A stretch of DNA of 64,000 nucleotides, taken from positions 96,001 through 160,000 of the forward strand of contig CBDCKN010000012.1 in the NCBI GenBank assembly GCA_965218295.1, read 5' to 3'. Numbering within the stretch: the first letter of the stretch is position 1; every line of letters starts with the position of its first letter. Shown in pieces: positions 1 to 64,000 of this stretch. Below the pieces are notes generated by a model that saw only the letters and a list, made by a program, of their open reading frames with translations, was not told where the DNA came from and made no database searches. The position numbers and the translations under genes are program-made. Origin of the DNA: Longimicrobiales bacterium (GTDB taxonomy: Bacteria; Gemmatimonadota; Gemmatimonadetes; Longimicrobiales; Gaopeijiaceae).

Positions 1-730
1 CGAGGGCGTTGGCCAGGCCGAGACCGCGGTCGCGGTGGCCGTGCCAATCCACGCCCACGTCCTCCCCCGAAGGCTCGACGATCTCTTCGATTACGAAGCG
101 GACGAGGGCCCGCACGCCGTCAGGTATGGCATGCCCCACGGTGTCGGCAATGCAGAGCCGGCGGGCGCCCCATCCGATGGCGTGTCCGTAAAGGGCCTTG
201 AGCGTCTCGGGCCTGGCCCGCACGGTGTCCTCCGTCACGAACATCACCGGCAGACCCTCCGCGACGGCGAAGCTCACCGCCTCTTCGGACACCGTGAGCA
301 TCTTGTCCAGGGTCCAGTCCTCGGCGTACTGCCGAATCGGCGAGCTACCGATGAACGTGCAGGCCTCGATGGCAATTCCCATCGCCTGGGAGATCTCCGC
401 GATGGGGCGCACGTCGGCCACGACCGTGCGGGCGGCACAGTTGGCCTCGATGGACAGGTCCGCCTCCACGATCTCGGTGGCCAGCGCTCGAACGGCCTCG
501 ACGGCTCGAGGGCCCGCGCCGGGGAGGCCGATGTCGGCCGTATGGATGCCCAACTCATCCATGAGATGGAGGAGTCGGATCTTCGCTTCGATGGGGGGAT
601 CCACCACGGACGGATTCTGAAGCCCGTCTCGTAGAGTCTCGTCATCGAGCTGGATGCCAGACACCGAGCCCCAGTCGAACGCGTCGCTATCGGCCGAGTT
701 CCAGTCGTGAATGAGGTCCTGCTCGTCCAT
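1..730 (-). CDS. LeuA-family (2-isopropylmalate synthase-like, DRE-TIM) enzyme, 3' end runs off the window
   Basis: Manual translation from ATG at 730: MDEQDLIHDWN...DETLRDGLQ...EDTVRA...IADTVG...WHGHRDRGL. Carries the DRE and HxH motifs. Confidence 0.85.
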   Translation of the reverse strand, partial: MDEQDLIHDWNSADSDAFDWGSVSGIQLDDETLRDGLQNPSVVDPPIEAKIRLLHLMDELGIHTADIGLPGAGPRAVEAVRALATEIVEADLSIEANCAARTVVADVRPIAEISQAMGIAIEACTFIGSSPIRQYAEDWTLDKMLTVSEEAVSFAVAEGLPVMFVTEDTVRARPETLKALYGHAIGWGARRLCIADTVGHAIPDGVRALVRFVIEEIVEPSGEDVGVDWHGHRDRGLGLANAL

Positions 731-899
731 GGCCGTTGGGTTGAGTCGCCGCTGAAGTGAGACCCCGGCCCAGCCGGTGCTCGCACGCAAGATAGCCCGG
801 GGCATGCGAATCCTACAGGCGGCGACGGGTCTCGAGCGTCTCGCAGAAGTCGGGTGGGCATCGTTTGACGCGCCAGCCGTGGGCGCCGAGCTTGGACCC

Positions 900-2111
900 A
901 TGTCTCATCCCGCGCTGCCCGCCGTGACTGAGCTCCTGGACCATCCGGGGGTCCGAGCCGCCCGAGACCACATCATGGCCACCGACGAGCGCACGCTCGA
1001 AGATCAGGTGGAGCTCACGGAGATTCCCTCCCCGCCGTTCGGCGAGGAGGCCCGTGGTCGGCGGATGGCGGAGCTCCTCGAGGAGGCCGGGCTGATCGAT
1101 CTCCGCACGGACAGCACCGGCAATGTCGTGGGGATGCGGCACGGCCTGGAAGCCGGGAGTCCGGTCGTTGTGTCGGCTCACCTGGACACCGTATTCCCCG
1201 CCGAAACGGACGTTACGGTGCGGAGCGATGACGGTGTCCTCCGGGCCCCGGGTATCTCCGATGATGGGCGGGGCCTGGCTGCGCTGCTCGCGGTGGTGAG
1301 AGCTCTCTCCGAAGCCGATGTGCCGACCCTGAGGCCCGTTCTCTTCGTGGCCACCGTGGGCGAGGAGGGGAGCGGAGACCTGAGGGGCGTAAAGCACCTC
1401 TTTCGTGACGGGGGACCCGCCCACGACGCGTCCGCGTTCATCTCACTCGATGGCGCAGGCGCCCGGACGGTGGTGAACCGGGGACTCGGCGCTCGGCGTT
1501 TCCGGGTCACGCTCCGCGGCCGAGGAGGGCATTCATGGGTGGACTGGGGCATCCCCAACCCGATTCATGCCCTCGGGCGGGCCGTGGGAGCCCTCGCGGC
1601 CTGGCCCACGCCGACTCGCCCGTCTCTGAGCCTCACCATCTCGCGTTTCGGGGGTGGCACAAGCGTGAACACGATCCCCGTCGAGGCCTGGGCGGAGCTC
1701 GACGTGCGGAGCGAGTCGGAGCAGCACCTGGCGGTGGCCGAGAAGCGGGTCCGGGCCATTCTGAGACGCTCCGTGGAGGAGGAGAATTCGGGCACAGCCG
1801 AAGAGTCGTACCGGCTCGATCTGCAGATCACGCTCATCGGCGATCGGCCTGCGGGGGCCACGGCCACCGACTCCCCGCTCGTGGAGGCGGCGCTGGCCGC
1901 GACGCGAGCCCTCGATATCGAGCCTGAGCTGGTGGCCTCTTCCACGGACGCCAACCTCCCCATGTCACTGGGGATCCCGGCCATCACCCTTGGAGCCGGA
2001 GGCGAGGCGGGTGAGGCCCACACACTGGAAGAGTGGTATCGAAACACGGGGGGACCGGAGGGAGTGTGCCGCGCGCTCAACACGGTGCTCCTGATGGCGG
2101 GAGTGACGTGA
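900..2111 (+). CDS. M20/M25/M40 family metallo-hydrolase
   Basis: SAHLDTVF, PGISDDGRG, VGEEG, GGHSW and AHTLEE motifs. Start chosen at ATG 900. Confidence 0.9.
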   Translation: MSHPALPAVTELLDHPGVRAARDHIMATDERTLEDQVELTEIPSPPFGEEARGRRMAELLEEAGLIDLRTDSTGNVVGMRHGLEAGSPVVVSAHLDTVFPAETDVTVRSDDGVLRAPGISDDGRGLAALLAVVRALSEADVPTLRPVLFVATVGEEGSGDLRGVKHLFRDGGPAHDASAFISLDGAGARTVVNRGLGARRFRVTLRGRGGHSWVDWGIPNPIHALGRAVGALAAWPTPTRPSLSLTISRFGGGTSVNTIPVEAWAELDVRSESEQHLAVAEKRVRAILRRSVEEENSGTAEESYRLDLQITLIGDRPAGATATDSPLVEAALAATRALDIEPELVASSTDANLPMSLGIPAITLGAGGEAGEAHTLEEWYRNTGGPEGVCRALNTVLLMAGVT

Positions 2112-2138
2112 CCGGACACGCCGCGCGCAGCCCCTCCT

Positions 2139-3140
2139 CTATTGACCGCCGATGATCTCCGAGTGGTCGACGACGCTGAGCTGGCCCCGGAACGCCCGCA
2201 CCCGGGAGTGAGACCCCACCAGCGAGCCCCGCAGGTCGGACCACTCGATGACGGCATCGCTTCCGACCATGGTATCGACCAGAGTGGAGCCCTCTATCCG
2301 GGCGCCGGACTCGACCGTGACGTTGGGCCCTAGCGTGCAACCCATAATCAACGCACCGTCCTCTACACGAACCGGCTCGATGAGGTTGGAGCCCTCGACC
2401 GTGGCGGAGTCGTCGACGCCTGCCCGGCCTCCTTCCAACAGGTACCGATTGGTGTCGAGCAGCGTCTCCGGCTTACCGCAGTCGTACCAGCCATCCACGG
2501 GAGCCACGTGGATCTTGGCTCCCTGGTCCACCATGTACTGGAAAGCGTCTGTGAGGTAGAACTCGGCGGCCGGCCCCGGCTCTGAGGCCAGCGTATGGGC
2601 GATCCCCTCGAACAGAAGCCGCCAGTCTCTGATGTAGTAGAGCCCGATGTTGGCGAGCTTGGAGATGGGCTCGGAGGGCTTCTCTACGATGCGGACCATG
2701 TGGCCGTCTTCGTCGGTGAGGATGACCCCGTAGCGCTGGTAGTCCTCCACTTCCTTGGCCCAGATGACGCCCCCCGCGCTCTCCTCGACACGGTGCACGA
2801 GAGTGAGATCGGCGTCGAAGAGGGTGTCGACGAAGAGGATCAGCACGTCGTCGTCCACGAAGGGCTCGGCCAGCGCCACGGCTCCGGCCGTTCCGTCCTG
2901 GACCTCCTGAACAACGTAGTGGGCGGTGATCTGCGGATAGGTCTCGGCGATATACGCCTCGATAACCCCCCGGAGATAGCCCACAATGAACACGATTTCC
3001 TGCACCCCGAGGTCGGCGAGATCGTCCAGGATGTAGCTCATCACCGGTCGACCGGCCACGCGTATCAGGGGCTTGGGCGTGACGTGAGCGTGGGGACGAA
3101 GGCGAGTACCCTTTCCGGCCAGTGGAATTATAGCTTTCAT
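2139..3140 (-). CDS. Sugar-phosphate nucleotidyltransferase with C-terminal left-handed beta-helix
   Basis: MKAIIPLAGKGTRLRP...PKPL, IVEKP, WYDCG, followed by hexapeptide-like repeats. Confidence 0.9.
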   Translation of the reverse strand: MKAIIPLAGKGTRLRPHAHVTPKPLIRVAGRPVMSYILDDLADLGVQEIVFIVGYLRGVIEAYIAETYPQITAHYVVQEVQDGTAGAVALAEPFVDDDVLILFVDTLFDADLTLVHRVEESAGGVIWAKEVEDYQRYGVILTDEDGHMVRIVEKPSEPISKLANIGLYYIRDWRLLFEGIAHTLASEPGPAAEFYLTDAFQYMVDQGAKIHVAPVDGWYDCGKPETLLDTNRYLLEGGRAGVDDSATVEGSNLIEPVRVEDGALIMGCTLGPNVTVESGARIEGSTLVDTMVGSDAVIEWSDLRGSLVGSHSRVRAFRGQLSVVDHSEIIGGQ

Positions 3141-3259
3141 GTGGGCGGACATTATGGGGCGCAGGTATCCGGGGCAATCGACGAAAGGGGAACACTGGTG
3201 CGGAGTGCGGGTCAAGACATCCGCTGCCGAACGACTCCTTCCATGAATCGAGAGGGAAT

Positions 3260-4042
3260 GTGATTCGCTGCCTCCTCGCCGCCTGGGCGATCGCGGGATG
3301 CGCCTCGGCTCCCGCTCCGGAAGGACCCAACCTCGACAATCCCGGTGACCCGAGCCGAATGTACCTGTACCAGGTAGATCCTCAGGCCGTGGCGGGCATA
3401 GCCGTCGATACGGTTGGTACAGTGGAGGTCACGGGGTACGGGGAGGTCACGGTCGACCCCGACCGGGTAGAGATCAGCTTCGCCGTAGAGACCGAAGCCG
3501 AGTCTGCCCACGCGGCCACCACCGAGAACGCGGAGCGCATGGAGGCCGTGATCGTGGCCCTCCGGGACACCGAGCTCGAGGGTCTGCGAATCGAGACGCA
3601 CGGCTACAACCTCCAGCCGAGGTACCGCAGAGCCAACCGGAACGAGCCCCAGGCAAACCGGATCGTGGGCTATCAGGCGCTGAATAACGTTCGCGTGAGC
3701 GTGGCCGACATCTCGGCCGCGGGTCCTCTCATCGACGCGGCCATCGATGCCGGCGCCAACCGAGTCGCGAGCCTTGTGTTCCTGGCCACGGAGACAGAAC
3801 ATGCTCGTCTGGAAGCCTTACGCATGGCCGTGGAAAAGGCCCGCCGAGAGGCCGAGGTCATTGCCGAGGCCATGGGCGTGCCCCTCGGGCCACCCCTAGA
3901 GGTCAGGGGCACCCCCGCCACCGTCGCACCATTGCGGGCCCGGGCCAGTCTGGCCATAGCCGCCGAAGCGCTGACACCTGTGGAGCCCACTCGGCAAACG
4001 ATCCGAGCCACCGTCACCATTCGATATCGCCTTGGAGGCTAA
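3260..4042 (+). CDS. SIMPL (DUF541) domain lipoprotein
   Basis: Lipobox IAGC; VEVTGYGEVTVDPD...GANRV...A..KARREAE.IA motifs. Confidence 0.85.
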   Translation: MIRCLLAAWAIAGCASAPAPEGPNLDNPGDPSRMYLYQVDPQAVAGIAVDTVGTVEVTGYGEVTVDPDRVEISFAVETEAESAHAATTENAERMEAVIVALRDTELEGLRIETHGYNLQPRYRRANRNEPQANRIVGYQALNNVRVSVADISAAGPLIDAAIDAGANRVASLVFLATETEHARLEALRMAVEKARREAEVIAEAMGVPLGPPLEVRGTPATVAPLRARASLAIAAEALTPVEPTRQTIRATVTIRYRLGG

Positions 4043-4484
4043 CCGGTTGCTGAGAGAACGCCTCGAACGAGCCCTCACCATCAATCGGGCCGAGACCGAC
4101 CCCCGGTCCGACGATCCCCGACTTCTGGGGCGAACCTACGCCATTACCTTCGATCAGGTCTGGACTGCGTGTCTTGTTCTGGTCGAGCGGCCTCGACACT
4201 GGACCCTGCTCCAGGCCAACGATCTGGACGGCTACCTAAGGGTCAAGTGCCAGACCCTGGTCTTCAATTTCATCGACGACTTCGAGATCCGGATCGGCCT
4301 GGACGAGCACGCCATGACGCGGGTCGACGTCAAATCCCGGTCCCGCAGGGGTAGAGCGGATCTGGGGACCAACGCCCGCCGCATCGGCCGCTTCTTGCGG
4401 CGTCTCGATCGGATCCTGGATGCCGAAGACGGGGCGATCCTGGATCCCACTCACCTGGAGACATGGAACGCGGAAGTTGGATGA
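4032..4484 (+). CDS. DUF1499 domain protein
   Basis: LTINRAET, F.F.DD, RVDVKSRSRRGRADLGTNARRI. Confidence 0.8.
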   Translation: MEANRLLRERLERALTINRAETDPRSDDPRLLGRTYAITFDQVWTACLVLVERPRHWTLLQANDLDGYLRVKCQTLVFNFIDDFEIRIGLDEHAMTRVDVKSRSRRGRADLGTNARRIGRFLRRLDRILDAEDGAILDPTHLETWNAEVG

Positions 4485-5428
4485 GGGGCGGAAGCTCCGT
4501 TCGATTCCGGGCCCTGCTCGCCGTGTGCTTCCTCCTGACCGGATGTGGTCAGGATGCTCCCCAACCTCGGGCGGCGGCTCAGGGACCCACACCCGACGCC
4601 GACCCCGACCGAAACCTCGACGACCGGGTTTACGAACGGAACGTCGTATTCATAACGGCTGGCGCGGACAGCACCATCATTGTCCCGTGGCTCTTCCGAT
4701 CCTCCGCCTCCGAGCGGGGCGTCGAGCGAATCGCAGAAGGGTGGCTCGCACGAGCCGGGCTCTGGGAGCCCTTCTTCACCGACCGATGGGACTCTCCATG
4801 GACGCGGTCCCCGTTTCGCATCCACCCGCGCGGCGCCATGGATCTGGTGGTGGGCCCGGAGGATGTCCTGGAGGAGATTCTCTACGCGGAGGGCCACAGG
4901 CAGCTGGAGGTCATCATTGACGAGGGGATGTCGGACTGGAGCGGAGGTCGGGGGGAGACCTTCCGCATTCATCAAGGCGCCGTTCACTTCGGGAATCTGC
5001 GGATCGAAGGCATGGTCCTCGATATGAGCCGGGTTCACCTTCGGGAGGGCCCGTTTCCCGGCGAGTGGATGTTCCTCACCGGGCCCGGGCGTCTGGCCCT
5101 CATGATCGAGGAGACAGGCGGATCCCCGAGCTACACGGCCTGGGGCAGACGAGGTGAGGAGGAGTATCGCTGGCCGGAGATGGAGGTGGAGTGGAGCTCG
5201 GTGCGATCGTTCGAGGAGGCGCGGCGAGACGTTCCGGTGGCTTGGGAGATCCGGTCCACCGACGGGAAGATGGAGCTCTCGCTCGTCAGCACCGGCATGG
5301 AGCTACGCTCCGTGGCGGGAGAAGGACCGCTCCTTCCTGTGGAGGGCCTCTATCAGGTCTCCGGCCCCCTCGTCATAGCAGGGGATTCCCTTGAGGTGCG
5401 GGGGCTCGTGCGCCACGTACAGCGCTAG
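4481..5428 (+). CDS. Hypothetical lipoprotein
   Basis: ATGA overlap with the upstream stop; lipobox LTGC; long ORF with host codon usage. Confidence 0.7.
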   Translation: MRGGSSVRFRALLAVCFLLTGCGQDAPQPRAAAQGPTPDADPDRNLDDRVYERNVVFITAGADSTIIVPWLFRSSASERGVERIAEGWLARAGLWEPFFTDRWDSPWTRSPFRIHPRGAMDLVVGPEDVLEEILYAEGHRQLEVIIDEGMSDWSGGRGETFRIHQGAVHFGNLRIEGMVLDMSRVHLREGPFPGEWMFLTGPGRLALMIEETGGSPSYTAWGRRGEEEYRWPEMEVEWSSVRSFEEARRDVPVAWEIRSTDGKMELSLVSTGMELRSVAGEGPLLPVEGLYQVSGPLVIAGDSLEVRGLVRHVQR

Positions 5429-5452
5429 AGGCCTGTTGAAAGAGGTAGCTGC

Positions 5453-7021
5453 GTGCCCGACGAGCTGATCCGCGCGCTGATCACCATCGGCTTCGGAGCC
5501 CTCGCAGGAGGGCTCACCAACTCGGTGGCGATCTGGATGCTCTTCCATCCCTACGAGCCCCCGCGTGTCGGGAGCCGGAACCTCAAGATGCTCCAGGGGG
5601 CTATTCCCAAGAACCAGCCTCGCCTGGCGGCTGCCGTGGGACGTACCGTGGGCACGCGCCTCCTCACCGAAGAGGATCTGGGAGAGATCTTCAGCGATCA
5701 GGAGTTCCGGGCCGCCTTCGACGGCCACCTCTCCGGCTTCCTGGATGCCCTCCTCCACAGGGAGAGGGGCTCGGTGCTTGACCTCTTTCCCGAGGACATG
5801 CACGAGCAGGTTGAGGGGATCGTGGACGACGTGGCGACGTTCGGACTCGAGCGCCTGCACGAGTACCTGCAGTCGGACCGCTTCGCCGAGACGGTCTCGG
5901 CGCGAGCCGGGGACATCGTCCACTCCATCGCTGACGAGCCGGTGGCCGGCATCCTGACGCCCGCCCGCGAGGGGGCCATCTCGGAGGCCGTGGACGATTG
6001 GATTACGGGAGCGGTCGAAAGCGAGGACTTCAGCCGGGCCATCGACGAATACCTGGATCGCGCGGCCCGGAGGCTCCTCGAGCCCCGACGCACCTTCGAA
6101 GAGATCCTTCCGCTGGGTCTGGTAGGAGCCGTCGAGAAGGGCATCACCGCCTACCTCCCGCTCGCGATCCAGCGCCTGGGGTCACTGCTGGAGGACAAGG
6201 AGGCGCGCGCGAAGTTCGAGACCTTCATCCACGACCTCCTCCATCGCTTCCTGGGCGACCTCAAGTTCCATCAGAGGGTGGTCGCCAAGCTCATCATCAC
6301 CGAGTCCACTGTGGACACGGTCCTGGACACCATTGAGGCCGAAGGGGCGGAGCGCCTAGCTGAGATACTCCAGGAGGAGGCCATACAGGACGCCATGGCC
6401 CGGGGGATCAACGACGCCATCGTGGACTTCCTGAGGCGGCCCGTAACGTCGGTGCTCGGAGAGCCGGACGACCCCAGCGTGGTGGACGCTCGGACGACGG
6501 TGGTGGGATGGTTCGTCGGTCTGGCACAGGACCCCACGTCGCGCAGCTTCGTGGTCGAGAAGCTCGAGGTGGCACTGGAAAAGGTGGGGGCCCGGACGTG
6601 GGGCGAGGTGTTCGAAAAGCTGCCGCCCGACCGGGTGGCCGAGTGGCTGGTGGCCGGGGCACGGAGTGAGGCGGCGACCACCCTCTACCGGGAGGCCGCG
6701 AGCCGGCTCTCGAAGAACATCCTGGAGCGCCCCATCGGGACTCCCGCCAACTGGCTCCCCGAGGGAGCCTCCCGAACCGCCGAAGAGACCCTCGGCAACC
6801 CGGTCTGGGAGTGGCTTCAGACCCAGGTGCCCGACGTGATACAGCAGATCGACGTTGCCGGACGTGTGGAGGAGAAGGTCCTGGCCTTCCCGCCCGCCAA
6901 GATGGAAGAGTTCGTCAAAAAGGTCACGCACAAGGAGCTCAAGATCATCGTGCGGCTGGGTTATCTGTTGGGAGGCTTCATCGGGATCGCTCTGGTGATC
7001 CTGAACAGCCTCTGGGGCTGA
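5453..7021 (+). CDS. DUF445 family membrane protein
   Basis: GALAGGLTNSVAIWMLFHP...QGAIPK at the N-terminus; ELKIIVRLGYLLGGFIG at the C-terminus. Confidence 0.9.
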   Translation: MPDELIRALITIGFGALAGGLTNSVAIWMLFHPYEPPRVGSRNLKMLQGAIPKNQPRLAAAVGRTVGTRLLTEEDLGEIFSDQEFRAAFDGHLSGFLDALLHRERGSVLDLFPEDMHEQVEGIVDDVATFGLERLHEYLQSDRFAETVSARAGDIVHSIADEPVAGILTPAREGAISEAVDDWITGAVESEDFSRAIDEYLDRAARRLLEPRRTFEEILPLGLVGAVEKGITAYLPLAIQRLGSLLEDKEARAKFETFIHDLLHRFLGDLKFHQRVVAKLIITESTVDTVLDTIEAEGAERLAEILQEEAIQDAMARGINDAIVDFLRRPVTSVLGEPDDPSVVDARTTVVGWFVGLAQDPTSRSFVVEKLEVALEKVGARTWGEVFEKLPPDRVAEWLVAGARSEAATTLYREAASRLSKNILERPIGTPANWLPEGASRTAEETLGNPVWEWLQTQVPDVIQQIDVAGRVEEKVLAFPPAKMEEFVKKVTHKELKIIVRLGYLLGGFIGIALVILNSLWG

Positions 7022-7056
7022 TACTGCGCGGGCTTCAAGCCCTCGGCTTCAGGCCC

Positions 7057-7314
7057 CTAGTCTTCCGAGCGCTTCTGCGACCGGTCCCAGGTGACGGCCG
7101 TCTTGAAGTGTCGGCGCTCACGCCGTCGCTCGGAGGCCCGCTCTCCTACCTTGAGGTAGTTGAGCCACATGAAGTGGCGCTTGGCCTTCCGGGGCCGCCC
7201 TTTGCCCATGCGGGCGGAGACTTCTTCGGGTGATTGGGTGTAGCGAGCACCCCCCAGGTAGATCCCCAGGGCGAGCGCAGCCACACCCACCAGGATCTTG
7301 AGAAAGAGGACCAA
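7057..7314 (-). CDS. Small membrane-anchored basic hypothetical protein
   Basis: 85-aa ORF with an N-terminal hydrophobic helix and an Arg/Lys-rich tail. Confidence 0.6.
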   Translation of the reverse strand: MVLFLKILVGVAALALGIYLGGARYTQSPEEVSARMGKGRPRKAKRHFMWLNYLKVGERASERRRERRHFKTAVTWDRSQKRSED

Positions 7315-7351
7315 CCTTGTCTCCGGTTGGGTCGGGTCGCTTCGACCGCCC

Positions 7352-7498
7352 TCAGGCCCGTCCGATGGACTCCAAGAGGAGGAGGGCCAGACCCGTTGCC
7401 AGAATGATGGACACGGCGGTGGTGCCTACCGTCACCAATCCCACGACCGTCCAGAACACGATGTGGATGAAGTTGTAGCCACCCGGAAGAAGATCCAT
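7352..7498 (-). CDS. 48-aa hydrophobic small protein (not in ORF track)
   Basis: Manual translation MDLLPGGYNFIHIVFWTVVGLVTVGTTAVSIILATGLALLLLESIGRA*; fills the gap between TerB and the 85-aa ORF. Confidence 0.5.
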   Translation of the reverse strand: MDLLPGGYNFIHIVFWTVVGLVTVGTTAVSIILATGLALLLLESIGRA

Positions 7499-7576
7499 CG
7501 CTCTGCGTGTTGAGGTTCTAGTCGCCTACGCCCCCGGAATATGCGGAAGGCGCGATCGGTCTTCAATGGGCCGTCG

Positions 7577-8077
7577 TCAGTCGGGCCTTTGCCCGTGCAG
7601 GTGGGCATCGTGACCGGCCGAATCTCTACGGACCTCCACCCTCTTCTTCACGTCCGCCAGGTAGCCCGGAGACAGGTCCAGAAGGTTACAGACCTTCCTC
7701 AGAAGAGACTCTTCGTGGCTCGACAGCTGGCCGTCAGCGTAGACGAGCCCCCACATGACCTCCATCAGGACCATCTTTTGCCCCAGGGAGTAGTTGGCCT
7801 TGATGAGCTTGGTGAACTGATAGAGGTCCACGGCCTCCCCCCGGGCCAGCTCGGCCAGCTCGATGAGCGCCTCGGCGTGATCCTCGTCGAGTCCGTACTG
7901 CCTCCGCACAGCCGAGGTCACGTGCCGCCTCTCATCCTCCGTGAACTCGTCGTCCGCGTAGGCGAGCTCGATGAGGAGGGCGCACGCGGCCAGGCGTATG
8001 TCCTCGTCACCCAACTCCTCCTCGCCGGCCGGAGGGGTCATGGAAGAGCCGAAAAATGATTTTATGGCATCAAGCAT
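7577..8077 (-). CDS. TerB family (tellurite-resistance-like) protein
   Basis: LAACALLIELAYAD...DLYQFT.LI...VYADG.LSSHE...RK...LL. Confidence 0.85.
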   Translation of the reverse strand: MLDAIKSFFGSSMTPPAGEEELGDEDIRLAACALLIELAYADDEFTEDERRHVTSAVRRQYGLDEDHAEALIELAELARGEAVDLYQFTKLIKANYSLGQKMVLMEVMWGLVYADGQLSSHEESLLRKVCNLLDLSPGYLADVKKRVEVRRDSAGHDAHLHGQRPD

Positions 8078-8185
8078 CGATCGCTCCTTGCCTCGATCGC
8101 TGATGCGGTGGCCGCAGTGTCCGACTCAAACTCGGGGATGATGCTAACGCGGCGCCGGAGCCTGGGCCAGGTGGCCGGCCCCACA

Positions 8186-9887
8186 CTAGAGCTCCAGCGC
8201 TCGCACCTTCCGCACCCCGGCCCTGAGGGGAAGGGCAATGGAGATGGCTGTCAAAACGAGGGCGCCCGAGGCCCCCAGGACGAGCGGCAGGATCCCCGCC
8301 GACCCGCCCTGCGCCTGGAAGCGAACCAGCAGGAGGCGGTAAACGGGCCACGCAAGGAGGACCACGACACCGGTCAGGTAGCTGACGGCCGCCATCATGA
8401 ACATGAGACCCCCGAACGACGTGGGAATCTCGGCCATGTTGTCGGTGTCGTAGTTCGGATAGAGGGCCCCGAACCCGAGGGCCAGAGCCGTTATGGCCAG
8501 GGTGATGCCGATCATGGCCACGGTGGTGATCACCAGGATCAGCGTCGTCGCCTCGAGGATGATGTTCGTGATCACGATGAGGGGGAGAGCCACAAGAAGA
8601 AGGGGGATGGTTCCCACCCAGTACTTCGTCAGGAACAGGGTACGTACATCGAGGGGCGACGACCTCAACAGCCACGTCATCCTACCTTCCAGGGACATAC
8701 CCGGGAATACGAACCGGGCAGCGATGGCGGCAACCACGAATCCCGCGAGCCCCAGGTTCAGGAAGGAAACGGCGTTGATGAGGAAGAAGGAGACCTGCTC
8801 ACCGGTGTAGAGCGGGAGCAGCTTGATGTTGTAGACGTACACCACCACCAGGACGCCCAAAGAGGATGAGCTGCGACCACTGAGTAGCGTCCCGGAAGAA
8901 GACCCGGATCTCCTTGGCCACGAGCTGGCGGGTCGCAGGAGCGGTCCAGGCGAAGCACCTCTCCAGCTTGGTCGTCCGGACCCGATCCTCCTTGCGCTCG
9001 GCACCCTCCTGGGCCCGGGTGAATCCCGACCGAAAGAAGCGATCGTGGAGCCAGGCGCCCCCTACGAAGACGGCCGCGGCAGTGCTCCACAGGAGCCAGA
9101 ACGGGAACGGATCGAACACCCCGTTGAGGTGGGACATGAGCGTGCCCGCTACCCACTCGTTGGGGAGCCAGGGAGACGTCGGCGACCTCAGCACCGCCAT
9201 GAAGTCCACCAGGTCGCGGAACTCCTCAGGACTCACGAGGCGCTCCGGCCGGAGGAACCGGAAGAGGACCACCACGCTCGCCGCAGCGAAAAGCCCGATG
9301 AGAGCCAGGAGCTCTCTGGTGCGCCGGGCCGGGAACACGTTCACGAGGATCAGTGTGAAAGCCGTCCCGAGAACGGCTGGGATCACCAGGTACGGGATCA
9401 GCGGGACGACGGCGAGACCGTAGAAGGACCATCCGGCTCCGTACACCACTCCGTAGGCCGCCAGGAGTGGAATCGCCAGGAGGGCCACCATCCAAGAGGA
9501 GTCCACGATCGTCTCCACGAGCCGTGCCCCGTAGAGCTTCACGGAGTCCACGGGCGAAGCCACGAGGAGCTCCATGTCCCTCGAGAGGAAGTACGTGGAG
9601 AGCGCGGTGATGACGTTGGAGAGGAGTAGGATCATCAGGAAGGTCAGGAGCGCCAGCCCGAGCAGCTTCCCGGCCAGCAGGTCGCCGATGCCCTGGGTTC
9701 CCCGGAAGTACAGCAGCATCCGGAAGATGACCACGAAGATGAACGACCAGAAGAACAGCCCGACGAAGGCGAGCACGCCCCACTTGAAGAGGTGTCCCTC
9801 CTCGCTCTTGGTCCGGTGGAGCTTCGACCGGATCTTCGGCCGGAGCAGCCAGAGGATCCCGGGACCGCGGAAGGTGGTGTCGTTCAC
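8186..9887 (-). CDS. ABC-2-type exporter permease; apparent +1 frameshift at 8859-8861
   Basis: Two overlapping ORFs join (…RDATQWSQLIL|LGVLVVVYVYN…ARFVFPGMSLEG) if one T of CTCTTTGGGC is removed. GTG start at 9887. Confidence 0.8.
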
Positions 9888-10072
9888 TAGCGTTCCGTTG
9901 CCGAAGTTCGCGAGCCACCAAGAGGGGCGGGGCGCCGTGGGATCAAGGCGGGACGACGCGGCGTAGCGCAAGCGGGCACCGCGCGAAGCGTGGTCGCAAG
10001 GAGTTCCACCGCCGAGCCCACGGATGCACCGTGCCCTCGACTGGCCGAGACACTTTGGAAACGGGACACTAG
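9887..10072. mobile_element. MITE copy 1 (186 bp including the duplicated CTAG)
   Basis: CTAG at both ends (9887-9890, 10069-10072). Imperfect terminal inverted repeats CGTTCCGTTGCCGAAGT / TGTCCCGTTTCCAAAGT (13/17). Ends match copies at 20746 and 45535. Confidence 0.8.
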
Positions 10073-10924
10073 GTCTCCTGAAGGCTGGCCACCACGTCCG
10101 CCATGTCCTCGTCCCCGGTTACCTTGAGGAAGATCTCTTCGAGGTGGGCCTCGCCGGAGTCGACCTGCGCGCGAAGGTCGTCCATGGTGCCCTTCGCGAT
10201 GATGTCGCCGTCACGGATGATGGCGATGCGGTCGCACACGGCCTCCACGACCTCGAGGGTGTGGCTCGAGAGAAAGACCGTCCCTCCCCGCTTCGCGAAG
10301 GCTCGGAACAGATCCTTCAGAATTCTGGCAGACCTGGGATCGAGGCCCACCATTGGCTCATCCACCACGATGAGCTCGGGTTGATGGATCAGCGCCGAGG
10401 TGATGAGGAGCTTCTGGCGCATCCCGTGGGAGTTAGCTCTCGATGAGCTCGTCCTTCCACTCGAGGAGGCTGAAGACCTCGAGGAGTCCGTTCGCCCGCT
10501 CTTCCGACGCGTCCTCGTCCTTGCCCCAGAGGCCCGCCACGAAGCGCAGGAACTCACCTCCCGAGAGCTTTTCGTAGAGGTAGGGCCGGTCGGGGATGTA
10601 CCCGATGCGGGACTTGGCGTGGACGGGATGGACCTCCAGGTTGTTCCCTCCGATGAGGATCGTGCCCTCAGTCGGCTCGAGCACACCGGCCACCATCCGA
10701 ATCGTGGTCGTCTTTCCGGCACCGTTGGGACCGAGGAATCCGAAGATCTCGCCCCGGGGCACCGTGAGGTCGATGCCGTTGACGGCGGTGAAGCCCCCAT
10801 AACGTTTCACGACTCCCTCGAGCTGGAGCATTTCCGGGGTCGCGTCTTCCCCCGGCCCCACACCGTCCATGAGTTGGGCGAGGCGGGCCTCGAGGCCGGA
10901 GCTCGTTCGGGGGACTTCGGTCAT
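10069..10924 (-). CDS. ABC transporter ATP-binding protein; apparent +1 frameshift at 10433-10434
   Basis: Walker A GPNGAGKTT in the first ORF; SHGMRQK, VVDEPMVGLDP and SSH in the second. Removing one A (AGC TAAC -> AGC TAC) restores IESYSHGM. Confidence 0.85.
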
Positions 10925-11000
10925 TGAGAATCCGTTGCTCGGCCAGGTCCTTAGGGAGGCCCACCAGACTTGTGCAGAGGCTCGCTAGGGAACCACTGCA

Positions 11001-12528
11001 CTAGATGACCTCGATGTTGAGACGGCCGATGAGGCGGATGATCTCGACCTGCTGGGCGAGCCCTCCGATCACGAACCTGATATGTGCGGCATCGGCCGGG
11101 TACTGGCCGAAGGTCGGGTCGACCGCCACCCACTCTCCCAGCCACACCTCGGGCCAGGCATGGTAGAAGAACGAGTTGTTGAGGTAGACGAGACCGACGG
11201 CCGTCCGGGCGGGAAGGCCGAGGGCCCTGGCCATGGCCACATACAGGACCGTGTGTTCGTTGCAGTCTCCCTGCTTCGACTCGAGCACCTGTAGGGCGCT
11301 GGGCACGGAGAAGGTCACGCTCTTCTCGAGCATGCGATCTACACTGGTGGTGAGCCGCTGAGCCGCCGCCTTGGGGTCTCGGAGCCAGCGCCCCACCGCC
11401 TGGCGGGCCTCCCGCTGGATTCGCGGGTCGTCGCTCTGGATCAGCGGCTCCGCCTCAAGCTCCTCGCGCATATCCATGAGCTTGTAGGGGAGCGAGAAGT
11501 CGGGCTCGACGGCCGCCCAGTTCTCACGGCGCACGATGAGCGTGTCGCCCCGAAGCGTCTGGCGTCCCCCGTCGAGCTGGAAACCCGCCAGCTCCACTCC
11601 CGTGAGGCGGAAGCGGAGCACGTCGTACTCCTCCACCGACCCTAGGTCGGTGTTGCTCCGGATGGCCGTCGACAGGATCACGTCCTCGTCGATGGCCAAC
11701 GTGGCCACCCCTCGGGAGTCCTCCTGCGCCTGCCTCGCCAGCTCGTATTCGGTCTTCTCCATGGTGAAGCCGAGGGCGCTCGAGGCGCTGATGACCCGGC
11801 CGTCGTGATCCACCCAGCTCTCCACCTGCACGCCACCATGGACCTCGGCGATCTTCCACGCCGGAACGGAGTCGTAGCGGGCCGGCTCCCAGCGATTCGT
11901 GCTGGGATTCAGGTATGCGCTGTCGGGAACCACGAGCGTATCGTGCTCCAGCACGCGGACCTCCACCGCCCTCGTGGCCAGCGTGGACGGATCGAAGACC
12001 GGAAGTCGCAGGGTGTTTCCAAACCTCCAGCTCGCCAGCCATGGCGATCCGAATGGGGAGAGCGGCCGAAAAGATGGGTGGCTCGGCCAGCCGGTAGGAG
12101 ATCTCCTGCTTCGAGCCACCGGCATCTATGGTGACGTGGAGCGTGGAGTCGGCGCCAAGAGTCCCGTCGGCCCGGAACGTCCCGACCTCGGAGTCCAGGG
12201 AGAAGGAAAAGGACTCCATGATGAGAGCGGGGCTGAGGCGGACCAGCGTTCGGACCACGGCGGAGCCCGTCTGGCCCAGGGCCGGGAGGTCGAGGACCAT
12301 GACGTCCTCCAGCTCGAACCCCTCAGGGATCGTGTCCAGGCGCGATGTGGCCTGGCCCACGTTGCGCTCGCCCATGCGGAGCGTGTAGAAGCTCACCCCC
12401 GGAGCCAGCGCCAGCGCAGCCTCTGATAGTCGTGTGAGCTCGGGCTGGAAGTACTCCCGCCGGACCTGCCATCCCACCATAGCGATCCAGATCGCCACGA
12501 TCGTCACGGCCAACACCTTCCGGCTCAC
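11001..12528 (-). CDS. Membrane-anchored transglutaminase-like domain protein; apparent +1 frameshift at 12021-12023
   Basis: N-terminal TM helix; catalytic triad GDCNEH / HAWPEV / VDPTF. Frames join as LEVGNTLRL if one T is removed. Confidence 0.85.
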
Positions 12529-12531
12529 GTG

Positions 12532-13101
12532 CTACGCTCCATCGCCGCTCAACGCTCCATTGCCGTTCGACACTCCATCGCCGCTCGACTTCTCACGATC
12601 ATCGTCGAACTCCTTGAGACGGGTAGTGAACACCTGCAGCTCGTAGTCCGTCGTCACCATGACGATGACCTGCTTCGGGTATTCCTCGCGCTCCAGGTGC
12701 TCCCGCAGCACCTGTGCCATGACGTCCGCCGCCGCCTCGGCGTCCAGATTCCCCGCTCCCGTGCCGAGAGGAGGGAGTGCCAGGGTCTCGACTCCGAGTC
12801 GACAAGCATGCCGCAGGCCGTTCAGGAACGCCCTTCGAACACCAGATGCCGTCACGGGCTCGTCGTCGGACTGAACCACCACGTGCACCATAAACGCCGC
12901 CTGCAACGCCCCGCCCGGGGTGATCACCGCTCCACCCACGGGGAGCTCACCCATGCGCTCGATGCGCTCCTCGAGGTCGGGGCCGGCCGCGGCGCCCACT
13001 GCCCGTCCCAGACTCGTCACCGGCTCCATTCTCGAGCTGACGGCCCGAAGCACGCACTCGACCTCGGCAGTCACCAGGTCGTCGCGACGAACTTGGATCA
13101 T
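12532..13101 (-). CDS. Macro domain protein with degenerate active-site motifs
   Basis: G.AVITPGG.L.A.F.VH and TLALPPLGTGAG pattern of MacroD; TGATG coupling to the upstream gene. Confidence 0.8.
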   Translation of the reverse strand: MIQVRRDDLVTAEVECVLRAVSSRMEPVTSLGRAVGAAAGPDLEERIERMGELPVGGAVITPGGALQAAFMVHVVVQSDDEPVTASGVRRAFLNGLRHACRLGVETLALPPLGTGAGNLDAEAAADVMAQVLREHLEREEYPKQVIVMVTTDYELQVFTTRLKEFDDDREKSSGDGVSNGNGALSGDGA

Positions 13102-13967
13102 CACACGTTCAGCTCCCGGGCCCGCCGATACATCTCGGCCGCTCTCTCCCGTTCGTGCTTCTTGTCGTAGAGCATCCCCAGTGTGTGGTACGCGCGCCAG
13201 TTGTGTGGCTGGAGCTCGATCACCCGCTCCATCACCTGGAGGGCCTCATCCACGCGACCAAGCCTGTTGAGGGCCTCGCCCCGGTAGAAGTGAGCTGGGC
13301 CATGGTCGGGGTCGTGCTTGCACACCCCGCGGAAGTCCGCCTCGGCGTCGGCGTAAAGCCCCTTCCGAAACGCCAGGAGCCCTTCTTTGGCACGGACCTC
13401 CACGCTCTCCGGCTCGAGGCGGAGGGCTTGCTTCAACTCGGCGTCGGCATCCTCGAATCGGCCCACCGCTCCGTAGGCGGCCCCTAGGCTGGCCCGCACT
13501 TGGGCGTTCTCGGGATCCACCTCACTGGCTGCGAGGAACCGCTCGATGGCCAGCTCATGGCGGCCGAGGTCGTCGTACAGGGTTCCGAGACCGAACTGTG
13601 CCTGGGGGTGTGTGGGGCTCTCGTCGAGGATCTCCATGAAAAGCAGCGCGGCCTCCTGCAGGCGGCCTTCGCCGGCCATGCTGATGGCGGTGGTCAGCCG
13701 GTCCTCCTCGGAAGCGGCCGCATCCGGGACGTCGTCAGCGCTGGGGCCGGGAGCAGTCTCGGCGGTGGCGTCGGTCTTCCTTTCCGCCGCCTCGTCAGCG
13801 AGGTCGCTCAAAAAAACGACGGGGATGACCTCGACTTCCCCTCGGTCGATGTCGGCTCCTCCGTGGTCCACCTCCCTCAGCAGGTCTCCCTGGATCGGCG
13901 GGCCTTTCGGCTCCGCCTTGGCCTTCGCCCTTCGCCTTCGGGTCGACCTACGGTTCCTACTGGTCAT
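13101..13967 (-). CDS. Tetratricopeptide repeat protein
   Basis: Repeated TPR helices (AQFGLGTLY, ASLGAAY, AHFYRGEAL, AYHTLGMLY). Confidence 0.85.
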   Translation of the reverse strand: MTSRNRRSTRRRRAKAKAEPKGPPIQGDLLREVDHGGADIDRGEVEVIPVVFLSDLADEAAERKTDATAETAPGPSADDVPDAAASEEDRLTTAISMAGEGRLQEAALLFMEILDESPTHPQAQFGLGTLYDDLGRHELAIERFLAASEVDPENAQVRASLGAAYGAVGRFEDADAELKQALRLEPESVEVRAKEGLLAFRKGLYADAEADFRGVCKHDPDHGPAHFYRGEALNRLGRVDEALQVMERVIELQPHNWRAYHTLGMLYDKKHERERAAEMYRRARELNV

Positions 13968-14295
13968 GGGAAGACTCCGCCCGCGTGCATTCGCGCACCC
14001 ACTCGAGGTAGGGCTCGTGCCCTCCCTCGACCGCCAACGTCAGGATCTCGGGAACGTCATACGTATGCAGCTCCGCAACCCTCTCGACGAGTCGCGAAGC
14101 TCGGTCTGCACTCGTCTTCAAGATAAGCAGAACCTCCGCTTCCTCCTGCATGCTTCCGTCCCACTCGAAAACGGAGGTGACGTCTGGAACAAGGTTTCCA
14201 CAGGCGGCGAGCCCCTCCTCCACGACCTGGCGGGCCAGGGCGAGGCCCGTCTCCTTGTCTCCGGCGGTGACGAAGACGACTCGCACGTCTGACAT
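13957..14295 (-). CDS. cutA: Divalent-cation tolerance protein CutA
   Basis: LAACGNL, S.FEWDG, E.LLILKT, HTYDVPEI, Y..WV. Confidence 0.92.
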   Translation of the reverse strand: MSDVRVVFVTAGDKETGLALARQVVEEGLAACGNLVPDVTSVFEWDGSMQEEAEVLLILKTSADRASRLVERVAELHTYDVPEILTLAVEGGHEPYLEWVRECTRAESSHDQ

Positions 14296-14300
14296 CTCGG

Positions 14301-16157
14301 TCACGGCTCCGAGAAGACGGTCTGGTCCAGGTTGTCTTCTAGATAGAACGCCTCGATGAGCCCGCGGTATCGTGCCTCCACCGCCCTCCGCTTGATCTTC
14401 TGGGTGGGTGTGAGGGTGCCGTCCTCGATGGTGAACTGCGACTCGATCAACCCGATCTTCTTGGGCGTCTCGAAGCTCGCCAGCCCCTTCAGCGCTCCGA
14501 AAACCTGCTCCTCCATGAGCTCCTGGACTTCCGTGCGAGCCAGAAGCGTCTTCGCGTCCGAGGCCTGGATACCGGTCTTCCGTGCCCAGGCCTCCAGGTT
14601 CGGAAAGCTGGGAACGACCAGGATCACGCAGAAGCCCCGGCGATCGCCGATCATCACTGCCTGCTCCACGAACTCGTTGGTCTTCAGACGATTCTCGATG
14701 GGTTGGGGCGCCACGTTCTTCCCCCCCGCCGTGACGATGATGTCCTTGATGCGGTCCGTGATCCGGAGGAAGCCGTCCTCGTCGATCTCGCCCACGTCCC
14801 CCGTGTGGAACCACCCTTCGGGATCGATAGCCTCGGTGGTGGCCTCCGGCAAATTGTAGTAGCCCTTCATCACCTGCGGGCCCCGGATCAGGATCTCGCC
14901 TTCCTCTCCGATCCGGATCTCGGTCCCGGGGATGGCCTTGCCGACGGTCCCGATCCTGAAGCCTTCGAACGAGTTCACGTTGGTGACTGGGCTGGTCTCC
15001 GTGAGGCCGTAGCCCTCCATGATCCAGATTCCGGCTGAGAAGAAGAAGCGATTGATGTCCGTAGCGAGGGGCGCCCCACCGCTGATGAAGTAACGGATCC
15101 GCCCTCCCATGGCCGCCCGGATCTTCTTGAAGACGAGGGCATCCGCGAGACGGTATGCGACCTTGAGGGTGCCGCCGGGCTCACGGCCAGCCAGCTTCTC
15201 TTCGGCCCAGGCCTCACCCACTTCCCTGGCCCAGTGGACGAGCTTCTTCTTGAGGCCCTCTGCCTCCATCACGGCGTTGTAGACCTTCTCGTACAACCGT
15301 GGAACGGAGACCACGATGGAGGGCCGAACCACCTTCATGTCGTCGGCCACCGTGTGGATGGAGTGGGCGTAGGCCGCCGTGTCGCCCCGTGAGAAGTACA
15401 GATAGCTGACCATGCGCTGGAAGACGTGTGACAAGGGGAGGAAGACGAGCGCCGTGTCACCTTCCTTTCGGCGAAGCATTCGCCCCGCCGCCGTCACGTT
15501 ACTCCACAGGTTGTTGTGGGTGAGCATCACCCCCTTGGGGTTCCCCGTCGTGCCTGACGTATAGAGGAGAGTGGCCAGACCGTCGGGCTCAGCTTCCAGC
15601 GCCATGGCACGGAAGCTCTCGTCGTCCATCTCGGCGTCGACCTTGCGCCCCTTCTCCAGGAAGTCTTCCCACGCCAGAGCGCCCTCGGGGAGGGTGTCAG
15701 ACGCGTCGAAGACCACGATCTCGATGTCCCGTCCCATCTCCCGGCTCGCGGCCCCGACCTTCTCCGCCTGGTCGGGAGTCGACGCGAAGACCAGCGACGC
15801 ATCCGAGTTCTCCAGGATGTACGCCACCTGGGGGCCGGTCAGCGTGCTGTAGATGGGCACGTCCAGAACACCAGTGCAGATACAGGCGTAGTCGCAGACG
15901 GACCACTCCATACGGGTCTCAGAGAGGATCGCCGCCCGGTCTCCCCACTTCATGCCCAGGGCCTGGAGCCCCCCGGAAACGACCCGAACGAGCTCGTATA
16001 CCGCACCGTAGCTCATATTCTCCAGGTGGTCGCCGTTGCCCGGGAAGTACCGGAAGGCCAACTCCTCGCGGCGATCCTCCACGGCCGTGAGGAAGAGCTG
16101 ACTCAGCGTCCCGGGCGGGAGGTCCGCGGGATTGGACACGTAGTCGAGAGAGCCCAT
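14301..16157 (-). CDS. Long-chain fatty acid--CoA ligase (AMP-dependent synthetase)
   Basis: [36 protein letters not shown]. Confidence 0.92.
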   Translation of the reverse strand: MGSLDYVSNPADLPPGTLSQLFLTAVEDRREELAFRYFPGNGDHLENMSYGAVYELVRVVSGGLQALGMKWGDRAAILSETRMEWSVCDYACICTGVLDVPIYSTLTGPQVAYILENSDASLVFASTPDQAEKVGAASREMGRDIEIVVFDASDTLPEGALAWEDFLEKGRKVDAEMDDESFRAMALEAEPDGLATLLYTSGTTGNPKGVMLTHNNLWSNVTAAGRMLRRKEGDTALVFLPLSHVFQRMVSYLYFSRGDTAAYAHSIHTVADDMKVVRPSIVVSVPRLYEKVYNAVMEAEGLKKKLVHWAREVGEAWAEEKLAGREPGGTLKVAYRLADALVFKKIRAAMGGRIRYFISGGAPLATDINRFFFSAGIWIMEGYGLTETSPVTNVNSFEGFRIGTVGKAIPGTEIRIGEEGEILIRGPQVMKGYYNLPEATTEAIDPEGWFHTGDVGEIDEDGFLRITDRIKDIIVTAGGKNVAPQPIENRLKTNEFVEQAVMIGDRRGFCVILVVPSFPNLEAWARKTGIQASDAKTLLARTEVQELMEEQVFGALKGLASFETPKKIGLIESQFTIEDGTLTPTQKIKRRAVEARYRGLIEAFYLEDNLDQTVFSEP

Positions 16158-16166
16158 CCGGTTCTC

Positions 16167-16580
16167 TCAGACGCCCTCGACCAGCGTCTCGAAGTCGAGG
16201 TCCTGGCGAAGCGAGTGGAGCACGCTGCAGTACTTGTCGCGGGAGAGCTGGATCGCACGATCCACCTTGGGCCGCGCCTCGGCAGCCACGCCTCCCAAGA
16301 CGAAGGTCAGGCGTATTCGTTTGAAGTAGCGGGGAGGGTCAGAGTTCCGGTCGGCATCGGCGTGAATCTCGAGGGAGCTCACGTCGACGCGGGACTTCTC
16401 GAGAATCATCAGCACGTCGATGCCCATGCAGCCCATGAGCACCAGAAGCAGAGAATCCATCGATGAGGCGCCGGCCTCGCCGGCCCCGTCGATGGTCACC
16501 TCGGGTCCTGACCCCGAGCGGCCCTTGAACACGTCGCGCTGCCCGGTCCAAAGCAGGATCGTCTGTTTAGAAGAGCTCAT
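16167..16580 (-). CDS. OsmC family protein (YhfA-like)
   Basis: GCMGIDV..IL.K and AIQLSRDKYCSV. Confidence 0.88.
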   Translation of the reverse strand: MSSSKQTILLWTGQRDVFKGRSGSGPEVTIDGAGEAGASSMDSLLLVLMGCMGIDVLMILEKSRVDVSSLEIHADADRNSDPPRYFKRIRLTFVLGGVAAEARPKVDRAIQLSRDKYCSVLHSLRQDLDFETLVEGV

Positions 16581-17031
16581 CCTGAGTGGGTTGAGGACCC
16601 TCGGTAGCAGGGTTCGATCCACCCTCTCCGGTGAGCCTGGCGAGGGTTTCCCGGGCATGGGACACGTGCTCACCAGCTTCCTCGGTAGGTGCGTTCTCGA
16701 GAAAGGCACGGAGGTGCGGGATGGCGTCCGGCTCCTGGCCGGCCCTCACGAGGAGGAACGCAAGACCGTAGTGGGCACCGGCGGCATCGGGGTTCTTCTG
16801 GAGCACGTGCCGATACGTCTTCGCGGCCTCCTCGGTCATCCCGATGCGGGTGTACGAGATGGCGATCTGCTGCAGCACCACGGAGTCCCCGGGTGACTCC
16901 TTGAGGGCCAGGCGAAACGAGGTGAGGGCTTCGTGGAACTTGCCCTCCGCCATCAAGGCGATGCCCTCGTCATAGTAGGCGACGCGCCCGGTGTCCCCGG
17001 ATCCGCCGAAAACCTTGTTCCACCACGCCAT
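16567..17031 (-). CDS. Tetratricopeptide repeat protein
   Basis: YYDEGIAL, AHYGLAFLL TPR helices. Confidence 0.8.
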   Translation of the reverse strand: MAWWNKVFGGSGDTGRVAYYDEGIALMAEGKFHEALTSFRLALKESPGDSVVLQQIAISYTRIGMTEEAAKTYRHVLQKNPDAAGAHYGLAFLLVRAGQEPDAIPHLRAFLENAPTEEAGEHVSHARETLARLTGEGGSNPATEGPQPTQDELF

Positions 17032-17149
17032 GGAGAGAAAGCTCAGCCGCGAGAAATGGTACGGCGCGACGGGCGAGCGGTCAGCCGCGAAACGCCGGAG
17101 TGGGTGGGGACGAAAGTAGAGAAGGCCGAAATGCGACGCAACAACAGGG

Positions 17150-17773
17150 TTATTGTCGTGCCGCCACCACCGCCGCCGTCTCCGAAACCAGAACCTTCAT
17201 TCCCGCGGTCTCGAGGGCGGAATCCCAACCGTCGACGCCACCCCAGACGACCACACGACCCAATCGCGCCACGACGCGTGCAAGCTCGTGGGCGTCGAGC
17301 GGCCCCTCGTCTCCGAAGAGGGCCGCGCCACGGAGGCTCTGAGCCCGAAACGGAAGTCGGGAGCCCGCAATCAGCCGGCTGACACCCTCGGCTTCGTCCC
17401 AGCTCCGTAGCCCCGAAGCGATCCCCACGACCTCCACGACCTCCAACTTCTCGGCAAGGGCATCGGCGTGGCCCGCCATGCGTCCCAAGAGGGCCACATG
17501 ACCGACCCCCTCCGTGATGCCCAGCAGACCAGCCACCTCCATGAGCGTTGGAGAGTCGGGCGCCGCGAGCGTCTCCTCGTCGTGGAGGCCGATCCGGGGT
17601 GGAGGCCGCAGGTCCCCGAATCCCTCCCGGATAGGGTAGCGATCCCGGCAGTTCGGACAGCCCAGTGCTCCCTCCAGGACGCGCCGGTCCTCCAGCCAGT
17701 CAGCAAGGAGGATCAGCCCGAACTCGGGCCCACAGCGGGGGCAGGTGAGGCGGTCGGTGAGGAGCAGATGCAT
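17150..17773 (-). CDS. Trm112-like zinc ribbon fused to a degenerate methyltransferase-like fold
   Basis: LTCPRC...GALGCPNC...YPIREG at the N-terminus; LPF...S...EL.RV...G pattern at the C-terminus. Confidence 0.65.
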   Translation of the reverse strand: MHLLLTDRLTCPRCGPEFGLILLADWLEDRRVLEGALGCPNCRDRYPIREGFGDLRPPPRIGLHDEETLAAPDSPTLMEVAGLLGITEGVGHVALLGRMAGHADALAEKLEVVEVVGIASGLRSWDEAEGVSRLIAGSRLPFRAQSLRGAALFGDEGPLDAHELARVVARLGRVVVWGGVDGWDSALETAGMKVLVSETAAVVAARQ

Positions 17774-17795
17774 GGGCCCTGGGCCGGGTCTTCGC

Positions 17796-17840
17796 TCACT
17801 GGGAGAGCGGGCTGCAGTCGGTCACTGGGAGAGCGGGCTG
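17796..17840. repeat. 19-bp direct repeat duplicating the folE 3' end
   Basis: TCACTGGGAGAGCGGGCTG at 17796-17814 and 17822-17840. Confidence 0.85.
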
Positions 17841-18412
17841 TGTTCGGTCATGCAGAGGCGAAGGAACTCGTCCCGGGTCATCTGATCCTCGAGGAACGAA
17901 CCACGGACGGCCGAGGTGATCGTCTTCGAATTCTGCTTCTGGACCCCCCGCATCATCATGCACAAGTGATAGGCCTCTACGACCACCCCGGCGCCTTCGG
18001 GTTCTACCAGCTCCCAGAGCGCCTCAGCGATCTGCTCTGTCAAGCGCTCCTGCACCTGAAGGCGACGGGCGAAGACCTCGACCAAGCGAGCCATCTTGGA
18101 CAACCCGATGATCTTTCCGTTCGGGATATACGCGACGTGCACCTTCCCGAAAAAGGGCAGGAGATGATGCTCGCAGAGCGAGTACATCTCGATATCCTTC
18201 ACCATCACCATGTTCCGGTGACAGTCCTCGAAGATGGCGCCGTTGATCACGTCCTCCGGTGCCATCCGGTACCCGCGGGTCAGGAAGGCCATGGACTTCG
18301 AGACCCTCTCGGGGGTTTGCTTCAGCCCCTGACGGTCGGGGTCATCGCCGAGCCGACGGATCATCTCGGTTACCAGGTCCTCGAACGAGGCTCCCGAAAG
18401 CTCACTACCCAC
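17822..18412 (-). CDS. folE: GTP cyclohydrolase I
   Basis: [39 protein letters not shown]. Confidence 0.97.
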
Positions 18413-18821
18413 CGGTGTACTCCACGTAGCTTCGGGGGGTCTCCCAAAGCGTCAGCTTGCTGAGCTTCACTTCGTTGGGCAGGCCGTCAGCGAGGCGGCT
18501 CCAGATCGCGATGACCATGTTCTCGGCGGAGGGGATGAGCCCCGCCATCCAGGGTACATCGAGGTTCACGTTCTGGTGATCGAGGTCCTGGATCACGCGT
18601 GACTCCACGAGCGACTTCAGATCCCTGAAGTCCATGACGAACCCGGTCTCCGGATCCAATTCCCCCTCGACCGTCACGTGGAGCTCATAGTTGTGGCCGT
18701 GCCAGTTGGGGTTCGCGCACCCCCCGAACACCTCGTGGTTGCGCTCGTCGGTCCACTCTGGATTGAACACCCGATGCGCGGCGCTGAACTCGAGCTCCGT
18801 CGTGACTGTCACCCGGGGCAT
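18405..18821 (-). CDS. 6-pyruvoyl-tetrahydropterin synthase family (PTPS-II-type CxxxxxHGH motif)
   Basis: [32 protein letters not shown]. Confidence 0.9.
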
Positions 18822-19057
18822 GGACTCCTCGTTGGCAATTCAAGTCGTACTCGGTGGACTCGGCAGACTCGGCGGGCAACCTAGCGGATGAGCTACCCTC
18901 GTCCCAGGCTTTGGTTCGAGCAGGAGTCCGGGTGCGACCGTGCGTGCCGATGTTGCGTGCCAGAGCGGTGGAAGGCGAAGCTAAGGAACCGGCCGCAACG
19001 GCGGAGGACCAAGGCAGCGAAGTGCGTGTGACCACACGTCAGCAGAGTGGGGCGACT

Positions 19058-19810
19058 ATGGGGAACGCAGATTCGAAGGTGGCGCTGGTGACAGGCGGTG
19101 CCCAACGCATCGGCGCCCAGCTGTGCCGAGCCCTCCACGAAGCCGGCTATGACGTTGCGTTGCACTACCGGAGCTCCGTCGACGCCGCCGGGGCCCTCGC
19201 CGCCGAGCTCAACGGTCTGAGGGATGGATCAGTGACCTGTTTCCACGCGACGCTGGGGGATCGTAGCGCCGCGGAAGAGTTGGCGGGCGAGGTCATCGAC
19301 CAATTCGGCGGCGTGAACCTGCTGGTCAACAATGCTTCGAGCTTTTACCCCACGCCCATCGGCAGCGTACGCGAGGAGGACTGGAACTCGCTCGTCGGTA
19401 GCAACCTCAAGGGGCCGTTCTTTCTCAGCCAGGCGCTGGCGGATAGCCTCGGGCAAAATCGGGGAAGCATCGTCAATCTGATCGACGTCTACGCCGAGAG
19501 GCCGCTGGCCAATCATTCCGTGTACAGCATGACCAAGGCCGGGCTAGCCATGTTGACCAAGTCCTTGGCCCGAGATCTGGCGCCGGCGGTTCGGGTGAAC
19601 GGCATTTCCCCCGGGGTGATCCTGTGGCCCCAGAGCGGCGCAGCGGAGGATGGTGAGGAGGAGCGGCGACGGCGCTTGCTGAAGCGGGTACCGCTCGGGT
19701 CCCAGGGAGATCCTCGGGATATCGCGGAGGCGCTCCTGTTTCTAGCCGAGCGAGCCCCGTATATCACCGGTCAGATCATCGCGGTCGACGGCGGTCGTAG
19801 CCTGACCTGA
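19058..19810 (+). CDS. Pteridine reductase (FolM/PTR1-like SDR)
   Basis: TGGAQRIG, LHYR.S, NNASSFYPT, YSMTK, YITGQIIAVDGG. Confidence 0.9.
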   Translation: MGNADSKVALVTGGAQRIGAQLCRALHEAGYDVALHYRSSVDAAGALAAELNGLRDGSVTCFHATLGDRSAAEELAGEVIDQFGGVNLLVNNASSFYPTPIGSVREEDWNSLVGSNLKGPFFLSQALADSLGQNRGSIVNLIDVYAERPLANHSVYSMTKAGLAMLTKSLARDLAPAVRVNGISPGVILWPQSGAAEDGEEERRRRLLKRVPLGSQGDPRDIAEALLFLAERAPYITGQIIAVDGGRSLT

Positions 19811-19856
19811 CCGTACCCGTTCGTGCCGTCCGGCAAGGGGGCAGATGGGGACTCAT

Positions 19857-20375
19857 TCAGGTCCCCGTTCTGGAGATCCACACCCCGTCCCAGATGAAAT
19901 CCACCCGCCCCAGCTTCTGCTCACCCTTATCGAAGTCCCGCCACAAGTCGGCGTAGCTCCGCTGGGCAACCGGGTGGACCTCCGCCCCCGCAACCTCCGC
20001 CAGAGGCCACAAGATAAAGGCGCTTTCGGTGATCTCCTTCCGAGGGAGCGAGACGCCATCGACCAAGCCCGTCGCGTCGGCATAGGTCAGCAGGTCCAGG
20101 TCCAGCGTGCGAGGGCTGAACCGCGGAGTGTCGCGGCTTCGCCCCCGGTCGTCCTCGATCTTCCGCAAGGTTTCAGCCAACTCACCGACCGTCTGCCCGG
20201 TATCCACCCCCACCACCAGGTTGTAGAAGGGGTCGCCCTCGAATCCTACCGATTCGCCCTCGAAGACAGAGGACAAACGGAGCTCTCCGTAGGCGGCGGA
20301 CAGGGCGTCCAAGGAGGCCGTCACGTTGCGCTCGCGATCGATATTGCTGCCTACGCTGATATACGCACGAGCCAC
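19857..20375 (-). CDS. folK: 6-hydroxymethyl-7,8-dihydropterin pyrophosphokinase
   Basis: YISVGSN, F.N, PRTLDLDLL, LPR, F.L.PLAE. Confidence 0.95.
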   Translation of the reverse strand: MARAYISVGSNIDRERNVTASLDALSAAYGELRLSSVFEGESVGFEGDPFYNLVVGVDTGQTVGELAETLRKIEDDRGRSRDTPRFSPRTLDLDLLTYADATGLVDGVSLPRKEITESAFILWPLAEVAGAEVHPVAQRSYADLWRDFDKGEQKLGRVDFIWDGVWISRTGT

Positions 20376-20732
20376 CTAGGTGCGCTCTCCCCGCTCGATG
20401 ACGACGCCCACGTCGGTCGCTCCCGTGACCGCACCGGGCTTACTCACTCGCAGGCGCAGCCAGGTCACCCCGAACTCCTCGCGTATGATGTCCGAGACTC
20501 TCTCAGCCATCGTCTCCACCAGCAGAAACTCGGTCCCTTCGACGAAGGCGATGAGCCGCTTGGCCACCCCCTTATAGTCTATCGTCTCCGCAATATCGTC
20601 GCTGTCGGCTGCCCTACGGATATCGGTGGCCATCTCGAGATCGAGACTCACGGTCTGCCGCACCTCGCGCTCCCAGTCGTTGATCCCGATGATGGTGTCG
20701 ATCGTCAGGTCACGGATGTACACAATGTCCAT
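20376..20732 (-). CDS. folB: Dihydroneopterin aldolase
   Basis: MDIVYIRDL.IDT.IG..DWER, IDY, LVETMAE, SKPGAV; RBS GGAGG upstream. Confidence 0.95.
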   Translation of the reverse strand: MDIVYIRDLTIDTIIGINDWEREVRQTVSLDLEMATDIRRAADSDDIAETIDYKGVAKRLIAFVEGTEFLLVETMAERVSDIIREEFGVTWLRLRVSKPGAVTGATDVGVVIERGERT

Positions 20733-20745
20733 ATCGCCTCCTGGG

Positions 20746-20831
20746 CTAGTATGGTGTCCCAGAAGTGTCTCGGCCATTCGAGGCGCCCGGACCCTCTTGG
20801 TGGCTCGCGAATTTCCGCAACGGAACATTAG
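20746..20831. mobile_element. MITE copy 2 (86 bp, internally deleted, opposite orientation to copy 1)
   Basis: CTAG...AAGTGTCTCGGCCA and CCTCTTGGTGGCTCGCGAA..T.CGCAACGGAAC.TTAG match the reverse complement of both ends of copy 1. Confidence 0.75.
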
Positions 20832-21265
20832 TCGCCGTGGGCCGGGCATGCGCACGGCCCGCAGGCGGTCTGGTGCCTGAGCCGGCCGTTCCAGAATAGT
20901 GCGCCGGCCACGAGCAGGCCACCCAGGGGCGACATGGCCGCCTCGGGCAACGGCTCCAGCCACCCGGCCACAGACGTGCTCCACACGGCGAAGCCGGCCG
21001 CGGCCATCAACCACACCGCTCCGTTACCATGGAGCCGCCAGGAAGTGGCCAGGCTCGCCAGGGCCAGGACCGCGGAAGCGGCAAGAAGCCACCCTTCGAG
21101 GGCGTGGGTGGCGGCGAAGAACGGGAGGGTGGACACGAGCACCGGAGCCACGACGCAGTGGATGGTGCAGATCGTCGGCAACGCGCCGATCCACGCGGCT
21201 TTAGGGTCTGCGCCCGCGCGCTCACCCCCGCCTGTCACGTCCTTCCAGGTCGATCCCGAGTTCAT
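20828..21265 (-). CDS. MerC-domain membrane protein
   Basis: TICTIHCV..P motif, four TM helices, Cys/His-rich tail HQTACGPCACPAH. Confidence 0.8.
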   Translation of the reverse strand: MNSGSTWKDVTGGGERAGADPKAAWIGALPTICTIHCVVAPVLVSTLPFFAATHALEGWLLAASAVLALASLATSWRLHGNGAVWLMAAAGFAVWSTSVAGWLEPLPEAAMSPLGGLLVAGALFWNGRLRHQTACGPCACPAHGD

Positions 21266-21335
21266 CCCTTCCTGGCCCCCCGCGGAGTATCCATCGCCGC
21301 CGGTGTGAACCGGCAGGGCTTGAACCTGACTAAAC

Positions 21336-21349
21336 GATAATCGATTATC
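21336..21349. promoter_or_regulatory. Perfect palindrome GATAATCGATTATC, Fur-family operator candidate
   Basis: AT-rich palindrome of GATAAT half-sites between the divergent MerC-like and Fur-family genes. Confidence 0.7.
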
Positions 21350-21425
21350 AAGAGGGGGCGTTCCCTCCGGGCGCCGGAAGCCCGAAGCGTCGGAGGACCG
21401 ACGGTCACTTCAGTCTGTGGAGCAC

Positions 21426-21794
21426 ATGGAACGGGATACGAAGCAACGCCGCGCCATTCGCGAGGTCTTCGCCCGGGAGCGACGGCCCCTCAGCACCGAC
21501 GAAGTGCTGGCGGCCGGCCAGGCTCTGGTTCCCTCGCTGGGGATCGCGACCGTCTACCGCAACATCAAAGCTCTACTGAGCGAAGGGTGGCTACACCCCG
21601 TGGAGCTCCCTGGCGAGCCACCTCGCTACGAGCGGGGCGGCCGCCCCCACCACCATCACTTCATCTGTCGGGAGTGCGGCCAGGCGTACGACGTGGAGGC
21701 ATGCCCCAAGGACGTGGAGCGACTGGCGCCCGCCGGTTTCCGGGTGGAGGCCCACGAGCTGGTGCTCTATGGGCGTTGCCCCGGATGCTGTTGA
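21426..21794 (+). CDS. Fur-family transcriptional regulator
   Basis: TKQRRAI, GIATVYRN, HHHHFICRECG, C-terminal CPGC. Confidence 0.92.
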   Translation: MERDTKQRRAIREVFARERRPLSTDEVLAAGQALVPSLGIATVYRNIKALLSEGWLHPVELPGEPPRYERGGRPHHHHFICRECGQAYDVEACPKDVERLAPAGFRVEAHELVLYGRCPGCC

Positions 21795-21864
21795 CCCATC
21801 GACGAAGCCCCGTGCGTGCGTGCGAGCGCCCCCAGTGCTGTAGAGCAGGTCCAAAGGTTACGTT

Positions 21865-22045
21865 GGATCGTACTTTCTCTCCATGCCCGCAGGACGTTTC
21901 CGCCCGCAAGCTTCGCCAAATCTTCCTCGCTCCATCCCCGGCGCGAAAGCTCGGCGAACAAGGCCGGGAAGGTCGACCCCTGCGACGTCACGGATGTGCT
22001 CGATGTGGTCCGCCACGTCGCCCAACATCGCCCTCGGAGCGTCTT
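21865..22045 (-). pseudogene. Remnant of a membrane dipeptidase (M19) C-terminus with internal deletion
   Basis: DVADHIEHIRDVAGVD in one frame, then TFPALFAELSRRGWSEEDLAKLAGGNVLRAWRE in another; the HVGIGSDFDG...GLEDV block is missing. Confidence 0.75.
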
Positions 22046-22213
22046 CCGGCCCTTCGTACACCTCATTCTTCCAAGGGGAGACAACCGTTACGCCCCTCGG
22101 GAGGGCTTAGCAAGGGAGCGGGCCGGAACGACAACATGACCCATCGGGATCCACAGGATCTCATACTGCAGGTGGTCGTGCGGATCGCCTCCGGCTGGCC
22201 GGAATCGCAGGCG

Positions 22214-23437
22214 TCAATCAGACCCGAACACGCCTATGCTGTCGGGAGCCAGAGCGCGGAGGTATCGCTTGAGCGTGATGTGTTCGCCACTGGCTATGTC
22301 CACGATGGAGATCGCCAGCTCGTACGTGTCCTGCCCGTGCTGGTCGGCGCGGATGACCCGCCCAAGCGCGCTCACTTTCTGGTCGTTGTCGGGAAGTATC
22401 AGCGTAAACTCGACGAGGCTGTTCACAGGTACGGGGCGATCTACGTTGACGCGGAGGCTCCGCTCGCTGATGTCCAGCGTAGAAAACGGCCGGCTTTCTA
22501 CGTCGAAGACCCGGTATTCACCCTCAACAACGGTATCGATCCGCCGGTGCGCCCGCCGATTGGCGCCATAGAGTTGGACCTGGTTCTTGCCACGGGCCTT
22601 GGCGATATACATGGCCCGGTCTGCGCACCGAATAAGGTCATCGGTAGTCACGGCGTCGAGGGGATAGTTCGCGACTCCAAAGCTCATCGTGACGCGGTGC
22701 ATGGGGTCGTCGGCCGACAACTCGAGGTCGCCGATGGCTTCACATATCCGATCGGCAACCACTGCGGCATCGTCCTTGGATGTTTCGGGCATGACGAGCA
22801 CGAACTCCTCACCTCCGTAACGCGCCGTAACGTCTTCTTCCCTGCCGGCCTCTACCAGCGTGCGCGCAACGACTCGGAGCGTCGAGTTTCCTTGGGTGTG
22901 GCCGAACCGGTCGTTGTAGTCCTTGAAGTTGTCGATGTCGCCCATCGCGATCGAGAAGGACGCGCCGTGTCTTTCGCAGCGGTGCACCTCCCAACCCAGA
23001 TATTCCTGGAAGAAGCGAAAGTTATGAAGACCGGTGAGCTCGTCTCTGTACGCCGAGGCCTGGGTCTCCTCGAAGACCTTGAGCTCGATCAGCTTCGGAT
23101 TCTGGAGCTGACGGTTCACCTGCACGAAGTAGCTTACGAGCGCTACGGATACATCGACCTCGGACTCGAGTGCCTCCTCCATGGCTTCCCGATGGCCGAT
23201 CACCGCGCGCCAGTGCCGTTCCGCCTCCCCCTCCTCGAAACGTATGTGTGAGAGCAGGTAGAGCAGCTCGGAGTACACCATCGCTCCCTCGCTCTGAGCG
23301 AGATCCTCGAGCTCGGCTACCAGACGGTCGAGTCCGAGATCGTCCCGGTAGAGAAGGGCGTAGATGGCTTCTGTGACTTCCGGACGCCAGGGAACCACGT
23401 CGGCGTCCGGAGGTGGGTCGGCTGGGTCGATTGACAT
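22214..23437 (-). CDS. Diguanylate cyclase (GGEEF) with C-terminal PilZ domain
   Basis: DELTGLHN, DIDNFKDYNDRFGH, I-site REED, RYGGEEF; then RRAHRR...DISERS PilZ motifs. Confidence 0.9.
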   Translation of the reverse strand: MSIDPADPPPDADVVPWRPEVTEAIYALLYRDDLGLDRLVAELEDLAQSEGAMVYSELLYLLSHIRFEEGEAERHWRAVIGHREAMEEALESEVDVSVALVSYFVQVNRQLQNPKLIELKVFEETQASAYRDELTGLHNFRFFQEYLGWEVHRCERHGASFSIAMGDIDNFKDYNDRFGHTQGNSTLRVVARTLVEAGREEDVTARYGGEEFVLVMPETSKDDAAVVADRICEAIGDLELSADDPMHRVTMSFGVANYPLDAVTTDDLIRCADRAMYIAKARGKNQVQLYGANRRAHRRIDTVVEGEYRVFDVESRPFSTLDISERSLRVNVDRPVPVNSLVEFTLILPDNDQKVSALGRVIRADQHGQDTYELAISIVDIASGEHITLKRYLRALAPDSIGVFGSD

Positions 23438-23520
23438 TCACGCTCCGAGAAAGGGTGGGTCCAGCAAGATGAACTACCAGAGGTCTCTTGGCAAAGGCTA
23501 CTCATACCGGCACTCGGGCT

Positions 23521-23988
23521 TCAGCTCCGTCGCACCAGCTCGTACAAGTAGCCGACGGCCCGGACGCCTTCGTCGTCGTGAAATGGCACCAGAACTCGCC
23601 GGTACTCATCCCCCTCGAAGGCATCGAGGCGGTCCCAGTAAGCAGGTAGATCGTCCGATGTGAAGAGGTATGCCGGCACCCGTGAGCCCGCCGGGTCCCA
23701 CTGGAGCGCCGGGTAGCCGATGTGCGCTCCCCAGCCCTGCTCGTGCAGAATCCCCGTGACCCAGCCCTCCCGCCACTCTCCGGCCAGCTCTTCCATCTGA
23801 TCGTGGTTCGAGCCCCCGGGGCCAAGGCTCCCGTACACGATCAGATGCCTGTGCGCCCCGAAGAGCGCCTCCACGGCGGAGTTGATCGCCATCCGCATCT
23901 CGGAAGAGATGGCGGTGTCTCCGAGTATGGAGTTCAGTCCGGTCAGCCCCGATGCGAGCGAATGCAATCCGATGGGGAGGTCCGTCAC
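23521..23988 (-). CDS. Gamma-glutamylcyclotransferase (AIG2-like) family protein
   Basis: LIVYGSL.PG, GYPAL, LDAFEG.EY.R. Confidence 0.85.
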   Translation of the reverse strand: MTDLPIGLHSLASGLTGLNSILGDTAISSEMRMAINSAVEALFGAHRHLIVYGSLGPGGSNHDQMEELAGEWREGWVTGILHEQGWGAHIGYPALQWDPAGSRVPAYLFTSDDLPAYWDRLDAFEGDEYRRVLVPFHDDEGVRAVGYLYELVRRS

Positions 23989-24132
23989 GGTCCCCGCTCC
24001 GGCCTGAGCCCGTCTCGGCCACGGTAGTAGCCCATCAACGACCGGCCTCCTTCCGCGCATCGATCGGAGCCGGCCATGGACGGGCCGACTCCGGTCCGGG
24101 CGAGGCCGACGCGAGCGGCCACCGACGGGTCG

Positions 24133-25767
24133 TCAGTTCGCCCCGCCGGCCTCGTCGGATATGGGACGGCTCGGCGGATAGTCGACGCCCAGCTGCTCGA
24201 GATACGTATCGTACTTGGTCGGGTCGTAGCGGAGCTTCTCGAGCATGGGGCGGAAGCGCTCCATCTTCTCCGCGTTGAGGAACGTGGGAGGCGCCGTCCC
24301 CTCGGGGATCAAGGACTCCCACTGGTAGTCCTTGGTAGTCACCTCTCGGTGGTAGGTCCAAGCCTCCTCCACCAGATCCGGATCGTTGGCGAGCTCCACG
24401 GCGGTCATGGCGATGACCCGGGCGCCGTAGTTCGCCCCTTGATGTGCGATGGGAGTTGCCATTGCGATGCCACTGGACCAGTGGTGCCCTGTCATGCCCG
24501 GGATGTTACCGGGGTAGCGGAGGCGGATGGTCGGTAGATTCCAGGAGAGCTCTGCAATGTCATCGCTCCCTCCGCCCATACCCTGGTCCGACTCCTCGAG
24601 CTCATCTTTCACCTCGGTGGGGAGGCCGTCCCTCTCGTCCGCCTCCATCGTCCGCTGAGCCGCCTTAGCCAGGGCCTGGTCCGCGTCGCTCCACTCCGGC
24701 ATCCCCACCGCCACCAAGTTCGCGTGCATCCGCTCGGCCAGAGGCTTGCTCATGTTTGACGGCCAGGCGGCGCCCAGGACCCGCTCGGTCACCTCGGTGT
24801 TGGTCATGAGCGCGGCACCCGCTGCCATCTTCTGACCGATCTCATGAAGATCCTTGATGCGGGAGTAGTCGAGCTCCCGGAAGTAGTACCAGACGGAGGC
24901 CTCGGACGGGACTACGTTGGGCTGATTGCCACCGTTTGAGATGATGTAGTGTGAGCGCTGTTGAAGCCTCAGGTGCTCTCTCCGGAAGTTCCAGCCCACG
25001 TTCATGAGCTCTACGGCGTCGAGGGCGCTGCGGCCGGCCCACGGCGAGCCCGCTCCGTGGGCTGACTGGCCGTGGAAGGTGAACATGGTCGAGACCAGGC
25101 CCGAGCCCGAGATGCCCCAGGCGGTGGTGAAGTTCCGGCTGATGTGTGACGAGAGCATTACGTCCATGTCCTCGAACAGACCGCTGTTCACCATGTAGGT
25201 TCGGCTCGACACCAGCTCTTCGGCCACCCCCGGAATCACCTTGAGGGTGCCGGTGAGCCCGTGCTTCTCCATCACCCGCTTGGCGGCGATGACGCCCACG
25301 ACGTCCACGGCCGCCGCGCTGTTGTGGCCCTCACCATGGCCCGGTCCGCCCTCGATGAGGGGGTCGTGGTTCGGAACACCCGGCCTCTGGGAGGTCTCGG
25401 GAAGGCCGTCGATGTCACCCATGAAGCCGATGACCGGGTGACCGCTTCCCCACGACGCCACATAGCACGTGGGTATGTCGGAGCAGCCCGTCTCGATGGT
25501 GAAACCCTCCGCCTCCAGGATTCCGGTGATGTACTCCATGGTCCAGAATTCCTGGAATCCGAGCTCCGAGAAGGAGAAGATCATGTCCACCATCTCCTGG
25601 GAGAGCTTCTCCATGGAGATGACCTCCTTGAGCGCCTCGTCCTTCAGGTCGTCGGTGGACTGGCCGGCCGACGGAGCGGGGGGAAGGGTGAGGCCGAGGC
25701 AGATGGAGAGAGCGGGGAGGGGATCGCCTAGGCGTGCCATTGGATTACTCCTTGAGCGTCTTATCAT
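24133..25767 (-). CDS. Secreted M20 amidohydrolase (AbgB-like)
   Basis: SELGFQE, DIDGLP, GHGEGHNS, AEE, AHGAGSPWAGRSALDAVELM, REHL, GGSDD. Start uncertain (25767 or 25740). Confidence 0.88.
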   Translation of the reverse strand: MIRRSRSNPMARLGDPLPALSICLGLTLPPAPSAGQSTDDLKDEALKEVISMEKLSQEMVDMIFSFSELGFQEFWTMEYITGILEAEGFTIETGCSDIPTCYVASWGSGHPVIGFMGDIDGLPETSQRPGVPNHDPLIEGGPGHGEGHNSAAAVDVVGVIAAKRVMEKHGLTGTLKVIPGVAEELVSSRTYMVNSGLFEDMDVMLSSHISRNFTTAWGISGSGLVSTMFTFHGQSAHGAGSPWAGRSALDAVELMNVGWNFRREHLRLQQRSHYIISNGGNQPNVVPSEASVWYYFRELDYSRIKDLHEIGQKMAAGAALMTNTEVTERVLGAAWPSNMSKPLAERMHANLVAVGMPEWSDADQALAKAAQRTMEADERDGLPTEVKDELEESDQGMGGGSDDIAELSWNLPTIRLRYPGNIPGMTGHHWSSGIAMATPIAHQGANYGARVIAMTAVELANDPDLVEEAWTYHREVTTKDYQWESLIPEGTAPPTFLNAEKMERFRPMLEKLRYDPTKYDTYLEQLGVDYPPSRPISDEAGGAN

Positions 25768-25867
25768 GGAAGAACGGCCAATATCGAGGGCAACACGGTG
25801 CGACGGTGCGCCACCCACCTGGGGGGCCCCGTGATGTGCCACTGGGCCGACCGGTCGTCGCTCTGGC

Positions 25868-26410
25868 CTAGACCTCGGTGGTGGGAGCACCCCTGAGGAG
25901 AACCATGCCCAGCCCTCCGGCGAGACCGATCATGAGGCCGATCACGCCCCAACCGGCGCCGCTCGTGGAGCGCTCGATGATCATCTCGTCGGCCCGGGCC
26001 ACAGACGCCTCCGCCTCATCGTGTCCGGTGGCCTCTTCACGGCTGTGCTCGGTCACCGCCGGCGCCGAGGCAGCCAGAACCGTGATGTCGAGGGCGGTTG
26101 CCCGCTCGCCACTTGGCTCATACGCGACCATCTGGTACGCGCCGGGCCGGGCGTCAGCGGGAATCTCGAGGTCGATGGTGAAGCCACCCTCGTCGTTGGC
26201 CGTCGCCTCGCCGAGCGGATGCTCGTCGAACACGCCCACGAGGACCAACGACACGGTCATGCCATCCGGAAAGTCCGCACCCACGAGCGGAAGGACCTGA
26301 CCGGCCCCCACCGACTCCAGCGCACTCTTCAGAACGGCTCCGTGAACCGCAGCCATCAGGACTGCGACCAAGGCCAGCGACACTACGCTACCGACGATGC
26401 GAGCAGACAT
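25868..26410 (-). CDS. Hypothetical exported protein with C-terminal membrane anchor
   Basis: N-terminal hydrophobic signal, Ig-like beta-rich middle, C-terminal TM; RBS GGAGG. Confidence 0.7.
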   Translation of the reverse strand: MSARIVGSVVSLALVAVLMAAVHGAVLKSALESVGAGQVLPLVGADFPDGMTVSLVLVGVFDEHPLGEATANDEGGFTIDLEIPADARPGAYQMVAYEPSGERATALDITVLAASAPAVTEHSREEATGHDEAEASVARADEMIIERSTSGAGWGVIGLMIGLAGGLGMVLLRGAPTTEV

Positions 26411-26428
26411 GTCCTACTCCCTCCTCCA

Positions 26429-27433
26429 TCACATGATGTGCTCTTGAACCTCTCCGAACACACCGTACAGCCAGAGACCCAGTATAATGACACCCAACGC
26501 GATTCCCATCCACCCCACCCACCCGTGCCGGCCCGGCGTGTCGTCCTCGCGTCGATCGAGCAGCGGTACCGCCATCAGGAAGAGGAAGACGGCCGTGGGG
26601 CCGAGGACAATCCCCCATGCTCCCAGCAGGTTCTCCAGGCCGTACACCCAGAGCACGGGCCAGAAGGGCTTCGTAATCTCCACGCCCGGCACCGCCGGGT
26701 AGCCGATCCCCTCCGGAGCCAGAACGGCCAGGACACCCAACCCCGCGAAGAGCAGGAGGCTGTATCCGGTCAAACGCGTGGCATGACCTCGGAATAGTCC
26801 TGTCTGCGATGAGTCGGCGTGAATCCCCAGATGGCGGATGAGCCAGAAGTGCAGCGCGATGAGCGCCACGAGCAGTAGGGGCAGGAGGCTCGTGTGGAGA
26901 CTGAAGATCCGCGACAGGAGCGAGGTGCTCGGCGTGAAGTCGTCGGTGAAGAACGCACCGAAGGCTCCCGTCATGTTGCCACCGGCGACGAAGTGGAGCA
27001 GTGCCTCGAACCCCTCCTGATCGTATCGCAGAGTGGTCCCTGTCACCACCAGCAGAAAGATGAGGGCGGCCATGAGCACACCGGCCCACCACGTGATCTC
27101 CCGGGGCCGTTTGTACGACCGTCTCCAGAAGACGTAGGCCAGATGAGCGGTCACAGTCACCACCAGGGCACCGGACGCCAGGGAGTGCAGGCTGCGAATC
27201 CAGTCACCGAGAGGAGCACGACTTATGATGTAGAGGACGCTGTCGTGGGCGCCTTGGGTCGTGGGATTGTAGAACTGGGCCATGTACAAGCCGGTGACGA
27301 TGATCACCAGGATGAGGAAGGCGGTCATTCCCCCGAGCATGTACTTCCAGTGGTCCGTGGACTTCGGTACCTCGTAGTCGAGGGCACCGATGGCAAGACG
27401 TTCCTCGAGTGCTCCGCGCAGCTTTCCGCTCAC
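26429..27433 (-). CDS. Cytochrome b/b6-like membrane protein
   Basis: YMLGG, TGLYM..FY.P, RSLH...AH, PREITW.AG, SLH...LH heme-ligand pairs. GTG start at 27433. Confidence 0.88.
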   Translation of the reverse strand: MSGKLRGALEERLAIGALDYEVPKSTDHWKYMLGGMTAFLILVIIVTGLYMAQFYNPTTQGAHDSVLYIISRAPLGDWIRSLHSLASGALVVTVTAHLAYVFWRRSYKRPREITWWAGVLMAALIFLLVVTGTTLRYDQEGFEALLHFVAGGNMTGAFGAFFTDDFTPSTSLLSRIFSLHTSLLPLLLVALIALHFWLIRHLGIHADSSQTGLFRGHATRLTGYSLLLFAGLGVLAVLAPEGIGYPAVPGVEITKPFWPVLWVYGLENLLGAWGIVLGPTAVFLFLMAVPLLDRREDDTPGRHGWVGWMGIALGVIILGLWLYGVFGEVQEHIM

Positions 27434-27584
27434 GCGCTCTGGTCTCACTTGAAGGGATGGGTCGGGGTCTCGTCGCACGGCAATGGAGCCTAGGCTACGA
27501 AAGCGAACGTCGTTTGGGCAAGTCCGACTGTGGCGCATCGACGGTGGGGCGGCATCGCACAGAGCTCAACCCCCCCAAACGCGA

Positions 27585-27617
27585 GAGAGGCCGAAACCAC
27601 ACGGGTCTCGGCCCCTC
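27585..27617 (-). terminator. 14-bp hairpin after the 6S-like RNA (probable intrinsic terminator, weak U tract)
   Basis: Minus strand GAGGGGCCGAGACC-CGTGT-GGTTTCGGCCTCTC followed by TCGCGTTT. Confidence 0.6.
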
Positions 27618-27619
27618 GA

Positions 27620-27772
27620 AGCGTACCAGAGGGGAATTATTGAAGCCCAGGGACACTTTTGGTGACTTCCCGCCGGGTTCCGCCTTCCCCTCTCGGGGCA
27701 TGACGTCGACCAGCAGAGTCAGTCCCGGCTTCACGGGTGTTGGCTCAATAAACGAGCCCCCCAGCACGCCGG
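27620..27772 (-). ncRNA. ssrS: 6S RNA-like small RNA
   Basis: Rod fold: 5' GCGTGCTGGGGGG..TATTGAGCC pairs with 3' GGCTTCAATA..CCCCTCTGGTACGC. Central bubble; apical stem CTGCTGG/CCGGCGG, CCCC-GAGA-GGGG. Motifs TGAGCCAAC, CATG-stem-AAG and CACC...GGGCTTCAA resemble 6S RNAs. Confidence 0.7.
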
Positions 27773-27777
27773 TATCG

Positions 27778-27807
27778 AATATAGGGTGGCTTCGGCCTCT
27801 CTGTCTA
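27778..27807 (-). promoter_or_regulatory. Sigma70-type promoter of the 6S-like RNA
   Basis: TAGACA (27807-27802), 18-nt spacer, TATATT (27783-27778). Confidence 0.65.
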
Positions 27808-28090
27808 GCTAGAGAATCGGCCCCGCTCGACGCGGGCCAGGCGTCGTCGAAGTCCTCGACGCCCGCGCTCTTCTGCGCACTTCTTGCCGATTTTGATCAA
27901 AAACTTCCTGCCGCCCTGCGCCGAATACACCCCTGGATTATCGGGGTCCTCTGGTCGTAAAAATCTATTTCGTAGGAAGTTAGGCCTGTTTTCCACAGAC
28001 GTGCCGCCTACTGCCGATCAAGTCGGCACGGCTCTTCCATTGGTGACCCCCCGAACGGGCACTAAGGGTCGCTCTGATAAGGCATAGGAC

Positions 28091-28553
28091 ATGAGAACGC
28101 GCATACATGCAGATGGATTCCTGGACATATCGGACCGGCGCCGAGTGAGGATGCCCGGGAATCACGAAGTCGCCGTGGACCCGGCACCTGTAGCCGAAGC
28201 TCTGGCGTTTCTCCTCTCGCACAGCTTTCCAGGGTACCGCAGGGTGATCCGGTCGATGAACGAGGCAGACCGAAAGCTGATCCAACTCGCGATGTGGGCC
28301 GACTCGGTCAACGAGCGCATGGGACTCGTCGATCGGGTTTGGCGTCGAATCACCGAGGCAGCAACCCCCCCCCCCCAACGACCAGGAGCGGCCGGAGCTG
28401 ATCCAGGTGGTGCAGTACGGGAGCGCATGGGCGTACCCCATCTACCTAGACGGCTCGGTCACTCGAGTCCTGCCTCACGGTGGAGTATCCGTGCCGGTGA
28501 AGAACAAGGAATTCCGGCGCCGGGAGATCCAACTCAAGCTGGACAGCGCGTAA
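28091..28553 (+). CDS. Hypothetical protein interrupted by a frameshift in a C12 tract (28365-28376)
   Basis: MRTRIHADGFLDISD...RITEAATPPP continues as NDQERPELIQVVQYGSAWAYPIYLDG...LDSA* in the next frame, with GC-rich third positions. Confidence 0.65.
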
Positions 28554-28672
28554 TCAGCTACCCGGCTGAGCCCGGCGTGTCGACTTCGTTATTGTGCCGC
28601 TGACTCCCTCGAGGCAAGGGCGAATATTGTGGCCGGTGCGGAGCACGGTGCGTCGGGCGACCAGGCCCGGGC

Positions 28673-30070
28673 CTACCCTTCAGGGAGCCCGGGCTCTGTC
28701 ATTTTTCGGACGTTGAGCGCCTCGTCCACCTTCTCGGGCGCCATCAGCTCCCGCTTCTCGACCACCTCGCGGACCGAAAGCCCGTCACGAGCGGCCTCCT
28801 TCGCCACCTCAGCGGCCTTGTCGTATCCGATGTAGGGATTGAGCGCCGTGGCGATGGACGGGTTCTTCTCGAGGAGCTCCCTGGTCCTCTCCTCGTTTGC
28901 TTCGATTCCCGCCACGCATCGGTCCGCGAAGGTCGTGGCCATGTTCGCCAGAAGTGTCACCGACTCCAGCAGCGCATGGGCCATGACCGGCATCATCACG
29001 TTCAGCTCGAAGTTCCCCCGCTGGCCGGCGATGGTCACGGTCGTGTGGTTCCCCATGACCCGGGCCGCCACCATCATCATGGCTTCGGACATGACGGGGT
29101 TCACCTTCCCGGGCATGATGGAGCTCCCCGGCTGAATGGCGGGGATATGGATCTCGGAGATGCCCGAGGTCGGCCCGCTGGCCAGCCACCGTAGATCGTC
29201 AGCGATCTTGAAGAAGCTGGTGGCAATCGTGTTCAGCGTGCCGGCTGCATTGACCACGGCATCTTTGGCAGCCTGGGCCTCGAAGTGGTTCTCAGCCTCA
29301 TGAAAATCCAGCCCCAGGTCCTCGGATACCCGAGCGATGGTCTTCGTTGCGAAGTCGGGGTGGGTGTTGATCCCCGTGCCCACGGCAGTCCCACCCAGGG
29401 CCAACTCGGCGAGCTCGGCCGAGGCAGCGCGCACCCGCTCGATACCCTTGGTAAGCTGGTGGGCGTAGCCGCTGAACTGCTGTCCGAGCCGGACGGGTGT
29501 GGCATCCATCAGGTGGGTGCGACCCGACTTGAGCACGTGATCGAAGGCCTCGGCCTTGGCCGCCAGAGCGTCCCTCAAGTGCGTGAGGGCGGGGATGAGC
29601 TCCCGCTCCATGGCCACCCGGGCCGAAATGTGGATCGCCGAGGGGATGGTGTCGTTCGAAGACTGGCCGAAGTTCACGTGGTCGTTGGGATGCACCCGAC
29701 CCACCTCCCCGCCGAGGATCTGATCGGCACGGTGCGCCACCACCTCATTGGTGTTCATGTTCGTAGAGGTGCCCGATCCCGTCTGATAGATGTCGAGCAC
29801 GAACTCGTCATCCCACTGCCCGGCCGCCACCTCGTCGGCCGCCGCCGCGATCGCCTCGGCGGTCTCGGTGTCCAGGGTCCCCAGCTCCAGATTGGTCAGG
29901 GCCGCACCCTTCTTGATGAGCCCCATGGCCTGGATGAAGCCCCGGCCGAAGCGCTGCCCGCTAATCGGAAAGTTCTCGAACGCCCTCTGCGTCTGGGCCC
30001 CGTACAGCGCATCGCTGGGAACGCGTACCTCCCCCAGGGAATCTCGTTCTATACGATAACCGTCGGACAT
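28673..30070 (-). CDS. fumC: Fumarate hydratase class II
   Basis: YGAQTQRA, QTGSGTSTNMN, HPNDHVN.GQSSND, GRTHLMDA, GSSIMPGKVNP. Confidence 0.95.
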   Translation of the reverse strand: MSDGYRIERDSLGEVRVPSDALYGAQTQRAFENFPISGQRFGRGFIQAMGLIKKGAALTNLELGTLDTETAEAIAAAADEVAAGQWDDEFVLDIYQTGSGTSTNMNTNEVVAHRADQILGGEVGRVHPNDHVNFGQSSNDTIPSAIHISARVAMERELIPALTHLRDALAAKAEAFDHVLKSGRTHLMDATPVRLGQQFSGYAHQLTKGIERVRAASAELAELALGGTAVGTGINTHPDFATKTIARVSEDLGLDFHEAENHFEAQAAKDAVVNAAGTLNTIATSFFKIADDLRWLASGPTSGISEIHIPAIQPGSSIMPGKVNPVMSEAMMMVAARVMGNHTTVTIAGQRGNFELNVMMPVMAHALLESVTLLANMATTFADRCVAGIEANEERTRELLEKNPSIATALNPYIGYDKAAEVAKEAARDGLSVREVVEKRELMAPEKVDEALNVRKMTEPGLPEG

Positions 30071-30154
30071 GGCCGCCTCATGGTTGTGTGCGTGAAGATA
30101 CCTCGAAGCCCCCGCATAGCACCCCGCACCCAAACACCGGCCTGGCCTGGCTCA

Positions 30155-30877
30155 TCAGCGCTTGGGCGGACGGCTGGGCCGCATCTCCACCCGGCTGACC
30201 AGAGAGCTGTCGGGATATGAGAGAAGATGCAGGGTCGCGGCAGCCACGTCGTCCGCGCCCAGGGCCCACTCCCTGCCAGGACCGCCCTCGTGATCCGCGA
30301 ACGTCGTGTTCACACTACCGGGCATGATGATGCTTACCCGGATTCCCGAGTGGCGCAGATCCAGCATCATGGCCTCCGTCATGCCCAGCAGACCGAACTT
30401 GCTGGCGTTGTAGCCGGTGCCACCAGCGAAGGAATTCCGGGAGGCGAGGGAGCCGATGTTGACGATCCACCCCTCCGTCGCCTTCAGATGCGGAACCGCC
30501 GCCTGCGAACAGCAGAATACCCCCCGAAGGTTGGTGTCGATCTGGGTCTGCCAGTCGTCGATGGAGAGCTCCTCGATGGAGCCGAAGATCCCGACGCCCG
30601 CGTTGTTGACCAGCACGTCCAGACGGTCCAGCTCCTGAACGGCGGCTCCGATGAGGCGGCCGCACTCGTCCGATCGGCTCACGTCCGCCGGGACTCCCAC
30701 CACTCGCCCCGAGCCCGAGCCATCCAGCTCAGCGGCAACCCGCTCCACGTCTCCGGCCGTGCGAGCGCTCACCACCACGTCGGCGCCGGCGGTCGCGAGA
30801 GCCTCGGCAATGGCCCGGCCGATACCCTTGGTGGCCCCGGTAACGATGCACGCTCTGCCTGCGAGATCCATTGTCAA
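30155..30877 (-). CDS. Short-chain dehydrogenase/reductase
   Basis: TGATKGIG, NNAG, YNASK. Confidence 0.92.
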   Translation of the reverse strand: MTMDLAGRACIVTGATKGIGRAIAEALATAGADVVVSARTAGDVERVAAELDGSGSGRVVGVPADVSRSDECGRLIGAAVQELDRLDVLVNNAGVGIFGSIEELSIDDWQTQIDTNLRGVFCCSQAAVPHLKATEGWIVNIGSLASRNSFAGGTGYNASKFGLLGMTEAMMLDLRHSGIRVSIIMPGSVNTTFADHEGGPGREWALGADDVAAATLHLLSYPDSSLVSRVEMRPSRPPKR

Positions 30878-30878
30878 T

Positions 30879-31880
30879 TCAGCCCTCCGCGCCGACGGCG
30901 GCCGTGACGCTCTCCGCTCCCCCGTGGGCCAGCCAGCGCTCCGCCTCGAGAGCGGCCATGCAGCCGGTCCCTGCCGCCGTTACGGCCTGCTTGTAGAAGT
31001 CGTCCATGGCGTCACCGGCAGCGAACACGCCGGGCACCGATGTCCCGGTGCGCCACGGCACGGGTGTCTCGATCCATCCGTTGGCCTTGAGCTCCACCTG
31101 CTCACCCAGGAACTCCGTGTTGGGTGTGTGACCGATGGCCACGAACAGCCCGCCCACGTCGAGGCGGCGCTCCTCACCCGTCTGGGTGTCCCGGAGCATC
31201 ACCCCGGTAATCACGTCGTCGCCCAGGACCTCGGTCACCACGTGGTTCCACTCGAAGCGGATCTTCTCTTCGGCGAAGGCTCGATTCTGCATGATTTTCG
31301 ACGCCCGGAGCTCGTTCCGCCGGTGCACCACCACAACCTCTTTGGCGAACTTCGTCATGTATAGGGCGTCCTCCATGGCGCTGTCGCCACCTCCCACGAT
31401 AGCAATGACCTGGTCGCGGAAGTGGGGGAGCGCGCCGTCGCACACGGCGCAGGCCGACACCCCTCCGCCGCTCTGGGCCAGACGCTCCTCGTTTGGGAGC
31501 CCGATCCAGCGGGCGTTCGCGCCCGTGGCAATGATCACCGTGTCGCTCTCGATCTCGACACCACCGCTCGTCTTCAGGAGTAGGGGGCGCACCGAGAAAT
31601 CGACCTCAACGACGTCCTCCGTGATGACCCGAGTGTCGAAGCGGAGCGCCTGGGCCTTGAAGTCCGCCATCATCTCGAACCCCGTGATGCCCTCCGGAAA
31701 GCCGGGATAGTTCTCCACCTCCGTGGTATACATCAGCTGTCCGCCGGGGATCATGGTCCTGCTCCCAGCGCCCTCGATAACGAAGGGGTTCAGGCTGGCC
31801 CGAGCCGCATAGATCGCGGCGGTCCAGGCAGCCGGACCCGAGCCGATGATGACGACTTGTTCGTGGTGGCGTTCAGACAT
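30879..31880 (-). CDS. trxB: Thioredoxin-disulfide reductase
   Basis: [44 protein letters not shown]. Confidence 0.95.
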
Positions 31881-31899
31881 GGTTCCATTCCCCGGGTGG

Positions 31900-31941
31900 G
31901 GTGTGCCTCGTGCTGATCGAGGTGTGCCTCGTGCTGATCGA
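31900..31941. repeat. Perfect 21-bp tandem repeat upstream of trxB
   Basis: GGTGTGCCTCGTGCTGATCGA at 31900-31920 and 31921-31941. Confidence 0.9.
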
Positions 31942-32005
31942 TAGGTAGAACACCTGGAGGTTCCCGGCCCCCCTCATCTGCGTGTCCTCCCCTCCACTCT
32001 CGCCC

Positions 32006-33013
32006 TTACTTGTCCTTGAAGATAGCCAGGTTCGTGGAGTGGCCGGGATTCACGCGGGCCTCAGGGTCCAGGTAGTTCACCGCATTGTTCACGGCAATGG
32101 CAGCTTCGGAGTAGCCCGTGGCGATGAGATCGAGCTTGCCTGGATAGGACACGAGATCGCCGGCAGCGTAGATACCCGGAATCGACGTCTCCATGAGCTG
32201 GCTGACCACGATCCTGTTCCCCGTGAGCTCGAGACCCCACGACTTGATGGGCCCCAGGTCGGGCTTGAATCCCAGCAAGCAGAGCACCGCGTCGACGTCC
32301 AGATCGACGTCCTCGTCCGTTCGGTTGTCGTATATGGTTACGGATTCGACCGCACTGTTGCCGCGGATCTCTCGGACCTCGTAAAACGTCTTCAGATCGA
32401 TGTCACCGGCCTCGTGAGCGGCATGGAGCTGATCAATCGACGCCTCGTGGGCCCGGAAGCCGTCCCGGCGATGCACCATCGTGAGCTGTGCGGCCCGGTC
32501 CTTCAGGCTGAGCGCCCAGTCCAGGGCGGAGTCGCCACCCCCGACGATGAGGACCTTCTTGCCGAGGTAGTCGTCGGGGTCCTTTACCGCGTAGTAGATG
32601 CCCTTGCCGAGCAGATCGTCATACCCGGGGCACTTGAGGTGACGGGGTTCGAAAGCGCCCTTGCCGCCGGCAATGAGCACAGACCTGCTCGCGTACTCAC
32701 CGTTTCGGCACCCTAGTACGAAGTGGTCTCCGTCCCTTCCCAGCTCGCCGATCTCTTCGTCCAGGACCACGTCGGGATCGAACTGGAGTCCCTGGGTGGC
32801 CATGTCCCGAGCCAGATCCTTGGCCATGATCTTGGGAATGCCGCCCACGTCAAAGACGTATTTCTCGGGGTAGAGGGCCATGAGCTGGCCCCCCAGCTCG
32901 GGGAGGGAGTCGATGATGCGGGTCGAAATCCCTCTCATCCCCGCGTAGAAGGCGCCGAAGAGGCCGGTGGGTCCGCCTCCGATGATCGTGATGTCCCGTA
33001 CGTCGTCGTGCAT
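32006..33013 (-). CDS. Ferredoxin--NADP+ reductase (TrxB-like, YumC type)
   Basis: GGGPTGLF..FY.GMR, GGQL.ALYPEK..FDV.G, GGGDSALDW, YPGKL.LIATG, PGHS; no CxxC. Confidence 0.92.
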   Translation of the reverse strand: MHDDVRDITIIGGGPTGLFGAFYAGMRGISTRIIDSLPELGGQLMALYPEKYVFDVGGIPKIMAKDLARDMATQGLQFDPDVVLDEEIGELGRDGDHFVLGCRNGEYASRSVLIAGGKGAFEPRHLKCPGYDDLLGKGIYYAVKDPDDYLGKKVLIVGGGDSALDWALSLKDRAAQLTMVHRRDGFRAHEASIDQLHAAHEAGDIDLKTFYEVREIRGNSAVESVTIYDNRTDEDVDLDVDAVLCLLGFKPDLGPIKSWGLELTGNRIVVSQLMETSIPGIYAAGDLVSYPGKLDLIATGYSEAAIAVNNAVNYLDPEARVNPGHSTNLAIFKDK

Positions 33014-33091
33014 GGTCAGAAGTCTAACTTCGGACCGGGAGACGTCCAACCGGAGTGCAGGCCATGAAGGTCGTCGAGGGGACCGAAGTGA

Positions 33092-34345
33092 CTAGACGGG
33101 CCCGGCTGCACCACCAGCGAAGAGCTCCGAGCGGTGGTATCGGTCGAGCCCGCGCACGACGAGGAGCTTGACGCCCACGGCGGCGGGCACGCCCACCAGA
33201 AGGCCGACGAATCCGAAGAAGAAACCGCCCACAGACAAAGCGAGGACGATCCAGACGGGGTGGAGCCCGACGGATTCGCCGACGATCCGCGGGCTGATGA
33301 AGCTGCCTTCCAGGATCTGTGTCGAGCCGTACACGGCGGCCACTTTGATGAGGGACGTCACCACGTTGCCGCTGACCAGAGCGACGATGATCGCTGGAAT
33401 GACGCTGAGAACGAGCCCCAGGAAGGGAATGAGCCCGAGGACGCCGACCAACGCACCCAACAGAAAGGGATAGGGAAACCGGACCACGAAGAGGAGCACG
33501 CCCGTGAGGAGCCCGAGAATGACCGCCACGGTGACCTGCCCTCGTAGGTACTTGGCCAGCAGGGTGTCGTATTCGGTGGCGAAGTCTACGATGGCCGCTT
33601 CGCGAGAGCGCGGAAGGAGCCCCCGGACCCGGGCGACGATCTTGTCATAGTCCCGGAGCAGATAGAAGGTGAGGACAGGCGTGAGGACCACGTACCCGGC
33701 CAGCGTCGCCGCCGATCCGAGTCCCCTGCCGAGGCCCAGAACGCTCGCCCACGCTCCGCTCGCCAAGCTCGATCGCCGCTCCTGCAGGAAGGTCACGACC
33801 CGCCCGGGATCGAGGGTGCGGAGGTCCGGGAGGGACCCCTCGTCCAGGCCGGGGATGTTGGCGAGGAGGATCCGCTCCCGTAGCGCGCTGACCCATCCGC
33901 CCACTCGATCCAGGAGCGTGGGGGCCGCCTCGATAAGCTGGTCCACCTGTACGATCAACGCCGGGATCCCGAAGAGCACCAGAACCACACCGAGGCTCAC
34001 CACGGGCAGAGAAAGAATCACGATAGCCAGCGTGCGGCCGACGCCGCGACCCTCGAGGCCGTCCACCAGCGGATCCAGCACGTATGCCAGGACGAAGCCC
34101 AAGACGAAGGGCGCCAGCAAGAAGCCCGTGGTAGCAAGCAGCCAGTAGAGCGTGAGGATGGCGGCCACGAAGACGAGCAGCCCATGCCCCTGTACGCCCC
34201 GGAACGGGAGCAGGACCACCACCAGGATCCAGAAGAGAAGGAAGGGGTTCAGCAGGCCCCGGACGCTGAACAGGAAAAGGCCGAGTACCAGTAGGGCTGC
34301 GACAGCTTGAGCCACCCTCCAGACGGACTGCGCGCTGGTCGTCAT
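33092..34345 (-). CDS. AI-2E family transporter
   Basis: LAYVLDPLV, YLRGQ, LIPFLG, PRIVGESVGLHP, GFVGLLVGVP. Confidence 0.92.
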   Translation of the reverse strand: MTTSAQSVWRVAQAVAALLVLGLFLFSVRGLLNPFLLFWILVVVLLPFRGVQGHGLLVFVAAILTLYWLLATTGFLLAPFVLGFVLAYVLDPLVDGLEGRGVGRTLAIVILSLPVVSLGVVLVLFGIPALIVQVDQLIEAAPTLLDRVGGWVSALRERILLANIPGLDEGSLPDLRTLDPGRVVTFLQERRSSLASGAWASVLGLGRGLGSAATLAGYVVLTPVLTFYLLRDYDKIVARVRGLLPRSREAAIVDFATEYDTLLAKYLRGQVTVAVILGLLTGVLLFVVRFPYPFLLGALVGVLGLIPFLGLVLSVIPAIIVALVSGNVVTSLIKVAAVYGSTQILEGSFISPRIVGESVGLHPVWIVLALSVGGFFFGFVGLLVGVPAAVGVKLLVVRGLDRYHRSELFAGGAAGPV

Positions 34346-34794
34346 ATCATGCCGGTCACTTCATCCGATTCGAGAACTTCCGCCGCCCTTTCCACTACCT
34401 GGCGCGCGTTGTCATAGGCTACCGTCGTGATGGCCTCCCGCACGGGCAGCCACAGGCACTCGGTGATTCCCTCCTTTACCTCGGGCTCGGTGTCTCCGTC
34501 CCTGGAGGCCATGAAGAAACAGTCACAGAACTTGTGGATCAGATCGCCCTTCAGCCGAAAGTACCAATCGATGGTTCCCAGGGACGGGCCCAACTCGAGC
34601 TGGTCGAGCCCCGTCTCCTCACTGACCTCGCGAACGGCCTCCTCCTCCGGGCTCTCTTCACCCTCGAGATGGCCCTTGGGCAATCCCCACTTGCCGTAGG
34701 GATCCTTGATGAGCAGGAAGTGCACCGAGTCCCCGATGCGGCGCGCCACCACGCCGCCGGAGCTGCGCTCTATCCTCGTCCGGGGCCTCGCCAT
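34342..34794 (-). CDS. NUDIX hydrolase
   Basis: WGLPKGHLE.EE.PEE.AVREVSEETGL Nudix box. Confidence 0.92.
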   Translation of the reverse strand: MARPRTRIERSSGGVVARRIGDSVHFLLIKDPYGKWGLPKGHLEGEESPEEEAVREVSEETGLDQLELGPSLGTIDWYFRLKGDLIHKFCDCFFMASRDGDTEPEVKEGITECLWLPVREAITTVAYDNARQVVERAAEVLESDEVTGMI

Positions 34795-34810
34795 CGATTC
34801 CGTGGTGCGG

Positions 34811-35821
34811 CTAGAAGATGGAGAGCCGCACGTACTTACGCGGATTCGCCCGGAGATCCTGCATGAGGAGGTTGAGCTCATCCAGCAGATCCTCGGCTCG
34901 AATCGCCAACGCCGTGTCGGAGATGAGCCGGCCCAGTGATCCCTCTCCCCGCTCCACCCGAGCCGCGATGCGACTCAGGGCCGACATGGTCGAGTCTGCG
35001 AGGGCCAGGGTCGCGGTGAGACTCACCGACGCGGAAGAGACGTCGCCGGACACATCCTTCAGGTCGGTCGTGATGACCCGTGTGTTGGCGATGATGGAGT
35101 CTACGTCCTCGGAGGCGAGCAAGTCGTCAATGCGCTCCAGGGAGCCCCGAGCGTGGGTGAGGGCCGTAGCGATCTCGCGGGTGGACGTCCGGACGTCCTC
35201 GGCGATGCCCGTGAACTGGGCCGACTGCTCGCCGACCACGTCGCGCAGGGTGGCGGTCAGCTCCTCCATGTTGTTGATGGCCTGAGCGAGCTGATCGGCG
35301 GATTCGTCGCTAAAGGCGCGGTCGAAGCGGTCGGTGAGGGACGACAGGTTCTGGGCCACCTCGTCGGCGACCGCCGTCAGGCGCGACAGGTCGGGGAGCG
35401 TGTAGCCGCCCAGCACGCGGATCCCGCCCTGGAATCGCGCGTCGGCCGGGACCTCGTAGAAGTCGAAGCGGGGATAGCGGGAGCGCGTCACGATCTCGGC
35501 CTGCCAGTCCCCGAACATGGACTCGGGCGCGATGACGACCGCGGCGTCCGGCTCGAGGATCCAGTCTCCCTCGAGCAGCAGCTGGATCCGCACGGCGGCG
35601 CCGCCGGCTTCTACGGTGATGTCGCCCACCCGCCCGATGCTCACCCCCCTGAATTTCACCCCGTTTCCGACGGCGAGCTGACCCGCGTCCCGCATGAGAG
35701 CGTGGATCTCTGTCTGGCCAGTGCCAAAGCGCGTGCCCTGCAGCCAGAATGTGCCGAAGACCGCGACGAACAGTCCGGCAAGGATGACCGACCCCACGAG
35801 CAGCTCTCGGCGGCGGGTCAC
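34811..35821 (-). CDS. MlaD/MCE family protein
   Basis: N-terminal TM, AGQL..G..VKFRGV.IGRV, coiled-coil, GEGSLGRL, NPRKY. Confidence 0.9.
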   Translation of the reverse strand: MTRRRELLVGSVILAGLFVAVFGTFWLQGTRFGTGQTEIHALMRDAGQLAVGNGVKFRGVSIGRVGDITVEAGGAAVRIQLLLEGDWILEPDAAVVIAPESMFGDWQAEIVTRSRYPRFDFYEVPADARFQGGIRVLGGYTLPDLSRLTAVADEVAQNLSSLTDRFDRAFSDESADQLAQAINNMEELTATLRDVVGEQSAQFTGIAEDVRTSTREIATALTHARGSLERIDDLLASEDVDSIIANTRVITTDLKDVSGDVSSASVSLTATLALADSTMSALSRIAARVERGEGSLGRLISDTALAIRAEDLLDELNLLMQDLRANPRKYVRLSIF

Positions 35822-36567
35822 TGCACGGACTCCATCAACTCCGGCCGGCCCTCAATGAAGGCCCTGAGCAGCGGATCGTCCGACTCCCGGATCTCGCCCA
35901 CGGTACCGATGGTGCGGAGGCGACCTTCGTGCAGCATGGCGATCCGGTCGGAGATATGGTACGCGCTCTCCATGTCGTGTGTGATGACGATGCCGGTCAC
36001 ACCCAACTCCTCGCTCATCCGAATGATGAGCCGGTCGATGATGGTCACGGTGATCGGATCGAGCCCGGTCGTCGGCTCATCATACAACAAGTATTTGGGC
36101 CGCGTCGCGATGGCCCGGGCCAGGCCCGCCCTTTTCACCATACCCCCCGAAAGCTCCGATGGGTAGCGCCCCTCGACCCCCTGGAGATCGACCAGCGCGA
36201 GGCACTCTAGCACCCGGGCCTGGATCTCCTCCTCGTACATGTCGGGGACGCGACGGAGCCCCATGGCCACGTTGTCGGCGATGGTCATGGAGTCGAAGAG
36301 GGCCGCGAATTGGAAGACGTATCCCACCGTCCGACGCAGTTCGGCGAGACCATCCTCCTCGAGCTCGGCCACGTTCTGCCCGTCGACCCAGACCTCGCCA
36401 CGATCCGGCTGGATGAGCCGCAACACATGCTTGAGCGTGACCGACTTCCCGGCCCCGGAGGCACCGATAATGCTCAACGTCTCACCGTCCAGAACCTCCA
36501 GGGAGAACCCCCGGAGAATCTCCTTCGGCCCGAACGCCTTGTGGACGTCCATGAGTTGGATGCTCAA
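35818..36567 (-). CDS. MlaF-type ABC ATP-binding protein
   Basis: GASGAGKS, FQFAALFDSMT, LSGGM.KR..LARA, YDEPTTGLDP; TTG start overlaps the mlaE stop. Confidence 0.92.
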   Translation of the reverse strand: MSIQLMDVHKAFGPKEILRGFSLEVLDGETLSIIGASGAGKSVTLKHVLRLIQPDRGEVWVDGQNVAELEEDGLAELRRTVGYVFQFAALFDSMTIADNVAMGLRRVPDMYEEEIQARVLECLALVDLQGVEGRYPSELSGGMVKRAGLARAIATRPKYLLYDEPTTGLDPITVTIIDRLIIRMSEELGVTGIVITHDMESAYHISDRIAMLHEGRLRTIGTVGEIRESDDPLLRAFIEGRPELMESVQ

Positions 36568-37346
36568 AGCAGCACCAGCGCCCAGAAAGCGTCCAGAACC
36601 AGAATCAGCATGCTCGCCAGCACTACCGAGCGTGTTGCGGAGATGCCGACGCCTGCGGCTCCACCCTTGGTGTGGAAGCCGTAGAACGATCCCACGCCTG
36701 TGACGATCAGGCCGAAGCTCGTGCTCTTGATCGCGGCGAACTGCACGTCCCACGGCTCGAAGGCGAACCTGAGTCCTTTCACGAACTCGGCGTTCGACAT
36801 GTCGAGGAACGCCATGGAGGCTGCCCAGCCCGCCACGACTCCCATGGCGGTGGCGAGGACGACGATCACCGGGAACATGACGATGCCCGCCAGCACCCGG
36901 GGCACGACAAGATAGGCCAGCGGATCGTATGCCAGGGTCTCCAGGGCGTCGATCTGCTCCGTGACACGCATGGTACCGATCTCCGCGGAGATGCTGGCAC
37001 CAACTCGCCCGGCCAGGGAGAGACCGGTCAGTACCGGTCCCAGCTCCAGGATCATCGTCTTGCCGACCAGTGTCCCCACGAAGTACATGGGGACCGCGCC
37101 AGTGATGGTGTACGAGGCCTGAAGCGCCAGAACGATGCCGGTGAAGGTCGCGATGAAGAGGGCGATGGGAACGGAGGCGACACCGACGGCCACCATCTGT
37201 GGCATCAGTTGCGGTCCCCAGATCTCGACGTTCTTGAGAGCGCGCGTGGCCCCGGCGGCGAGGTACCCGGCCTTTCCCAGCGTTCGGACGGCCCCCACCG
37301 TCCAGCGGCCGAGATATCTCACGGGAGCCACGATGATGCCGTTCAT
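36564..37346 (-). CDS. MlaE-type ABC permease
   Basis: ELGPVLT...AGRVGA.I.AEIGTMRVTEQIDAL, YLVVPR, GAAGVG..ATRSVV. Confidence 0.93.
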   Translation of the reverse strand: MNGIIVAPVRYLGRWTVGAVRTLGKAGYLAAGATRALKNVEIWGPQLMPQMVAVGVASVPIALFIATFTGIVLALQASYTITGAVPMYFVGTLVGKTMILELGPVLTGLSLAGRVGASISAEIGTMRVTEQIDALETLAYDPLAYLVVPRVLAGIVMFPVIVVLATAMGVVAGWAASMAFLDMSNAEFVKGLRFAFEPWDVQFAAIKSTSFGLIVTGVGSFYGFHTKGGAAGVGISATRSVVLASMLILVLDAFWALVLL

Positions 37347-37465
37347 GGACAGAAGATAGCCGAGCCGCGAACACGGTGGCTAGGGCGCCCGGACATGCCC
37401 TAAGGGCTGTGGAGCCGAGGCTCCGGATGGTGTGGAGGGGTCGACAGCTGGGGGTGCGTTGCGAC

Positions 37466-37825
37466 TCAGCGGCGTGACGCCATGGGCATGTCGTCTTCCA
37501 GCGTATACACGACTTCTTCGGCGCGGCCGTCCGACGTGGGGACCATGCAGGTAACCTGAACCCGGGACACGAGGTTGTACGGGTCCGACACCGCCACCTC
37601 CATGTCCAAGCCCTGACCCCGTGACACGATCCGGGTGCGGACCCGCTCTCCGGGGCTCGCCTCGCGCCTATTCGCGGGGTTTCGGAAGAGCGTCTTGGTG
37701 GACTGCCGGCCACTGTCCAGCGTCCGGGTGACCTTCACCAGCCGAAGCCAGTCCGGCTGATAGTTGATCTGGTATGCGAAACCCTGCTGGTCCGCGCCCT
37801 TGCCCTCCCGGTTGTGCCTCCCCAT
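37466..37825 (-). CDS. Hypothetical 119-aa protein
   Basis: GGAGG RBS, host-like codon usage, own promoter upstream. Confidence 0.7.
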   Translation of the reverse strand: MGRHNREGKGADQQGFAYQINYQPDWLRLVKVTRTLDSGRQSTKTLFRNPANRREASPGERVRTRIVSRGQGLDMEVAVSDPYNLVSRVQVTCMVPTSDGRAEEVVYTLEDDMPMASRR

Positions 37826-37866
37826 GTCGCCTCCGATAAAAATAGCAAAAAAGCGAGGGGTAAACG

Positions 37867-37895
37867 AATGTTTCTCAGGTTCACGGAATTGTCAA
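37867..37895 (-). promoter_or_regulatory. Sigma70-type promoter in an AT-rich tract
   Basis: TTGACA (37895-37890), 17-nt spacer, AACATT (37872-37867). Confidence 0.55.
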
Positions 37896-37975
37896 GTTTC
37901 TTCTGTCGAAAAACCAGAAAGCGCTTTTGATATTTGATGTTTCTCCGCAATGTGGCGGAACGAATTCGCGTCGAC

Positions 37976-39136
37976 TTACAAGCGAACGGGGAGCGGGACA
38001 AAGGTCAGAAAAAAGATCAAGATGGCCGACCAGCCGATGACGGTCCGGATGGTCCCCAGCATCACTTGGGGCTGAAGCACCTTCGGATGAGCAAGGCGTC
38101 CGCGACTGAGGAGCACGGCGAGTCCAGCCCACAGCCACCAGCCCCACCACAGCCGTCCAAGGGGGAGCAGGGCCAGCAAGAGAGCGGGCGCCGCCCACCG
38201 CTGCACCCCCCTCGAGAGAGCGTACAGGATGTGGCCGCCGTCCAGTTGACCGAACGGAAGCAGGTTGAGAAAGGTGACGAACAAGCCGAGCCAAGCCGCA
38301 AAGGCCACTGGATGGAGGAGAATCGGGTTCACGCCCAGCTCGGCGGGGAAGAAAAGGTAGAGGATCCCCTGCACGACGAGGCCCGAGCCCAACCGGATGG
38401 GCTGGCCCGCGAACTCCACGACCATGGGCATCCACGCGTCGGCCGGGCCGTTGACCGTTCCCGAGAGCGCGAGGCCGGCCAAGAGCAAGAGAACGGAGAG
38501 GACGAAGCTCGCGATGGGACCGCCGACGCCGATGTCGAGGAGAATGGAGCGCCTCACGATGGGCCCGCGTATGCGGATGAAGGCGCCCAGCGTGCCTATG
38601 ACAGAGTAGTAGGGGGGGAACGGGATGAAGTAGGGGAGACTGGCTCGGACCTGGTGCTGTCTCGCCATGAGGAAATGGCCCATCTCGTGGGCCATCAGGA
38701 TGGACATCAGCGTGAGGGCGAACGGTACACCGGCCGCCATCCCCACCCAGTCCACCGTGGTGGGTACCGGAATCCACGCGCTCCCGACCTCGACGAACTG
38801 CGTCGCCATGGGGTCGATCCCTCGCAGGAGCGCACCCGCCATGAGCATTGTGAAGAACGTAAGGAGAAGAAGGGCGCCGTGGATCAGCCAGGGCCGGGGC
38901 GCCCGTGTCCGGCTCGGTCGCAGCAGAACGACCTCGACGCCCTCTTCCGTGTTCGCCAGATACGTGGGGCCGCCCCAGTCCCCGAGGGCCTCCACGACGA
39001 CGGTGTCCTCGGCTCTCAGGTCGTCTCTGAGCTCGCCGACGACGAGCTCCGTGTCACCCACCAGACCCATGCGGTATGTGGCCAAGATGGTCATCCAGGT
39101 CCCGGATGTGCTCTTGACCCCCTCGCCGTCCCCCAT
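37976..39136 (-). CDS. Site-2 protease (M50) family
   Basis: HEMGH, GTLGAFI, NLLPFGQLDGGH. Confidence 0.92.
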   Translation of the reverse strand: MGDGEGVKSTSGTWMTILATYRMGLVGDTELVVGELRDDLRAEDTVVVEALGDWGGPTYLANTEEGVEVVLLRPSRTRAPRPWLIHGALLLLTFFTMLMAGALLRGIDPMATQFVEVGSAWIPVPTTVDWVGMAAGVPFALTLMSILMAHEMGHFLMARQHQVRASLPYFIPFPPYYSVIGTLGAFIRIRGPIVRRSILLDIGVGGPIASFVLSVLLLLAGLALSGTVNGPADAWMPMVVEFAGQPIRLGSGLVVQGILYLFFPAELGVNPILLHPVAFAAWLGLFVTFLNLLPFGQLDGGHILYALSRGVQRWAAPALLLALLPLGRLWWGWWLWAGLAVLLSRGRLAHPKVLQPQVMLGTIRTVIGWSAILIFFLTFVPLPVRL

Positions 39137-39312
39137 TAGAATCGACTCGATTCCCTCAATAAACTCCCACGCTCGGCCCCCGTCGCATGAGCGCGGAACT
39201 CTCCATACTCTTCGCAGGTTTTGTTGTCGTGTCGCCCTCCAGCCTGACGCACTAGCCCCCGACCTGCCGTCTCGGCTAAGAAGCCGTAGGTGGTGTGTAA
39301 CCCGGAGTAGAA

Positions 39313-40566
39313 GTGGACATCGCGCAGTTAAGGAGCAAGAGCGTTGGAGACCTCCACGATTTGGCGGAGGAGCTCAACATCTCCAACTACTCAGGGCTCC
39401 GCAAGCAAGACCTCATCTTCCGCATCGAGCAGAATCTCCTCGACAACGAGGTGGTTCTCCGGGGGGAGGGGGTGCTGGAGATCTTGGCGGAGGGATACGG
39501 CTTCCTACGCTCCCAGGACTGGAACTATCTGTACGGGCCAGACGACATCTACGTCAGTCCCTCGCAGATCAAGCGCTTCGACCTCAGGACCGGGGACACC
39601 ATCCTGGGTCAGGTACGGCCTCCCAAGGAAGGGGAGCGCTACCTCGCGCTGCTGAAGGTCGAGAGCGTCAACGGCGACGACCCCGACAACGCCAAGCTGC
39701 GGATCGCCTTCGACAACCTCCGGCCCCGCTATCCCGAGGACCGAGTGACCCTCGAGATTCCCGATACGGACCTTTCCATGAGGGTCATGGATCTGGTAGC
39801 ACCGGTGGGAATGGGGCAGCGGGGACTCATCGTCTCGCCGCCCAAGGCCGGTAAGACGATGCTACTCCAGAAGATCGCCAACTCCATCACGGCGAACCAT
39901 CCGGACGTGCACCTCATCGTCCTGCTCATCGACGAGCGGCCCGAGGAAGTGACGGACATGGAGGAGCACGTCGACGGCGAGGTCATCTCCTCCACGTTCG
40001 ACGAACCCGCGGACCGCCATGCGCAGGTGGCCGAGATGGTGCTGGAGAAGGCGAAGCGGCTCGTGGAGCACGGAAGGGATGTGGTCGTCCTCCTCGACTC
40101 CATCACGCGACTGGCCCGGGCGTACAACGTGACCGTGCCGCACTCGGGGAAGATCCTGTCGGGCGGTGTGGATGCGAACGCCCTGCACAAGCCCAAGCGC
40201 TTCTTTGGGGCTGCCAGGAACATCGACGACGGGGGATCCTTCACGATCATCGCCACCGCCCTGGTGGAGACCGGAAGCCGCATGGACGAGGTCATCTTCG
40301 AGGAGTTCAAGGGGACCGGCAACATGGAGTTGATCCTGGACCGCCACATCTCCGACAAGAGGATCTTCCCGGCCATCGACATCAACCGATCCGGGACCCG
40401 CAAGGAGGAGCTCCTCCTCTCGCCCAACGAGCTGAACCGGGTATACCTCCTCCGCAACTTCCTCTCCGACATGCCCCCCACCGAGGCCATCGAATTCCTA
40501 CTGGACCGCATGCGACGGACCGAGACGAATCAGGAGTTCATGGATTCCATGGCCGCCGGCGAATGA
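39313..40566 (+). CDS. rho: Transcription termination factor Rho
   Basis: [51 protein letters not shown]. Confidence 0.98.
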
Positions 40567-40682
40567 TGTATCTGCCGCAGATGCGGCACCCTATGTGCAA
40601 GTCCGATCCCTCAGTTCGTCTGTTGAGGTAAGCGGGAACGGTTCCTTCGGTCCCGCACGGGACGACTGAGGGAGGAACCACG

Positions 40683-42166
40683 ATGCGCACTTTTGCACTG
40701 GTCCTGGCGCTTCTCGCCGGGCTCATAGCCGACGAACCGCAGAGCACACGCTCGCTCGGCGTGGTCATCGGCACCGTAGCCGACGCCGCAACGGCCACGC
40801 CATTGTCGGGTGTCCAGATCCACGCGGACGGCCTCATGGCGAGCACTCTCACCGCCAGGGACGGAGGCTATCTGCTCAGGCTACCCCCCGCGGCCACGGG
40901 TGAGGTGACGATCCGGGCCGAGCTCATCGGATACAGGTCGATGACCAAGCAGGTGAGCTTGGGCGCCGACTCGGTCCGGGTGGACTTCGCTCTCGAGTCG
41001 ACGAGACGGCAGGACCGCGTCGCCCCGACGATGGACGAATTGGCCGTGTCGATCGGCACGGCGAACGAGTCGGCCGTACAGAGGAGCCGTGGGGAGGGTG
41101 GCGTAGTGGTGCCGTCGCAGGCTGCCGTAGCGGCCCAGGCCAGGTTCCTGTCGCCCGGCGAATTCGACCGCTCCGCCTATGACCTTCGAGGACGCTACAA
41201 CTGGGATTTCGAGCGCGAGGGCTACGAGCGGATTTACGAGAACGAGTTCCGGGCCGTGGGGTCGAATCCCCTCTCGACCTTCGGCATCGACGTGGACCGG
41301 GCCTCCTACGCCAACGTCCGCCGCTTCATCCACGAAGGACGGCTTCCCCCGGCCGACGCCGTTCGAATCGAAGAGCTGATCAACTACTTCACCTACGACT
41401 TTGCCGCCCCCGAGGGGCCGGATCCCTTCTCGGTCCGCACCGAAGTGGCACCTGCGCCGTGGAACCCTCTCCACTATCTGGTCCGCATCGGAATCCAGGG
41501 CCGGAAGATCGACACGGAGGACCTCCCGGCCACCAACCTCGTGTTCCTGCTCGACGTGTCGGGCTCCATGAGGTCTTGGTGAGCGAGTTCGGCGGGACCC
41601 TGCACACCATCGCGAAGGACGTGAAGGTCCAGGTGGAGTTCAATCCCACACGGGTTCGTGCATACCGGCTCATCGGGTACGAAAACCGCATGCTGGCGGC
41701 CGAAGACTTCAACGACGACACCAAGGACGCCGGCGACCTCGGTGCCGGGCATACCGTGACCGCACTCTACGAGGTGATCCCGGCGGGCGTGGCGAGTGCG
41801 ACGCCGGTCCGGGGCCTGGACGACCTGCGATACCAGTCTACCGAGGTTCGGATCGAGGCTTCAAGCCCCGAGCTGATGTTCGTGAAGCTGCGCTACAAGG
41901 ATCCCGATGGGAAGAGGAGCCGGCTCCTCACGCACACCGTGCTGGACGGCACGACCATCCCGTCCTCGGACTTCACGTTCGCCGCCTCGGTGGCCGCCTT
42001 CGCGATGGTCCTCCGGGACTCCAGGTACTGCGGAGCGACCGACTTAGAGGAAGTCCTCCGGTGGGCGCGGAGCTCGGTCGGAGCCGACCGGGAGGGATAC
42101 CGGCGAGAGTTCCTAGAGTTGGTCCGGGAGGCCCACAGGCTGTCAGCGGTAGACGACTCCGACTGA
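40683..42166 (+). pseudogene. YfbK-like vWA/DUF3520 protein lacking its vWA core
   Basis: PLSTF.IDVD.ASY...[12 protein letters not shown] jumps out of frame at about 41571-41575 into [25 protein letters not shown]...YRLIGYENR. Confidence 0.85.
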
Positions 42167-42188
42167 GCGTGGCGCTGAGGAGTGCGCG

Positions 42189-42731
42189 CTACTCCTCTAC
42201 TGCGCCTTGGTAGCGCGGGTTCACCACCAGACGATCCCCCTCGAACACCTTCCGGTCCCACGGGAAGATGATGGTGGCGTCAGTCTCGAGGGCGAAGTAG
42301 TCCGCCTTGTAACCCTTCGTGCGAGCGAAGCTCGTGGCGGTTCGCACCTCGGAGGGATCGATATCCCGGATGGCCGCCAGGGCGAGACGGAGTGTGTCGC
42401 CCGACGTGGCGATCTCATCCACCAGGAGCACTCGCTTCCCCCGTGCCTGGACAGGCGCCGCCGACAGGACGGCGGGGCGCTCCAGGATCTGCTTGTCTCC
42501 CGGTTTGCGCGAGATCTTCATGGAGTAGAAGTCCACGCGCAGGATCGACGCCACGATGGCTGCGGGAATGGCGCCTGTACGGGCGATCCCCACGACGACG
42601 TCGGGGTGATAGTCCCGGGCCACACGGAAGGCGAGAGCCCGACAGAGCTCACCAAACATCTCCCAGGACAGCTCGAGGTACTCGTCGGTGCCGCGATAGT
42701 TGGGAGCCGGCGTTGGCTGCATCTGATGCAT
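42189..42731 (-). CDS. Phosphoribosyltransferase (type I) family
   Basis: VVGIARTG, VLLVDEIATSGDTL, IIFPW. Confidence 0.88.
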   Translation of the reverse strand: MHQMQPTPAPNYRGTDEYLELSWEMFGELCRALAFRVARDYHPDVVVGIARTGAIPAAIVASILRVDFYSMKISRKPGDKQILERPAVLSAAPVQARGKRVLLVDEIATSGDTLRLALAAIRDIDPSEVRTATSFARTKGYKADYFALETDATIIFPWDRKVFEGDRLVVNPRYQGAVEE

Positions 42732-42860
42732 GGGCTGTGCTCCTGGCACTCGAAGGGGATGCTTAAGTTAGAGGTGTGGGAATGGCACATCAATGCTTCG
42801 GTTGACCGGCTGTCCGGGGAACGCCATCGTAAGGGCCACGCCACTCATCACCGGTACGAC

Positions 42861-43307
42861 ATGGACGAGGCGCAGCAGAGCCGAGCGGACGATCTCTTCG
42901 AAGAGACGCTGATGCGATCGAACGCCAAGGACCCCCGGGGGTTCTACCGGGAGCGCCTGCGGGAGATGAAGGCCACGGATCCGGACGCATACCGCGAGGC
43001 CGTCGAATACTACCAGGAGGAGCTGATCCCCTCCATCGCCGAAAAGGGGGCCGATCCTCTGTCGGCCTGGCAGGAGTACGGGTGCCGCCTCGCCGAGCTA
43101 AGCAGTCCTGGCAAGCCGGTGGAGGTGGACGTAACCGGACGGGCCCACCGATACCAGCCGCCGACTCCTCAGGACCGTATGATCCTTCACATCCCGGAGG
43201 GTAGTAAGGGTCGAGCGCTGGTGGTGGGGCTGCCAGCGGAGTTGTCATCCGCCCAGCGGGCCACGTACGAGCTACTCGTCGCGGGACGCCAGCGGTTACG
43301 TGAGTAG
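42861..43307 (+). CDS. Hypothetical protein
   Basis: 148-aa ORF from ATG 42861 with host codon usage, divergent from the PRTase. Confidence 0.7.
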   Translation: MDEAQQSRADDLFEETLMRSNAKDPRGFYRERLREMKATDPDAYREAVEYYQEELIPSIAEKGADPLSAWQEYGCRLAELSSPGKPVEVDVTGRAHRYQPPTPQDRMILHIPEGSKGRALVVGLPAELSSAQRATYELLVAGRQRLRE

Positions 43308-43329
43308 TCGTGTGAGTAAAGGAGAACCG

Positions 43330-43614
43330 ATGCCGCATGAAAGACGAGTGAGGACGCCCATCAACATGGTTTGGGCCCCACGTCCGGGCTGGGCTACCGT
43401 CCGGCTCGTGGGTACGTGTGCTGACCGGACCCTACGCCGCGGTCAGATCGTTCTCCACACGCCCAGCGACGAGTACGACATACCGGGCCAGGATGAAGGA
43501 CTGTCGCCCGGCACGCTGGTGATCATCCTCCACGAGGCGGCTCGGCTCGTGGAGGACGATCTGCATCTGGTCCCCGAGCACGCCGTCGTGGCCATCGGCG
43601 AGCCGCTGCCCTAG
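43330..43614 (+). CDS. Hypothetical 94-aa protein, possibly GroES-like fold
   Basis: AAGGAG RBS; beta-strand pattern resembling Cpn10 (see findings). Confidence 0.6.
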   Translation: MPHERRVRTPINMVWAPRPGWATVRLVGTCADRTLRRGQIVLHTPSDEYDIPGQDEGLSPGTLVIILHEAARLVEDDLHLVPEHAVVAIGEPLP

Positions 43615-43617
43615 GGG

Positions 43618-45441
43618 CTACTCGGCCGGATCCTCCACCAGGTAGGCCACTCCCCACGCTCCTGTCCCCAGGTGCGTTGAGATTACCGGGGTAGCTGGTG
43701 CGCTCAGGATCTCCACGTCTCCGTACCTCTCGATCAGCCTCTCCCGAACCTCGGGGACGATGTCGGGAGCCCCCACGTGCACGATGCCGAAGCGGACCTT
43801 CTCGGGCTCCGCCCCCATGTCCTCGGCCATGACGTCCAGGAGTTCAGTCATGACCCGCGTGCGTCCGATGGCCTTCCCCCTCGGGAGCACCTTGCCCGCG
43901 CGGTCCAGGCCGAGAATGGGCTTCACGTTCAGGAGCGTCCCGAGGAGGGCCTTCCCCCTCCCCACCCGTCCCGATGCCAACAGCCGGTCGAAGGTCTCCA
44001 CCGTGAAGAGGATGCCGGATTGCGCGCGGATACGATCGAGCTCACCGACGATCTCGTCGGGCCCATGGCCCATCTCGGCCAGCTCCGTCGCCTTCAGCAC
44101 GAGGAGCCCTTGCAGGAGGGAGGCTCCCAGAGAGTCCATGAGCCGGACCGCCAAGGCGTCCTCCATGGAGATCGCCGCCTCCGCGGACGTGAACGTTCCC
44201 GAGAGGCTCGAGCCCAGGATTACGCCCACCACCTGCTCGGCGTCCTCGGCGGCCCTCTTGAACCCCTCCAGGAACGCACCCGGCGGCGGCTGCGAGGTGG
44301 TCGGCAGAGCCTCCTGCATGGAGAGCATCTCGTGAAACTGCTCTGCCGTCACATCGACACCATCCCGGTAGACCGTATCCCCCGCCACGAGCATGAGGGG
44401 GACCACCTGGATGCCGTGAGCCCGAATGATCTCCTCGGAAAGGTCCGCGGCGCTGTCGGTGACGATCCCAACCGGACGGCGAGTCAGGGAAAGATGTGAC
44501 GTGGCAGAGCGCCCCACAGCAGCGTGCTGAGCCTTCATGTCCTCCGCCTTGTGGGTCACCAGGTTGCCCAGGCCCTTCAGGTAGGCGAACACGTTCTGGG
44601 GATCGTCCGTGTGGATGTGCAGCTTGAGGACGTCGCCGGAGCGGATCACGATCAACGAGTCGCCGCGCCCGCGCAGCCGCTCGCGCACCTCCCGCTGCGT
44701 GGGCATGCGGTTCCCACGTACGAGGGCTTCAGTGCAGAAGCGGTACCGCTCTTCCCGATCAGGGTACTCCACCATGGCCACGGCGGGGGGGCTGGCCGCG
44801 AAATCCCCGGTGGCCTTGGCCGTCAGCGGATCTCCATGGAGGAAGAGAACCACGCCCTCCAGAAGGCTCACGAATCCCTTGGCGCCTGCGTCCACTACGC
44901 CGGCGGACTTGAGCACTGGAAGGAGCTCGGGGGTCCGCGCCAGAGAGTGCTGGGCCTTTTCCAGCATGTGCTCCATCAGTGGAGCGATATCGGCCATGTG
45001 AGCCCGGGAGACGGCCTCGGCCGTCTCGCGCATGACGGTGAGTATGGTTCCCTCCACCGGTTGTTCGATGGCCGCATAAAGATTCTCTACCCCGGCCGAG
45101 AGCGCGATACCGAACTCTCCCGCATCGACGCGCTGGCGATGCTCCAGTCCACCGGCGAAACCGAGAAGGAAGTGGGACAGCATCATACCGCAGTTGCCGC
45201 GGGCACCCAGAACCGCGGCGTCTGCCGCCTCCTGAGCTACGATGCCTACGGCACGGTGCGTGCTCCGCTCCAGATAGTCCACGATGGCCTGAACCGTGAG
45301 AGCGAGGTTGGTTCCCGTATCTCCATCCGGAACCGGAAAGACGTTGATTCGGTTGAGCTCACCGCGCTGCTGCTGTGCCCATTGGCACGCCGCCACGAGC
45401 GCCCTTCGCAGGCGTGGACCATCGATGTAGCCGATCTGCAT
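43618..45441 (-). CDS. DAK2 (FakA-like)-DegV (FakB-like) fusion
   Basis: INVFPVPDGDTGTN, GARGN.G, VVDAGAKG, HIHTDDP; then TDSAAD, PTTSQP, SLSGT, HLG.GA.G. Confidence 0.92.
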   Translation of the reverse strand: MQIGYIDGPRLRRALVAACQWAQQQRGELNRINVFPVPDGDTGTNLALTVQAIVDYLERSTHRAVGIVAQEAADAAVLGARGNCGMMLSHFLLGFAGGLEHRQRVDAGEFGIALSAGVENLYAAIEQPVEGTILTVMRETAEAVSRAHMADIAPLMEHMLEKAQHSLARTPELLPVLKSAGVVDAGAKGFVSLLEGVVLFLHGDPLTAKATGDFAASPPAVAMVEYPDREERYRFCTEALVRGNRMPTQREVRERLRGRGDSLIVIRSGDVLKLHIHTDDPQNVFAYLKGLGNLVTHKAEDMKAQHAAVGRSATSHLSLTRRPVGIVTDSAADLSEEIIRAHGIQVVPLMLVAGDTVYRDGVDVTAEQFHEMLSMQEALPTTSQPPPGAFLEGFKRAAEDAEQVVGVILGSSLSGTFTSAEAAISMEDALAVRLMDSLGASLLQGLLVLKATELAEMGHGPDEIVGELDRIRAQSGILFTVETFDRLLASGRVGRGKALLGTLLNVKPILGLDRAGKVLPRGKAIGRTRVMTELLDVMAEDMGAEPEKVRFGIVHVGAPDIVPEVRERLIERYGDVEILSAPATPVISTHLGTGAWGVAYLVEDPAE

Positions 45442-45534
45442 CGAGCAAAGATCGAGAGCGCCCTCGACCCGCGCAACGCGGCCCGCCCAGGAAGCGATGC
45501 GTGCGCCGTCCGGAGTCGCCATATTGCGAGTGTT

Positions 45535-45562
45535 CCGAGACACTTTGGTAACGGGACACTAG
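45535..45562. mobile_element. Solo end of the same MITE family
   Basis: CCGAGACACTTTGGTAACGGGACACTAG is 27/28 identical to 10045-10072. Confidence 0.7.
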
Positions 45563-45599
45563 ATCTTCAAGCAGCATTCCACGACGCCATGGAAGAGAG

Positions 45600-46895
45600 G
45601 TGGAGGATCCCTTGAGCGATTCCTCGACTCACTGGCTCGCGATGATCGCGCTGCGCGCGGGCCTCGGAGACGCCATGGACTCGGGCGTGTCCGATGAGAT
45701 TTCGGTGGAGAGGGCATGGCCCTGGGTAGCGGACTTCCTCGGGATCACGCAGGAGCAGCTCGCAAAGGGGGTCGGTGAGGCCCTTCGCTTACCCACGGCG
45801 GACCTGGCCAACGCGGACCCCTCTGCCCTCGCGTTCCTGCCCAAGGAGGAGGCCGATCGGCTCCGTGTGCTCCCCATCCAGGCCAGCGACCGCGAGCTGG
45901 TCGTGGCGACCTCCGATCCTCTCGACTTCGAGGCGGAGCGTGAAGTGGCTTTTCTCTCCAGCCGCCGCACCGTGTTCGAGGTGGCACCGCCGGACGAGCT
46001 AACGGCGGCCCGGGAGAAGGCCTACGAAGAGGCCACCGCCAGCGCTCGCGAGACGATCGGTGGCGACCAACTCGACCAGGCCTACGACCGCGTGCAGCTG
46101 GATCCGTCGTTCGAGGGCACCGTCCCTCACCACTCCGAGTCGGTCATCAAGGTCGAGCGGCTGATCCTGTACGAGGCGTCCAAGCAGGGGGCAACCGAGG
46201 TTCACGTGGCACCCCGGGGTAGCGTGGGGCGTGTGCAGTTCGAGCTGGACGGCCAACTCAAGACCTTCGTCCGCGTTCCCCTCAAGATGATGACGGAGGT
46301 CGTGGATCGGCTGCGTACCCTAGCAGGCCTTTCGCACAGCGGGACCGAGCGGGAGTCCGGGACGATCCCCCTCCTCATCGCCGACACCAAGTATACGCTG
46401 TCCGTGCACACCGTCCCCTCCTCCGCCGGGCACCTCGTGCTGGAGCTCGAGGGCGAAGGCGCGCCGGCGCCGGCCGTACCCAAGAAGCGGGACTGGCAAC
46501 CTGCCACGACGACCGACGAAGGGCACATCCTCATCGTCGACGACGACGCCGACGGGCGCATGCTCATGCGCACGGTCCTAGAGAAGAACGGTTTCGAGGT
46601 GACTGAAGTCGACGACGGCAGCACGGCCATTCCCTTCCTCCAGGAGGCCGAGGACATCGACGGAATCCTCCTCGACCTGATGATGAAGAGCATGGACGGC
46701 CTGGAGACCCTCGAGCGTATCCGGAAGTCGATCAAGACGGCCGCGCTGCCAGTGGTGATCCTCACGGGCTCGGAAGACCCGGAAGACGAAAAGCGCCTCA
46801 TGGAAGCCGGGGCCGATGACTACCTGCACAAGCCCGTGGATCCCATCCAGCTCGTGGTCCGGATCAGGTCGGTGCTCAAGAGGGCCGGCTCCTAA
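45600..46895 (+). CDS. PilB/GspE N-terminal domains fused to a response-regulator receiver (no ATPase)
   Basis: LP...A....VLP......LVVATSDP (N1D); GATEVHVAP...FELDG (degenerate N2D); ILIVDDD, LLDLMM..MDG, GADDYL.KP (REC). Confidence 0.8.
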   Translation: MEDPLSDSSTHWLAMIALRAGLGDAMDSGVSDEISVERAWPWVADFLGITQEQLAKGVGEALRLPTADLANADPSALAFLPKEEADRLRVLPIQASDRELVVATSDPLDFEAEREVAFLSSRRTVFEVAPPDELTAAREKAYEEATASARETIGGDQLDQAYDRVQLDPSFEGTVPHHSESVIKVERLILYEASKQGATEVHVAPRGSVGRVQFELDGQLKTFVRVPLKMMTEVVDRLRTLAGLSHSGTERESGTIPLLIADTKYTLSVHTVPSSAGHLVLELEGEGAPAPAVPKKRDWQPATTTDEGHILIVDDDADGRMLMRTVLEKNGFEVTEVDDGSTAIPFLQEAEDIDGILLDLMMKSMDGLETLERIRKSIKTAALPVVILTGSEDPEDEKRLMEAGADDYLHKPVDPIQLVVRIRSVLKRAGS

Positions 46896-47002
46896 TCCGA
46901 TCTCGCCGGCGCTCGATCATCTGTGCTCCTCGGTCACCCCGGCGAAGGGAATCCCCGTGAACTCGGCCACGTTTCGCTTCCACGTTGCCTCGCGAGAGGC
47001 GG

Positions 47003-48076
47003 TCATCGAGTACTCGGGACCCCAACTGAGGCTCGGGCCTCCACTTCCAAAAGCCTCTGCTTCCGCCAGAGGCCTCCGCCGTACCCCGTGAGCTTGCCGT
47101 CCGCACCGATGACCCGATGGCAAGGGATAAGGATGGCGATGCGGTTGTCCCCGTTGGCGCGAGCCACGGCCCGGACGGCGGTGGGGCGATCGATGTCTGA
47201 AGCGATCTCGCCATAGCTCTTGGTGGTCCCGGCGGGAATGGACCGCAAGCGCGCCCATACCTCCTGCTGGAACGACGTTCCCGGCGTCACGAGGGGAATG
47301 GTGAACTCCACCGCCTTACCGCTGAAGTACGACTCGAGCTCTTCCGCTAGCCGGTCGAACACTTCGCTCGTGCCGGGGACGAACACACAGTCCAGGTACT
47401 TCTGGAGGCGCACGAGCTGGGTCTCGAGCATCCGCCGGTCGGCGAATTCCAGAAGGCAGAGGGCGTCGTCGACGGCCCCGGCGACCATGGGGCCCAGGGG
47501 CGTGGGAATGCGGGTCACTGTCACCATTGTCGAGCTCCGCACGTCCCGGGGGGCCTGCCCCATGAACCGCTTGAAGGCCTCGTTGAACCCGCTCAGCGAT
47601 TCGTAACCCGAGCCGAAGGCAGCCCGGCTGACCCGGGACCCCTGCTGGATCTGACCCAGTGCCAATCCCAGACGGCGGATTCGGTAGTAGGCGTGGAACG
47701 TCATCCCGTGGTTCGACTGGAACCACCGCCGGACCCGCTCTGGGCTGAGCCCCCGGCTACGAAGATCCTGATCGGTCCAGCGCCGCTCCGGCTCGGCCTC
47801 GACATCGTTCATGAGACCGCCGAGCCAGCTCGGAAGCGCACCCGATGGCTCCATGGGCCGGCACCGCTTACAGGGCCGGAAGCCCGCGACAAGGGCGTCA
47901 CTGGTCGATGGAAAGAAGTCGACGTTCTCCTCGCGCGGCTTCTTGGCCGAGCATGTGGGGCGGCAGAAGACTCCGGTGGTCCGCACACCGGTGAAGAACA
48001 CCCCGTCGTAGGAGCCGTCGCGGGAGAGGAAGGCGGCGATCATCTCGCCTCGGTCGGGTAGGGCATGTGTATTCAT
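47003..48076 (-). CDS. ada: Bifunctional Ada transcriptional activator / O6-methylguanine-DNA methyltransferase
   Basis: TTGVFCRPTC, GFRPCKRC, AraC HTH, IPCHRVI, GYGGGLWRK. Confidence 0.95.
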   Translation of the reverse strand: MNTHALPDRGEMIAAFLSRDGSYDGVFFTGVRTTGVFCRPTCSAKKPREENVDFFPSTSDALVAGFRPCKRCRPMEPSGALPSWLGGLMNDVEAEPERRWTDQDLRSRGLSPERVRRWFQSNHGMTFHAYYRIRRLGLALGQIQQGSRVSRAAFGSGYESLSGFNEAFKRFMGQAPRDVRSSTMVTVTRIPTPLGPMVAGAVDDALCLLEFADRRMLETQLVRLQKYLDCVFVPGTSEVFDRLAEELESYFSGKAVEFTIPLVTPGTSFQQEVWARLRSIPAGTTKSYGEIASDIDRPTAVRAVARANGDNRIAILIPCHRVIGADGKLTGYGGGLWRKQRLLEVEARASVGVPSTR

Positions 48077-48224
48077 GAATGACAATCTGAGACATCGTCA
48101 CCTAGCTTTCCACCGGAGAATCGGCGTCGAATTCCCCCTGGCCATCCAACCTCCGAAAGCTCATCCTCAGTATTCCAGTGAACGGAATCAAGTCGAGGGC
48201 TCGAGGAACATGACCATTACGACC

Positions 48225-48635
48225 TTATTCTTTTATCTTTTCTATTGCTTTTCTGGCAGCCTTACGAACACGAGCGTCTGATGCATGTTTGAAAATCTCC
48301 CTCAATGATTCAACAGCCTCCTTACCACCAGTTTCTTCCAATGTCTTAATAATTAGTTCATCATCCGGCCTAGCACTCTCTTCGGCGTCGCCGGTGCCGG
48401 GCGGCGCGCCGTCGTCCAGGAGCCCTGTCAACACGTCTGCGAGAGCAGCCGTAACGGAGCCGATCGGCACGAAGAGAAGAACGCAGACGACTGTGATGAG
48501 AGCGCCGGAGTCGATCCACCTTATCAACACTGGCACGAGGAGCGCGTAGATCACTCCCGTAAAGACGAGCCCAAGCATCTGGGCTCCCGGCGTCATGAAC
48601 GTCATGAATCCTCTCGATCCGTGATTCTCAGTCAT
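48225..48635 (-). CDS. Two-TM hypothetical protein with a low-GC HEAT-like tail (possible chimera)
   Basis: Two hydrophobic helices then LEETGGKEAVESL...DARVRKAARKAIEKI; last 156 bp about 40% GC by hand count. Confidence 0.5.
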   Translation of the reverse strand: MTENHGSRGFMTFMTPGAQMLGLVFTGVIYALLVPVLIRWIDSGALITVVCVLLFVPIGSVTAALADVLTGLLDDGAPPGTGDAEESARPDDELIIKTLEETGGKEAVESLREIFKHASDARVRKAARKAIEKIKE

Positions 48636-48706
48636 GAAGGCAAGAACGAGGCAGGGTTGACTACGGCGCATGAGAACCTCCCTGAAGCACCAACGCGCAG
48701 GACACG

Positions 48707-50084
48707 GAGCTAGGATCAAAGGGTGTGTAAAAAGAGAGGCGACGTACCTTTCCGCTGAGTAATAACCAGCGAACTCCGGGTGACAGCCCGGGGGAAAGGA
48801 ACGACGCCTCGTGAGGAAGAATACGGTGGGACCCGAGGGTGAGTCCAGGACGCCCGTGTGGGAAGTTCTGGAAGAAGTGGTTCGGGAGAAGGCGCAGGAG
48901 TTCATTCAACAGATCTTGGAGGAGGAAGTCACGGAGTTGCTAGGGCGAGAGAAGTCAGAGCGCAGGAGGGTGGTGGACGCGACCGAGGGCTACCGCAACG
49001 GATACGGCAAGCCGAGGCGGCTGGCGATGAGCTCGGGCACGATCACACTCCGACGCCCTCGAGTTCGAGGCCTTGAGGAGCGGTTCGAGAGTCGGGTGCT
49101 GCCGTTGTTCGCGAGGCGGACGAAGGAGCTGGGCGCTCTGCTTCCGGAGCTGTATCTGCACGGACTGGCGGAGGGAGACTTCGAGTTGGCGATGCGGGGC
49201 CTGCTGGGCGAGGGGGCACCGCTGTCGAAGTCTTCGATTCGGCGGCTGCGGGCGGGATGGACGGCGGAGTTCGAGGAATGGAGCCAGCGTCGCCTGGAGG
49301 GTCGTGAGGTCGTCTACGTGTGGGCGGACGGGATCTATGTGAAGGCAGGGCTGGAGCGGGACAAAGCGGCGCTGCTGGTGGTGCTGGGTGCCATGCGAGA
49401 CGGGACGAAAGAGGTGTTGGCCCTGAGAGCGGGCTACCGAGAGTCGGTCGAGTCCTGGTCCGAGGTGTTGCGGGACCTGAAGGCACGCGGCATCGAGGCG
49501 CCCCGGCTTCTGATGGCGGACGGTAACGCTGCGATCTGGGGCGCAGTACGGCAGGTATGGCCTGAGGCGGGTGAGCAACGGTGCTGGAACCACAAGATGA
49601 GGAACGTGCTGGACCGACTACCTCAGCGGGAGCAGGGCGAGGCGAAGGATCTTCTCCGGGCCGTGGTCTACGCACCGAGCCGGGCCGAGGCCCTGAAGGC
49701 CCGCGAGGTGTTCGCCCGACGCTATAGGCCGTGGTATCCGAAAGCAGTGGACGTACTCGAGGACGACTGGGAGCGGATGGTAGCGTTCTACGACTTCCCC
49801 GAGGACCACTGGAAGCATCTACGCACGACGAACGTGGTCGAGAGCCCGTTCGCCGCGGTACGGCTCAGGACGACAGCAGCGAAGCGGTTCAAGCGGGTCG
49901 AGAGCGCTACGGCGCTAATCTGGAAGTTGCTCTTGGTGGCTGAGAAGCGGTTCCGAAGGCTCGACGCTCCTCACCTCCTCAAGGACGTATTTGAAGGAAG
50001 AAAGTTCGAAGACGGAAAGCCCGTCTCACACCAACAGCGGAAGAACGCCGCCTAATACGTTTACACACCTATTGACCCAACCTC
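48707..50084 (+). mobile_element. IS256-family insertion sequence (1378 bp)
   Basis: IRs GAGCTAGGATCAAAGGGTGTGTAAA / GAGGTTGGGTCAATAGGTGTGTAAA (20/25); 8-bp target duplication AGGACACG at 48699-48706 and 50085-50092. Confidence 0.95.
48811..50055 (+). CDS. IS256-family transposase
   Basis: YRNGY, YVWADG, LLMADG, QRCWNHK, LRTTNVVESPF (DDE). Confidence 0.95.
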   Translation: MRKNTVGPEGESRTPVWEVLEEVVREKAQEFIQQILEEEVTELLGREKSERRRVVDATEGYRNGYGKPRRLAMSSGTITLRRPRVRGLEERFESRVLPLFARRTKELGALLPELYLHGLAEGDFELAMRGLLGEGAPLSKSSIRRLRAGWTAEFEEWSQRRLEGREVVYVWADGIYVKAGLERDKAALLVVLGAMRDGTKEVLALRAGYRESVESWSEVLRDLKARGIEAPRLLMADGNAAIWGAVRQVWPEAGEQRCWNHKMRNVLDRLPQREQGEAKDLLRAVVYAPSRAEALKAREVFARRYRPWYPKAVDVLEDDWERMVAFYDFPEDHWKHLRTTNVVESPFAAVRLRTTAAKRFKRVESATALIWKLLLVAEKRFRRLDAPHLLKDVFEGRKFEDGKPVSHQQRKNAA

Positions 50085-50254
50085 AGGACACGGTACTAGA
50101 GTGACTGCTATGACACGGTGGATGGCCCTGCCTTCAGCAGTGAAAAGCACTGGTGGATAGTAGGGATCTACGATGCTACGCGCAGCATGTTCTCCGCTAG
50201 TGGGGAAATGCCTGATATGGGAGGGTTAGCCGGTGCGGTTATTGGGGCGTGCTC

Positions 50255-50701
50255 TCAGAATTGCTCGTGGTGTCCCTCGCCCACGTCGTCGGGTGGGGCG
50301 TCCCCCGCGCTACCCGGGATACGCTTAAAGGCTTCGCGCACGAATGCCACCACCAGAGCCCCAGTCATGCCGAGTGCGACCACCACTGTCCGTCCCTCAG
50401 AGTACTTACGCTCCTCTACAGCAGTGATATCCTCAAGAGCAATGCGTTCCCCAAGGCGTGACCCATCCGCAAACTCCATGTAGTCTGAGGAGACCAGACT
50501 GTCCTGCTCGATCCTCGGACTGTCGAGGACGTGATCGTCCCCGGCACGGTCATAAACCCTTAGTGATCCTGGTCGCTCAGCCACCAATTCGACCAGGGGT
50601 AGCTCAGAGGGTCTCCACGTGCGGCAGCCCGCCAGTAGAACGCAGGCGAAGCTGGTAGCGGCGAGTACGGGGCTCCGCAAGAGTGCGCGTATTCGTCTCA
50701 T
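50255..50701 (-). CDS. Hypothetical lipoprotein
   Basis: Lipobox LAGC, C-terminal TM, GGAGG RBS. Confidence 0.65.
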   Translation of the reverse strand: MRRIRALLRSPVLAATSFACVLLAGCRTWRPSELPLVELVAERPGSLRVYDRAGDDHVLDSPRIEQDSLVSSDYMEFADGSRLGERIALEDITAVEERKYSEGRTVVVALGMTGALVVAFVREAFKRIPGSAGDAPPDDVGEGHHEQF

Positions 50702-50770
50702 GATCTCCTCCCACGCGGCGTTGCGAGCCAGGGAACCGTGGCGTGCGGGCCGGTCGGGATTCAGCGTGAC

Positions 50771-51136
50771 TTACGTCAACACGCAGGTAACCGCGAAGCT
50801 CGCGGTGGACGTCTCTCCCGCCGTCACCGTAACGGAAACGGGGTTGTCGCCATCCACCATGCAGTTCCACGCGATATCCGTCAGCTCCACGGTGTGATCG
50901 CCCGCCTCCACCTCCAAGGTGACGCTGTCTGAGACGTCGACGTCTTCGGTCTGGGCGCCATCGTCCAGATCGACGACGAATCCGTCTGGGTCGAAGGCTG
51001 GCCCTGACGTGGTAACCTCCACCACGACGGTTCCCAGCTCAGGGCCGATCGGGTTGTCGCCGCACCCCACCAGCACCAAAGCCATCACCGCAAGGGCAAA
51101 ATCCACCACCGCGAGGAGAGAATCTGTCGATTTCAT
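50771..51136 (-). CDS. Hypothetical lipoprotein with a beta-sandwich domain
   Basis: Lipobox LVGC; TTSGP..DPDGF.V..D, GDHTVEL, paired Cys. Confidence 0.7.
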   Translation of the reverse strand: MKSTDSLLAVVDFALAVMALVLVGCGDNPIGPELGTVVVEVTTSGPAFDPDGFVVDLDDGAQTEDVDVSDSVTLEVEAGDHTVELTDIAWNCMVDGDNPVSVTVTAGETSTASFAVTCVLT

Positions 51137-51319
51137 TGGGTACTCCGTATTTCATAGTCCTGGCTAGAAGTTCTCATCGAGCATGGAAACGAATGAGGAG
51201 CCCCGAATGTGACAGGGGGTGGGTGTTGGCATCCTTCCTGCATCTTGTGATCCCCATGTCTGGGCACGACCAACGTGCCAAGGAACCGACCAAATCAGGA
51301 TCCAGGAGCAGGAGGACCG

Positions 51320-52006
51320 ATGATCAACACGGGAACCAGGTCGCGCCTCGGCGTGGCCCTGACCTTTTTCCTTGCCGGCCTCACCGGCGCGTGCGCCCAC
51401 GTGGGCCAGGATCAATTCGACGCCGAGGTCGAGTCTCTCCGTCGCGAGATCGAAGAGGGCGACCGGGCCAACCAGCAGCGCGTGGACGACCTTGGCCGGC
51501 GCACCGACGAGCACATGGAGGAGCTCTCGGCTCGTCTGGACGGGCTGACCCAAAGTCTTTCGGAGCTCCGAGGTGAGTTCGACGTCACGGTCGAGCGGCT
51601 GGAGAGCGCCGTTCGCTTCGACGTACCGGTGTACTTCAGATTCGACAAGGCCACTCTCCGGCCCGAGGATCTTCCGGTCCTGGACCGGTTCAGCAGGGTC
51701 GTGACGGAATACTACGCCGACGTCCTCCTCACCGTGGAGGGGTTCACCGATCCCGCCGGGTCTGTGGAGTACAACCGCCGGCTCGGATTACGGCGGGCGG
51801 CGGCGGTCCGGGGATACCTGGTGGAGTCCGGCGGCTTTCAGGAGAACCGGGTCAGAGCCGTCAGCTACGGAGAGGACGTGGCCCGCCTCGTGGCGCCCGG
51901 ACAGGCGGGCCGCGACGCAGGCTGGGAGAATCGCCGAGTGGCCCTCGTCATCGAGCATCTCGGTGTGGTGAGCGATCCGGCGCCTATGACGGGAGGAGCG
52001 CGCTAG
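51320..52006 (+). CDS. OmpA/Pal-like peptidoglycan-binding lipoprotein
   Basis: Lipobox, coiled-coil, YFRFDKA, VEGFTDP.G..EYN..L..RRA, VSYGE, NRRV. Confidence 0.9.
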   Translation: MINTGTRSRLGVALTFFLAGLTGACAHVGQDQFDAEVESLRREIEEGDRANQQRVDDLGRRTDEHMEELSARLDGLTQSLSELRGEFDVTVERLESAVRFDVPVYFRFDKATLRPEDLPVLDRFSRVVTEYYADVLLTVEGFTDPAGSVEYNRRLGLRRAAAVRGYLVESGGFQENRVRAVSYGEDVARLVAPGQAGRDAGWENRRVALVIEHLGVVSDPAPMTGGAR

Positions 52007-52468
52007 CCCGACTCCTCCATGACCAGTTCCGTGGTGATGTCGATGCACCCCGCTATCGACTTGTATACGGGGCATTTCGAGTGATGGAACTCGTGCACGC
52101 GCCTGGCCGTCTGCTCGGCCTCGGCGTCTCCCACCAAACGATAGCGGACGTGGATCCGCTTGATCACGAACGCCGTCCTCATTCTCAACTTCACCTCTCA
52201 CTTCGGCCGCGAGCCGTCCGTCGCCAGCCGAGATCCCACGCGCCTCCAGCGCGCCTCCGAGGGTGCCGATCAGTCAGCCGCCGGTGGCGGCCACGACGTG
52301 ATCGAGCGTGGTGGCGAACTCCTCGTCAGGGTCGACTCTGTAGTGTTCTGCGATGGCGCCATGCACGCCGAACATCGCGGGCTCCGCCGTGGCGGGAAGG
52401 TAGGCTCGGCGCACCGGACCCTTCACGCGCTCGATCCGGATGTCCGCCGTGTAGACCACGTCACCCAT
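52003..52468 (-). CDS. OsmC-like probable selenoprotein (in-frame TGA 52274-52276; apparent frameshift at about 52169)
   Basis: …TTLDHVVAATGG[TGA]LIGTLGGALEARGI…EVENEDG|VIKRIHVRYRL…HHSKCPVYKSI. TGA sits where the first OsmC Cys is expected; hairpin follows. Confidence 0.75.
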
Positions 52469-52668
52469 GCTGGCTTCTCCATACGGTTGAGGTTCCCGAT
52501 GGTATCGGTCGATCACCGGCCGCGGCAAGCCGACCACAGGCTCCGGCACCGAACGAGCGGCAGCGGGCCGGAGTTCCGTGGAACCTCTGCCCGGTCAGGG
52601 ATCGTATGTAAGGGATGTGTGGCAAGGGTCGTTGAACTGCGACCGTCGATCAGAGGGGAGGGTGCGGC

Positions 52669-53583
52669 ATGAGCGAGCGTGGTCTGATCCCCATCATCTG
52701 GAGTCCCCGGTACGAAGTGAACATTGGGAAGCACGTCTTTCCGGTTGAGAAGTACCGGTTGGTCAAGGAGCGCCTCGAGGACGGAGGCTGGCTCGAGAAG
52801 GCCCGTCTGGAGTCGCCCGAGCCTGCCACCGACGATGCCATCCTCCGAGTTCACACGCGGGCCTATTGGGAGAAGATCACTACAGGGGCCTTCACGCCCT
52901 CCGAAGAGCGCATCCTGGAGGTCCCGTTCTCCGACGACCTCAGGGAGGCCTCGGTCCTTTGCGCCGGCGGCACCACGCAGGCAGGGCGGCTGGCGCTGGC
53001 AGATGGGAGAGCCGTTCACCTGGGCGGCGGATTCCATCACGCCCTCGCCGATCACGGAGAGGGCTTCTGCCTATTGAACGACATCGCCATCGCGGCAGCG
53101 ACCCTGCTGGCCGAGAGCGCCACGGAGCGCATCGCCGTAGTCGACCTGGACGTACACCACGGAAACGGCACGGCCGCCATCTTCGCCGATGAGCCCCGCG
53201 TCTTCACCTTCTCCATGCACCACCAGTGGAACTACCCTGCCCTGAAGCCGCCGGGAGACCTCGACGTGGGCCTGGAGGACGGCGTCGGCGACGAGGAGTA
53301 CTTGGGACTCCTACGGGAGCACCTACCCCGCATTCTTGAGGAATTCCGGCCGGAGCTCATCCTGTATCTCGCCGGAGCCGACCCGTACGAAGCCGATCAA
53401 TTGGGGGGGCTGGCGCTCTCACTGGAGGGCCTGAGAGCCCGGGACGAGTTGGTCCTGGAGACCGCCGGAGAAGCGGGTGTGGGCGTGGCCGTCACCCTCG
53501 CTGGAGGCTACGCCATTCGACCCTCGGATACGGTGGCGATCCACTGCGGAACCGTTGAGGCCGCCCTGGCGTCCGACCCATGA
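52669..53583 (+). CDS. Histone deacetylase family protein
   Basis: HVFP..KY, GGGFHHA, GFC..ND, DLDVHHGNGT, GADP, LAGGY. Confidence 0.95.
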   Translation: MSERGLIPIIWSPRYEVNIGKHVFPVEKYRLVKERLEDGGWLEKARLESPEPATDDAILRVHTRAYWEKITTGAFTPSEERILEVPFSDDLREASVLCAGGTTQAGRLALADGRAVHLGGGFHHALADHGEGFCLLNDIAIAAATLLAESATERIAVVDLDVHHGNGTAAIFADEPRVFTFSMHHQWNYPALKPPGDLDVGLEDGVGDEEYLGLLREHLPRILEEFRPELILYLAGADPYEADQLGGLALSLEGLRARDELVLETAGEAGVGVAVTLAGGYAIRPSDTVAIHCGTVEAALASDP

Positions 53584-53604
53584 CCGCAGGGCGACCGGCA
53601 GCGC

Positions 53605-54126
53605 TCAACGAGGGAGGTTGAGCGCCTCCGTCACCTCCATACCGATGCGAGCCTGCGCCCGGCGCAGGTCCCCCGTCTCCCCCACGTCGAACTCCCCGCT
53701 CCAGAGGAGGGTACCGCTGTCGACCCGGTAGAGCTCGGCCACCAGCGTAGTTGCGGAAGCACCGGAGACCTCACGTCCCATGAGGATCATGTCGGCTTCG
53801 AACTGCCTGCCCACCTCCAGCGGGTCGCCACCCGGATCGAAGTAGCCGGCCGTACTCGCGGGGCCAAGGACTCCGAGCTCTCTCGGATCGATCCGGCCGA
53901 AGTACGACGCCAAGCCTTCACCAAATCCGGCGTAACGGCTGGAGCCAGGAGTCGAGCTCTGGAACGGGAGAACCGCCAGGACCGGCCTTCCCTTCGGGAT
54001 CCGGCGCCCACCTTCCATGACCATGAAGATCAACGACCCAACGAAGAGCGCGGACACCGTGATCACGAGCGCCGCGAGGGTCCGGCGTGCCCCCGTGCGG
54101 GGATCGGGCTCCACGATCCGAGTCAT
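53605..54126 (-). CDS. Membrane-anchored TolB-N/FlgO-like domain protein
   Basis: TM helix then LAVLPF...G..L...L...G.LLWS..FD pattern. Confidence 0.6.
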   Translation of the reverse strand: MTRIVEPDPRTGARRTLAALVITVSALFVGSLIFMVMEGGRRIPKGRPVLAVLPFQSSTPGSSRYAGFGEGLASYFGRIDPRELGVLGPASTAGYFDPGGDPLEVGRQFEADMILMGREVSGASATTLVAELYRVDSGTLLWSGEFDVGETGDLRRAQARIGMEVTEALNLPR

Positions 54127-54193
54127 GGCTGGAATGTCCGGTGGAGGCCCTCGTTGGGCCAGATCTCACGAGAACGCGTCACGGCGTCTCCCA

Positions 54194-55084
54194 TCACGGG
54201 ATGAGGCTGATGCCCAGGCCAAAGAAGGTCTCCTCCGCCTCCACCAGCTGGCCCATGGGCGACGAGCCGAAGTGGGCTCGTGCCTCGAGGCGTAGGAGAC
54301 GCTCGCTGACCCTGAGCCCCATCCCGGTCACCAGCGTCGTCCCCGACCGCCCCGTGAGGGTCGGGTGCTCGAAGTTGGCCGCGAACAAGGGCCAGATACC
54401 GTCGTCCACCCCCGGGGCGCGAGCCTCCCACTCCAACCCGGTCCGAAGGACTGCCCTCGAGACCTTCTTGTTGATGTGGAAGTTGAGGTCGCCGCCGGCG
54501 TAGATGCGTCCACCCGACCCGAAGGTCCGTGCCAACAGGCCCTCAACCCCGTCCCTGGTCCGCTGAATGAGCTTGTTCCCCTGCAGGACCAACCGCTCCG
54601 GGAAGCGAACGAGGTATTCGTCGCCCACGTGGGAGCTGAGGTGGCGGAGGGTTATCCTGACCTGCCAGTCGTCGTGCCGGATGGAGATGGGTAGGCCCAC
54701 CCGAAAGTCGACGTTGATCAAGTCCTTTTGCGAGGTCTCCATGAAGAAGCGCGAGAAGAAACCCAGCTCGAAGCCGAGGGTCATCGCGCGGTCGGCGGTG
54801 GTACCGTCGTCCATCCGCAGGATGGCCACGCTGTGACCGATCACCACCTCCGCCTCGATGTTGCGTCCAGCATAGTCCAACGCGTCGGGTCGATCGGCGA
54901 GGACGAAGGAGCCCCGGAGCTGCGTCTCGCGGGGTGCCGCGATGAGGGGCTCGAATGGACGTAGGCCTGGAAGCCAGCGGGATGCCTCCTGGCCCTTCAG
55001 ATCCCCGGGGTGAAGGGAGGAGGGGCCGGCGACCACCAGGGCCAGGAGCCCCGCTCGTATCTTCGCCAATCGGCGGGGCCTCAC
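54194..55084 (-). CDS. DUF1207-like outer-membrane protein
   Basis: Signal peptide, FEPLIA.PRE, DLINVDF, HLSSHVGDEY, beta-rich. Confidence 0.75.
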   Translation of the reverse strand: MRPRRLAKIRAGLLALVVAGPSSLHPGDLKGQEASRWLPGLRPFEPLIAAPRETQLRGSFVLADRPDALDYAGRNIEAEVVIGHSVAILRMDDGTTADRAMTLGFELGFFSRFFMETSQKDLINVDFRVGLPISIRHDDWQVRITLRHLSSHVGDEYLVRFPERLVLQGNKLIQRTRDGVEGLLARTFGSGGRIYAGGDLNFHINKKVSRAVLRTGLEWEARAPGVDDGIWPLFAANFEHPTLTGRSGTTLVTGMGLRVSERLLRLEARAHFGSSPMGQLVEAEETFFGLGISLIP

Positions 55085-55096
55085 TCGGGGTTCCGT

Positions 55097-57226
55097 CTAC
55101 TCGAACGAGCCAGGAACCGCCTCCTCCATCTCGGCCGCCACTTCCTCGGCCAGGCGCATCGTCGAGAGATCCAGGTCGTAGTCGGGCACCTCACGGGGCT
55201 GGAGCTTCTCGATCAGCTCCCGGAACTCGCGACCGGAGAGCCCCATGTCTTTGAGCTCGTCGGGCGTAAGACCCCCACCGTCCGACCTAGCTCGCACGCC
55301 GTCGTCATCACCCTCCAGGAGGTGGCGCAGCGCCGTCATCTCGGCTCGGCTCATGGGCTCGGCGCCCACGCTGTAGTCGAGCCACGCCTCGTAGCTGAGG
55401 GGAGCCACCCGCTTCAACATGCCGGCCATTACCCGTGCGAACTCCTGGATCTCCCACTGGGAATGGGGATCGACCCGGAGGGTCAGGAAGTGCAAGAGGT
55501 TGTGAAGGTCGATCTTCCAATACCACTGCGTATAGGTGGAAAGAGGAAGATCGATGCGGGCGAGCTCCCGAGCGACCTCCTCCTCCAACATCCATCGGTA
55601 CCCCTCGGAGGCCTCGGCACGGACCCGCTCCCAGCGCGCCACCGCCTTCTCGTACAGCTCCGCAGGAGCGTGCTCGGGCCGCCGGCCCTGACGGTTGTCC
55701 GCACTCTGGAGCGCGAAGTGGTCCAAGTCGGCCTTGTAAAAGAGGAGGGGCATCAACGAATAACGGCCGCTGTACTCGTTTACCGAATTGTGTGTGACGA
55801 TCCCGTTGGCGATAAAGTTGTGAGATGGGCCCTCCACCTCCAGGTCGTAGGTCTCGCGTATCCCCAAATACTCGAAACGCTCGACGCGAACGAGGCGAGT
55901 GCTGGTGAGCTTGTTCCACGGTACTCGCGGCCGCCTTTTCCATTCCGTATGAATCGGGCCGCCACCGAGCCGTTCGACGTAGTCCAGCTCATCCCCTGCG
56001 ACCCTTCGATGGCAGGGCGCACAGAGGGTCGTGAGGTTCCCAAGGTCCCTGGCTCTCGATTCGTCGGCCCAGACGGGGACGATGTGATGGCAGTGCAGCT
56101 CATCGGCCCTCTGGGCACACAGCTGGCAGGTCCATCCGTTCTCGGCGTGGACCTTGTGAGCGACCTGCGTGGTCCATCGCCCGATACCATCCCGCTCCGA
56201 GGAGCCCCCTCCGCGCCAGAAGTTGGAAGCAAGCCCGCTCCGTGATCTCCGGTTCGCCTCGACCCACTCGGCGGAGAGTTGCCGGGGGCCGAGCTCATAA
56301 GTGAGGTTCCTGTTCCATGGCGAATCACCCTCGGTGAAGCATCCGCGACCAGGCTCCGTGAGCTTGTGGCGCGTCAGCCACTTTCTGATCGTGTGGTACG
56401 AAACACCGCAATCTTCCGCGATGTAACGAATGTCCCGCCTCTGCTCGTTGTACTGTCGCTGGAGCCACTTCTTGTCCTGGCAGAGAGCCGGAGCTTCGGC
56501 TACGAGGCCGTTCACATGGACGTAGTGGTCTCCCGCCTGCCAAACAGCCCGCCCACCCTTCTCCTCGAGCCCGGTGGCTTGATGAAGCGTCCTCCATCCA
56601 TCGGCGAATCTGAAGCGGTGGTCCGCTGTAGCCGTGATCTCCTTCCCGTCGGCCAGAACCATCCGGAATACGTGCTTTGGGCCGTTCTTAAAGACATCCA
56701 CGACTCGGGTGTGGCCGATCCGCCCCGTCTCCTCGTCCATCTGACGAAGCCGCATGCCCTTCACACGGTCGCGCCGGAAGTACGGGTTCCTCTGTTTGTC
56801 GGGACGATGACGATTGACGGTCGGCTGAAATCGCCTCCACACGTCCTCGATGGGCAGCTTGTAGAGCTGATTTCCCCGTCGCTGAATGCCTCCGGGAAGG
56901 TCGAAGTACACCTCGGTCCCCTCCGCCAGGCAGGCCGTGCGATGTCGGATCCACTGGCGCGCCACGAACATGGGCATGGCACAGTGGAACTTGACCTCCA
57001 CCATCTCGCTAGGCGTCGTGTGGTAGTGCCTGCGCAGATACCGGATCAAGCCCCGAGTCTGGCTTACCTTCCGGGTGCCGTAGCCATAGCTGACGCGGGC
57101 GGCCCTCTCCACGTCGTCGTCTGTGCCCATGTAGTCGACCAGGGCCACGAAACCGTGGTCGAGAACGGGAAAATACCCCCCGAGAATCTCCTCCGCGGCG
57201 GGGCTCGTAGGTCTCTTGGTTTCCAT
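55097..57226 (-). CDS. thyX: FAD-dependent thymidylate synthase containing an intein
   Basis: AARVSY, H.TPSE, FVARQWIRHRTA|intein|SVNEYSGRY, RELARIDLP, HSQWEI. Confidence 0.95.
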   Translation of the reverse strand: METKRPTSPAAEEILGGYFPVLDHGFVALVDYMGTDDDVERAARVSYGYGTRKVSQTRGLIRYLRRHYHTTPSEMVEVKFHCAMPMFVARQWIRHRTACLAEGTEVYFDLPGGIQRRGNQLYKLPIEDVWRRFQPTVNRHRPDKQRNPYFRRDRVKGMRLRQMDEETGRIGHTRVVDVFKNGPKHVFRMVLADGKEITATADHRFRFADGWRTLHQATGLEEKGGRAVWQAGDHYVHVNGLVAEAPALCQDKKWLQRQYNEQRRDIRYIAEDCGVSYHTIRKWLTRHKLTEPGRGCFTEGDSPWNRNLTYELGPRQLSAEWVEANRRSRSGLASNFWRGGGSSERDGIGRWTTQVAHKVHAENGWTCQLCAQRADELHCHHIVPVWADESRARDLGNLTTLCAPCHRRVAGDELDYVERLGGGPIHTEWKRRPRVPWNKLTSTRLVRVERFEYLGIRETYDLEVEGPSHNFIANGIVTHNSVNEYSGRYSLMPLLFYKADLDHFALQSADNRQGRRPEHAPAELYEKAVARWERVRAEASEGYRWMLEEEVARELARIDLPLSTYTQWYWKIDLHNLLHFLTLRVDPHSQWEIQEFARVMAGMLKRVAPLSYEAWLDYSVGAEPMSRAEMTALRHLLEGDDDGVRARSDGGGLTPDELKDMGLSGREFRELIEKLQPREVPDYDLDLSTMRLAEEVAAEMEEAVPGSFE
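55787..56932 (-). mobile_element. Intein (382 aa) with HTH and HNH endonuclease
   Basis: Starts CLAEGT; block B TADHRF; ends TYDLEV...HNFIANGIVTHN/S; internal CQLC..HCHHI...NLTTLCAPCH. Confidence 0.93.
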
Positions 57227-57507
57227 ACTATGGGGTTCGCGGCCGCAGCCGGTGAGACGACGAAAGTGCCGGCGGAATAGATCCAAAGGGATTCCCACCC
57301 GCAAGCGGGAGGGTGCACTTGTTGGCCACCGGATACTCGCGGATCGTGGAGAGCCCAAGGGCCGGCCACGCTCGGCGGCGCCGGCAGACTTTCCTGGACA
57401 ACGTCGGGAGCCACTGGCGATCTTGGAAGCGTGGCTCGGGACGGCTGAAGCGGATCAGTCGTCATACTGGAATCCTACCCACCTCGTTGCAGCCTGCCAT
57501 AGACGCC

Positions 57508-58620
57508 GTGCGTATCGCCTTTTTCATCTCTCCCCACGGGTTCGGGCATGCGGCTCGGGCCGCCGCCGTCATGGAGGCGCTCCACGCCCAGGATCCGTCC
57601 ACTCGCTTCGACCTGTTCACCACCGTACCGGAGTGGCTCTTCCGGCACTCGTTGGACGGCCTCTTCCGGCACCACCCGTATGTTGCAGATGTCGGGCTCC
57701 GGCAAACCTCTGCTCTCGAGTTCGACGTCGAAGCCACCCGCGATGCCGTCGAGGCCTTCATCTCGCAGGCGCCGAGGGACGCCGACTCGCTGGCCGACCG
57801 GGTGAATGGGCTGGGGTGCTCGGCGGTGGTGTGTGACATCTCGCCGCTGGGCCTCATGGTGGCGGAGCGGGCGGGGCTGCCCTCGGTTCTAGTGGAGAAC
57901 TTCACGTGGGACTGGCTCTATGAGCCCCTCGCCACCCAGGACCCCGCCTTCGTTCCCATCGTGGAGTGGATGCGCGCCCGATTCGCCGAGGCGGGCCAGC
58001 GCATTCAGGCTCGGCCGCGGTGCGAGCCCCTGGCAAAGTCCGATCTCGTGGTTCCGCCCATCAGCCGCCGTCCCCGTCGGGAGCGTCCGGACGTGAGAGC
58101 CGAGCTCGACGTCGGAGGCGATGCACCGCTCGTGCTGATCACAATGGGGGGAGTGAGCCAGCCCCTCCCCTTCCTGGCGGAGCTTCGCAAGCGGGACGAC
58201 GTGACCTTCGTGGTGACGGGCTCGGAGCACCCGTTTGTACGGGTTGGCCCTTCGCGCCTGATGACCCGGGAGGGCAACCTACGGCTCTTCCACAGCGCCG
58301 CACGGGTCTTCATGCCCGATCTGATCCGCGCAGCCGACTGGGTGGTGGCGAAGCTGGGGTACGGCACCCTCGCAGAGGTCTGGGCCGCCGGCCGGCCGCT
58401 CGGCTATGTGGGACGGAGCGACTTCCGCGAGACCGGCCCGCTCAAGAACTTTGCCCGGAGCGAAATCCCGAGCCTCGAGATCTCCGAGGCAGACTTCTCC
58501 ACGGGGACCTGGATCGACCGAATCGACGATCTCCTCGCCCTGGGCTCCGCTCCGGAAAAAGGCACCAACGGCAGCGAGGCCGCTGCGCGCTGGATCATGG
58601 AGGCGACGGCCAAAGTCTGA
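57508..58620 (+). CDS. GT-B glycosyltransferase-like protein (arabinokinase N-terminal-like)
   Basis: ISPHGFGHAAR, VVCDISP, ENFTWDW.Y, AKLGYGT..E. Confidence 0.8.
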   Translation: MRIAFFISPHGFGHAARAAAVMEALHAQDPSTRFDLFTTVPEWLFRHSLDGLFRHHPYVADVGLRQTSALEFDVEATRDAVEAFISQAPRDADSLADRVNGLGCSAVVCDISPLGLMVAERAGLPSVLVENFTWDWLYEPLATQDPAFVPIVEWMRARFAEAGQRIQARPRCEPLAKSDLVVPPISRRPRRERPDVRAELDVGGDAPLVLITMGGVSQPLPFLAELRKRDDVTFVVTGSEHPFVRVGPSRLMTREGNLRLFHSAARVFMPDLIRAADWVVAKLGYGTLAEVWAAGRPLGYVGRSDFRETGPLKNFARSEIPSLEISEADFSTGTWIDRIDDLLALGSAPEKGTNGSEAAARWIMEATAKV

Positions 58621-58628
58621 GGACCGGC

Positions 58629-58867
58629 TCAGCGCACGCGCTCTCCCGCGATCCACACCGACTCTATACTCCGGGCGTTGGCGATGTCCTCCAGGGGGTC
58701 CCCCGTCAGCACGACGAAATCGGCCCAACGACCCGCCGCCAGCGTCCCGATCTCGTCCTCGACACCCAGGCAGCGGGCGGCATCGGAGGCCCCGCCTCCA
58801 CGCCCGAGCGCCATCAGGCCACCGAGGCCGAGCAGAAGGGCCGGGCGGCACGCGTAGTCCGAGTCAT
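58629..58867 (-). pseudogene. Amidohydrolase remnant: signal-peptide-like start fused to the last ~50 residues
   Basis: ALLLGLGGLMALG followed directly by DAARCLG...IGTLAAGRWADFVVL.GDPLEDI.NARSIESVWIAG; the coupled ATG at 58867 is out of frame. Confidence 0.7.
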
Positions 58868-60165
58868 GTTCCCCTCCTCAGCTTCGAGCGCTTCACGAAA
58901 TCCACGGACATGCCCAGCTCTTCACCCACCAGGGCAGCCAGTGCCTCAGCCGGCTGGCCCCAGGGGATGTCGTCTCCGAGACAGAGCCGCCGTCCGCCCT
59001 TCAAGAACGCGCGGATCCTCACCTTGCGCTCCGCCTTTGCGCCGTCACCCACCCGGCTGCTCACGTCCATCTCCACACGCTCGACGTCCTCGATACGAGC
59101 CAAGCGCGTGACGGGCAAGAGAAACCACCGCCGGGTCGAGATCTTCCCGTTCCGGATCTCGACCACCAGAGAGTTCATGAGCGAGTACAGGCCCAGGAAC
59201 ATCATGAGAGCGCCGAGCCCGCCGAAAGTCACGAGGAAGATCGACGTGAAGCCCACCGCGACGGCGCCGAACACCGTGCCGTCCATCATCTCCAGGATGG
59301 TTCCGAAGAAGAAGACACCAGCGCCCGTAAAGACGGCCCCGAACACCACGAGCATCACGCCGGCCAAGCCGCCGCGGCCCACGGGATAGTGGAGGGTCAC
59401 ACCAGAGCCACGCCTCCTCATGCGGACCACTTCGTCGGGCAGGTGCGTGGCCTCGACGGTGGAGGGCGTAGACAGGGCCGACCGGCTGGCGCGCAGAACC
59501 GGATCCACGAGCAGCACCGGCATCTCGAAAGTCTGATCCAGGTCCGCACCGGGAAGATCTCCCTGAATACGGACGATCCACTTGTGATAGTCGTCGGACT
59601 TCTCGGCAGTGGGCGGCAGATCCCCGGGGACCTGGAACGTGAAGCGAAGGCGCAGGCCCCTGCCCGAGCGCTCGACCTCGGGAAGCATCTCCTCGGCCCA
59701 CTCGATGGACTCCTTGCGCGATGATCCGTCACTCGTCTTCTGCAGTCGATCCCGGATGCACACCAGGAGGACCCGGGCCTCGAGATCGTCCACAGGGTGG
59801 AGCGGAAGCTCCAGCGAGCCCCCGACATGGCCACCCAGCGAGCCGGGGTGGGGGTCGAGCTGCAGGCGGAGGCCGCGGAAGCGCCTCCAGCGAAGGGTCT
59901 CTCGCATGGCCATGGCCAGGAGGAGGAACCCCACCAGGGTGAAGACCGGGAGCAAGAAGGCCAGGAACAGACCCAGCTCGTCGTCTCTGAAGAGGGCGAT
60001 CCAGCCCACGGGAATCCCGATGACATTCCAGATGAGGGCTCCCACCCAATAGGTGAGGAGCTCCCGGCCCACGGTCGATCGTGTCCACCCTTCCGACCAG
60101 CCGGGGTGACTGAGGAGCGCCCGCTGGACCTCGTCCGGTGATTGGCTCTGCATAGTCACCTGCAC
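58864..60165 (-). CDS. Hypothetical integral membrane protein
   Basis: Two pairs of TM helices flanking a soluble beta domain (LDPHPGSLGGHVGG). Confidence 0.7.
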   Translation of the reverse strand: MQVTMQSQSPDEVQRALLSHPGWSEGWTRSTVGRELLTYWVGALIWNVIGIPVGWIALFRDDELGLFLAFLLPVFTLVGFLLLAMAMRETLRWRRFRGLRLQLDPHPGSLGGHVGGSLELPLHPVDDLEARVLLVCIRDRLQKTSDGSSRKESIEWAEEMLPEVERSGRGLRLRFTFQVPGDLPPTAEKSDDYHKWIVRIQGDLPGADLDQTFEMPVLLVDPVLRASRSALSTPSTVEATHLPDEVVRMRRRGSGVTLHYPVGRGGLAGVMLVVFGAVFTGAGVFFFGTILEMMDGTVFGAVAVGFTSIFLVTFGGLGALMMFLGLYSLMNSLVVEIRNGKISTRRWFLLPVTRLARIEDVERVEMDVSSRVGDGAKAERKVRIRAFLKGGRRLCLGDDIPWGQPAEALAALVGEELGMSVDFVKRSKLRRGT

Positions 60166-60195
60166 GTGTCGCTGCCCACGGCGGGGCCCTCCTAG

Positions 60196-61827
60196 CTAGG
60201 CCCCGCTCTCCTTGCTCTCCGGCTTGCCGTACAGCTCCCGCAGCCGGGTCTTCTGGACCTTGCCGGTGCCACCTACCGGCATCGACTCGACGAAGACGAC
60301 CGCCTCGGGGATCCACCACTTGGCGACCTTGCCCTCCAGGAAGCCCAACAGCTCCTCCTTCGTGACGGACGCGCCCTCCCTCACCTGCACGATCAGGAGG
60401 GGACGCTCGGTCCACTTGGCGTCGGGAAGGCCGATGACCGCCGCCATCGCCACGCCCGGGTGGCCCATGGCTACGTTCTCCAGGTCGATGGAGCTGATCC
60501 ACTCCCCCCCCGACTTGATCACGTCCTTGGCCCGGTCCGTGATCTGCATGTAGCCGTGCGAGTCCAGAGACGCGATGTCACCCGTGGAGAACCACCCCTC
60601 GGCGTCCAGGATTTCCTCGTCGTGCTCGTAGTAGCTAGAGCAGACCCAGGGGCCCCGCACCTGGAGCTCACCGACGGCCTCGCCGTCGTGAGGCAAAGCC
60701 TTCCCATCTTCGTCCACGATCCGCCAATCGACTCCGAAGATCCGCCTGCCCTGCCTCACCTGCACGCCCAGGCGCTCCTCGATGGGCATCTGGCGAAGCT
60801 CGGGCGTGAGAACATTGAGGGAGCCGATGGGACTCGTCTCCGTCATCCCCCAGCCCTGACGGAATTCGATCCCGAACTCCTCCTCGAATGCCCGGATCAT
60901 GGACCTGGGAGGGGCCGCGCCGCCGACCGCCACCACCTCGAGGCTCGGAACGCCCGCGTCGTTGGCACGCCAGTAGTCGAGGAGCCCCATCCAGATGGTG
61001 GGCACTCCGGTGCTGACGACGACCTTCTCATCTCGCATCAGCCGGGTCAGGCTCTCCCCGTCCATGTGTGGACCCGTGAAGACGAGCTTGGCTCCCAGGA
61101 TGGCCGCCGAGTAGGGGGTCCCCCAGGCGTTGGCGTGGAACATGGGGACGACCGGAAGCATGGCCTGGCCCTCCTTGACCCCCAACGCGTCGGGCAAGCT
61201 GGCGGCGAAGGCGTGCAGCACCGTGGAGCGGTGACTGTAGAGGACCCCCTTTGGGTTCCCGGTAGTGCCCGAGGTGTAGCACAGGGACGCCCCGGCGTTC
61301 TCTTCGAGCACGGGCCATTCGTACTCCCCGGGCTGCCCCTCCAGGAGCTCCTCGTAGCAGAGAAGGTCCGAGAGAGACGACTCGCGCATCGTCTCCCTCC
61401 CCGTCATGACCACCACGTGCTCGACGGTCTCCAGCCGGTCGGTCACCGCGGCGACGAGCGGGACGAATGTCAGGTCCACGCAGAGGATCCGGTCCTCGGC
61501 GTGGTTGATGACGTATGTGAGCTGATCGGGATGGAGGCGAGGGTTCATGGTGTGGCAGATGGCCCCCATGCCCGACACGCCGTAGTACAGCTCCAGATGA
61601 CGATACCCGTTCCAGGCGATGGTCCCCACCCGGTCCCCCTCACCGATGCCCAGCCCGGCCAAGCCGTGGGCGAGCTGGGCCGAACGGGCACGGACGTCCT
61701 TCCACGTGTACCGATGCACCGGACCTTCCACCGTCTGAGAGACGACCTCGATGTGCCCGTGCATGTCCGCTGCGTAGTCGATCAGTGAGGATATGAGCAG
61801 GGGATGGTCCATCATCAGGCCACGCAT
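60196..61827 (-). CDS. Medium/long-chain acyl-CoA ligase (AlkK/DmdB-like)
   Basis: [45 protein letters not shown]. Confidence 0.92.
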
Positions 61828-62023
61828 GTCGGCCTCCTAGCGCTGGGGAGCAGACCCCTTATCATGGGGTGCTGAAAGTATGCCGGGTGACGCCGGGGAG
61901 CACCCCCGGCCCCCGGAGAGGCCGTCTGAGAACCCTTTGCCCGGCGCCATCGACCGGTCCCATCTTCAGGAGGCCCCACGCTGGCTTTATACAGGCTCAA
62001 AACACACTGACGCCGATATCGAG

Positions 62024-64000
62024 ATGAGTCGAACCATGAAGATGCCCCGCGCCTACGCTATCCTCACTTCCTGGATCCTTGCGTGGCCCCCCCTGCTGGT
62101 CCTCGGGACGTCGGCCCAGGCCCAGGAGGAGGCTCCTAGCGACCCCCTGGCCGTCACCAGCTTCCTGAAGTGGCGCGAGATCGGTCCCGCCGTCGTCGGC
62201 GGGCGCATCAGCGACCTCGCCGTAGACGAGTCGGACACGCGCGTCATCTACGTGGGCACGGCCACGGCCGGCGTGTGGAAGAGCACCAACCACGGCACGA
62301 CGTGGACCGCCCTCTTCACCGACGAGTCCACGGCTTCCATCGGGGACGTCACCCTCGCCCCATCGAACCCGAACGTGGTGTGGGTGGGAACGGGCGAGCC
62401 GCAGAACCGACAGAGCTCTCCGTGGGGAGACGGTGTCTTCAAGTCCATGGATGGAGGGCGCACGTGGACCAACGTCGGTCTCCAGGAAACCCGGCACATC
62501 TCCCGCATCCTCGTGCACCCGCGGAACCCGGACATCGCCTACGTGGCGGCCGTCGGCAACCTCTGGAGGTCGAGCCCGGAGCGTGGCGTCTACAAGACCA
62601 CCGACGGGGGCGCCACCTGGGATCTGGTCCTCTTCGTGGACAACGAGACCGGAGCCATCGACCTGATCATGGATCCGGCCGACCCCAACACGCTCTTCGC
62701 GGCCATGTACCAGCGCCAGCGGACGGCGTGGGGCTTCAACGGTGGCGGCCCGGGGAGCGGCATCTACCGTACCCTGGACGGCGGCGCCACCTGGGAGCGC
62801 CTTGCGGACGGCCTCCCCGAGGGTGACCTGGGGCGCATCGGGCTCGACGTATACAGGAGGGACGGCAACCTGGTCTTCGCCACCGTTCAGGCCCGCCGGG
62901 GCCAGAGCGGTGTCTACGCCTCGAGGGACCGCGGTGACACGTGGGAGATGTTCTCGAGCACCAACCCCCGCCCTATGTACTTCAGCATGATCCGGGTGGA
63001 TCCGAACAACCCCGAGCGAGTCTACGTCGGCGGCCAGAACCTCATGCGCTCCGACGACGGGGGACGGACGTTCACGAGCGGCGGAGCCCGCAACGTCCAC
63101 CTCGACCACCACGCCCTGTGGATCGACCCGTCCGACTCGAACCACCTGATCCTGGGAAGCGACGGCGGCGTCTCGACCTCGTTCGACGGCTCGGAGACGT
63201 GGCGTTTCTACGACAACCTCCCCATCGCCCAGTTCTACGAGATTGGCTACGACACGCGGAATCCGTACTGGGTATGCGGAGGACTCCAGGACAACGGAAG
63301 CTGGTGCGGCCCGACCAACACCCTCGACAGCCAGGGCATCCGGAACGCCGACTGGCAGAACATCGGGGGTGGGGACGGCTTTTACGTTCAGGTCGACCCC
63401 CTCGACTCGAGCGTGCTCTACGCCGAGTCCCAGAACGGCCGCGTGAGCCGCGTGGACCTCGAGACGGGAGAGCGCACCTCGATCGCACCTCGGCCCAACT
63501 TCGAGCTGGAAGAGGGCTCGTCCCCGAAGAAGGAGCATCCCGCGGCGGACGATCCCGACCCCGAGGACGCTCAGTACCGCTTCAACTGGAACACGCCTAC
63601 GCTGATCTCGTCCCACGATCGGAACACGCTGTACACGGGCAGCCAAATGCTCATGAAGAGCACGGACCGGGGCGTGAGCTGGACCCAGATCAGCCCCGAT
63701 CTGACCTTCGACATGGATCGGTCGCAGCTGCCCATCATGGGGGCCCTGCCCTCGGACTCCATGTTGTCCCGTCACGATGGCGTGTCGTACTACGGCACGC
63801 TCACCACGGTGGGCGAATCGTCCATGAACCGCGATGTCCTCTACACCGGCAGCGACGACGGTCGGGTCATGGGGACCCAGGACGGTGGCGCCAACTGGAC
63901 GGATCTCACGCCCAACATCACGGGCCTGCCCGAGAACACGTATGTGAGCCGTCTGGTGGCCTCCAACGCTCGTGAGAGCCGAATCTACGCCACCTTCGAC
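62024..64000 (+). CDS. Secreted VPS10/BNR-repeat beta-propeller protein, runs off the window end
   Basis: Manual translation: signal peptide, WREIGP...GGRI.D, repeated S.DGG.TW Asp-boxes, GGLQDNG, GGDGF, YRFNWNTP. Confidence 0.9.
   Translation, partial: MSRTMKMPRAYAILTSWILAWPPLLVLGTSAQAQEEAPSDPLAVTSFLKWREIGPAVVGGRISDLAVDESDTRVIYVGTATAGVWKSTNHGTTWTALFTDESTASIGDVTLAPSNPNVVWVGTGEPQNRQSSPWGDGVFKSMDGGRTWTNVGLQETRHISRILVHPRNPDIAYVAAVGNLWRSSPERGVYKTTDGGATWDLVLFVDNETGAIDLIMDPADPNTLFAAMYQRQRTAWGFNGGGPGSGIYRTLDGGATWERLADGLPEGDLGRIGLDVYRRDGNLVFATVQARRGQSGVYASRDRGDTWEMFSSTNPRPMYFSMIRVDPNNPERVYVGGQNLMRSDDGGRTFTSGGARNVHLDHHALWIDPSDSNHLILGSDGGVSTSFDGSETWRFYDNLPIAQFYEIGYDTRNPYWVCGGLQDNGSWCGPTNTLDSQGIRNADWQNIGGGDGFYVQVDPLDSSVLYAESQNGRVSRVDLETGERTSIAPRPNFELEEGSSPKKEHPAADDPDPEDAQYRFNWNTPTLISSHDRNTLYTGSQMLMKSTDRGVSWTQISPDLTFDMDRSQLPIMGALPSDSMLSRHDGVSYYGTLTTVGESSMNRDVLYTGSDDGRVMGTQDGGANWTDLTPNITGLPENTYVSRLVASNARESRIYATFD

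Follow-up and report, generated by a model that had tools for sequence, protein, structure and literature searches.

Introduction

OsmC and Ohr proteins act as homodimers, which attack the hydroperoxide, close with a resolving cysteine and are reduced by lipoylated proteins, as set out in the sections cited here of PMC5384416 and PMC8945050. According to the same sections, an Arg and a Glu are required in Ohr and in OsmC proper and are absent from the Ohr-like/YhfA proteins, the catalytic Arg being located in the beta1-beta2 loop of Ohr and before helix 1 of OsmC. In PMC5384416 the two-residue redox pair is called the hallmark of the OsmC/Ohr family, and one Ohr-like/YhfA protein without Arg/Glu is reported there to have had no peroxidase activity.

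Selenocysteine (Sec), for which UGA is decoded in bacteria by SelB and tRNA-Sec (PMC13188914), has also been described in this family. An 'OsmC-like protein' selenoprotein with the motif UxxT was reported in 2005 (Zhang, Fomenko and Gladyshev; PMC1088965) and again in the GOS work of 2008 (PMC2398784). It is the sole OsmC entry in the accessible parts of the catalogues of 2022 (PMC9312934) and 2026 (PMC13188914), and the one OsmC row in the deep-Sep supplements (PMC12013277) belongs to this same family, which is represented by MCS5647933.1. Compared by eye, the UxxT sequences and the members of NF041052 (OsmC_like_Se) share the pattern P-x-PLxY...GF-U-LLT...GCF.

The DNA analysed here, referred to as the window, is a stretch of 64,000 nucleotides from a Longimicrobiales bacterium (assembly GCA_965218295.1, contig CBDCKN010000012.1). 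With a probability of about 80%, one of its loci is a single gene for a 155-residue protein of the OsmC/Ohr fold, in which a UGA is read as selenocysteine and a second break in the frame is an assembly error. The gene apparently belongs to a distinct and uncatalogued subfamily of OsmC-fold selenoproteins; no literature on this branch was found in open papers, the supplements searched being those of PMC1088965 and PMC12013277.

Comparison with known families

The present family resembles the UxxT/NF041052 proteins in the OsmC fold, in having Sec at the same peroxidatic column and a Cys downstream, and in the existence of Cys orthologues. The motif, however, is TTLDY-x5-GG-U-LxGT-x2-GALEAR...CP (UxxxT) instead of the P-x-PLxY...GF-U-LLTQ/N...GC[FY] of the UxxT family, and the profile-profile identity is about 15%. 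With its cut-off of 95 bits, NF041052 gave no match for an intact relative or at either locus of the genome, and it was matched weakly by 98 of the 123 aligned members, with a best E-value of 3.3e-8 and well under that cut-off. In a tree of 58 rows the present family (43 rows, support 94/86) and the NF041052 group (11 rows, 98/94) stand apart as two groups, joined by long branches. The tree does not resolve the inner branching of the family, nor with it the direction of the Sec/Cys changes.

A common ancestry of the Sec state with the UxxT family is possible, because Sec occupies the same column in both. Slightly favoured is the reading that the family represents a second OsmC-fold selenoprotein lineage, which would have gained Sec independently of the marine UxxT proteins and would have its own Arg/His/His/Tyr/Asp site; such a lineage would be almost always Sec-encoded, often with two paralogues, present in at least four phyla and hidden by split or Trp annotation. 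The family was found in 87 of 301 genomes of the Gemmatimonadota group and in 46 of 401 of the phylum to which a Solirubrobacterales genome (locus L058) belongs.

With the OsmC and Ohr peroxidases (TIGR03562, TIGR03561; structures 1ukk, 1qwi and 1usp) the fold and the peroxidatic and resolving positions are shared, but these enzymes have Cys where Sec is found here, a spacing of about 60 residues against 68, and the canonical Glu, whose column in the present family is without Glu; an extra helix (37-43) is also found here. The best structural matches are Ohr-like/YhfA proteins (COG1765-type; 2onf, 1ml8, 1lql and 1vla), with 2onf at Z 15.3 (rmsd 2.0, 139 residues) and 1ml8 at Z 14.5, and these likewise have a pair of redox residues and lack the canonical Arg/Glu. 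They differ in sequence, the identity being 11-14%, and PRK10738 matches 7 of the 123 members (best E-value 0.0003). The window itself encodes a Cys/Cys protein of the general YhfA/Ohr-like type, at most 23% identical to the selenoprotein family.

Organization of the locus

Starting from an ATG at 52468-52466 on the minus strand, the frame continues through the TGA at codon 65 as AATGG-U, just as the preliminary description had stated; the translation reads ...AATGG-*-LIGTLGGALEARGI and this first frame runs on to EVENEDGV. The second cysteine, which had been placed in a CPV motif, is also where it was expected, since the second frame, entered after the shift between 52170 and 52169, carries ...SKCPVY... 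up to the stop TAG at 52005-52003. A further Cys/Cys OsmC noted from 16167 onwards does exist as a stop-free ORF; it is not the Cys orthologue of the selenoprotein gene, and its identity to every tree row is low (Table 1).

Table 1. Features of the selenoprotein locus and related genes, in positions of the window
Feature	Position	Strand	Remarks
Predicted OsmC-fold selenoprotein gene	52003..52468	-	155 aa in intact same-genus copies; here 2-nt loss at 52169/52170
In-frame TGA, codon 65, predicted selenocysteine, peroxidatic-Cys column	52274..52276	-	aligns with Cys57 of 1ukk
Resolving Cys codon (Cys133 of intact protein), CP motif	52072..52074	-	68 residues after Sec
GGAG, putative Shine-Dalgarno-like element, judged from sequence	52477..52480	-	8 nt before ATG
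Arg20 codon	52409..52411	-	invariant in 123/123 aligned members; candidate counterpart, by position, of the Ohr catalytic Arg
Asp56 codon	52301..52303	-	invariant in 123/123; follows the column of the canonical OsmC/Ohr Glu directly
Bacterial SECIS-type hairpin, 6-bp stem, 5-nt loop UGGAG	52238..52254	-	loop starts 26 nt after UGA
Frameshift; read sets and same-genus genomes have two bases more	52169..52170	-	likely assembly error
Convergent neighbour, OmpA-family protein	51275..52006	+	local synteny only, 8/84 loci
Divergent neighbour, histone-deacetylase-domain protein	52669..53583	+	local synteny only, 6/84 loci
Cys/Cys OsmC-family gene, stop-free	16167..16709	-	unrelated; <=23% identity to any tree row

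The TAG stop codons of the selenoprotein gene and of the convergent OmpA-family gene overlap in the sequence CTAG (52003-52006). Neither a sigma-70-like promoter nor an intrinsic terminator was found between 51900 and 52750, and a search for a conserved operon across 84 loci gave none: none of the OmpA, deacetylase and thyX neighbours is shared by more than 12 of the 84, all of them close relatives, in an analysis from which the three largest clusters, being the gene's own frames or low-complexity chains, were left out. A search of a plasmid collection at an E-value of 1e-8 gave no homolog of the family. The RNA runs X17 and X18 contain the gene of a related strain, on contigs that have no bearing on transcription.

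Fold, active site and probable function

In the fold and profile work the intact protein of locus L008 (P0002) stood in for the broken copy of the window. It matches PF02566 with 51 bits, against a gathering cut-off of 27.5, and its residue 65 and its CP motif align respectively with the peroxidatic and the resolving Cys of the OsmC of T. thermophilus (1ukk). A structure model built with the family alignment (123 sequences, from 157 complete ORFs after removal of near-duplicates at 85%) reached a pLDDT of 97.5, and the poor model from the single sequence (58.6) was set aside. When this structure was compared with solved ones by Foldseek and VIA-align, the top eleven matches were all OsmC/Ohr-family chains, with one more such chain in 14th place and unrelated rows at Z <=8.2. 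On the evidence of this model and of the profile match, the protein is a member of the OsmC/Ohr superfamily (PF02566).

Throughout the 123 sequences Arg20, Asp56, Gly68, Thr69, Gly92, Cys133 and Pro134 are invariant, as is the Sec column, and His36, His42 and Tyr43 are nearly so; the extra short helix 37-43 of the model carries conserved His/Tyr. Leu55 occupies the column of the canonical catalytic Glu, which precedes the peroxidatic Cys by 10 residues, and the invariant Asp56 is one column later. Near the start of strand 2 is Arg20, in sequence not far from where Ohr has its catalytic Arg.

That Sec65 and Cys133 constitute a redox selenol/thiol pair is well supported. In the mechanism proposed, the complex of SelB, GTP and Sec-tRNA would bind the G-containing hairpin loop and decode the UGA, as is to be expected from established bacterial Sec biology. 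By analogy with Ohr/OsmC chemistry, Sec65 of a presumed homodimer would then attack ROOH, the oxidised Sec65 would condense with Cys133 into a selenenyl-sulfide, and a dithiol, for instance that of a lipoylated protein, would reduce it again. The canonical Arg/Glu pair might be replaced by Arg20 and Asp56 together with His36, His42 and Tyr43.

Hydroperoxide reduction is the most likely use of such a pair, and we favour it to a reasonable degree, by analogy with the known enzymes. It is less likely, although deserving of attention, that the Sec65/Cys133 pair carries out another redox or transfer chemistry, such as sulfur/selenium transfer or the reduction of some other oxidant, at a site formed from Arg20, His36, His42, Tyr43 and Asp56. 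This would fit the missing canonical Glu, the 10-18% identity of P0002 to the solved structures of the family, the lack of a stated activity for the two best structural matches and the distance from every OsmC/Ohr NCBIfam model, all of which are far under their cut-offs (TIGR03562, 19.9 bits against 85.8; TIGR03561, 12.6 against 88.85); moreover, Ohr-like proteins without Arg/Glu can be inactive, as in the case reported in PMC5384416. Nevertheless, the two-chalcogen pair, given as the family hallmark in the cited part of that paper, is invariant here, Arg20 is placed close to the Ohr catalytic Arg, and there are no conserved neighbours that would suggest another pathway.

Integrity of the coding sequence

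The two bases absent between 52170 and 52169 in the assembly were present in all eight read sets compared, seven of which show them as an insertion and one (X17) as a loose end, and none of the pieces listed that bridge 52169 is without them. On the two sides of the site, pieces of run X1 agree with the window without any mismatch over 270 and 275 nt. The two bases are also found in two genomes of the same genus (G001 and G002; loci L007 and L008) and in locus L036, whose identity to the window in the region of the gene is about 95.5%; these three loci, which need not be mutually independent, encode an uninterrupted protein of 155 residues.

The preliminary description had allowed for either an error or an inactivation near 52169, and reads and same-genus genomes alike point to the former. 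An inactivation would mean that the selenoprotein family is real and that the copy of this strain was lost recently, the 2-nt deletion being genuine. The assembly does show the deletion, no run is certain to come from the source sample, and the gene could be dispensable in a genome which also has a TGA-containing paralogue on contig C10 and a Cys/Cys OsmC. However, such a loss is improbable in view of the eight runs, X1 included. In addition, a second small indel at 52547-52549, where one base is missing compared with both same-genus genomes, is contradicted in the same way by all six covering runs and is probably another assembly indel, and the gene is free of other decay, its first 100 residues being 95% identical to the same-genus copies. 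Eleven non-triplet indels were counted between the window and both same-genus genomes over up to 35.6 kb, genic and intergenic positions taken together, and give no firm indication of assembly quality. An assembly error, with the gene intact in the living strain, is thus very probable, and is not put higher because no run has been shown to be the source sample.

Codon 65 across homologs

At the DNA level, column 65 was occupied by TGA in 203 of 212 loci, by TGC in eight and by TGT in one, and never by TGG; the loci are related and partly duplicated, with 183 distinct 45-nt sequences among the 203, and the counts overstate their independence. Among 61 related genomes, 40 matches were found in 28, each with one TGA, and the 30 that were fetched all have it at column 65. 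In the 87 carriers among the 301 genomes of the phylum, every match has one TGA save two half-gene fragments. A scan of metagenome DNA, the pattern of which allowed TGA, TGG, TGC and TGT at the column and fixed the neighbouring residues, gave TGA in 120 of the 120 matches listed (at least 120 in all). Codon 65 very likely encodes selenocysteine, and the proposal of a selenoprotein with UGA at the peroxidatic position has gained support from these loci.

Cys orthologues could be read in the DNA at nine loci (TGC/TGT) from six genomes, all in the phylum of the Solirubrobacterales genome; the 17 Cys proteins from databases, available as proteins only, were left out of this count. One database cluster with Cys at the column also has a member of 93 aa, the length of a split fragment. 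In the Cys group formed by L195, L211, L214 and L216 the near-invariant His36 is replaced by Pro, and the switch to Cys may go together with a changed active site there. Two full-length database homologs (P0047 and P0049), available as protein records only, have Ala at the Sec column and keep the resolving Cys.

In the public annotation the family appears as two small genes. NCBI keeps a 66-aa hypothetical protein (MCH8873500.1) beside a 90-aa OsmC family protein (MCH8873499.1), and an ordinary stop would make the present locus a coupled pair of 64 and about 90 residues. The adjacent accessions fit such a pair, as do the 31 of the best 120 of 321 database matches that start at or just past the column, and the ATG directly after the TGA in 6 of 54 loci. 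The reading is nonetheless very improbable: the codon after the TGA is CTC, CTA or CTT, none of them a start codon, in 16 of 54 and in 44 of 120 loci; TAA or TAG never occurred at the column in 92 loci fetched without fixing the first two bases; unsplit TGC/TGT orthologues exist; the carriers of the gene track the Sec machinery; and splitting would remove the catalytic residue.

Among the best 120 of the 321 database proteins, column 65 is Trp in 66, Cys in 17, Ala in two, Gly in two and Leu in one, and is not covered by 32. A non-Cys residue such as Trp had been named in the preliminary description as a finding that would speak against Sec, and Trp is indeed frequent among these proteins, but closely similar loci read as DNA have TGA. 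Trp at this column is best explained as a genetic-code artefact, gene callers probably changing to code 4 on short contigs. The gene's own terminator is TGA in 79 of 174 loci, and TGA is therefore a working stop in those organisms. A recoding of TGA, to Trp under genetic code 4 or to Gly under code 25, for which only the Trp and Gly of the database homologs speak, has next to no probability and was rejected, being largely refuted by the absence of TGG from the 120 metagenome matches listed and from all 212 loci, by Trp proteins up to 97.6% identical to loci with TGA in the DNA, by the use of TGA as terminator, and by the genome's UCA-anticodon tRNA, which is called as tRNA-Sec.

Selenocysteine machinery

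The search for selA, selB, selC and selD proposed in the preliminary description recovered all four in the genome: a tRNA-Sec (selC), and selA, selB and selD with 553, 330 and 371 bits, the proteins being over the curated cut-offs. The SelD gene itself contains an in-frame TGA.

Co-occurrence is given as counts without a P value, kin genomes not being independent. Among the 301 genomes of the phylum, selA was found in all 87 carriers, the 56 genomes that gave no selA match are all without the gene, and selA occurs without the selenoprotein gene in 158, of which one (G208) is unpublished and supports no conclusion here. In the 61 relatives, 26 of the 28 carriers have selA; the two carriers without a match (G009 and G010, 78% and 88% complete) both have a TGA-containing SelD, and G010 also SelB. 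In the phylum of L058, the 46 genomes with the TGA form include 45 with selA and 44 with a selB match, and G586, which has the TGA form and no match to either, gives a tRNA-Sec match of 80 bits. The Cys-only genomes of that phylum have selA in none of six cases, a count that takes in neither the background rate of selA nor completeness. In these sets the UGA form is confined to Sec-decoding genomes. Matches to Rfam RF01852 of 46-54 bits in Cys-only genomes, where three of the four examined passed the cut-off, were set aside as unspecific, since a control exceeded the cut-off in 5 of 14 well-known genomes.

SECIS-type hairpin

The stem that had been noted 19 nt past the TGA, with G at loop position 2, is borne out in place and sequence, and consists of GCGCGC (+20 to +25), the loop TGGAG (+26 to +30) and GCGCGT (+31 to +36), at 52254-52238. 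The consensus in the legend to Fig. 2A of PMC13188914 gives a loop of 3-9 nt with G in its first two positions, a stem of 4-16 bp, a distance of 16-37 nt from the UGA and an energy below -7.5 kcal/mol; the present hairpin falls within it, with a 5-nt loop starting at +26, G at position 2, six pairs and -8.9 kcal/mol.

Taken singly, the hairpin is not beyond chance. Folding of the single sequence against shuffles gave no support for it (z-scores of +1.6, +1.1 and -0.2), and a simple bSECIS filter is passed by 222 of 2998 (7.4%) random TGA triplets of the genome. It is the comparison across homologs that supports the hairpin, the same filter being passed by 192 of 203 TGA homologs against one of nine Cys homologs. 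The complete set of six pairs occurs in 184 of the 203 TGA loci and GG is found at +27/+28 of the loop in 186, against none of the nine Cys loci in either case; the contrast is somewhat weakened by the small number of Cys loci and the greater divergence of their proteins. The hairpin is kept in the UGA forms and lost in the Cys forms.

The six pairs are retained in 54 of 54 loci (L006-L059), in eight of which the G-C pair at +24/+32 has become A-U, a covariation made up of a synonymous substitution in one partner and of one that turns Ala into Val in the other; these eight are all members of the paralogue group and may go back to one event. At the third positions +21, +24, +27 and +33, within the hairpin, the entropy is 0.41-0.56 bits against 1.27-1.77 at four third positions a little upstream of it, so that these synonymous sites of the hairpin are nearly frozen.

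The lower pairing of CCC with GGG, also put forward in the preliminary description, is predicted in the window sequence, but as a conserved element it was rejected, being complete in only 38 of the 203 TGA loci. The hairpin differs from the bacterial SECIS consensus in having no conserved lower stem and in that a subset of homologs folds a longer, shifted one. Nineteen of the 203 TGA loci are without the full 6-bp stem and 14 of these have four pairs or fewer, most of which fold a longer alternative hairpin. In L062, L100, L123, L147, L181, L186, L189, L193, L197 and L199 the short stem is degraded and the longer hairpin extends from about +15 to +46, with the loop UCGAG, UUGAG or UCGAA; from its sequence, it is possibly an alternative SECIS form.

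Implications

The decoding mechanism is a standard one, and the literature on OsmC-like selenoproteins goes back to 2005. What the present family adds is a widespread branch of the bacterial selenoproteome, together with the correction of a systematic annotation error, since it stands in the databases as fragments of 64-66 and 86-96 residues or with Trp at the catalytic site. With both Sec and Cys orthologues of a single OsmC-fold protein occurring in nature, the contribution of selenium to this scaffold can be tested directly, and a route is opened to the function of those little-understood Ohr-like/YhfA proteins that lack the Arg/Glu pair. Should the family prove to be a second, independent lineage, it would be among the commoner missed bacterial selenoproteins and would show a peroxidase scaffold other than the thioredoxin fold in a naturally occurring Sec form.

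Other features of the genome

A second family member lies outside the window (G000:C10:52201-52656, plus strand); it is 33-36% identical, likewise has TGA at column 65 and shows the A-U form of the hairpin. Paralogues of this type recur across the phylum, often with the first copy in the same genome. Within the window, a 753-aa ThyX-like ORF (55097-57358, minus strand) appears to be interrupted by an insert which starts with CLAEG, ends with VTHN before Ser and bears an HNH-like motif, and which looks like an intein from its sequence. A 414-aa ORF (48811-50055, plus strand), in a stretch outside the L036 alignments, presumably resembles an IS256-type transposase. Elsewhere in the genome, ARAGORN reported a tRNA whose anticodon field has four bases (agca) at G000:C13:71136-71210, and 18 tRNA genes are clustered within about 4 kb at C9:276539-280522.
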